Assembly (NCBI GenBank): GCA_016213425.1 | Contig: JACRAI010000023.1 | Location: forward strand, 1-30,582 | Length of the DNA: 30,582 bases | Reading direction: 5' to 3' | Source: an archaeon | GTDB lineage: Archaea; Nanobdellota; Nanobdellia; Woesearchaeales; ARS49 | In this document: positions 1-30,582 of the stretch, in pieces | Layout: every line of letters begins with the position of its first letter | How positions within the stretch are numbered: position 1 is the first letter of the stretch | Program-made: the position numbers and the translations under genes | The notes under the pieces: generated by a model | Databases searched by the model: none | Seen by the model: only the letters and a program-made list of their open reading frames with translations | What the model was told of the DNA's origin: nothing

Positions 1-899
1 TATTCAGCAACACTTTTCCCTTCAACACCCCAATAATTACTAAGTCCGCTCCAGTCACTTCTCCATTCGTGACCTCTTGTGTTTTCAAACTTCACAAAAA
101 CATTCCTTCCAGCTAAACCTATGATTTTACCTTCAGAACCTGATGGAAAAGAATTCTCTCTTTCTTTGAAATAACTCTCATTCCATCTTTTATCTGAGTT
201 ATCAAGATAGATATGTTTAACTTCGGCACCCATTGACAATTTTCCTTCTGAATTGAGAAATTTTGCATCTCGAAGATATTCTTCTGCAGAACGAGTCAAT
301 TCTTCTATAGGAACCAAATCATTCAATACAAATTCATTTTTGAAATATTTTCCTAATAATTTATTTGTGTTTTCAATAGTATCTATCACTTTATCAAAAT
401 ACCTATTTTCTTTGAATTTATTTAACAAACCACTACAACTAGCAAATACTAATTCTCTTAAAACTTCTTTCCTGTGATTTGTTTCTGGATACAAATGTAA
501 ATACCAATCAGATAAATTTACCTTGTCGTTGCCTTGGACTGTTTGAATTCTATCATACAATCCTTCTTCAGTCCAGTCATAAATTTTTGATTCTAACTCT
601 TGAAGTTTTTCTCGATCAAATATTTTTTCTTGACCAAACTGGTTTAATGCCTTGCGAGCAAGATCTAGATCTTTTTCTTCAAGAGCAGATTCAAGATCAG
701 AAATTACTTTTTGCTGTTTTTCTTCAAGTTCTGCAGCTTTTATACCTCTTTCAATAGTGAGCTTTAATTCTACTGTATCTTTTGTTTTCAAAGATTTTTC
801 AGTTTCATACGCACTCAAAAGTTTTGAAGCTGCCTCATAATCTTGGTTTTCAATAAAACTTAATACATGCTTCCTATTTCTTGATTTAGTAAAAAACAT
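1..899 (-). CDS. Hypothetical protein, partial (3' end runs off the window; not in the ORF track)
   Basis: Manual translation from ATG at 899 gives MFFTKSRNRKHVLSFIENQDYEAASKLL...GHEWRSDWSGLSNYWGVEGKSVAE, 299 codons with no stop. There is an in-frame TGA just upstream (917-915) and a TTTTATAAAT TATA-like box about 25 nt upstream. No family recognised. Confidence 0.8.
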   Translation of the reverse strand, partial: MFFTKSRNRKHVLSFIENQDYEAASKLLSAYETEKSLKTKDTVELKLTIERGIKAAELEEKQQKVISDLESALEEKDLDLARKALNQFGQEKIFDREKLQELESKIYDWTEEGLYDRIQTVQGNDKVNLSDWYLHLYPETNHRKEVLRELVFASCSGLLNKFKENRYFDKVIDTIENTNKLLGKYFKNEFVLNDLVPIEELTRSAEEYLRDAKFLNSEGKLSMGAEVKHIYLDNSDKRWNESYFKERENSFPSGSEGKIIGLAGRNVFVKFENTRGHEWRSDWSGLSNYWGVEGKSVAE

Positions 900-963
900 A
901 ATGAGAATTATCAGTCAAATATTTATAAAAGTGATCGGTAAGATTAATAAAGAAAAAAGAAGA

Positions 964-1635
964 TTAACTTATACTTAAGTTAAACAAAGCTTTTTCTATA
1001 TTTCTACGCGCCTGACCCTCGTATTTATTTTTAAAATATTCTGTGTTATAGATGAAAGGCTTGTTGAGAAATGATTGAAGTACTCCTGCGCGTGCAGATT
1101 TGTACAGGTCTTCTGGAACCCAATAATACTCTTGACGAATTCCTCCATCGTAAAGCCAGAAAATTTGTTCAGGTTTTCCCAAAATTGATAAATCTGTATC
1201 CGCAATTAATTTTTGTTCAAGAGTTATAGGTGCTCTGTCATGCTTCGTAACCATAACTTCATCATGTGATTCTTGAGCGAACTCGTCAGATAATTCGAGT
1301 TCTTTAGCCATTTGATAAGAATACAACGCGCTTTTTTCTTCATTATCTTTAACAAGAACAGGATTGCCATTTTTATCTAAATGACCGGTATAATATATTA
1401 AATCATGATTCCCCCAACTAAACTTAACACGCAAAATTTTAGGAGGCTCCATTACTTCTTTAAATTCTGCAATTTTTAATTTTTTTATTTCATTAAACTC
1501 ATCCCATCCTTGAACTATGTGTTGCAAGTTATGGTATGCTCTAGCAGAGTCTACATATTGCTTTATCATGAACTTCCAGTAAGGAGTTGGATCTTTATCA
1601 GACAACTTCTTCATCAATTCAAAGAATTCTTTCAT
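964..1635 (-). CDS. Predicted HD-superfamily metal-dependent phosphohydrolase (COG4339-like)
   Basis: Motifs RAYHNLQH, NHD-IY, DNEEKSA, TKH, DTDLSILG, IRQEY-WVP and YE-QARRNI match this family. It has a GAGGGTGA RBS and overlaps the upstream gene by 4 bp. Confidence 0.8.
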   Translation of the reverse strand: MKEFFELMKKLSDKDPTPYWKFMIKQYVDSARAYHNLQHIVQGWDEFNEIKKLKIAEFKEVMEPPKILRVKFSWGNHDLIYYTGHLDKNGNPVLVKDNEEKSALYSYQMAKELELSDEFAQESHDEVMVTKHDRAPITLEQKLIADTDLSILGKPEQIFWLYDGGIRQEYYWVPEDLYKSARAGVLQSFLNKPFIYNTEYFKNKYEGQARRNIEKALFNLSIS

Positions 1636-2756
1636 TTCACCCTCAAATAACCTATCACGTCATCAACTACAAGTTCTATATTATTTAAATTATCCGAATT
1701 ATTTAATTCGAAAAGCATTCCATTGTTATCTTCTTTTATTTTTTGATACAACTTTTGTTTTTTCTCTTCATCAGTGTACTGGCGATCAAGCACTTGCTTT
1801 ATTCTTTCATCACTCCATCCTCTTTCTTTAAGTCTTCTTTGTCTGCTTTGTTCATCAGCGCTGACTAATACTATGTTATGATTTAATAGGTGAGTCCAGT
1901 TTTTTTCTATCATTATTGCTCCTTCAACAAGGATCAATCCTTTTTTTCCGTAAATTTCTTTTTTGAAACCTCTAATGATTGGTTCTCTCATTAATTCATC
2001 TAATTGGGTCCATTTTTGTTCATCATTGAAAACTATATCTCCTAATTCCTTTCTATTAATGAATCCATCAGTGGATTTTACCTGATCCCCAAATAATTGA
2101 ACTATTTGTTCTCTTATTTTAACGTATAATGGTTCTGTCCATTCACCTAATATTTTGTGGCCTATTTTATCTAAATCTACTGAGTGAACTTCCAAGTTTT
2201 TTTGTTTGCTTAATTCTTCAAATCTTTTTGAAATATAAGATTTTCCTGAACCAGCTCCACCTGCAAGTCCTATTAAGTATTGTCCTGATATTTTTTCTTC
2301 TAATTTTTGTTTTACAGTTAATGGAACATATTTTGTTAAATCTCCATATTCCTTCTGTATTGCTTTTGCTGCGCTTGAACTTACATGTCTTTGTTCTGGT
2401 TTCGCAATTAAAAGGAATGTTTCGATTGATCTTTGACTGTGGCCTATTTCGTGAAGTGCTGTTTCATAATCAAAATCCTTATTATCTCTGACACCTTTAA
2501 CAATTACGTCAACATTATTTTCGTAAGCATAATCAACTAGTAAACCTTCAAAAGAAACTACTTTAACATTTGGGACGTGTGCTAATACTTTTTTCGCTAA
2601 ATCTGTTCTTTCATCTAAATCAAGCAAGTATTTCTTCTCTGGATTGACTCCTATACCAACAATCATTTCATCAAACAATTTAGCAGCTCTTTCTATTAAA
2701 TCAATATGGCCATAAGTTATTGGGTCTGCCGAGAATGCACACATTGATCTAGTCAT
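1632..2756 (-). CDS. coaD: Bifunctional phosphopantetheine adenylyltransferase / dephospho-CoA kinase (CoaD-CoaE fusion)
   Basis: N-terminal FSADPITYGHIDLIERA, KGVR--KDFDYE and HVSSSAAK are bacterial PPAT motifs. C-terminal IGLAGGAGSGKS (P-loop), DLDKIGH, INRKELGDIVFND and QRRLKERG match DPCK. Confidence 0.9.
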   Translation of the reverse strand: MTRSMCAFSADPITYGHIDLIERAAKLFDEMIVGIGVNPEKKYLLDLDERTDLAKKVLAHVPNVKVVSFEGLLVDYAYENNVDVIVKGVRDNKDFDYETALHEIGHSQRSIETFLLIAKPEQRHVSSSAAKAIQKEYGDLTKYVPLTVKQKLEEKISGQYLIGLAGGAGSGKSYISKRFEELSKQKNLEVHSVDLDKIGHKILGEWTEPLYVKIREQIVQLFGDQVKSTDGFINRKELGDIVFNDEQKWTQLDELMREPIIRGFKKEIYGKKGLILVEGAIMIEKNWTHLLNHNIVLVSADEQSRQRRLKERGWSDERIKQVLDRQYTDEEKKQKLYQKIKEDNNGMLFELNNSDNLNNIELVVDDVIGYLRVK

Positions 2757-3219
2757 TTTTTACCTCTTCAGAATTGTTCAAGTAAACTCCTAGTGCTAGA
2801 GAAAATTCTCCTTTTTCAGGAAAATGCGCGGTTCTTCCTATCATGTGAGTATATTTTGTTAATTCTTCTCTTAGTTTTAAACTTGATGAAACAAGAGATC
2901 CAACGTAGACTATATTTTGTGATGTTTTTGGAAATTTATCAATCATTTCCCTAATTAATACCTCCCTAGTCACAGTTATTGCTATTGTGCTTAGCAGTGT
3001 TGCGTAAAGATCTTCTTTTTTGGAGTCAACTTTTGCTTTTCCAAAGTTTGCTATTACCAACTCTCCTTGAAGTGTTCCTTCTTTTTCTGGAAGCTTGTCT
3101 TTAATTAATAATTCAAATATTTCTTCTAAAGTTTGGTCAGCAGTTGAAGCAAAGTTTAATTTATCTGTTTTCCATACTATTTTTGTAAGCGTGCTGCCAA
3201 AATCAATTCCTGCGATCAT
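2749..3219 (-). CDS. coaW: Type II (Staphylococcus CoaW-like) pantothenate kinase homologue with a large in-frame internal deletion; probable pseudoenzyme
   Basis: GIDFGSTLTKIV, GEL-IANFG, NIVYVGS and GEFSLALG match type II PanK N- and C-terminal motifs, but the protein is about 156 aa versus about 270 aa. The likely start is ATG 3219 behind an AGGTGA RBS (the track uses GTG 3228). Confidence 0.75.
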   Translation of the reverse strand: MIAGIDFGSTLTKIVWKTDKLNFASTADQTLEEIFELLIKDKLPEKEGTLQGELVIANFGKAKVDSKKEDLYATLLSTIAITVTREVLIREMIDKFPKTSQNIVYVGSLVSSSLKLREELTKYTHMIGRTAHFPEKGEFSLALGVYLNNSEEVKND

Positions 3220-3294
3220 TTCACTCACCTAATTAAAGCACAATATACTAGATATATAAAATAATCCATCGAAAAATATATAAAAAAGGTAAAA

Positions 3295-3302
3295 TTTATA
3301 AA
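3295..3302 (+). promoter_or_regulatory. Archaeal TATA box with purine-rich BRE-like upstream element; probably a leaderless promoter of the Lrp gene
   Basis: AAAAAGGTAAAA-TTTATAAA centred about 27 nt upstream of ATG 3325, with no SD sequence. Confidence 0.5.
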
Positions 3303-3324
3303 TAAAATACTCTTTTTTAATAAA

Positions 3325-4275
3325 ATGGACTTGATTGATAGGAAAATACTGTGCGAATTGGATTTGAATTGCAGGACTCCTTTGTCACAGCTAGCCAAGA
3401 AACTTAAGGTTGGGAGAAATGTTGTTGATTACAGAATTAAACATTTAGAAAAAGAAAAAATAATAGAAAAATACATTTGTTCTTTAAATCTGGGTTTGCT
3501 AGGTTTCAAGACTTACAAAATTCATTTTAAGGTTAGAAATATTAAAGAAGAAAAAGAATTTGTTAAATATGTATTAGAACATAATTTAGTTGTTAACTGT
3601 GTTAAAGAAGAAGGAGCTTTCGATTATTCTGTTTCAATTGCAGTGAAAAACATAAAAGAACTGGATGAATTCTTGATGACTGTCAAGAATGATTTCAGAG
3701 ATTTAATTAAAGATTATGCAGTCAGCATAATTGTTTACTCCAAAATATTCAAATTAAACAAATTATTGTTGGAAGAAAAAAAAGAGATTCCCAAAATCGA
3801 AAAGTATTCGGGAGAGGAAACCGAAATCAAAACAGATGAAACAGATAAAAAAATTTTAAGAGTTCTATCCCAGGAAGCCAATTTACAGATTATTGATTTG
3901 GCAAGGAGAACAAAGCTAAGTGTTGATGTTGTTAAGTACAGGTTGAAAAATTTAAGCAATTTGATAAATTCTTTCAGGATTTTAATAAATTTCAATAAAT
4001 TAGGATATCACACTTATGTAATAATGTTAAGAATAAGAAAAGCAACTAAACAAGATGAAGAAAAAATGGTTTCCTGGTGTGCGATTAATAAATCGGTCTT
4101 GTACTGCTCCAAAAGAATTGGCTATTATGATTTTACTATAAATATAGCAATAAAAAACATAGAAGAACTAAACAAATTCATTTCAAGATTAAAAGAAGAA
4201 TTCAGCGAAGTAATCGATTCATATGAAACAACACTCAACGGAGATGTTTTAAAGCTGAATTATGTGCCATTTTAA
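3325..4275 (+). CDS. Lrp/AsnC-family transcriptional regulator with two tandem HTH+RAM units
   Basis: Two AsnC-type HTHs (DLIDRKILCEL--NCRTPLSQLAKKL---RNVVDYRIKHLEK and DETDKKILRVL--EANLQIIDLARRT--SVDVVKYRLKNL), each followed by a RAM-like domain (G-FDY / GYYDF). Confidence 0.9.
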   Translation: MDLIDRKILCELDLNCRTPLSQLAKKLKVGRNVVDYRIKHLEKEKIIEKYICSLNLGLLGFKTYKIHFKVRNIKEEKEFVKYVLEHNLVVNCVKEEGAFDYSVSIAVKNIKELDEFLMTVKNDFRDLIKDYAVSIIVYSKIFKLNKLLLEEKKEIPKIEKYSGEETEIKTDETDKKILRVLSQEANLQIIDLARRTKLSVDVVKYRLKNLSNLINSFRILINFNKLGYHTYVIMLRIRKATKQDEEKMVSWCAINKSVLYCSKRIGYYDFTINIAIKNIEELNKFISRLKEEFSEVIDSYETTLNGDVLKLNYVPF

Positions 4276-4310
4276 CTGGTTTGTAGTTCTGGTTTTGAGG
4301 TTTGTAGTTA
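4276..4310 (-). repeat. Degenerate heptamer tandem tract 1 (unit about ACYNCAA)
   Basis: The minus strand reads ACTACAA ACCTCAA AACCAGA ACTACAA ACCAG. The tract abuts the Lrp stop codon. Confidence 0.65.
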
Positions 4311-4350
4311 AAAAGAAGAAATATCTGCTAAAAATTCAAAGAAAAACGAA

Positions 4351-4704
4351 TCAACCTTTGTGTATCTTAATTTCATCTTCGGATACTATTGTTACACTGT
4401 TTTCTAATTTGCCTTTTATTTTTGACTTGAGAAGTTTAATCAGAGTCACACTTACCATTTTTGGTAATTGCAGTCTAAAACGCAGAAGAATGATTCCTTT
4501 ATGCTTAACTTTTTGATTCAAAACATTCGCAAAATCTTTGTCATGAGTGATAATTATTCTTTTTTCTTTATTTGCTAATTCTAGAACTTCTTTGTCACTC
4601 GCACCATGAAAGTTTTCTGCTTTTATATCTTTAACATCAAAACCCTCTTCAAGAAGAGATTTATACACCGAAGTGGCTATGTTTTCGTCAGTTAAGAACT
4701 TCAT
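4351..4704 (-). CDS. DUF5615 PIN-like (VapC45-type) toxin
   Basis: MKFLTDENI, D-EVL--A-KEKRIIITHDKDF. The likely start is ATG 4704 (the track uses TTG 4710). Confidence 0.85.
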   Translation of the reverse strand: MKFLTDENIATSVYKSLLEEGFDVKDIKAENFHGASDKEVLELANKEKRIIITHDKDFANVLNQKVKHKGIILLRFRLQLPKMVSVTLIKLLKSKIKGKLENSVTIVSEDEIKIHKG

Positions 4705-4706
4705 TT

Positions 4707-4937
4707 TCAAGCTATTTTAGCAGTTGGATAAACTTCTTCATGCTGCAAAGCACCAGTAGCATATTTTAGTGATGCAAGCACATCTTCTCTGGATAAATGA
4801 GGGTACTCCTGAATTAATTCATCAATACTCATACCTGAAGAAAGTAATTCCAAAATAAACTCTACAGACATTCTTGTCCCTTTAATAACTGGTTTTCCCG
4901 CCAAAATCTCAGGGTCAATAACTATTCTTCCATTCAT
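4707..4937 (-). CDS. DUF433 antitoxin (VapB45-type)
   Basis: RIVIDPEILAGKPVIKGTRMSVEFILELL--GMSIDELIQEYPHLSREDV is the canonical DUF433 pattern. It lies directly upstream of the DUF5615 gene. Confidence 0.9.
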   Translation of the reverse strand: MNGRIVIDPEILAGKPVIKGTRMSVEFILELLSSGMSIDELIQEYPHLSREDVLASLKYATGALQHEEVYPTAKIA

Positions 4938-4996
4938 GTATCATAATAAAACAAATCAATATTTAAATTTAACTGCGTTGCTAGATATTTTTTCTA

Positions 4997-5719
4997 TTAC
5001 TCTGTGCGTCTCCGACGCACCCTAACCAAACGGGCGTTGCAGTCGCCAAGACTGTAGCTGCCATGCGCAGACGACCTACTGCTGCAGTAGACGTTGACGA
5101 ACCCGCCGAGGCACCAAGCCCCCAGAGAAGGTTTCCTTAGAGGTTCAACAAGATAAACTGCCATTCCTTCACTTATCTTATAATTATCTCTTAAGTATTT
5201 GAAAACTTTTTCAACATACGCACCTAACAAATTTTGATCTCTTCCAGCAAGTTCAAACCAAACAGGATTATTCTTAGCTTCATTCTCTGTTAACAGTATT
5301 CCCGTGTGTTCCTTTCTAACATTTTTACTAAAAATCACCCCTTCAAAACTATCATAAACACTTTCTTCCAAAAGCAAAACACCATCAACCAACTTAGTTC
5401 TAGAATTTATATTTCTTAAAAGCTCACAATCATGAACAACCTTAAAACTACCATCAGGATGACAAGCCAACCCAGTACCAGAATCAAGATAATCATTAAT
5501 TAACAAAAAATCATTAAAACACAAACGCATAAGCAACAAATCACTAAAATCAGCAGGAAAACCCTCACCCAACAACACAGGCATCACACTAACAAAACTT
5601 TCCCCCTCAAAAATCTTATAACCAGAATAATCAACACCATCAAAAAGTAATTCTTTCTCTCTAACAAAACCCTGCTTTCCAACACCACCCAAATAATCAT
5701 CCAAAACCATAATACCCAC
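4997..5719 (-). CDS. Putative DGR target protein (archaeal CLec-fold, AvpA-like) with a C-terminal variable region
   Basis: The C-terminus LGAWCLGG...RSSAHGSYSLGDCNARLVRV has the W..G...S.A.G...L....RLV layout recalled for DPANN DGR variable proteins. It also has an NNC-codon-rich, GC-rich 3' end and a downstream GGA-triloop hairpin. The start may be GTG 5719 or ATG 5710. Confidence 0.75.
   Translation of the reverse strand: MGIMVLDDYLGGVGKQGFVREKELLFDGVDYSGYKIFEGESFVSVMPVLLGEGFPADFSDLLLMRLCFNDFLLINDYLDSGTGLACHPDGSFKVVHDCELLRNINSRTKLVDGVLLLEESVYDSFEGVIFSKNVRKEHTGILLTENEAKNNPVWFELAGRDQNLLGAYVEKVFKYLRDNYKISEGMAVYLVEPLRKPSLGAWCLGGFVNVYCSSRSSAHGSYSLGDCNARLVRVRRRRTE
5004..5020 (-). promoter_or_regulatory. 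DGR-type cis-acting DNA hairpin, 7-bp stem with a GGA (GRA) triloop
   Basis: The minus strand reads GTGCGTC-GGA-GACGCAC, a perfect inverted repeat with a C-G closing pair, immediately 3' of the VR. Confidence 0.7.
5019..5116 (-). mobile_element. Putative DGR variable region (VR) with an IMH-like 3' end
   Basis: 18 of the 27 codons from 5113 to 5033 end in C and none ends in A. No codon among the first ~60 of the gene ends in C. The region ends ...GCCCGTTTGGTTAGGGT. Confidence 0.7.
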
Positions 5720-5789
5720 ACAAAAAAACGCTCTTTAAAAAAACTATTGAAAACAATTATAAAACACAAAAATTATTATGTTAATAATT

Positions 5790-7061
5790 TCACGAATGAG
5801 TTTCATGCACTATATTTTCAGAAATTTCTCCTCTTAAATTTTGTCCAAACAATTCTTTTACTTGTTTAGGATGATTGCTTAATAGCCATGCTAGTTTTAT
5901 AAATGCTGTTTCTGGAGTCATATCACAATAATTTCCCAACACTCCAATTTCTAAAAGTCTTCTTCCTGGAGTGTAAACGTTCATGTCAACTATCCCATAA
6001 ATTGTTTGAGTGGTCATGACTACTGGCATGTTTTTGCTTAATTTTTTTATTACTTCAAAAATTTTCTCGTGCTCTTTTGTTAATTTATCAATTTCATTAA
6101 TTGGTGCATGACCTAACCCTGTTCCTTCTATCACTAACCCGTCAAATTTCTCAAAAGCTTTGAATTCTTCAACAAACATATTAGTGTGTACTTTTAGCAG
6201 ACCAACTTTTAGTTTTTCATCAAAAAGTTGCAGTGAAAATTTACCTTCTGTCTTCGATGGTCCTTTTAGCAGAGTTATTTGTTTCGAATCATAATTTATT
6301 TTCGCTATGGGTGTTGTATTTATTGCTTGAAATGCGTCTCTTCTTGACGAATGCATTTTTCTGCATTTTGTTCCTGGAAGAATAACACAATGGTTGTCAT
6401 CGCTGTGTTCATGCATGCATAATGCAACCCCAGTATATTTTGTGTTGGCAATAAATGTCACTGCAGAAATCAAGTTTGATGCTGCATCGCTGCTTCCTCT
6501 ATCACTGCTTCTTTGAGCACCAACCAACAAAACAGGGATAGGACAATTTTCTAGAGCGAAACTTAATGCTGCACCAGTGTAATGCATTGTATCTGTTCCA
6601 TGAGTTATTATTACCCCTTTAACGCCTTTTTTTATTTCTTCATCTACTGCTTTAGCCATTATGTTATAATGAGAAAAGCGCATGTCATCTGATGACATGT
6701 TGCTTAGTAGTCTTGATGAAATGTTTGCCATATTTTGCAGTTCAGGAAACATTCTGAGCATTTCTTCAGGAGTGAACTTGTTGTAAACAGCTCCAGTTTC
6801 ATAATCCACTTTGGAAGCAATTGTTCCACCAGTATGCAAGATAGAAATTGTTGGCAGGCCTTTCTTTTGTTCTGTTTTCAAAGGTTTTTCTTGAGGTTCT
6901 TTTCTTGCTTCTAAAACTTTTATTTTTGCTTGTTTTTTGTTAATGCTTATATTGTAGCCAGTGTCGAGTTTTAGAACTAAGAAATTTTCTTCTTCAGGCA
7001 TTAAAACTCCTTCAAAAGTTCCTAAATTCGATTCTACTTTTACTCTGTCGCCCGGTTTCAT
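5790..7061 (-). CDS. gatD: Glutamyl-tRNA(Gln) amidotransferase subunit D
   Basis: N-terminal GDRVKV...G-LMP...LKLDTGYNI domain, TGGTIASKVDYETGAV, HGTDTM, GAQRSSDRGSSD, RKMHSSRRDAF and DMTPETAFIKLAWLL. Confidence 0.95.
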   Translation of the reverse strand: MKPGDRVKVESNLGTFEGVLMPEEENFLVLKLDTGYNISINKKQAKIKVLEARKEPQEKPLKTEQKKGLPTISILHTGGTIASKVDYETGAVYNKFTPEEMLRMFPELQNMANISSRLLSNMSSDDMRFSHYNIMAKAVDEEIKKGVKGVIITHGTDTMHYTGAALSFALENCPIPVLLVGAQRSSDRGSSDAASNLISAVTFIANTKYTGVALCMHEHSDDNHCVILPGTKCRKMHSSRRDAFQAINTTPIAKINYDSKQITLLKGPSKTEGKFSLQLFDEKLKVGLLKVHTNMFVEEFKAFEKFDGLVIEGTGLGHAPINEIDKLTKEHEKIFEVIKKLSKNMPVVMTTQTIYGIVDMNVYTPGRRLLEIGVLGNYCDMTPETAFIKLAWLLSNHPKQVKELFGQNLRGEISENIVHETHS

Positions 7062-7065
7062 TTAA

Positions 7066-7623
7066 TCAAAAATCAACTTTAGGAGCTGTTTGAGCTCCTG
7101 CATCTGCTTTGAAAGATTCTTTAACATTAAAACCAAACAAGGATGCTACAATATTTGTAGGTAGTCTTCTTACCTTTACATTGTAAAGTTGCACCGCACC
7201 GTTATAATCTTGTCTTGCAACTGCAACTCTATTTTCCGTACCTTCTAATTGAGCTTGCAAGTTCAAGAAGTTCTCACTTGCTTTTAATTGAGGATAATTT
7301 TCAGCAACTAACAGTAATCTTCCTATTGCTCCATCAAGTTCTTGCGCAGTGTTTACTGAAGGGTTTGAAGACCATTGACTTCTTAACTCTGTAATTTTAG
7401 TGAATAAATCTGCTTCATGAGTTGCATAACCTTTAACTGTTTCAACTATATTAGGTATTAAATCAAATCTTCTTTGGTATTGTGCTTGAACATTGCCCCA
7501 TGCTTTGTTCACATTTTCATCCGTGCTAACTAAACTGTTGTAGCTTCCGGCAAACCATATTAGTAACAATAAAACTAATACTCCTAAACCAATCAATACT
7601 TTTTGTGTTGTGTTTAATGTCAT
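7066..7623 (-). CDS. lemA: LemA family protein
   Basis: N-terminal TM helix, YNSLV..DE.V..AW.NV..QYQRRFDLIPN, LLLVAENYPQLKA and QLEGTENRVAVAR.DYN. It has an AGGTGA RBS. Confidence 0.95.
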   Translation of the reverse strand: MTLNTTQKVLIGLGVLVLLLLIWFAGSYNSLVSTDENVNKAWGNVQAQYQRRFDLIPNIVETVKGYATHEADLFTKITELRSQWSSNPSVNTAQELDGAIGRLLLVAENYPQLKASENFLNLQAQLEGTENRVAVARQDYNGAVQLYNVKVRRLPTNIVASLFGFNVKESFKADAGAQTAPKVDF

Positions 7624-7691
7624 TATCTCACCTTCGCATCACCATATTTGTTTTCGATTTAAAAAGATTACTGATAAAGTTTGGAGTTCTG

Positions 7692-7733
7692 AGCACGTAC
7701 CACGAACTGCAAACCATGAACCACAAACTACTC
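7692..7733 (+). repeat. Degenerate heptamer tandem tract 2, with an inverted arm at 7679-7689
   Basis: AGCACGT ACCACGA ACTGCAA ACCATGA ACCACAA ACTACTC at the 3' end of the TPM gene. GTTTGGAGTTC (7679-7689) pairs with GAACTGCAAAC (7704-7714) at 10 of 11 positions. Confidence 0.65.
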
Positions 7734-8588
7734 AAGGAATCTTCCTCCGCTACCACCGCCACTGAAACCACCGCCACCACCGAAACTGAAACCACCGCTA
7801 CCGCCAGAACTACCATATCCTCCTAAACCACCACTACCCATACCATATTTGCCAGATCCGTAATACCCATTTGTTCTTAACAAAAAAAATAGCGAGAAGA
7901 AAAGCATAACAAAAAGAGCAGATATGAAAATATCTATAGCTATAAACCAGGCAATAATCATTACAAATAACTCAGCTCCAAAAAATGTTGTGTACTTTTT
8001 TGCTTTTTTCTTTATCTTAGTACAGTATTGTGCAAACTTCATAAAAAAGATTGCGGCTCCAAAAAGAAAAAGCGGTGTAAAATCTCGGAAATTATTAGAT
8101 TTATATTCTTCAAGAACTGAAGGATCGTTTTTTAGTAATTTTTGGATTTTTATCAATGCAAGGTAAATTCCTTCACCATAATCTTCTGCTTTGAAATGAG
8201 GAACCATTACTTTTCTTCCTAAATTTGAGGATACAACATCGGGAATTGATCCCTCTAAACCTGAACCAACCTCTATACGCCACTCTCTTTCCTCTAAAGC
8301 AACAAGAATCACTAAACCATTTTTTTGCTTGCCAACACCCCATTCACGACCTATATTTAATGCAACTTCTTCAACGGGACGTCCTTCAAGTGAAGGCAAA
8401 GTTACTACTGCAATTTCTACAGTTAATTCTTTTTCGATTTGAGAAATCAAATCATTAATCTTTATTTTATCTTGATTTGTAAGTACCCCTGCAAAATCAT
8501 TAACCCATCCTTGAGGTTTAGGTATTTCTAGAGCTAGCGCTGGAGTGATGAACAATAAAAGCGATAAAAACACCAGAGCTTTTTTCAT
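7728..8588 (-). CDS. TPM-domain (YgcG/TLP18.3-like) membrane protein with a Gly-rich tail
   Basis: WVNDFAGVL, EIAVVTLPSLEG, WGVG--KNGLVILVA--EREWRIEVG-GLEG-IPD, TM helices and a GGGGFSGGGSGG tail. It forms the typical pairing with lemA. Confidence 0.9.
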   Translation of the reverse strand: MKKALVFLSLLLFITPALALEIPKPQGWVNDFAGVLTNQDKIKINDLISQIEKELTVEIAVVTLPSLEGRPVEEVALNIGREWGVGKQKNGLVILVALEEREWRIEVGSGLEGSIPDVVSSNLGRKVMVPHFKAEDYGEGIYLALIKIQKLLKNDPSVLEEYKSNNFRDFTPLFLFGAAIFFMKFAQYCTKIKKKAKKYTTFFGAELFVMIIAWFIAIDIFISALFVMLFFSLFFLLRTNGYYGSGKYGMGSGGLGGYGSSGGSGGFSFGGGGGFSGGGSGGRFLE

Positions 8589-8619
8589 ATTTTTGAAAAA
8601 AGAAAAGAATTATTTAAAT

Positions 8620-8656
8620 GTTTGCAGTAATTCTAACCTCAAACTCCAAACCAGTT
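8620..8656 (+). repeat. Degenerate heptamer tract 3 with an inverted arm
   Basis: ACCTCAA ACTCCAA ACCAGTT (8636-8656) abuts the stop of the 8655-9041 gene. GTTTGCAGT (8620-8628) pairs with ACTCCAAAC (8643-8651) at 8 of 9 positions. Confidence 0.55.
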
Positions 8657-9041
8657 ATTCGCCCCAACGCTCATCAGGCAAATTGTTTGCTTCAATGTAT
8701 CTAACTTTATCAGTTACTAGTCTTGCTTTGAATTCTTCTCTCAATCTACCAAACAGTCGAAAATCCTCTTGAGATAATTGAGATCTGTTGGCTTGAAAAT
8801 TTAGCTCAAATAATCCATATTCTTCATTTACTAAATCGAGTTTTCTCTGATAATCCTCACTAGTTATATTATAATTATTTTCCAAAGAATCGAGCACATT
8901 ATCTAAATTTTTAGCATAACTCATCAATTTGGTAAAATAATTTTTGTCAGATCTTTTAGACAGAGAATGAGTTGTGTAATTTGGTGCAACACAACCTTGA
9001 AAAAGAAGGCCTGCAAGTATTGTTCCTATTATTTTTCTCAT
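8655..9041 (-). CDS. Hypothetical lipoprotein-like protein
   Basis: 128-aa ORF with a signal peptide and lipobox-like MRKIIGTILAGLLFQGC. It looks helical; no family recognised. Confidence 0.7.
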   Translation of the reverse strand: MRKIIGTILAGLLFQGCVAPNYTTHSLSKRSDKNYFTKLMSYAKNLDNVLDSLENNYNITSEDYQRKLDLVNEEYGLFELNFQANRSQLSQEDFRLFGRLREEFKARLVTDKVRYIEANNLPDERWGE

Positions 9042-9122
9042 GATTAGTTTAAACTAACAGATATTTAAAATACTTTCCTTTTATTTCATAAATGATTTAA
9101 AGAGATAAAATAAGAAAAAAGT

Positions 9123-9779
9123 ATGGATTGTGTAATTCTTGCAGGAGGTAAGGGTAGCAGGATGGAAGATCCGCTGCCTAAAGCAATGATTGAAGCAGGA
9201 GGCAAAGCAATAATCATGCACCAATTAGAATACTTAGTTAATAAAGCAGATGATATAGTTATTTCATTAGGATATAAGTCTGAAGAAGTTATTAAGTATG
9301 TTGAAGAAAATTTCAAGAGCAGCTCAATAAAATACGTAGTAGAAACAGAACCTTTAGGCACAGCCGGTGGGCTGAAATTGGCGTTGCAAAAAACAAAATC
9401 TGACCTTGTTCTAGTTTTGAATTGTGATGATATAGCAGATATTGACTTAAAAAAATTAGAAGAATATAATGATAACACCATTTGTGTTGCTCATCCCAGA
9501 TTGCCTTTTGGTTTAGTGAACAGTTATTGCGGGTACGCTGAATTTTTAGAGAAACCTTTACTTAATTGCTGGACTAGCTGCGGATGGTACCTGCTGAAAA
9601 GAGAGGCTATTAATGAGTTGCCAGATAAAGGAAGTATTGAATATGATATTTTTCAAACAAGAAAAATAAAAATGAGAGTTTATGAACATGAAGGATTCTG
9701 GAGTGCTTTAAATACAAAGAAAGATATTGAAGAATTTGAAAAAAATTTAAATAATAGAACAAAAAAAGATCAGTTATGA
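9123..9779 (+). CDS. Sugar-phosphate nucleotidyltransferase (NTP_transferase family)
   Basis: ILAGGKGSRM, LPKAMIE-GGK-II, ETEPLGTAGGL and VLNCDD. Confidence 0.9.
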   Translation: MDCVILAGGKGSRMEDPLPKAMIEAGGKAIIMHQLEYLVNKADDIVISLGYKSEEVIKYVEENFKSSSIKYVVETEPLGTAGGLKLALQKTKSDLVLVLNCDDIADIDLKKLEEYNDNTICVAHPRLPFGLVNSYCGYAEFLEKPLLNCWTSCGWYLLKREAINELPDKGSIEYDIFQTRKIKMRVYEHEGFWSALNTKKDIEEFEKNLNNRTKKDQL

Positions 9780-11458
9780 AAAGATTATTGGTGATATTAC
9801 TTTTGTTATTTCTTGCTTGCCAGCCAAGCTTCGAATCCGAAGGAGATATAATGGATTTGAAAGCAAAGTGTACAAGTTTAGGCGGAAATTATTGTGAAAG
9901 AAATCAACACTGCAAAGGAACTGCTTTAGACGAAAGCTGTTGTGCTGAAAAATGCGATTATTCTAGTATCATTTTTTCCCAAGCCATGGCCAGTGAAGCA
10001 AAAGATATTTGTGTTATACCTGGAAATACTTGTAGTGATGGACTGTGCAAAATTATTGCAGTTGTTGACGAAGAAGTAAAAAATACATTAAGTACAGAAT
10101 TAAGCACTTGGAAGCAAGACATAAAAAATGATTTAAATATGCAAGTTGAATTTTTAAGTTTTCCAAGCAACACCCTGCCATACCAAATTAAATCGGCTAT
10201 TGCAGAAAAATACAACGAAAAAGTTCAAGGAACAGTAATTATTGGAGATATTCCAACAATGTATTACGGAGGGGGATATTTGGGAGAAGTCTATCCCAGT
10301 GATTATTATTATGTTGATCTTTTAGGTTACTGCAGTGATGAGTATAAAAAAGTCCCTAAAGAAGAATACTCTGAAACATACACTCCTGCTTTTACTGAAG
10401 ATAAAAATTATTTTTATCAAGGAGATTACCAAAAAGACTGCATGAAATCAAGTCAAGTTTACGTGAAGCCTTTCTGGACGGGAAGAATCAGTCCTGGAAG
10501 CGATAAGATTAACACTTTAAAAAAATATTTTGAAAGAAATCATGCTTACAGAATTGGACAATTAAAGTATGAAAAATTTCTTGCCTTCTACCCAATATTA
10601 TTTACAGACCACAAAGAAGAAGATGTAAGCTTTGACTTGGATAGTTTGTACACAAAAGAAGAAAAAAATATCATTCCAATAATAAAAGATCCTGAAGTTG
10701 AAGAAGTTCAAGGAGTTGAACTTGAAAGATTAGGCACTTCAGCAAAAATGTATTTGAAAGAATTGAAGAAACCTTATGAATTTGTTTATTATGATGGCCA
10801 CGGATGGCCTTTAAGTCACCAGCCCAATATTAATAATGAAGATATTGAGAAAACTATGCCTCAAGCAATGTTTTATGATATTAACTCTTGTTCTGTAGGA
10901 AGATTCACTGTTAAAGAAAACATTGCAGGCAAGTACTTGTACAGCGGCAATGGTTTAGTTGCTTTCGCTGCAACAACACCAGTGTTAGGAGGACCTCCTC
11001 AAATTACTGAAAGATATGCAAGTGCTCTCAAAAATGGTTTGACTTTTGGCGAAATACAAAATTTATTCATACAAAACCAGCCCGCGCATATTTTAGGAGA
11101 TCCAACACTTAGAATGAGAAATCCTGCCGGGAAAGCTCAAGCTTGCTTAGATAACTTAATTCTTGACTTTGGAAAATTAAAACAAGGAGAAACTGGAATG
11201 GTTAACTTAACAATTTATAATACAGGAAAAGATGTTTTGAAAATACAACAAACAATTAAAGAATTGCCAGGTAATTACCAGAGCAATTTTATTTTTAATT
11301 TTAATTGTGAAGGAGACATTCTTCCAGGAGAAAACATGAACTGCTTTTTCAGAGCAAACAGCGAAGAAAAAGGAATTCACGACGGAGTTATTTACTTAAT
11401 AACAAACGATCCAAATAATAAATTAATAAAGATTTATTTCAAAGGAAAACAAGAGTGA
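9776..11458 (+). CDS. Lipoprotein with a gingipain-like (peptidase C25/clan CD) domain and a C-terminal Ig-like domain
   Basis: Lipobox-like LLLFLAC and a Cys-rich N-terminus. IIGD-P, SDYYY-DL, WTGRI, DGHG (His), NSCSVG (Cys) and ILGDPTL fit a C25 domain. The LDFG...LTIYNTG...ILPGE...TNDP segment looks like an Ig-like beta-sandwich. Confidence 0.65.
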   Translation: MKRLLVILLLLFLACQPSFESEGDIMDLKAKCTSLGGNYCERNQHCKGTALDESCCAEKCDYSSIIFSQAMASEAKDICVIPGNTCSDGLCKIIAVVDEEVKNTLSTELSTWKQDIKNDLNMQVEFLSFPSNTLPYQIKSAIAEKYNEKVQGTVIIGDIPTMYYGGGYLGEVYPSDYYYVDLLGYCSDEYKKVPKEEYSETYTPAFTEDKNYFYQGDYQKDCMKSSQVYVKPFWTGRISPGSDKINTLKKYFERNHAYRIGQLKYEKFLAFYPILFTDHKEEDVSFDLDSLYTKEEKNIIPIIKDPEVEEVQGVELERLGTSAKMYLKELKKPYEFVYYDGHGWPLSHQPNINNEDIEKTMPQAMFYDINSCSVGRFTVKENIAGKYLYSGNGLVAFAATTPVLGGPPQITERYASALKNGLTFGEIQNLFIQNQPAHILGDPTLRMRNPAGKAQACLDNLILDFGKLKQGETGMVNLTIYNTGKDVLKIQQTIKELPGNYQSNFIFNFNCEGDILPGENMNCFFRANSEEKGIHDGVIYLITNDPNNKLIKIYFKGKQE

Positions 11459-11493
11459 ATTTGGTTTAGAGTTTTTAGTTCGGGGTTTGCAGT
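11459..11493 (-). repeat. Degenerate heptamer tandem tract 4 between convergent genes
   Basis: The minus strand reads ACTGCAA ACCCCGA ACTAAAA ACTCTAA ACCAAAT and fills the whole intergenic gap. An 8-bp inverted repeat TTTGGTTT/AAACCAAA lies at 11460-11467 and 11495-11502. Confidence 0.7.
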
Positions 11494-12671
11494 CAAACCA
11501 AAAGCTCTCTAACTTGATTCCACGGCAAATTATTGTTGTGGAAGAAGTCAGAGTCTTCTGTGAACTGTTTGTACAATTTAGGATTTTTCAAGTTAAAGAT
11601 TTTTATTCCTTCATTAATTCTTAAAGGAATATTTTTTCTTATTAATTCTTCAAGTTCTTCTTGAGAAAGTTTCCCTGTGTTATTTGTAAAAATGTTCAGT
11701 CCTACTTCTTCTTTACCTATTGTGTAATGAATTGAAACTCTTGCGAAATCTGCTAAATTGTTGCCCACTACTTGAACTGCAATGTTTCTCGCAATAAATG
11801 TTCCTGTGCTTGAAGGTTTAGTCGGATCTTCACCGCTGAATGAATCTTCTTGAACTCCATAAGATGCGAATGCATCTCTATATGGCTTCGCTTCTCGGCT
11901 TCCTTCATCAACTTCCCAGCCACCATCATGCCAGCCCCCTAAACCATTTATATCAATAATTGGTTTGCTTAAAACAGTTTGGTGCTTTCTTTCTAAATTT
12001 GCAAGATAAGAAACTAATATTTTGTTTACTTTTTCTCTTAATTCTTCAACAGATAAAGATGGTTCATGTTCTGCTGCAATTGTTATTTGGGTTAAAGAAT
12101 CTAACTTGTGATTGTTGTATAAAACGTCAACGCTTACTTTTCCATCTGATCTTAAACCGTTTAATTCTTTGACGCCTGAAAATCTTGCGATTTCTTGCGG
12201 AACTACTCCATTATTATGCTGTATAGAGTCTAGAATATCTCTGATTGAAACTGCTAGAAATCTTTCCCAAGGCAAATGATTTGGTGTATTTCTGTATGCT
12301 ACAGCTATTGGATTTCCTGAGTCGCCAGCGCTTTCATTTGAAGCTAAACTGTATGATTGAGGTTTGAAAGTGAATTCCACTTGCAATTCTTCTGGTTGAA
12401 GATTAGTTCTATGAACCCAATTATATCTGTCTAAAACTATTCTTGAAATTTTATCTTTAATACCTCCTTTAAGCAAAAAATCAGATATTTCTCCCGATAC
12501 TCGAACGAACGGTTTTCCTTCACGATAAGTTCCTGAAACACGTAAATCAAAACGCGAGTTCAAATCCACACTTAACAAATAAGAACTTACTAAGTTTGCA
12601 ATTCCTGAATCTAACTCATCTGGTTTTCCTCTTCTTCCTGCTTCAAACGAATGCGATATTTTTTCTGACAT
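11493..12671 (-). CDS. Highly divergent bacterial-type S-adenosylmethionine synthetase (MetK) homologue
   Basis: Collinear degenerate MetK motifs: E...GKPD, SGEI, PQS, AGDSG, LRSDGK, GG...DEG....K, FSGEDPTK, IARNIA and LPW. The likely start is ATG 12671 behind GGAGGT (the track uses 12686). Confidence 0.8.
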   Translation of the reverse strand: MSEKISHSFEAGRRGKPDELDSGIANLVSSYLLSVDLNSRFDLRVSGTYREGKPFVRVSGEISDFLLKGGIKDKISRIVLDRYNWVHRTNLQPEELQVEFTFKPQSYSLASNESAGDSGNPIAVAYRNTPNHLPWERFLAVSIRDILDSIQHNNGVVPQEIARFSGVKELNGLRSDGKVSVDVLYNNHKLDSLTQITIAAEHEPSLSVEELREKVNKILVSYLANLERKHQTVLSKPIIDINGLGGWHDGGWEVDEGSREAKPYRDAFASYGVQEDSFSGEDPTKPSSTGTFIARNIAVQVVGNNLADFARVSIHYTIGKEEVGLNIFTNNTGKLSQEELEELIRKNIPLRINEGIKIFNLKNPKLYKQFTEDSDFFHNNNLPWNQVRELLV

Positions 12672-12760
12672 GTTAGTTACCTCCATATTAGTTTGGAGAA
12701 CAAGACTTATTAAATAAAATAATTCATCGTGAAATTTGTAAATTAGACATAAATCTAAAA

Positions 12761-15750
<2,990 letters not shown>

Positions 15751-15753
15751 TCA

Positions 15754-16173
15754 TTATTTACTTTCTGGTTTAGGTTCTACCCTTGGCATTTGTAATGGCA
15801 CTGGTAGACCCATCTCTCTACTCAATATCAATGCAGTAAAATTGGATTTTGCAAGAATTGTGTTTAGTACAGGAATCATTACTTGTTGAGGAACTTTAGT
15901 TTTATCCTTCCAAGCATCAAGAATTTCTTTAGCTCTCTCTTTGTTATCAAGCCATAAAACTTCTCCTTCAATAGTGATGGTTGCAACTTTAGGCTCGTAT
16001 TCAGTTACGAATTCAAAAGAAAATTTAACAGCATCTTGATCTTTGCTGTCTAAACTCATCTTAGATTTTTCAATCTTAGTTATATTTGTATTACTAGTAA
16101 CATTAAGTTGACCTTTAGGAGATTCCTTTCTTTCAACACTTAATTTCTTAAATGATAATCCTAATACTGCCAT
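15754..16173 (-). CDS. Conserved hypothetical protein, possibly SecB-like fold
   Basis: 139 aa with a beta-rich N-terminal half (F-F-TEY, ITIEGEV), then long helices ending GLPVPLQMP, reminiscent of the SecB C-terminal GFPPL motif. The fold call is inference. Confidence 0.65.
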   Translation of the reverse strand: MAVLGLSFKKLSVERKESPKGQLNVTSNTNITKIEKSKMSLDSKDQDAVKFSFEFVTEYEPKVATITIEGEVLWLDNKERAKEILDAWKDKTKVPQQVMIPVLNTILAKSNFTALILSREMGLPVPLQMPRVEPKPESK

Positions 16174-16266
16174 GAAAATGGAAAGAAATTATCAGTATTT
16201 AAATTTATTGATTTAACAGCCAACTTTTCAAAAAAGTATTTAAAAAGCAAGATTTATTATAAAATA

Positions 16267-17202
16267 ATGGAAGTAATCATATTAGCGCTCATAATTATTG
16301 CAAGTCTGGTCATATTATTAAAAAGTGCAGACCACATCATTATAGGAATTTCAAAATATGCAAAAATTTTAGGATTAAGCGATGCATTAATAGGTTTGCT
16401 CGTCGTATCAATGGCTGCATCGCTTCCTGAAATCATTTCTTCAATATCCGGATTGTTAGCTGGAAACATGGATATAGCTGCAGGAGCAGTGATAGGGACT
16501 AACATGGTTCATTTGGCTTTAGTCGTGGGAATTCTTTCAATGGTAGGTAAAAAAATGAATTTATCTTGTGAAGTATTGGAAAATTCTAAGTTATTAATTT
16601 TTGGATTATTTATACTACCATTCATAGTTATGAGCGACGGAGTTTTGTCTAGACCTGACGGATTGCTTTTATTGGGAAGCTTCGTTATTTATGTTATATT
16701 TTTATGGCAAAAAGAAGGAACTCTTGGAAAAATAAAAAAAAATGTTAAACTAAAAAAAATTTGGAAAGAAATTTTGATTTTTGCAGGAGGATTGGTTGCT
16801 TTACTTATCTCAGGAAGAGTGCTAGTTTATGGAGTTGTTAATTTAAGCGCAGCACTTCAAATTTCAACTTATTTTATAACTTTAATAATTATAGGTATAG
16901 GAAGCGCATTGCCTGATTTTGTTGTTGGACTGCAAAGTGTTTTTAGAAAACATCAAGAGATAGGAATAGGAGATTTTATAGGGTCAACAATGATTCAATT
17001 CTTGCTATATTTAGGAATTGTTGCCTTAATACATCCTTTAATGATTGATTTCAAGAACACGATACTTGCAGCAGTTTTTTTAATAACCAGCATGGGAGTT
17101 TTGCTAATTTTCTTGAACAAAAAAACCATTAATTGGAAACACGGATTAATACTTGTAGGAATCTATTTGTTATTTATAGGTTCACAATTTTATTTTAGTT
17201 GA
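16267..17202 (+). CDS. Ca2+/cation antiporter (CaCA, YrbG-like)
   Basis: About 10 TM helices with two alpha-repeats: S-AASLPE...GA-IGTN and GIGSALPD...GD-IGS. Confidence 0.88.
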   Translation: MEVIILALIIIASLVILLKSADHIIIGISKYAKILGLSDALIGLLVVSMAASLPEIISSISGLLAGNMDIAAGAVIGTNMVHLALVVGILSMVGKKMNLSCEVLENSKLLIFGLFILPFIVMSDGVLSRPDGLLLLGSFVIYVIFLWQKEGTLGKIKKNVKLKKIWKEILIFAGGLVALLISGRVLVYGVVNLSAALQISTYFITLIIIGIGSALPDFVVGLQSVFRKHQEIGIGDFIGSTMIQFLLYLGIVALIHPLMIDFKNTILAAVFLITSMGVLLIFLNKKTINWKHGLILVGIYLLFIGSQFYFS

Positions 17203-17275
17203 GAACGCGAACATTTTATTTTTCTTCAACTTTCTGTGCATTCAAATCGCTTTTTAAGTTAATAAATAATATATT

Positions 17276-18622
17276 TCAATTACCAACCAATTCGTTACCT
17301 TTCTTGTTTAGCATGAACCAGTGCATTGGTCTGCCTAGAATTGCTTTGAATATTCCCTTGTTAACGTAATAAGTTGTTATTAAGCCATAACTGAATGAAG
17401 AAACTATCATTGGAAGAAGTTTTCTTGAATTCTCGCTTTGGATCGTTGCAACAATACTGGAAATTAATAACCCTGAAGTAATAATTATATTTCTTAAAGT
17501 TTCGTAAATAAGAATTGACCAGTTAATGGGTTCAGGCGGATGCGTTATTAAACTTAAAAATCCAAAAGAAAACAATCCTGCAAGAGATACTGCTAAAAGA
17601 TATCCCCCTACAACTATGCCAACACAAGTTTTGTCTTTGAGTGTTGTTTGGTGATTGAACAATATTTTTTTGAAATGCTTTTTTATCGAATAAATAACTC
17701 CGTAAGCCCACCTCATTTGCTGCTTGTACAAATCTTTAGGTGTGTAAGGAACTTCAGAATCACAAGTTAAATCTGGAAGATAAACTGCTTTGTATCCGCT
17801 ATTAAGCATTCTTATTGAATATTCTATATCTTCAGTTAAGTTGCCGCTATCCCACCCTCCAAGCCTCACTAAAGTAGATTTTCTTACTGCTTCAGCTGAA
17901 CCACACAAGAAAGATATTTGACGGACTTTTTTAATAAATGGAAGAGTTACATAGTGATAAACATTCAAGATTGTAGAAGCTAAAATGGAAATCAAGTTTT
18001 GATTTTGGTTTATGAAAGTCCATTTTGCTTGAACGGCTGCAATTTTTTCATCATGAGCAAATGGTTGAACTATTCTTTTCAAGAAATCTTTTGGAGGTAC
18101 AAAATCTGAATCAAAAATAACAATAAATTCTCCATTGGTATGTTTAAGCAGGTTGTTAAGATTTCCAGGTTTGAAGCCAATGTTTTTCTCTCGCTTTAAA
18201 ACTTTCATAATGGGGTAGTTCTGAACAAAATTAAGTATTTTATCAGATATTGTTTCATCACTGCTGTCATCGCCTATTAATATTTCATATTTGTCTTTAG
18301 GATAATCAAAATTAAGGCACGCTTTAGCACATCTTAAAGCAACCAATTCATTGTAAGTTGGGATTTGAACAGTTACTTTAGGAGTGTAATTACCAGTTAA
18401 TTCTTGTTCTTTCCTTCTATTAATTAAAACATAAATAGTCATTACAAGAAATAAAAAAGAAGCTATAACAGTTACTACTAAAAAAATTTTGAATACATCA
18501 TCAAATATTATGTGAACATAGTCAAGTATTGGCCTTCCTAATGCTTGATATTGATCAAAGATTTTTTGAACTATTATTTCCCACCGTGTTGATAATGTTT
18601 GCGCTGTTTCAATTAATCCCAC
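17276..18622 (-). CDS. Processive family 2 glycosyltransferase (cellulose-synthase-like)
   Basis: QIPTYNE, DDSSD, GFKPGNLN, FDSD, VQAKW, LTED and QQMRW (D,D,D,QxxRW), with flanking TM helices. GTG start behind AGGTGA. Confidence 0.9.
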   Translation of the reverse strand: MGLIETAQTLSTRWEIIVQKIFDQYQALGRPILDYVHIIFDDVFKIFLVVTVIASFLFLVMTIYVLINRRKEQELTGNYTPKVTVQIPTYNELVALRCAKACLNFDYPKDKYEILIGDDSSDETISDKILNFVQNYPIMKVLKREKNIGFKPGNLNNLLKHTNGEFIVIFDSDFVPPKDFLKRIVQPFAHDEKIAAVQAKWTFINQNQNLISILASTILNVYHYVTLPFIKKVRQISFLCGSAEAVRKSTLVRLGGWDSGNLTEDIEYSIRMLNSGYKAVYLPDLTCDSEVPYTPKDLYKQQMRWAYGVIYSIKKHFKKILFNHQTTLKDKTCVGIVVGGYLLAVSLAGLFSFGFLSLITHPPEPINWSILIYETLRNIIITSGLLISSIVATIQSENSRKLLPMIVSSFSYGLITTYYVNKGIFKAILGRPMHWFMLNKKGNELVGN

Positions 18623-18626
18623 TATT

Positions 18627-19862
18627 TCACCTTATAAAGTATGATTTGGTCCAAAAATGGCATTTTAGCATGCTGATTATAATAATAGTATTTAAAAATA
18701 TTGTATATGGGAAGTAAAAAAACACTCCTAGAAGGGTGTTGAGGGTTAATTTATCTTTAAACATTAAAATTGCTGAAAACATCATTACAGCAGAAATTAA
18801 GCCAGAAAGAACTCCAAAAATGTTGTAAATTGAAATTCCCCATTCGGGAATTTTGTAGATTACATATACCGGACCTGCTAGGCTGAACCACCTGAATAAA
18901 TATTCTAAAATTTCAGAAATACCGCCTGAGGGAAGCCAATAATTTACTTGATAAACTATTAAAGGTAAAGAGATAAATGAGTAAAAACTCCACCAAAATT
19001 GATTTATGAACAAAAATTTTAATGAAAGAGAATTTTCGAAAAACAAATGCTTGTTTTTTGTTAATGCTTGTAAAGTTCCAATCCACCAGCGAGCTCTTTG
19101 ATCATATAGTGCTTTGAAAGTTGAAGGGGCAACCGTGTATCCTACTGCATTAGGCACATTAATAGTTCTATAACCTGCATTATTTAAGTCTAAAGCTATG
19201 TCCATGTCCTCTGCTAAAGTATCTGTCTTGAAACCTCCAACTTTGTTTAAAGCATCTTTTCTGTAACAAGCTAAAGCTCCGAAAAACCAAATACCTGTAC
19301 TGAACAGTTTAGAAAAACTACTTCTAATTAGATTATTATAAGAATACTCTATATTTTGAAACGTACCTAGAAAAGTCTTTGAGTTAATAACTTTGCTATT
19401 GCCTGTAGTTGCACCAACAGAAAAATCAACAAATGGTTTAACTAAATTTTTCAAGCAAGACTTTTCTAATACTGTATCAGCATCTATTGTAAAAATAATA
19501 TCATGAACTGCATTTTGAACACCTAAATTTAGCGCTTCTGATTTACCTTTATGATTTTGACTTAACACTTTTGCACAAAAATGCTGTGCCACACTTTTTG
19601 TTCTATCTATACTTCCATCATCAACAACAATCACCTCAACTCTTCCTCTAGGATAATCTTGGTTATGAATAGACATTAAACATTTTCCTATATTTTTTTC
19701 CTCATTAACCGCAGGGATTACAACACTCACTAAAGGAGTGAATTCTTCATAATTGGCAGTTTTTTTAACTAAAGACATAACAAAAACTGAGAAAACAAAC
19801 GCAAGAAAAATAAACAAGATTCCAAAAAAAAGTCCTGAAAAAAACATAATCATTTCGGTCAT
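18627..19862 (-). CDS. Processive family 2 glycosyltransferase (PgaC/IcaA-like)
   Basis: IPA-NEE, VDDGS-D, GKSEALN, IDADT, LAEDMD and QRARW, with TM helices. Confidence 0.9.
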   Translation of the reverse strand: MTEMIMFFSGLFFGILFIFLAFVFSVFVMSLVKKTANYEEFTPLVSVVIPAVNEEKNIGKCLMSIHNQDYPRGRVEVIVVDDGSIDRTKSVAQHFCAKVLSQNHKGKSEALNLGVQNAVHDIIFTIDADTVLEKSCLKNLVKPFVDFSVGATTGNSKVINSKTFLGTFQNIEYSYNNLIRSSFSKLFSTGIWFFGALACYRKDALNKVGGFKTDTLAEDMDIALDLNNAGYRTINVPNAVGYTVAPSTFKALYDQRARWWIGTLQALTKNKHLFFENSLSLKFLFINQFWWSFYSFISLPLIVYQVNYWLPSGGISEILEYLFRWFSLAGPVYVIYKIPEWGISIYNIFGVLSGLISAVMMFSAILMFKDKLTLNTLLGVFFYFPYTIFLNTIIIISMLKCHFWTKSYFIR

Positions 19863-19952
19863 TTCCTCTCTTTTTTATTATAAACTATTTTTAAAGGTTT
19901 CTCTTATTAAATTTTACGCTAAATTTAAATATAAAATAAAAAATCCAATAGT

Positions 19953-20186
19953 GTGAAAACCAACGAACTCGCAGTCATATCAATAATTTTAGCTGCAATA
20001 TCCTGGATTCCACTAGTAAATTTTGGAATAGCTCCTGCAGCAGTTTATTTCGGGTGGAAAGGATTTAAAGAAATAAAAAAAGAACCTGAATTATACAAAG
20101 GAAAAATTTATGCAATTATTGGCATGCTAATTGGATTGGGGTGGACGGTTTTTAGTTATTATTGGTGGATCTCTGGATATTTCTAA
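19953..20186 (+). CDS. Small two-TM protein (DUF4190-like)
   Basis: LAVISIILA...PAAVYFG--G-KEIKK------GK-YAIIG-LIG pattern. Confidence 0.7.
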   Translation: MKTNELAVISIILAAISWIPLVNFGIAPAAVYFGWKGFKEIKKEPELYKGKIYAIIGMLIGLGWTVFSYYWWISGYF

Positions 20187-20845
20187 ACTGCTTCCAAACC
20201 TTCATTAATTATTTGGAAATAAATTTCTTTTTCGCCGGCAATAGAACGATGTTTTCTCAATACGGCTTTTCTTCTGCTTCTATGATAATTCTGAAGTTCA
20301 ATTATACATTTACTTGCGTAGGCAATAATATCTCCGCCTATCATTTTTATTTGAGAACTTTCAAAATCTGTGTATACTTGATTAGTTATTAGTACTGGAA
20401 TGTTTCTTTTCCTTGTCAATTCAGATAAAGAGCCTATTTGATCTGCAAGAAGATCATTTGCGTCTTTCACAGAATGTTTGACTCTTTTTAACCTGTATAA
20501 AGAAGTTAAAGTATCTATAACTATTAAATCAAAATTTTCTACTTTTTTTATTTCTTCGAAAATTTTTTGTTGTTCCTCGATATTTGTTGGTTTGATAAAA
20601 ATCATGTTGTCAAGAACTTCATTATATCTAGAAGTTAATTGCTTCAGTCTATCTATTGAAAATCCGCCTTCTGTATCTACAAAAATGATTTTTTTACCTT
20701 TCAAAGCGGCATTTATACATGCAAGAATAACAAGATTGGTTTTTCCAGAACCTGCAGGACCATAAATAGTTGTAATGGTGTCGGTTTCATAACCTCCCTC
20801 TAAAAATTCATCAAAAACAGGCACGCCAGTGCTCACCCTTTCCAT
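20183..20845 (-). CDS. radB: DNA repair and recombination protein RadB
   Basis: RVSTG---FDEFLEGG, YGPAGSGKTN, FVDTEGGFS-DR, IVIDT, VLITNQVY and the RadB basic patch LRKHRS. The likely start is ATG 20845 (the track start at 20914 overlaps the divergent gene). Confidence 0.93.
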   Translation of the reverse strand: MERVSTGVPVFDEFLEGGYETDTITTIYGPAGSGKTNLVILACINAALKGKKIIFVDTEGGFSIDRLKQLTSRYNEVLDNMIFIKPTNIEEQQKIFEEIKKVENFDLIVIDTLTSLYRLKRVKHSVKDANDLLADQIGSLSELTRKRNIPVLITNQVYTDFESSQIKMIGGDIIAYASKCIIELQNYHRSRRKAVLRKHRSIAGEKEIYFQIINEGLEAV

Positions 20846-20897
20846 GAATAAATATAATGGGCACAAATTTAAATAGTTTTGCGATTTTAGCACAAAA

Positions 20898-22391
20898 ATG
20901 GAATTAAAAAGCAATTACGGAATTATCCTGCTTTTTTTAATGATCTTAATTGTGAGAGTATACCTGTCTCTTCTTAATCCATTGCTAAGTTCTGATGAAT
21001 CTTACTTTAACGTAAAACAAGTTGACAACATAATGAGTACTGGAAAGCCTTTGCTCCAAGATCCTGCATCATGGAACGGCAGCAAACATCATCTGCTGGC
21101 AACATTCCATTACTTGACTGGATTTTTTTTATTATTTTTCAAAAAAGAGTTAGTTTTTAAAATATTACCTCAATTTTTTGCCAGCTTAATAGTATTCCCT
21201 GTGTATGGAATATTGAAGTCCATTCTGGATAACAAGAATTTTGCACTTATTGGTGCATTTATGTCTGCGTTTATTCCTGTTTTTTTCGTAAACACCATAA
21301 ATACATTTACGCCTTTAACTTTTGCACTTTTCCTCTTATTCTCATTAGTTTATTTCTTTATTAATCTAGAACAAAACTTGATTTATTACATTGTTTTTTT
21401 AACAATTGCCAGCTTTTCTCACCCGTTAATCTTGCTTTACAGCGTTGGTATTTTTGGTTACGTTATTTTTTCTAAAGTTGAAAATATAACTCTTAAACAA
21501 ATTGAAAAAGAGATTATTTTATTCAGCGTTTTCTTGCCTTATTTGATTTATTTTGTATTTTACAGAAATGCACTTTTATTTCACGCAAAAAATATTGTTT
21601 GGCAGAATATTCCTGGACAAATGTTGGACATTTACTTTCAAAACATAACTCTTCTAGGTAGCATTTATAGTATAAGCGTTATACCTTTATTGTTTGGGCT
21701 TTACGCAGGCTATAGTTATTTGTTCGCGTTAAAAGAAAAAAAAATGTATTTAATTTCAGGATTCATAATTTCCATCAGCTTATTATTGTGGCAAAAAATG
21801 ATTGCTTTAACAATTGGAGGAGCCATTATAGGAATTTTTCTTTGCATTCTTGCCGCTCAGAGTCTATATGATTTGTTCAAATTAATTAATAAGACAAAGT
21901 TTTCTAAGATGAACAATACAATAATTTTACTGGTGCTTGTCTTATTTATATTGACTTCATTAGTTCCTGGACTTGTTGAAGCTAAAAATAAATTAATGAG
22001 TAATCCTGCAAAAGATAAGATAACTGCATTCAACTGGATTAGAACTACTGCACCTTTAAATTCTAGCTTTGTAGCTTTGCCGGAAGAAGGAAATTATTTG
22101 AACGTTCTTGGACGAGTTAAGAACGTAATAGATACTGATTTTTTGATGAAAAAAGATAGCAGCACGGTTTATAATGATATTAGGCGAATATTTCTGACTC
22201 ATTCAGAAATAGAAGCCGTTGATTTGATGAGCAAGTACAATTCAGATTACTTGTTAATCACGCAAGAAGCTAAAGAAAAATTTAACTTAAAAAAATGGGG
22301 TTTGCAAGACAGCAAATGTTTTGAACTGGTATACAATTCTAGCGCAGAAATTTATAAAAAAACTTGCAGAAGGGTGAGAACTCTTGAATAA
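20898..22391 (+). CDS. Polytopic membrane protein, GT-C-fold glycosyltransferase-like
   Basis: About 12 TM helices, an early-loop acidic motif (SSDESYF) and a soluble C-terminal domain (W-R------S-FVA--EEG-Y) of the STT3/PMT-like type. Confidence 0.6.
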   Translation: MELKSNYGIILLFLMILIVRVYLSLLNPLLSSDESYFNVKQVDNIMSTGKPLLQDPASWNGSKHHLLATFHYLTGFFLLFFKKELVFKILPQFFASLIVFPVYGILKSILDNKNFALIGAFMSAFIPVFFVNTINTFTPLTFALFLLFSLVYFFINLEQNLIYYIVFLTIASFSHPLILLYSVGIFGYVIFSKVENITLKQIEKEIILFSVFLPYLIYFVFYRNALLFHAKNIVWQNIPGQMLDIYFQNITLLGSIYSISVIPLLFGLYAGYSYLFALKEKKMYLISGFIISISLLLWQKMIALTIGGAIIGIFLCILAAQSLYDLFKLINKTKFSKMNNTIILLVLVLFILTSLVPGLVEAKNKLMSNPAKDKITAFNWIRTTAPLNSSFVALPEEGNYLNVLGRVKNVIDTDFLMKKDSSTVYNDIRRIFLTHSEIEAVDLMSKYNSDYLLITQEAKEKFNLKKWGLQDSKCFELVYNSSAEIYKKTCRRVRTLE

Positions 22392-23451
22392 CAAAGCGAT
22401 ATTACTAAGTGCAATAGGAATTATTCTTGTTGGAACTGTTTTTGTATTTAGAAATAATTTGGGGAACGCAATATTTTACGGAACAGAATCGTATATTAAT
22501 CCTTGGACAAACATTTTTTTCCTACCTCTAGTTTTAGCAATACTTTTTGTATTTCTTTTTTACACTTTACTTCAAAAATTGAGCTTTGAAGAAAAAGATT
22601 GGATTCTAGCAGTATTTGCAATTTCTCCTGCATTTGCAGGATTGTTCTCTTCAGTTAATAATCAAAGCAGCCTAGCATTTTTAAGTCTAGCAACAATTTT
22701 GATTTATATACAGTACAAAAATTATTTTCTTTTGATTCCAACAAGCATTCTTTCCATCTACATCTTAGTTAAATGGCAATATTCTTTGAATTTTTCATTT
22801 TACTCTTTGATCTCAGAACTTGGAAGTTTTTATGGAGTTAGCTTTTTTACCGTTATTCTAGCAATGTACGGAGTTGTTTTATATTTTAAGAATAATAAAA
22901 ACAGCAAAGTATTGATTTTTCTGATTTGCAGTCTAATAATAATTTTCACAATCGAAGGATTAAATATTTTTTTTCATTTAATGATTAGCTTTTTTGCAGG
23001 CAGATCACTGCACAAGTTGTTTAATAAAAAATGGGAGCTTCCTGAATTAAAGATAGGATTTTTTATTTTAATATTAACTGCACTTTCTTTTTCATCATTA
23101 AGCCACGTAATTTACTTAAGCTATTTGCCTCCCCTGGAAAGTTTTCAAACACATTTACAATATAAACTTAGCAAGGACGATGTTGTATTAACAACAAAAG
23201 AAATGGCCGCATGGATAGAATATTTCACAAAAGCAAAAACTGTAACGAATGAAAATATATTTAATACTTATAATTTTGATGAGACTAAAAAATTTTTAAA
23301 GAAAAATAACATCACTCAAATAGTGGTACCTTCTTACGAGTTTGAAGGAAGACTAAACAAAGACGAAGGCTTGTTTTTTTTATTAAGAAATGAAAATGTA
23401 TTTGAAAAACAGCTGTCTCATAAAGATATTAACATTTGGAAAATCAAATGA
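22384..23451 (+). CDS. Polytopic membrane protein, possibly GT-C-like
   Basis: Many TM helices plus a C-terminal soluble domain similar in layout to the upstream gene. TTG start overlaps the upstream stop. Confidence 0.55.
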   Translation: MNNKAILLSAIGIILVGTVFVFRNNLGNAIFYGTESYINPWTNIFFLPLVLAILFVFLFYTLLQKLSFEEKDWILAVFAISPAFAGLFSSVNNQSSLAFLSLATILIYIQYKNYFLLIPTSILSIYILVKWQYSLNFSFYSLISELGSFYGVSFFTVILAMYGVVLYFKNNKNSKVLIFLICSLIIIFTIEGLNIFFHLMISFFAGRSLHKLFNKKWELPELKIGFFILILTALSFSSLSHVIYLSYLPPLESFQTHLQYKLSKDDVVLTTKEMAAWIEYFTKAKTVTNENIFNTYNFDETKKFLKKNNITQIVVPSYEFEGRLNKDEGLFFLLRNENVFEKQLSHKDINIWKIK

Positions 23452-24767
23452 AAAATAAGTTAAAACTAATATTTGCAACACTCTTGCTTGTCGCTTTTTT
23501 AATTAAATTTGCATTCATAATTCAAGATAAACCTATTTGGTGGGATACAAGCGTTTACATAGGAATGGCAAAGTACGTGGCAACCCAAGGAAGTTCTGGT
23601 TTATGGGAACCATTAAGACCTCTTGTTTGGCCTTTAATTCTCTCTTTGATGTTAATTTTAAACGTTTCTCTTATTTTTTTTGCTAAAATTTTCCAGTTAT
23701 TCTTTAGTTTGGGCAGTGTTTACTTGGTTTACTTAATTGGGAAAAAAATTTGGAGTGACAAAGAAGGGAAAATTGCTGTTTTGATTTTATTATTTACCCC
23801 TGTAATTACTTTTTATGAGGGAGTTATGTTGAGCGAGATTCCTGCAGTCTTTTTTGGATTATTGTCTCTATATTATTTTTTGAAAGAAGAAAATTTTTTA
23901 TCTGGTTTTATCGCAGGCATTTCTTTTTTGACTAAGTTTCCTATGGGCTTGATGCTGGTTGGTTTGCTTCTTGCAAACATTAATTCTAGAAAGCGATTGA
24001 TGTCTATTGCAACTGGATTTATTATTCCATTGCTGTTCTTTTTCACATTTAATTACTTGTTTTATAACGATGCGTTTTTACCTTTAAAAGATGGAGTGGA
24101 TGTTTTTGGAAAATCAAGCTGGTTTTACAATGAAGGATTGTATTATTACTTAATTAATTTATTAAAGGAAAATGTTTTTTTCATTTTAGCACTTATAGGA
24201 TTGATAGGGATAAGAAGAAAAGAAGAGATTGCACTGGCCTTGTTTTTTATACTTCCTTTTTTTTATTTTGGACACACAACTCATAAAGAAGTCAGATTCT
24301 ACATATTATTCTTGCCATTTATTTGTCTTCTAACTGCTAGAGGAACGAGGAAAATTTCAGAATACAAATATGGAAGAGCAATACTAGTATTGCTTTTATT
24401 TGTCTTTATTCCTTTTGCGTACCAAAAATTTACTGATTATTATAATTTTCGAGTAGATTTCGACGAAAAATATTATAACTTAATTAGCAATATTGGTATT
24501 GAAGGCAAAATCTTAGTTAGCGATCCTAGATTCGTATTATTTACAAATAAAAAGCTTGATTTGTTATATTATAAAGATTACGACGAAGCACACGTAATGA
24601 ATAATTTAAAGAATGCTAGTTTTGTAGTTTTAAATAAATGTGATTTTTTATGTAACGACAGCGCACATTGTGCAGTTCATAAAAAAATGTACAAATACTT
24701 AAAAGAAAACATGAAAGTTCAAAAAAAAGAGCTAAAAGGAGATTGCGAAATTATTCTTTATGATTGA
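23436..24767 (+). CDS. ArnT/PMT-like (GT39/GT83-type) membrane glycosyltransferase
   Basis: WWDTSVY, EPLRP--WP, LSEIP, FLTKFP and HKE-RF, with multiple TM helices. Confidence 0.8.
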   Translation: MENQMKNKLKLIFATLLLVAFLIKFAFIIQDKPIWWDTSVYIGMAKYVATQGSSGLWEPLRPLVWPLILSLMLILNVSLIFFAKIFQLFFSLGSVYLVYLIGKKIWSDKEGKIAVLILLFTPVITFYEGVMLSEIPAVFFGLLSLYYFLKEENFLSGFIAGISFLTKFPMGLMLVGLLLANINSRKRLMSIATGFIIPLLFFFTFNYLFYNDAFLPLKDGVDVFGKSSWFYNEGLYYYLINLLKENVFFILALIGLIGIRRKEEIALALFFILPFFYFGHTTHKEVRFYILFLPFICLLTARGTRKISEYKYGRAILVLLLFVFIPFAYQKFTDYYNFRVDFDEKYYNLISNIGIEGKILVSDPRFVLFTNKKLDLLYYKDYDEAHVMNNLKNASFVVLNKCDFLCNDSAHCAVHKKMYKYLKENMKVQKKELKGDCEIILYD

Positions 24768-25089
24768 AAAATTCTAATTTAATATCTTGAACATCATTAG
24801 GGAGCCTTAAAATGTCTGTTGATGTAGTTGATGATGCCCGCCACAAGTACTCTTCGTCAACTAAAATCGTTAAAGTTTTGTTAGAATATTTATACTTTAC
24901 ATGATTTGTTTCTTCTCTTTGATTCATCCCTTCTTTTATATCATAAATATCATATAATCCATATATGGAACAATATGAAACTGCAAGGACTTTTTTTGAA
25001 TCACTATAATTAAGAGAAAAACATTGAAGAAAATAATTATTTCCTTTTCTTAGTGCTAATACTTCATCAATCTTTTCTTGAAGATTCAT
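24751..25089 (-). CDS. Hypothetical protein
   Basis: 112-aa ORF whose start overlaps the aMBF1 stop (ATGA). No family recognised. Confidence 0.6.
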   Translation of the reverse strand: MNLQEKIDEVLALRKGNNYFLQCFSLNYSDSKKVLAVSYCSIYGLYDIYDIKEGMNQREETNHVKYKYSNKTLTILVDEEYLWRASSTTSTDILRLPNDVQDIKLEFFNHKE

Positions 25090-25538
25090 GGTCGTGTTCT
25101 AATTTTTACCAAATCGCCTATGGTGACAGTTTGAGGGCCTTTTTTCCCCCCCACTAAATGTTCTTCAACAACTTCTTCAACTAGTTTAATGTTTAACAAT
25201 TTTTCAAGTTTTCTTGCCGTATCAATAGATGGTTCAAGACTGCCATTTTCAACTTTTTGAATAAAAGACTCCCGCTCATTCAATCGCTTAGCAAATTCTT
25301 CTTGAGTTAAACCCAATTTTTCACGAGCTTGACGAATCAGTTTAGAATAATCTGCAGTTAAAACATCTAGAACTTCAGGAAGAACTCTTTCCTGTTTTGG
25401 TTTAGGAGGCTTGATAGGTGGGACGGGTTTGTAAACTTTTCCGAACTTACCGCATTCTGAACAAACATTTAATTCTGTGCCTTCAACTTTCGCAGTAAAC
25501 AATTTATTTTCTTTTCCGCACAAATCACAAATGCCCAT
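25086..25538 (-). CDS. Archaeal multiprotein bridging factor 1 (Zn ribbon + HTH)
   Basis: CDLCG...EG-EL-VC-ECGKFG, IRQAREKLGLTQEEFAKRLNERES-IQKVE-G-LEP and C-terminal TIGD. Confidence 0.92.
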   Translation of the reverse strand: MGICDLCGKENKLFTAKVEGTELNVCSECGKFGKVYKPVPPIKPPKPKQERVLPEVLDVLTADYSKLIRQAREKLGLTQEEFAKRLNERESFIQKVENGSLEPSIDTARKLEKLLNIKLVEEVVEEHLVGGKKGPQTVTIGDLVKIRTRP

Positions 25539-25610
25539 AAAACTATTTATTAAGAAGAGATATAAAAATGTTACTAAATGTTTAAAAACAAAATGATTTA
25601 ATACACAAAA

Positions 25611-26375
25611 ATGAGTAAATTTGAAGAAATAAGAAAGAAATACCTGCGGGAAACAAGAGAGAAATTAAGCAAGAAGGATATTGGAGGAGAATTAATACTT
25701 CAAAGTTTTAAAAGCTTGAAAGAAGTAGAACAAAGTATTAATGAATTATGCACGAAATTAAGAGAATGGTACGGGTACTATTATCCTGAGCTTGAACATG
25801 AAAATAAAAATAATGAAGAATTTGTAAAAAAAGTATTGGAAAATCCTAAAAGAAAAATATCTATAGGTTATGAATTATTTAAAGAAAAAGATGTAAAACA
25901 AATCCTAATTTTTGCTGAACAAATACAAAATTTATTTAATTATAAAAAAAAGTTAGAACAATATTTAGATATATTAATAGAAGAATCCTGCCCTAACACT
26001 AAAGTTTTAGCAGGAAGCAGTATAACTTGCTTAATGCTTGAGCAAGCAGGAAGTTTGAAAAATTTAATGGAAATGCCTTCTTCAACAATTCAATTATTAG
26101 GTGCAGAGAAAGCATTATTCAGACATTTAAAAGGGGAAGGTAAAAGTCCGAAATTTGGATTTCTTTACGGGCATGAATTAGTCAAGAGAAGCAAAGATAA
26201 AGGAAAAATCGCAAAATTGCTTGCGGACAAAATAAGTATTGCAATAAAAATAGATTATTTTAAAGGAAAATTTATAGGAGATAAATTAAGAAAAGAAATT
26301 GAGAAAAAGTTGACAACAAACTCCAAACCCCAAACTAAAAACCATAAATCAAACTATGAGACTTACAACAAATAA
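25611..26375 (+). CDS. nop5: Box C/D RNP protein Nop5 (Nop56/58), short form
   Basis: LREWYG-YYPEL, PN---LAG, AGSL--L--MPSSTIQLLGAEKALFRHL, PK-G-LY and KIAK-LA-KI-IA-KIDYF. Confidence 0.93.
   Translation: MSKFEEIRKKYLRETREKLSKKDIGGELILQSFKSLKEVEQSINELCTKLREWYGYYYPELEHENKNNEEFVKKVLENPKRKISIGYELFKEKDVKQILIFAEQIQNLFNYKKKLEQYLDILIEESCPNTKVLAGSSITCLMLEQAGSLKNLMEMPSSTIQLLGAEKALFRHLKGEGKSPKFGFLYGHELVKRSKDKGKIAKLLADKISIAIKIDYFKGKFIGDKLRKEIEKKLTTNSKPQTKNHKSNYETYNK
26313..26354 (+). repeat. Degenerate heptamer tandem tract 5 at the nop5/flpA junction
   Basis: ACAACAA ACTCCAA ACCCCAA ACTAAAA ACCATAA ATCAAAC. It matches tract 4 at 21 of 23 nt over ACTSCAAACCCCRAACTAAAAAC. Confidence 0.7.
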
Positions 26376-26901
26376 CCAAGGCAGAGAAGTTTTTTGGGAT
26401 CCTTACAAGAGCAAATTAGCTGCAGCTTTAAACAAGAAAGTAAATATTGATTTAAAAAAAGAAGATTCTGTGCTTTATTTGGGTGCTAGCACCGGGACAA
26501 CTGTTTTTCATGTAAGTAAACGTTGTAAAGAAGTTTTTGCAGTTGAGATCGCTCCAAGAGTTATGAGAGAACTAGTATTTTTAGCAGAAGAGGAAAAAAA
26601 TATTGTTCCAATACTTGAAGACGCCAACCACCCTGAACGATATAAAGATGTTTTCTGCAATTGGTTATTCCAAGATGTTGCACAAAAAAATCAAGTAGAA
26701 ATATTCTTAAAAAATTTCAGGCAATTCAAGCCAAGGATAGGACTTTTAGTGATTAAAGCGAGAAATGTTAATTCAATAAAAGAGCCTGAAGAAGTATTCA
26801 AGCAATGCGAAGAAGAATTAAAAAAGGAATTGAGAATACTGGACAAAAAAAGTTTAGACCCATACCAGAAAGATCACCTGATTTTTGTGGTTAGTAAATA
26901 A
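26356..26901 (+). CDS. flpA: Fibrillarin-like rRNA/tRNA 2'-O-methyltransferase, short form
   Basis: WDPYKSKLAAA, VLYLGASTGTTV-HVS, AVE-APR, PIL-DAN-P--Y, QDVAQ-NQ, IKAR and L-PY-KDH. Confidence 0.95.
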   Translation: MRLTTNNQGREVFWDPYKSKLAAALNKKVNIDLKKEDSVLYLGASTGTTVFHVSKRCKEVFAVEIAPRVMRELVFLAEEEKNIVPILEDANHPERYKDVFCNWLFQDVAQKNQVEIFLKNFRQFKPRIGLLVIKARNVNSIKEPEEVFKQCEEELKKELRILDKKSLDPYQKDHLIFVVSK

Positions 26902-26925
26902 CCGCTCTAATTCTACAAATAATAT

Positions 26926-27390
26926 TTAAGCAATATAATCGGGATTGTCATCGCACATTGATTTATATTTGTGAAGTTCTTCAGCGATTGATACATATTC
27001 TTGTCCTAGAAAATTCTTAACTCGTTCATATAAATCATCAAATTCTTTTTCATTCAAATTTAAAATTTGTCTGCAGAAACTTTTAGGTTCACTGTTACCT
27101 TCCCGAGCTTCTTCATTCGCTATTGATACAGTGCTGTAGAAACTTAGAGGATCTGCTAAACCATACGCATAAGCGCCACTAGGTATTTTACTTAAAAGCT
27201 TGCATTCTTTAAGAGTTTTGTAATTATCAAGATATTTTCTTTCTTTTTCAGGACGCGTCAAATCTTTTTCTGTAATAATCTCGTCAAGTCTTTTATTTTT
27301 TTCATTATATTCTTTAACGTAATCTTCATAATTTCCGCCGCACACTTTAGCTTTATTTTGTGCGTATCTCACATAACCTGGTCTTGCCAT
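26926..27390 (-). CDS. Hypothetical protein
   Basis: About 154 aa from ATG 27390 (MARPGYVRYAQ...; the track extends to 27459). Hydrophilic, with normal codon style; no family recognised. Confidence 0.65.
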   Translation of the reverse strand: MARPGYVRYAQNKAKVCGGNYEDYVKEYNEKNKRLDEIITEKDLTRPEKERKYLDNYKTLKECKLLSKIPSGAYAYGLADPLSFYSTVSIANEEAREGNSEPKSFCRQILNLNEKEFDDLYERVKNFLGQEYVSIAEELHKYKSMCDDNPDYIA

Positions 27391-27465
27391 GATGTTAAGA
27401 GTAATACTGCTATTTTTAAATTCTTTGACCAAAACCTTATAAAACAAACCGATAATCATTTACTT

Positions 27466-28353
27466 ATGGCAAATAAAGACTTCTTCGTGAGAAGATATAA
27501 AGAGCTTGGACAGGAGTTCAAGGATGTAAAATTGAAACGATCACTAAGAGTTAATACTTTAAAAATTTCACACGAAGATTTAATCAGAAGAATGAAAAAG
27601 ATAGGTATTACTTTAAGAAAAATAAGTTATTTAAAAGATGGGTATTGGGTTGAAAAAGCAAAGTTTAGCGTTGGAGCGATCACAGAATTCTTACTAGGAT
27701 ATTATTATTTGCAAGAATCTGCTTCGCAAATAGCAGTTCAAATTTTAGATCCTAAAGAAAATGAATTAATCTTGGACGCATGCGCTGCTCCCGGAGGAAA
27801 AACAACTCAAATAAGCCAATACATGAATAATCAAGGAAAAATTATAGCTATGGAGAATAAAAAACACAGAATGCTTAGCTTAGCAAGCAATTTAGAAAGA
27901 ATAGGTATTGAAAATGTGAGCGCATACTTAGGAGATGCAATAAATTGCACTAAATTCGGAGTTGAGTTTGACAAAATTCTTTTGGATGCTCCTTGCAGTG
28001 GCAATTTTGTGACTGATAAAAAATGGTTCGGAAAAAGAGACATGAATGGAATTAAAGAAGTAAGCAATATACAGAAAGAAATCTTAAGAGCTTGCTTGAA
28101 AGTTCTAAAAAAAGACGGAATTTTAGTTTACTCAACCTGCACTATGGAGCCAGAAGAAAATGAATTAAACATGCAGTGGCTTATTGATAATTTCAATGTT
28201 AAACTAGAAGAAGTGAAATTTGACGTGGGAGATAGAGGTTTAACAGATGTGTTTGGACAAAAATTAAGCGATGAAATGAAAAAATGCTTACGTTTCTGGC
28301 CTTGGAAGATGGGCACTCAAGCATTCTTTGTAGCAAAGGTGAGAAAATGCTAG
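27466..28353 (+). CDS. RsmB/NOP2 family RNA (cytosine-C5)-methyltransferase
   Basis: LRVNTLK, GYYYLQE-ASQ, LDACAAPGGKTTQ, LLDAPCSG and LVYSTCT--PEENE, so both catalytic Cys motifs are present. The likely start is ATG 27466. Confidence 0.95.
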   Translation: MANKDFFVRRYKELGQEFKDVKLKRSLRVNTLKISHEDLIRRMKKIGITLRKISYLKDGYWVEKAKFSVGAITEFLLGYYYLQESASQIAVQILDPKENELILDACAAPGGKTTQISQYMNNQGKIIAMENKKHRMLSLASNLERIGIENVSAYLGDAINCTKFGVEFDKILLDAPCSGNFVTDKKWFGKRDMNGIKEVSNIQKEILRACLKVLKKDGILVYSTCTMEPEENELNMQWLIDNFNVKLEEVKFDVGDRGLTDVFGQKLSDEMKKCLRFWPWKMGTQAFFVAKVRKC

Positions 28354-28928
28354 ATAACTTCATAAGCATATTTACTGAAGAAAGACCTGAAGGAATTATT
28401 TGGAAGAAAGGAGAGTCTTTTTTTCTAGTTAAAGAACTGCCTGAGCATCATCCTTTCTACGCTGGAATTTATTTAGGAAGAGTAAAAAAAGGATTTCACC
28501 CTAGTTTATGGCTGCTTCAATGGTTAAATAAAAGAACCGGAAAAAAAGTACTGGTTGATAGAAAAGGCGAGTGGATGTTTATTTGCGGAAATGATGTATT
28601 CAAAAGAAGCCTTAGAAAAGTTGCAAGAGTAGATAGAGACGAGACTGTTTTAGTTGTTAACCAACACAGAGAATGCTTAGGTTATGGAGTGTTTCAAGAC
28701 AGAAAAAAGATATCTGTTAAAAATAGTTTTGATATAGGTGATTTTTTAAGAAGAGAACGTCCAGAAGGGCAACCATTTAGAAAGCCGGAAGTTAAAAGAT
28801 GGGATGAAAAAAGAGAAAGACCTGAAGGACAATTCAATAATAGATTTGATGATAAACCAAAACGAAGAGATTATCCTAGAAAAAAATTCACAAAATTCAA
28901 GCGAAAAAAGAAGTCTCGTAAAAAATAA
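28347..28928 (+). CDS. Nip7/PUA-domain ribosome biogenesis protein with a basic C-terminal tail
   Basis: AGIYLG, F-PS--LL, EWMFICGNDVF, VLVVN---ECLGYG and DIGDFLRRE. The likely start is ATG 28347 behind AGGTGA. Confidence 0.85.
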   Translation: MLDNFISIFTEERPEGIIWKKGESFFLVKELPEHHPFYAGIYLGRVKKGFHPSLWLLQWLNKRTGKKVLVDRKGEWMFICGNDVFKRSLRKVARVDRDETVLVVNQHRECLGYGVFQDRKKISVKNSFDIGDFLRRERPEGQPFRKPEVKRWDEKRERPEGQFNNRFDDKPKRRDYPRKKFTKFKRKKKSRKK

Positions 28929-28937
28929 GTCTTTAAA

Positions 28938-30350
28938 TTAATTCGAGTCTTGTCTGGGAGTTTCATCTTGAATTATCAAAGGAACCCATCCCGTTTCATA
29001 TTTTGGAGTTATATTGTAAACAAAAAAAGGGCCTGTACCCTTGAAATTATCAAAAAAGTTTCCTTTAAAAAAATTTGGCAAAGTAGTGTTGTAGTTTACT
29101 TGTCTTTCATTTTCAACAAAAGAATTGTTTGAAAATTTATTATTTCTTGATTGATCTTTAATGAAAACTCCTGCTTTGTTGTTTTTGATCAAATTGTTGC
29201 TTATCTCATTATTTTCATTTCCTGCCTTAGGCAGTCCAGACAATAAAATTCCTTGATCAAAATACTCTATTGTGTTTTCAGAAATTTTATTTCCTTTAGA
29301 TTGATCGATGAAAATACCACAACTAGAGCTATCACCTTTTAGCAAATTATTACTTATGATATTTTTTCCCCCTCCAAGCAAGCCTATTGGAAGTAACGGA
29401 ATGCCCATCCTATCTAGAACATTATTGCAATCAATGCTTGAAGATTTATCACTGTAATCTCCTAGTTCATTAGAATTAATAAAGTTATCATAAGAATTCA
29501 TCAAAGTTATACTTCCAGAAAAATTGGAATTTTTAATTTTGTTTAAAGAGATTATATTTTTTTCTGAATCATCCATAACTATAAAGCTGTCAACTCGATT
29601 ATTCTTTACTTCATTATTTTTTGAAGATAACAACTCAGCATAGTCTAAATTGTTATTAACAATCAATGTTTTTTCTGCAGATCTTAATGATACTCCAGAT
29701 TTGTTGAAGAAATTATTATTTTTTACTAAACTACCGATTGTGTGAAGTGCAACTTCATAACCCGGTATTACTTCGTAACCAACATTAAAATTATTGTTTA
29801 TTAACTGCACACCACTTAATTTTATGTACCCGCGATTATTATAATTTCCCCCTATATCAATCATCAATTTTTCAAACAAACAATTTTTTACAATTACATT
29901 ATTCGCTAAAACACTCAAGTACTTATTCGAAGGAGATTTAAGAACAGCACCATTGCAGTCCAATATTGCGCTTTCAGTGATTTCTATGCCAAAAGGAAAA
30001 TTGTGAGTTCCATGACACAAAACAACATCTTTATCGACAATCCATGCTTGCCTTCCTTGTAGCTCCGGAATTACACAATCTTCAACTTGTTCACTTTTAG
30101 GACCAAGCCAGCAATCATTAGGACAAGAATATTTTGTTTCATCAAAATTACAAACGTTATCGCCGCAAACAGATCTAGACAGTTTAATTTCGTCTAAATT
30201 ATTTGCTTGCTGAACTGGAGCAGGATTAACGATTATTTGCCCTGAGGGACCTTCTCCATTAAGAAATTCTTCTACAGGATCTTTAGATTGAAAACCAGAG
30301 AAACTACAAGAAACTAAGAAAAATAACAATAAAAACACCAATTTTTTCAT
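28938..30350 (-). CDS. Lipoprotein with a right-handed parallel beta-helix (NosD/CASH-type) repeat domain
   Basis: Lipobox-like LFFLVSC, a CGDNVC--DET--SCPNDC Cys motif, Asn/Ile-rich repeats (N-I-NN-I, GI-I--S-NN-I--N) and GNFFD near the C-terminus. Confidence 0.8.
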   Translation of the reverse strand: MKKLVFLLLFFLVSCSFSGFQSKDPVEEFLNGEGPSGQIIVNPAPVQQANNLDEIKLSRSVCGDNVCNFDETKYSCPNDCWLGPKSEQVEDCVIPELQGRQAWIVDKDVVLCHGTHNFPFGIEITESAILDCNGAVLKSPSNKYLSVLANNVIVKNCLFEKLMIDIGGNYNNRGYIKLSGVQLINNNFNVGYEVIPGYEVALHTIGSLVKNNNFFNKSGVSLRSAEKTLIVNNNLDYAELLSSKNNEVKNNRVDSFIVMDDSEKNIISLNKIKNSNFSGSITLMNSYDNFINSNELGDYSDKSSSIDCNNVLDRMGIPLLPIGLLGGGKNIISNNLLKGDSSSCGIFIDQSKGNKISENTIEYFDQGILLSGLPKAGNENNEISNNLIKNNKAGVFIKDQSRNNKFSNNSFVENERQVNYNTTLPNFFKGNFFDNFKGTGPFFVYNITPKYETGWVPLIIQDETPRQDSN

Positions 30351-30396
30351 ACAGGACAGAAATAGTTGTTATTTTATAAAAAGGTTTGCTAAAACA

Positions 30397-30582
30397 TCAT
30401 TTTATCCCATCTATCTTAGCTGCAAGAATGAAATCATTTTCTGACAAACCACTTATTGCGTGAGTCCATAATGTTATTCTTACAAGGTTATAATTTATTT
30501 GAATGTCGGGATGATGATTTTCTTGTTCTGAAATTTCAGCAACTTTGTTAACAAAAGAGATGGCTTGTTTGAAATCTTCAAA
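30397..30582 (-). CDS. phhB: Pterin-4-alpha-carbinolamine dehydratase, partial (5' end outside the window; not in the ORF track)
   Basis: Manual translation: FEDFKQAISFVNKVAEISEQENHHPDIQINYNLVRITLWTHAISGLSENDFILAAKIDGIK*. It contains the HHPD, WTH and GLSENDFILAAKID signature. Confidence 0.92.
   Translation of the reverse strand, partial: FEDFKQAISFVNKVAEISEQENHHPDIQINYNLVRITLWTHAISGLSENDFILAAKIDGIK

Follow-up and report, generated by a model that had tools for sequence, protein, structure and literature searches.

What sets the last codons of an otherwise anonymous archaeal gene apart from the genome around them? The gene lies on the minus strand of the 30,582-nucleotide stretch of DNA analyzed here (the window), where an open reading frame at 4997 to 5719 has 240 codons from a GTG start at 5719, according to the open reading frame list and its translation. 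The start codon is likely the ATG at 5710, in agreement with a 237-aa database entry that is identical to the window protein from residue 4. A first-pass annotation had read the 3' end of this gene as a DGR-type hypervariable region, citing its terminal codons, a bias toward codons ending in C, and an abrupt GC island in an AT-rich window. All three observations held up. The quoted codons are present in place on the minus strand, and the 27 codons from 5113 to 5033 end in C 18 times, in T 5 times, in G 4 times, and never in A, while the corresponding counts for the first 60 codons of the gene are 0 for C, 38 for T, 16 for G, and 6 for A. Against the genome-wide third-position frequencies of long ORFs (A 0.435, T 0.341, C 0.116, G 0.108), the probability of at least 18 C-ending codons in 27 is 2.4e-11, that of no A-ending codon in 27 is 2e-7, and that of no C-ending codon in the 60 at the gene start is 6e-4. 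The 90 nt from 5031 have a GC content of 0.63, the maximum among 90-nt stretches of the 30.6-kb window, for which the mean is 0.32 and the sd 0.058 (z = 5.3). The runner-up GC island, at 7743-7832 (GC 0.58), was considered as a second variable region and rejected, being the glycine-rich tail of another ORF. The gene and the segment of interest are as follows.

4997-5710, minus strand: putative target gene, 237 aa from the ATG at 5710, stop codon at 4997-4999
5025-5128, minus strand: putative variable region (VR), residues ~198-232 (SLGAWCLGGFVNVYCSSRSSAHGSYSLGDCNARLV), the stretch homologous to a template repeat (TR)

The closest natural relative found, L039, is a JGI metagenome contig (Ga0210057_1013154) that was recovered by a scan with the non-adenine scaffold of the window VR. 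Its target ORF ends in a VR of its own and encodes a protein 46% identical to the window protein (E 1e-52). An intergenic TR lies at ~1234-1338, and a 566-aa reverse transcriptase (RT) begins 52 nt past the TR (RVT_1, 2.2e-25); it carries LGNLTSQ and YVDD and ends in an HTH_40 domain. The pattern LGxxxSQ is a mark of DGR RTs. The VR scaffold, the GGG of the IMH, and a GGA-triloop hairpin in L039 are as in the window.

Positions 5025-5128 are colinear with the L039 TR and with the VRs of L039 and of a second relative, L024 (NCBI assembly GCA_053533315.1). The window VR has ~35 codons, ~16 of them variable. Of the 28 adenines in the L039 TR, 16 are changed in the window VR, against 7 of the 70 remaining bases (Fisher p = 2.7e-6). 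Across the 5' half, 9 of 15 A sites are changed and 0 of 35 non-A sites, so that the L039 TR equals the window VR there at every base other than A. The changed adenines correspond to window positions 5107, 5104, 5097, 5092, 5091, 5086, 5085, and 5082, followed by 5079, 5071, 5058, 5050, 5046, 5044, 5041, and 5040, and all 16 fall at codon position 1 or 2. Because variable sites are restricted to positions 1 and 2 of AAY-type TR codons, stop codons cannot arise from this variation. The VR of L039 itself, which has a 12-nt deletion relative to its own TR, is changed at 13 of 21 adenines and 1 of 65 other bases (Fisher p = 2.9e-9). The adenine-specific pattern against the L039 TR supports the proposal of a DGR-type hypervariable 3' end. 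The seven non-A differences to the L039 TR are all in the 3' half and are common to the VRs of three L024 paralogs; the L039 TR is therefore not cognate to the window VR, and the cognate TR of the window belongs to the L024 sublineage. The mapping defines the following interval.

5040-5107, minus strand: putative adenine-mutagenised core, codons 205-227, from the L039 TR adenines mapped onto the window

Directly after the last variable codon stand two further elements, the second of which runs through the last codons of the gene.

5021-5036, minus strand: IMH-like invariant GC-rich 3' end of the VR (GCCCGTTTGGTTAGGG), encoding the predicted beta5 strand, ARLVR(V)
5004-5020, minus strand: GC-rich hairpin GTGCGTC-GGA-GACGCAC, with a 7-bp stem and a GGA triloop, within the last codons (VRRRRT)

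The IMH-like sequence is conserved across all related VRs, which have GGG where the L039 TR has GAA, a difference of the kind that separates IMH from IMH*. The hairpin is found in MFE and centroid DNA folds alike. At the equivalent place, the L039 VR and the L024 paralogs p2 and p3 have (T)GCGCC-GGA-GGCGC(A), and the hairpin is imperfect in p1. Compared with these relatives, the window stem has one compensatory change, with T:A in place of C:G, and a G.T wobble occurs in one L024 copy. The hairpin is absent from the L039 TR. In G058, a genome of the same order, the VRs carry a GTA-triloop hairpin that is missing from the G058 TR. In the window, the IMH-like end, which is distinct from IMH*, is followed directly by a GC-rich inverted repeat.

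A candidate for the template came from the source sample. The window sequence was found in a 2020 groundwater metagenome run, X1, whose assembled contigs were compared with window positions 4850-5450. A 986-nt contig (depth 6.5) is identical to the window, and a 309-nt contig (depth 2.5) aligns exactly to 5025-5128, with 17 differences in 104 nt. Eight of the 17 are listed, namely those more than ~31 nt from the ends of the compared piece: 5058, 5079, 5082, 5085, 5086, 5091, 5092, and 5097. At each of the eight, all of them codon positions 1 or 2, the contig has a coding-strand A (a plus-strand T) in place of another base. Where the window reads GTC AAC GTC TAC TGC AGC AGT ... AGC, the contig reads GAC AAC AAC TAC AAC AAC AAT ... 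AAC. The listed positions are eight of the nine sites predicted in that interval from the L039 TR. Elsewhere in the interval the contig equals the window, including TCT GCG CAT, a point of difference from the L039 TR. By that TR, the end zones outside the listing should hold another seven A sites, for 15 expected against 17 observed differences. Every A of the window is kept in the visible part of the contig, which argues that the contig is a TR and not a second VR. Its homology to the window ends at 5025, just short of the point where VR and TR diverge in the relatives.

From this sequence, the 309-nt contig, which is too short for binning, appears to be either the TR cognate to the window VR or its counterpart in a very close strain. 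Its lower depth (2.5 versus 6.5) means that it could belong to a co-occurring relative, and because of that depth and the nine unlisted differences its cognate status is something we infer. A TR predicted earlier from the VR codons agrees with the contig in its run of AAC/AAT codons and in GGC AAC, and departs from it at TCT, CAT, and TAC, which the TR-like copy keeps. Only one VR allele is present among the assembled X1 contigs, from which rare variants are dropped. An attempt to recover the 309-nt contig by searching with residues 1-42 of the L039 RT gave no candidates, and the inferred TR pattern had no exact match in JGI metagenomes or IMG/VR.

The protein itself matches no Pfam or NCBIfam family. 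In a language-model atlas it falls among hypothetical proteins of Nanobdellota. Since a word-indexed search with the whole protein returned the self-match only, its relatives surfaced only by exhaustive HMMER, which, over 1.84 billion cluster representatives, found at least 410 with E <= 1e-3, of which 152 reach E <= 1e-10; lengths are mostly 200 to 290 aa. An alignment of 50 family members ends, after a conserved body, in the consensus MGVYL..P..R.W....L...S.A.G...L....GRLVGVAP, in which the scaffold residues are nearly invariant and the residues between them take almost any identity. An AlphaFold2 model built with this alignment as input (pLDDT 87.6, pTM 0.85) has strands at residues 198-204 and 229-234 (ARLVRV), on either side of the variable loop. 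Foldseek against the PDB gave 5ioo_A, which is AvpA, as the sole significant match (E 5.9e-10, probability 1.00; TM 0.67/0.75 over 217 columns, 15% identity), with the next match at E 0.37; the CLec fold, that of C-type lectins, expected earlier by comparison with AvpA was thus recovered in the model. In sequence, a profile of the 50 members matched no PDB chain at E <= 1, and among the AvpA motifs GxxVVVYAH, HPxxxPFxG, and RFxGV, only the third has a clear counterpart, RLV[G/R]V. With no PDB sequence match and 15% identity, the link to AvpA is at the level of the fold, and the window protein belongs to a separate sequence family. The model supports a single-domain, AvpA-like C-type-lectin-fold protein in which the VR would lie between beta4' and beta5. 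We propose that the C-terminal loop between these strands would form a variable binding surface; by analogy with AvpA, what it binds is probably a host or surface molecule.

Taken with the adenine pattern, the fold leads us to regard 5025-5128, with good though not complete confidence, as the VR of a DGR target gene that encodes a single-domain AvpA-like C-type-lectin-fold protein. TR RNA would be copied by a reverse transcriptase of the DGR type, prone to misreading at adenines, and the resulting cDNA would replace the VR, with homing directed by the IMH-like end together with the adjoining hairpin. Because ~16 TR codons would be AAC/AAT-like, those positions could vary widely around a fixed scaffold (W, L, S.A.G, L, ARLV). 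What the data show is the anatomy of the VR, the fold, membership of the family, the adenine specificity of the differences, and the conservation of IMH and hairpin; on the reading proposed here the TR-like X1 contig would belong to the window genome, and the retroelement may be active at present.

Homologs in other genomes show the same parts in different arrangements. G058 has four tandem family paralogs, each ending in a 93-nt VR, and downstream of them lie a noncoding TR with A at every variable site and then an RT. In L024, the three paralogs are inside a large gene array with no RT in view. A family profile matches 6 of 60 relatives (6 genera), and RVT_1 is present in all 6; among the 54 with no family match, 8 have it (Fisher p = 6e-5, computed on relatives that are not independent samples). 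The G001 homolog, from the same genus, has a C-terminus without the GRLVGV end, and its 3' end has no matching TR near the G001 RT, which has a TR/VR pair of its own. An A-tolerant scan of the RT loci of G001, G014, G024, and G058 found no match to the window VR, and by sequence the TRs at these four loci are those of other lineages. The VR scaffold pattern gave 13 matches in 185,579 species genomes, none of them archaeal and all judged to be chance, and it was not found in IMG/VR.

The window gene is flanked by gatD (5790-7061), which has a GatD N-terminal domain, and by a DUF433/DUF5615 (PIN-like) pair (4351-4937), a toxin-antitoxin pair. The presence of gatD agrees with an archaeal origin. 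The assembly comprises 1.07 Mb in 139 contigs and is 56% complete, and the window gene is its one family member. An A-biased TR copy, for which the first-pass annotation had proposed a blastn check against the assembly, did not appear: neither a repeat search, nor blastn, nor an ungapped A-tolerant scan of both strands found a TR in the window or the 56%-complete assembly, all three returning A-rich background only. No RT was found in the same sequences with the RVT_1 profile or with the L039 RT protein as a query. TR and RT are absent for more than 5 kb to one side of the target and more than 25 kb to the other, whereas the L039 target, TR, and RT lie within 3 kb. With no TR or RT adjoining the target, diversification would act in trans. 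The closest homologs also stand alone, surrounded by housekeeping or nucleotidyltransferase/HEPN genes on contigs that lack an RT, so that distance from an RT is normal for the subfamily. The solo target and its solo closest homologs suggest that diversification in trans is the usual mode in this AvpA-like subfamily.

The missing TR and RT also fit a different history, in which the segment is a relic: a former DGR target whose TR and RT were lost and whose VR is a frozen allele, with the TR-like contig coming from a co-occurring archaeon. The contig's depth of 2.5 against 6.5 and the single VR allele among contigs would suit such a history, AvpA homologues without DGR association have been listed (Handa et al. 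2016, PMC5006420), and the G001 homolog has neither the GRLVGV end nor a matching TR near its RT. We consider a relic unlikely, although worth keeping in mind, as the IMH-like end and hairpin are intact, the stem even having a compensatory change, and the TR-like contig equals the window at every non-A base in its visible middle. Absence from an assembly that is 56% complete, in a subfamily whose closest members are often solo, also speaks less for loss than it might.

Strongly disfavoured is a reading outside DGRs altogether, in which the GC-rich block of C-ending codons is a conserved motif of the protein or the DNA, or else the product of a recent transfer, and only resembles a VR. Such a reading would make sense of a gene that has no cognate TR or RT assembled with it and no Pfam or NCBIfam match, but it leaves unaccounted for the homologous VRs in complete cassettes (G058 and L039), the adenine specificity of the differences to TRs, the TR-like copy in the source sample, the AvpA-like fold, and a hairpin that is conserved in VRs and missing from TRs. 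We find it barely credible.

The system most similar in fold is that of AvpA, a DGR variable protein from an archaeon related to Nanoarchaeota, which consists from end to end of a single C-type lectin fold (Handa et al. 2016, PMC5006420). The variable residues of AvpA begin at the end of beta4', its IMH encodes an invariant beta5 with the motif RFxGV, and a hairpin lies inside the coding region (PMC5006420). The window protein, as modeled, likewise has one CLec domain with a VR from the end of beta4' and an IMH that encodes beta5, and the hairpin within the coding region is common to both genes. Both proteins come from small-genome subsurface archaea, and the AvpA-like homologues and the window are from groundwater. 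The differences are in detail: the beta5 motif is RLVRV in the window protein and RFxGV in AvpA, the VR has ~35 codons with ~16 variable compared with 27 and 12 in AvpA, and 8 residues follow beta5 compared with 46. Unlike that of AvpA, the window target does not adjoin a TR and RT.

The reference system, the DGR of Bordetella phage BPP-1 (Mtd, TR, Avd, bRT; Wu et al. 2018, PMC5758913), has the same general layout as that proposed for the window, with a VR at the 3' end of a gene for a CLec-fold ligand-binding protein, adenine-specific differences between TR and VR, a VR that ends in a GC-rich IMH, a TR that ends in IMH*, and a GC-rich inverted repeat a short way downstream of the IMH (PMC5758913). 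In contrast to the phage tail-fibre gene of BPP-1, the window target is archaeal, chromosomal, and placed among housekeeping genes, and its CLec subclass is AvpA-like, whereas that of BPP-1 is FGE-like. The L039 cassette also differs from BPP-1 in that no Avd gene was seen in it and its RT carries HTH_40. Non-adjacent or remote DGR targets are known, with related targets scattered, for example in Treponema denticola (Wu et al. 2018, PMC5758913). These known cases are bacterial, and as with the window gene their targets are far from the RT and TR.

The start of the gene is unusual as well, in a manner distinct from that of its end.

5390-5719, minus strand: G+T-rich, A/C-poor coding strand, the 5' third, part of the target gene

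Over 300 nt the G+T fraction here reaches 0.75, which none of the other stretches in the assembly exceeds (20,609 compared, with a mean of 0.542 and an sd of 0.031). Third positions of the first 100 codons are 0.07 A, 0.00 C, 0.68 T, and 0.25 G; the value for A is the minimum of 6,443 100-codon stretches, with the next independent value at 0.19. Judged by the sites on which five close homologs concur, A was lost 41 times in codons 1-110 (to T 21, to G 17, to C 3) and gained 20 times, while in codons 111-195 A is balanced, with 24 lost and 25 gained. The closest homologs have a milder form of the bias (third-position A of 0.20-0.28), and distant homologs do not have it. The spectrum of the 5' third, with A>T and A>G far above A>C, resembles that of the VRs of the window lineage. 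The antisense, A/C-rich strand was considered as a TR for another VR and rejected, its best non-A match elsewhere in the assembly being 70%, which equals background. One explanation is that the loss of A (and C), synonymous sites included, is the footprint of strand-specific adenine-directed mutation acting outside the VR; we give this explanation very little credence. The process in that case may be repeated RT-mediated conversion from an A-mutagenised cDNA of the target's own transcript. If true, it would mean that the reach of DGR-type mutagenesis is not confined to the VR and that other parts of a target gene can be eroded by it. At this locus, only the unusual composition of the 5' third has the potential to lead somewhere new.

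DGRs and AvpA-like targets of groundwater DPANN-type archaea have been described from 2015-2017 onward. As DGRs with such targets are established in groundwater archaea (PMC5006420; PMC5758913), the present finding extends that picture and does not change it. Through it, a family without a Pfam entry, comprising at least 410 protein clusters in small-genome archaea, gains a probable mechanism and fold. It also adds a well-delimited example of a VR, IMH-like end, and hairpin in a solo target that RT-anchored annotation pipelines would miss. If diversification in trans is indeed usual for the subfamily, it affects how DGR targets are counted in fragmented MAGs.

The coding strand of the 5' third of the target gene, which encodes the 237-residue AvpA-like variable protein, has an extreme G+T excess and is poor in A and C. 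The G+T fraction in this part of the gene (0.75) is the maximum for the assembly, and third codon positions carry A at a frequency of 0.07 and C at 0.00. Relative to the consensus of homologs, A has been lost on balance, and the closest homologs of the protein show the same compositional trend in weaker form. The features of the window considered here are as follows.

Window 5390-5719, minus strand: G+T-rich 5' third of the target gene
Window 4351-4937: genes for DUF433 (76 aa) and DUF5615/PIN-like (119 aa) proteins, immediately downstream of the target gene
Window 7728-7832: second-highest GC island of the window, in the tail of ORF 7728-8588

The DUF433 and DUF5615/PIN-like genes probably form a toxin-antitoxin pair; in the same groundwater sample, other organisms have divergent versions of the DUF433 gene at much higher depth. 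The second GC island was rejected as a VR, being the glycine-rich tail, with GGSGG-type repeats, of an ORF that adjoins a LemA-family gene (7066-7623).

Homologs and DGR components were also located outside the window.

L024 (GCA_053533315.1, JAIYNH010000004.1) 940-16777: co-oriented gene array
L011 (same-genus genome G001) 1393-2022: window-protein homolog
L016 (G001 C26) 2402-2477 and 2753-2828: TR/VR pair
L039 (closest relative's cassette, metagenome contig Ga0210057_1013154) 753-839 and 1234-1338: VR and TR
L039 1390-3090: DGR-type RT, 566 aa

The L024 array comprises about 20 closely spaced genes drawn from several families, three of them paralogs of the window protein and some others containing GXGXG-like repeats. 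A common N-terminal module of about 30 residues (ILGDKKRVRYDEGLIDVVN...) opens at least 15 of these genes, and no RT was found in the 16.8 kb of this locus seen. The G001 homolog has the C-terminus ...GRLWRIGTSYGATGYADLNEAEELLFK, without the GRLVGV end of the family consensus, and no matching TR was found near the G001 RT. That RT has its own TR/VR pair, of another lineage, which is 91% identical with T/A-strand-specific differences.

Within the L039 cassette, 12 nt of the TR (4 codons, AAC AAC TAC AAC-like) are missing from the target's VR, the length difference representing an in-frame indel within the AAC run; the window VR, unlike that of L039, is full length. The L039 RT has an HTH_40 domain at its C-terminus, as well as a long tail rich in Lys and Asn. 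Because the interval between the L039 target and RT contains no Avd-like ORF, an accessory function may be fused to this RT.

Follow-up and report, generated by a model that had tools for sequence, protein, structure and literature searches.

The window, meaning the whole 30,582-nucleotide stretch of woesearchaeotal DNA analysed here, carries on its minus strand an open reading frame (ORF) at 4997..5719 that encodes 240 amino acids from a GTG start, or 237 in the database form that begins at the ATG at 5710. The stop codon lies at 4999-4997, the tail of the ORF reads ...ARLVRVRRRRTE, and the frame terminates ...GDCNARLVRVRRRRTE. A Pfam search of the protein returned no family, and a word-indexed protein search returned only the protein itself; a full HMMER scan gave 410 relatives, 152 of them below 1e-10. 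A related-locus search with one protein relative (P0005) found nothing. The alignment of the family (A1) has a conserved body, a conserved HPDG.FK.V segment and a C-terminal fixed framework, W...RS.A.G..L....RLVGV, with residues in between that vary freely. When the AlphaFold model built on A1 (pLDDT 89.8, pTM 0.86) was compared with the PDB by Foldseek, the sole significant match was AvpA (5ioo_A; E 1.3e-9, probability 1.00, TM 0.68/0.77). When PDB sequences were searched with a profile, AvpA again ranked first, with a marginal E of 0.053, and the aligned part was exactly the segment of the variable region (VR).

AvpA (PDB 5IOO) is the variable protein of a nanoarchaeal DGR, known from a crystal structure and described as a new subclass of the C-type lectins (Handa et al. 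2016, PMC5006420). Its IMH encodes the invariant beta-5 strand RFxGV, its hairpin falls within the codons of a disordered tail, and its other two conserved motifs are GxxVVVYAH and HPxxxPFxG (Handa et al. 2016, PMC5006420). As modelled, the product of 4997..5719 (-) is an AvpA-like protein with a C-type lectin fold and a C-terminal VR, whose predicted beta-5 motif RLVRV is encoded by the IMH. The ORF, the HMMER relatives and the structural match all point to a gene for a DGR variable protein, referred to below as the target gene.

The probable VR occupies 5021..5125 (-), a 60%-GC island rich in NNC codons, and in alignment it corresponds to the VRs of those homologues with a cognate template repeat (TR). 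Its limits are estimates because a TR is absent here, and the 5' limit is placed by analogy with relatives. At its 3' end is the IMH-like sequence CGTTTGGTTAGGGT (5019..5032, minus strand), which has the core AGGGT at 5023-5019 and encodes the RLVRV motif. Directly after it, within the final codons of the ORF, the minus strand forms a perfect 7-bp hairpin composed of GTGCGTC (5020-5014), GGA (5013-5011) and GACGCAC (5010-5004), and reads ...GCCCGTTTGGTTAGG GTGCGTC GGA GACGCAC AGAG TAA; in its wider setting (5040-4985) the strand reads GCAACGCCCGTTTGGTTAGG GTGCGTC GGA GACGCAC AGAG TAA TAGAAAAAATAT. The preliminary description had reported such a C(GGA)G hairpin in the last codons and a TAGGGT motif at 5024-5019, and both are exact on the minus strand. 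Five of the seven pairs are G-C, there is no spacer after the VR, and the left arm takes in the last two bases of the IMH core, an overlap seen in no other homologue examined. DGR target sites feature an inverted repeat, GC-rich and immediately 3' of the VR, whose loop runs from G to A on the sense strand, and we annotate 5004..5020 (-) as a putative target-recognition hairpin on the combined evidence of sequence, fold, assembly scan, family census, covariation and codon phase. The motif d[C(GNA)G] forms mini-hairpins and ranks among the stable DNA triloops; the closing C(GGA)G of the window fits it.

In DNA folding, the structure of lowest predicted energy is this hairpin, at -7.5 kcal/mol. 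This energy is weakly unusual when the same GC-rich 56-mer is shuffled (z -1.64, with 11 of 200 shuffles equal). The preliminary description had proposed searching the genome for other N7-GRA-N7' hairpins as a way of listing all targets. The scan of the 1.07 Mb assembly did yield 26 perfect 7-bp stems with a GRA loop on the two strands; none besides that of the window has at least five G-C pairs. We estimate that about one GC-rich GRA stem per genome would be expected by chance, and the mere existence of the hairpin is therefore not significant. Genome-wide rarity is a weak argument on its own and is not relied on. Both the modest z-score and this chance expectation would suit an inverted repeat that is only a by-product of coding or that arose by chance where GC content is high. 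The significance of the hairpin comes instead from its position and from its conservation with covariation in homologues. The region 5000-5150 is ~60% GC in a genome of 32% GC, and the hairpin abuts the 3' end of this island.

The family provides the context that the window itself does not. An HMM of A1 was run on 401 sampled genomes of the same order and matched in 59 of them, a tally that takes in the unpublished genomes G156 and G348; sequence-level claims rest on the other genomes. At several loci a second, short match to the HMM lies a few hundred bases downstream of the gene, and alignment identified these matches as template repeats. At L008, L015, L020 and L033, all of which the window gene and its VR match by profile, the VR equals the TR except at TR adenines. 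The VR has ...GTCGGGGTA where the TR has ...GTCGGAATA; the copies finish ...GTCGGGGTAGC in the VR and ...GTCGGAATAGC in the TR, and homology stops just before the hairpin. The end of the VR is thus GGGGTA in homologues, against GGAATA for the TR. The homologues at these four loci are established DGR targets in the order target, TR, reverse transcriptase (RT); the RT (PF00078) that follows the TR scored E 1.1e-28 at L008 and E 7.9e-22 at L020. The same VR/TR logic holds in the distant paralogues L007 and L024 and in the same-family genome G024, where VR CTCGGGTGCGTCC stands against TR CTCGAATGGCC, or CGGGTG against CGAATG. These 3' ends indicate that the discriminating core is GGGT in the recipient and GAAT in the donor. 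In nanoarchaeal DGRs the IMH has TGGGGT and the IMH* TGGAAT, the hairpins have GRA triloops, and they lie inside the target gene (Paul et al. 2015, PMC4372165); the preliminary description had named the GRA loops and the TGGGGT-like IMH of DPANN DGRs correctly. In the TR 3' flanks of eight loci (L008, L009, L015, L033, L045, L052, L055 and L056), a conserved GCTGGGACAC-like motif occurs ~15–25 nt 3' of the IMH*. It is absent from VR flanks and possibly belongs to the portion of the DGR RNA that priming requires.

Against this family pattern, the IMH core of the window is AGGGT-G, and the commonest homologue form is GGGGTA. The base before the core is G or C among relatives and A in the window; since this base varies among relatives, AGGGT is best read as an intact core with a variant flanking base. 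The forms that come nearest to GGGTGCGTC of the window are those of the same-family genomes G024 and G012. Compared with the commonest arrangement, GGGGT-A-GCGCC-GGA-GGCGC, the window lacks the A after the core, which shifts the frame by one base and leads to an Arg-rich tail and an early stop, and its C-terminal tail is shorter than in most homologues. An A-run (AAAAAA, 4988..4993, minus strand) follows 10 nt 3' of the hairpin and outside the ORF. Similar runs of 5–7 A are found in many homologues (L008, L009, L015, L016, L021, L028, L045, L046, L055 and L056), ~8–12 nt 3' of the hairpin and inside the ORF, where they encode ..QKN.. or ..EK...

The hairpin itself was counted in the family wherever 5 bp or more, four or more of them G-C, formed a perfect stem with a 3-nt loop within ~95 nt of the VR 3' end. 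By this census it is present at 24 of 52 distinct homologue VR 3' ends (loops: GGA 15, GAA 4, GGT 2, GGG 1, AGA 1, GTA 1) and at none of 11 TR 3' sides, while shuffled VR ends gave a mean of 1.0 in 52 with a hairpin and 0.05 with a GRA loop. By this strict criterion, a perfect hairpin is missing from about half of the homologues, many of which have shorter or imperfect stems. Together with the TRs and RTs of the homologues and their GGGGTA/GGAATA ends, the restriction of the hairpin to the VR side upholds the earlier reading of the element as a DGR signal.

Covariation was assessed in an alignment (A2) of 19 copies chosen for a hairpin adjoining the IMH. All 19 copies keep the five core pairs (100% paired), a percentage that is partly the product of selection because the copies were chosen for an adjacent hairpin; the compensatory changes are the informative part. 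Such variation occurs at two pairs (CG 16, UA 2, GC 1 at one; CG 16, AU 1, GC 1, UG 1 at the other). The covariation score of A2 was reached by none of 500 shuffles, and pairing fell from 88% to 18–50% when the 3' partner was slid. Only 1 of 95 core cells holds a G-U pair.

The position of the hairpin relative to the reading frame varies as well. Among the GRA hairpins, the loop is in codon phase 2 in 11 (peptides APEA, ASET, ARDA and AAEP) and in phase 0 in seven (SAGGA, RAEGA, GAEGA and SDGVA); two hairpins follow the stop codon, and phase 1 is used by the window alone (VRRRRTE). In most homologues the hairpin is within the ORF, 60–250 nt upstream of the stop codon. Because the hairpin may fall in any of three codon phases or beyond the stop, and because its stem changes in a compensatory way, the constraint acts on the nucleic acid and not on the peptide. 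A protein-level constraint on the hairpin is ruled out, as pairing is kept while peptide and codon phase differ. The proposal that the odd RVRRRRTE tail reflects constraint on DNA rather than on protein is accordingly borne out by the homologues, which show the opposite of the refuting outcome named with it, a retained peptide over lost base pairing. The same results bear on the by-product or chance explanation raised above. In its favour, the peptide VAPEA over the hairpin is common to most homologues. However, pairing and the GRA loop persist under peptides as different as VRRRRTE, ASET, ARDA, AAEP, SAGGA and RAEGA, the hairpin uses every codon phase as well as positions beyond the stop, the stem has compensatory double changes, and 24 of 52 ends carry the hairpin against ~1 of 52 in shuffles. 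Census, covariation and codon phase effectively refute this explanation already, and we regard it as extremely improbable.

Covariation is equally compatible with pairing in RNA. The stem-loop could then act in the mRNA, through 3'-end stability or as a signal in transcription or translation, instead of as a DNA element for target recognition, and its location at or near the transcript 3' end would suit such a role. In same-family relatives (L041, L043 and L068), a hairpin with a GRA loop lies beyond the stop codon, ~55 nt 3' of the IMH, and a T-run comes next; because of this T-run, these hairpins could also act as terminators there. In the window, however, a scan for terminator-like sites was negative and the run 3' of the hairpin consists of A, not T, so a terminator was rejected; a known RNA family was likewise rejected, as an Rfam search gave no match. 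Further, the position of the hairpin follows the boundary of VR and IMH, and the TR side is transcribed as well, yet it has no such hairpin. Its location in most homologues, well inside the ORF, and the near lack of G-U pairs likewise speak against a role in mRNA, and the equivalent element of phage BPP-1 acts on the target DNA (PMC3240598). A role in mRNA in place of DNA recognition is therefore highly unlikely.

The target gene sits in an otherwise conserved neighbourhood. The GatD protein encoded there has its best matches in Woesearchaeota/Nanoarchaeia MAGs, and the host is a DPANN archaeon. Positions 2500-9500 of the window are syntenic with contig C41 of the same-genus genome G001 (AsnC-type regulator, DUF433, GatD, LemA and TPM; 63–95% protein identity). 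At the site of the AvpA-like gene, G001 has an intact gene for a 78-amino acid MJ1316-domain protein (PF04457, E 3e-18; L315:6186-6422). Both ends of that gene are kept in the window. The last ~6 codons form a 3' remnant at 4969..4987 (-), recognised by G001 synteny and alignment A3, and the first ~11 codons form a 5' remnant at 5773..5806 (-) that overlaps the gatD stop codon (alignment A4). Since these remnants mark the two edges, the target gene and its own upstream region are a ~785-nt cassette that replaced the gene body, with a 3' junction ~16 nt beyond the hairpin, just after the A-run. Judged from this comparison, the AvpA-like gene is a lineage-specific cassette. One could speculate that, beyond serving as a homing signal, the IMH, hairpin and A-run delimit a mobile target-gene cassette on its 3' side, and that DPANN DGR targets reach new places in the chromosome as hairpin-bounded modules, possibly by RT-mediated insertion, and so seed new remote targets; we consider this distinctly unlikely. 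Immediately downstream of the target gene, at 4351-4937 (-), is a pair of genes for a DUF433 protein (76 aa) and a DUF5615/PIN-like protein (119 aa), a probable toxin-antitoxin module. The DUF433 protein is 95% identical in G001, and the PIN-like gene had no tblastn match at the syntenic site of G001.

A search for the cognate TR and RT addressed whether the site could still be in use. Within the window, the VR has no AAC-rich counterpart. The assembly, which is 56% complete, gave no VR copy or TR in an ungapped scan at 60% identity or more or by an IMH*-type regular expression, and no RT with PF00078 or in tblastn searches with the RTs of six relatives. A 28-nt pattern for the 3' part of the VR/TR, TCTTNNCNNCNNCNNCGCCCGTTTGGTT, had no match in public genome or viral contig collections. 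The pattern GCCCGTTTGGTTRGRRT was searched in public genome and metagenome contigs, where the matches listed were chance matches only, with at most 36 of 100 upstream bases equal to the VR. The TR of G001 was considered as the cognate and rejected, its repeat being unrelated to the VR of the window. On its minus strand, the DGR of G001 (L066) combines a single TR with two VRs (7043-7118, 7394-7469 and 10183-10258); the VR end is CTCGTGGGGTGG and the TR end is CTCGTGAATGAT, and neither the repeat nor the target is related to the VR of the window.

These searches raise the possibility that the site is a relic, that is, a DGR target when it was acquired, which now resides in a genome with no cognate DGR and has inherited an intact IMH and hairpin that go unused. 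The missing TR and RT are consistent with this, as are the atypical IMH, the tail truncated relative to most homologues, the inserted cassette that is absent from the syntenic site of G001, and the mismatch between the VR and the TR of G001's own DGR. AvpA-like proteins of Woesearchaeota without a DGR have also been listed (Handa et al., PMC5006420). On the other side, only 56% of the genome is assembled, and RT genes occur in all four same-family relatives queried. Moreover, the perfect 7-bp stem and the 60%-GC island persist in a 32%-GC genome, and any decay must therefore be slight. Same-family genome G012, which is 100% complete, has seven dispersed AvpA-like paralogues on six contigs (L038-L044), most of them far from any RT. 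They share a common VR framework, NNC-type variation and a common 3' flank, GAGCCC GAA GGGC.... Because these paralogues are mostly remote from an RT, trans-acting diversification of remote targets is plausible in the lineage. The IMH core in G012 is polymorphic (CGAGTA/CGGGTA), and both RT matches of that genome are cut by contig ends. Taken together, a relic is a serious minority possibility.

For the window itself, we give roughly even odds to a live target and a well-preserved relic. The perfect stem, intact ORF and sharp GC island argue against long neglect of the site. The clean assembly through the VR, together with the atypical IMH, argues mildly against activity, and clean assembly of the contig at this point may mean little population diversity at the site.

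In our reading, 5004-5020 (-) is most probably the cis-acting DNA hairpin of a DPANN-type DGR target site, which together with the IMH-like ...GGTTAGGGT marks the 3' boundary of the VR in an AvpA-like gene; we put the probability of this at about 0.85. The hairpin would be functional in this genome, and a cognate TR and RT would exist, by extension from the homologues. Under this scheme, a DGR reverse transcriptase encoded elsewhere would copy TR RNA into adenine-mutagenised cDNA, and the copy in the window would be distinguished as recipient by its G-rich IMH (GGGT, where the TR has GAAT). Immediately 3' of the IMH, the GC-rich stem, closed by a stable C(GGA)G triloop, could extrude as a cruciform or hairpin, and the extruded structure would allow target recognition and cDNA integration, steps for which the experimental basis is Bordetella phage BPP-1 only. 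A hairpin flanking the VR is needed for homing in BPP-1 (Guo et al. 2011, PMC3240598), in line with the preliminary description, which had stated that hairpins 3' of the IMH are required for DGR retrohoming. The mechanistic role suggested for the archaeal hairpin is borrowed from those experiments by analogy.

The hairpin and IMH of the window add one more case to the signals known from nanoarchaeal DGRs (Paul et al. 2015; Handa et al. 2016). The comparative data, namely occurrence on the VR side only, compensatory changes and the use of three codon phases, support the published view and do not extend the mechanism; the DGR mechanism as known is unchanged. Across dozens of DPANN genomes, hairpins with a GRA triloop and the change from GGGT in the IMH to GAAT in the IMH* emerge as general features of AvpA-type archaeal DGRs, and an anonymous woesearchaeotal gene is flagged as a candidate hypervariable surface or ligand-binding protein. 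A prediction also follows, in that the missing TR should end in a ...GCCCGTTTGGTTAGAAT-like sequence. Remote targets are an acknowledged blind spot of DGR surveys, and an IMH core combined with a GC stem and a GRA loop is a possible search key for those that RT-centred surveys miss (Roux et al. 2021, PMC8144416).

Among known systems, remote (orphan) DGR targets resemble the locus in being VR genes with an IMH and hairpin and with no adjacent TR or RT; dispersed AvpA-like paralogues are present in G012. Recognised remote targets, however, have a known cognate TR elsewhere in the genome, whereas that of the window was not found in the 56%-complete assembly. The target site of BPP-1 (Guo et al. 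2011) is similar in its GC-rich stem of 7–10 bp just 3' of the VR, on the VR side and not the TR side, and in a strand-specific loop sequence with G first and A last. It differs in its 4-nt GRNA loop, 4-bp spacer, non-coding position after the stop codon and experimentally shown function, compared with a 3-nt GGA loop, no spacer, a coding position and a predicted function in the window. With AvpA (5IOO), the target protein shares the predicted fold, a VR near the C-terminus, an IMH-encoded beta-5 strand (RFxGV in AvpA, RLVRV in the window) and a hairpin that encodes residues after the VR. The two proteins have ~14% sequence identity, and the tail of AvpA extends 46 residues after the VR, whereas the protein of the window ends eight residues after the beta-5 motif. 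The closest comparison is with the DUSEL4 nanoarchaeal DGRs (Paul et al. 2015, Nat Commun 6:6585). From these the window departs in its IMH (TAGGGT-G, not TGGGGT), in a stem that overlaps the last two IMH bases, in a codon phase unlike that of every homologue examined, and in having no TR or RT nearby or in the assembly. It agrees with them in its DPANN host and in a GC-rich hairpin with a GRA loop within the target gene, and the GGGT core against GAAT in the IMH* that characterises the DUSEL4 DGRs is likewise present in the homologues described here.
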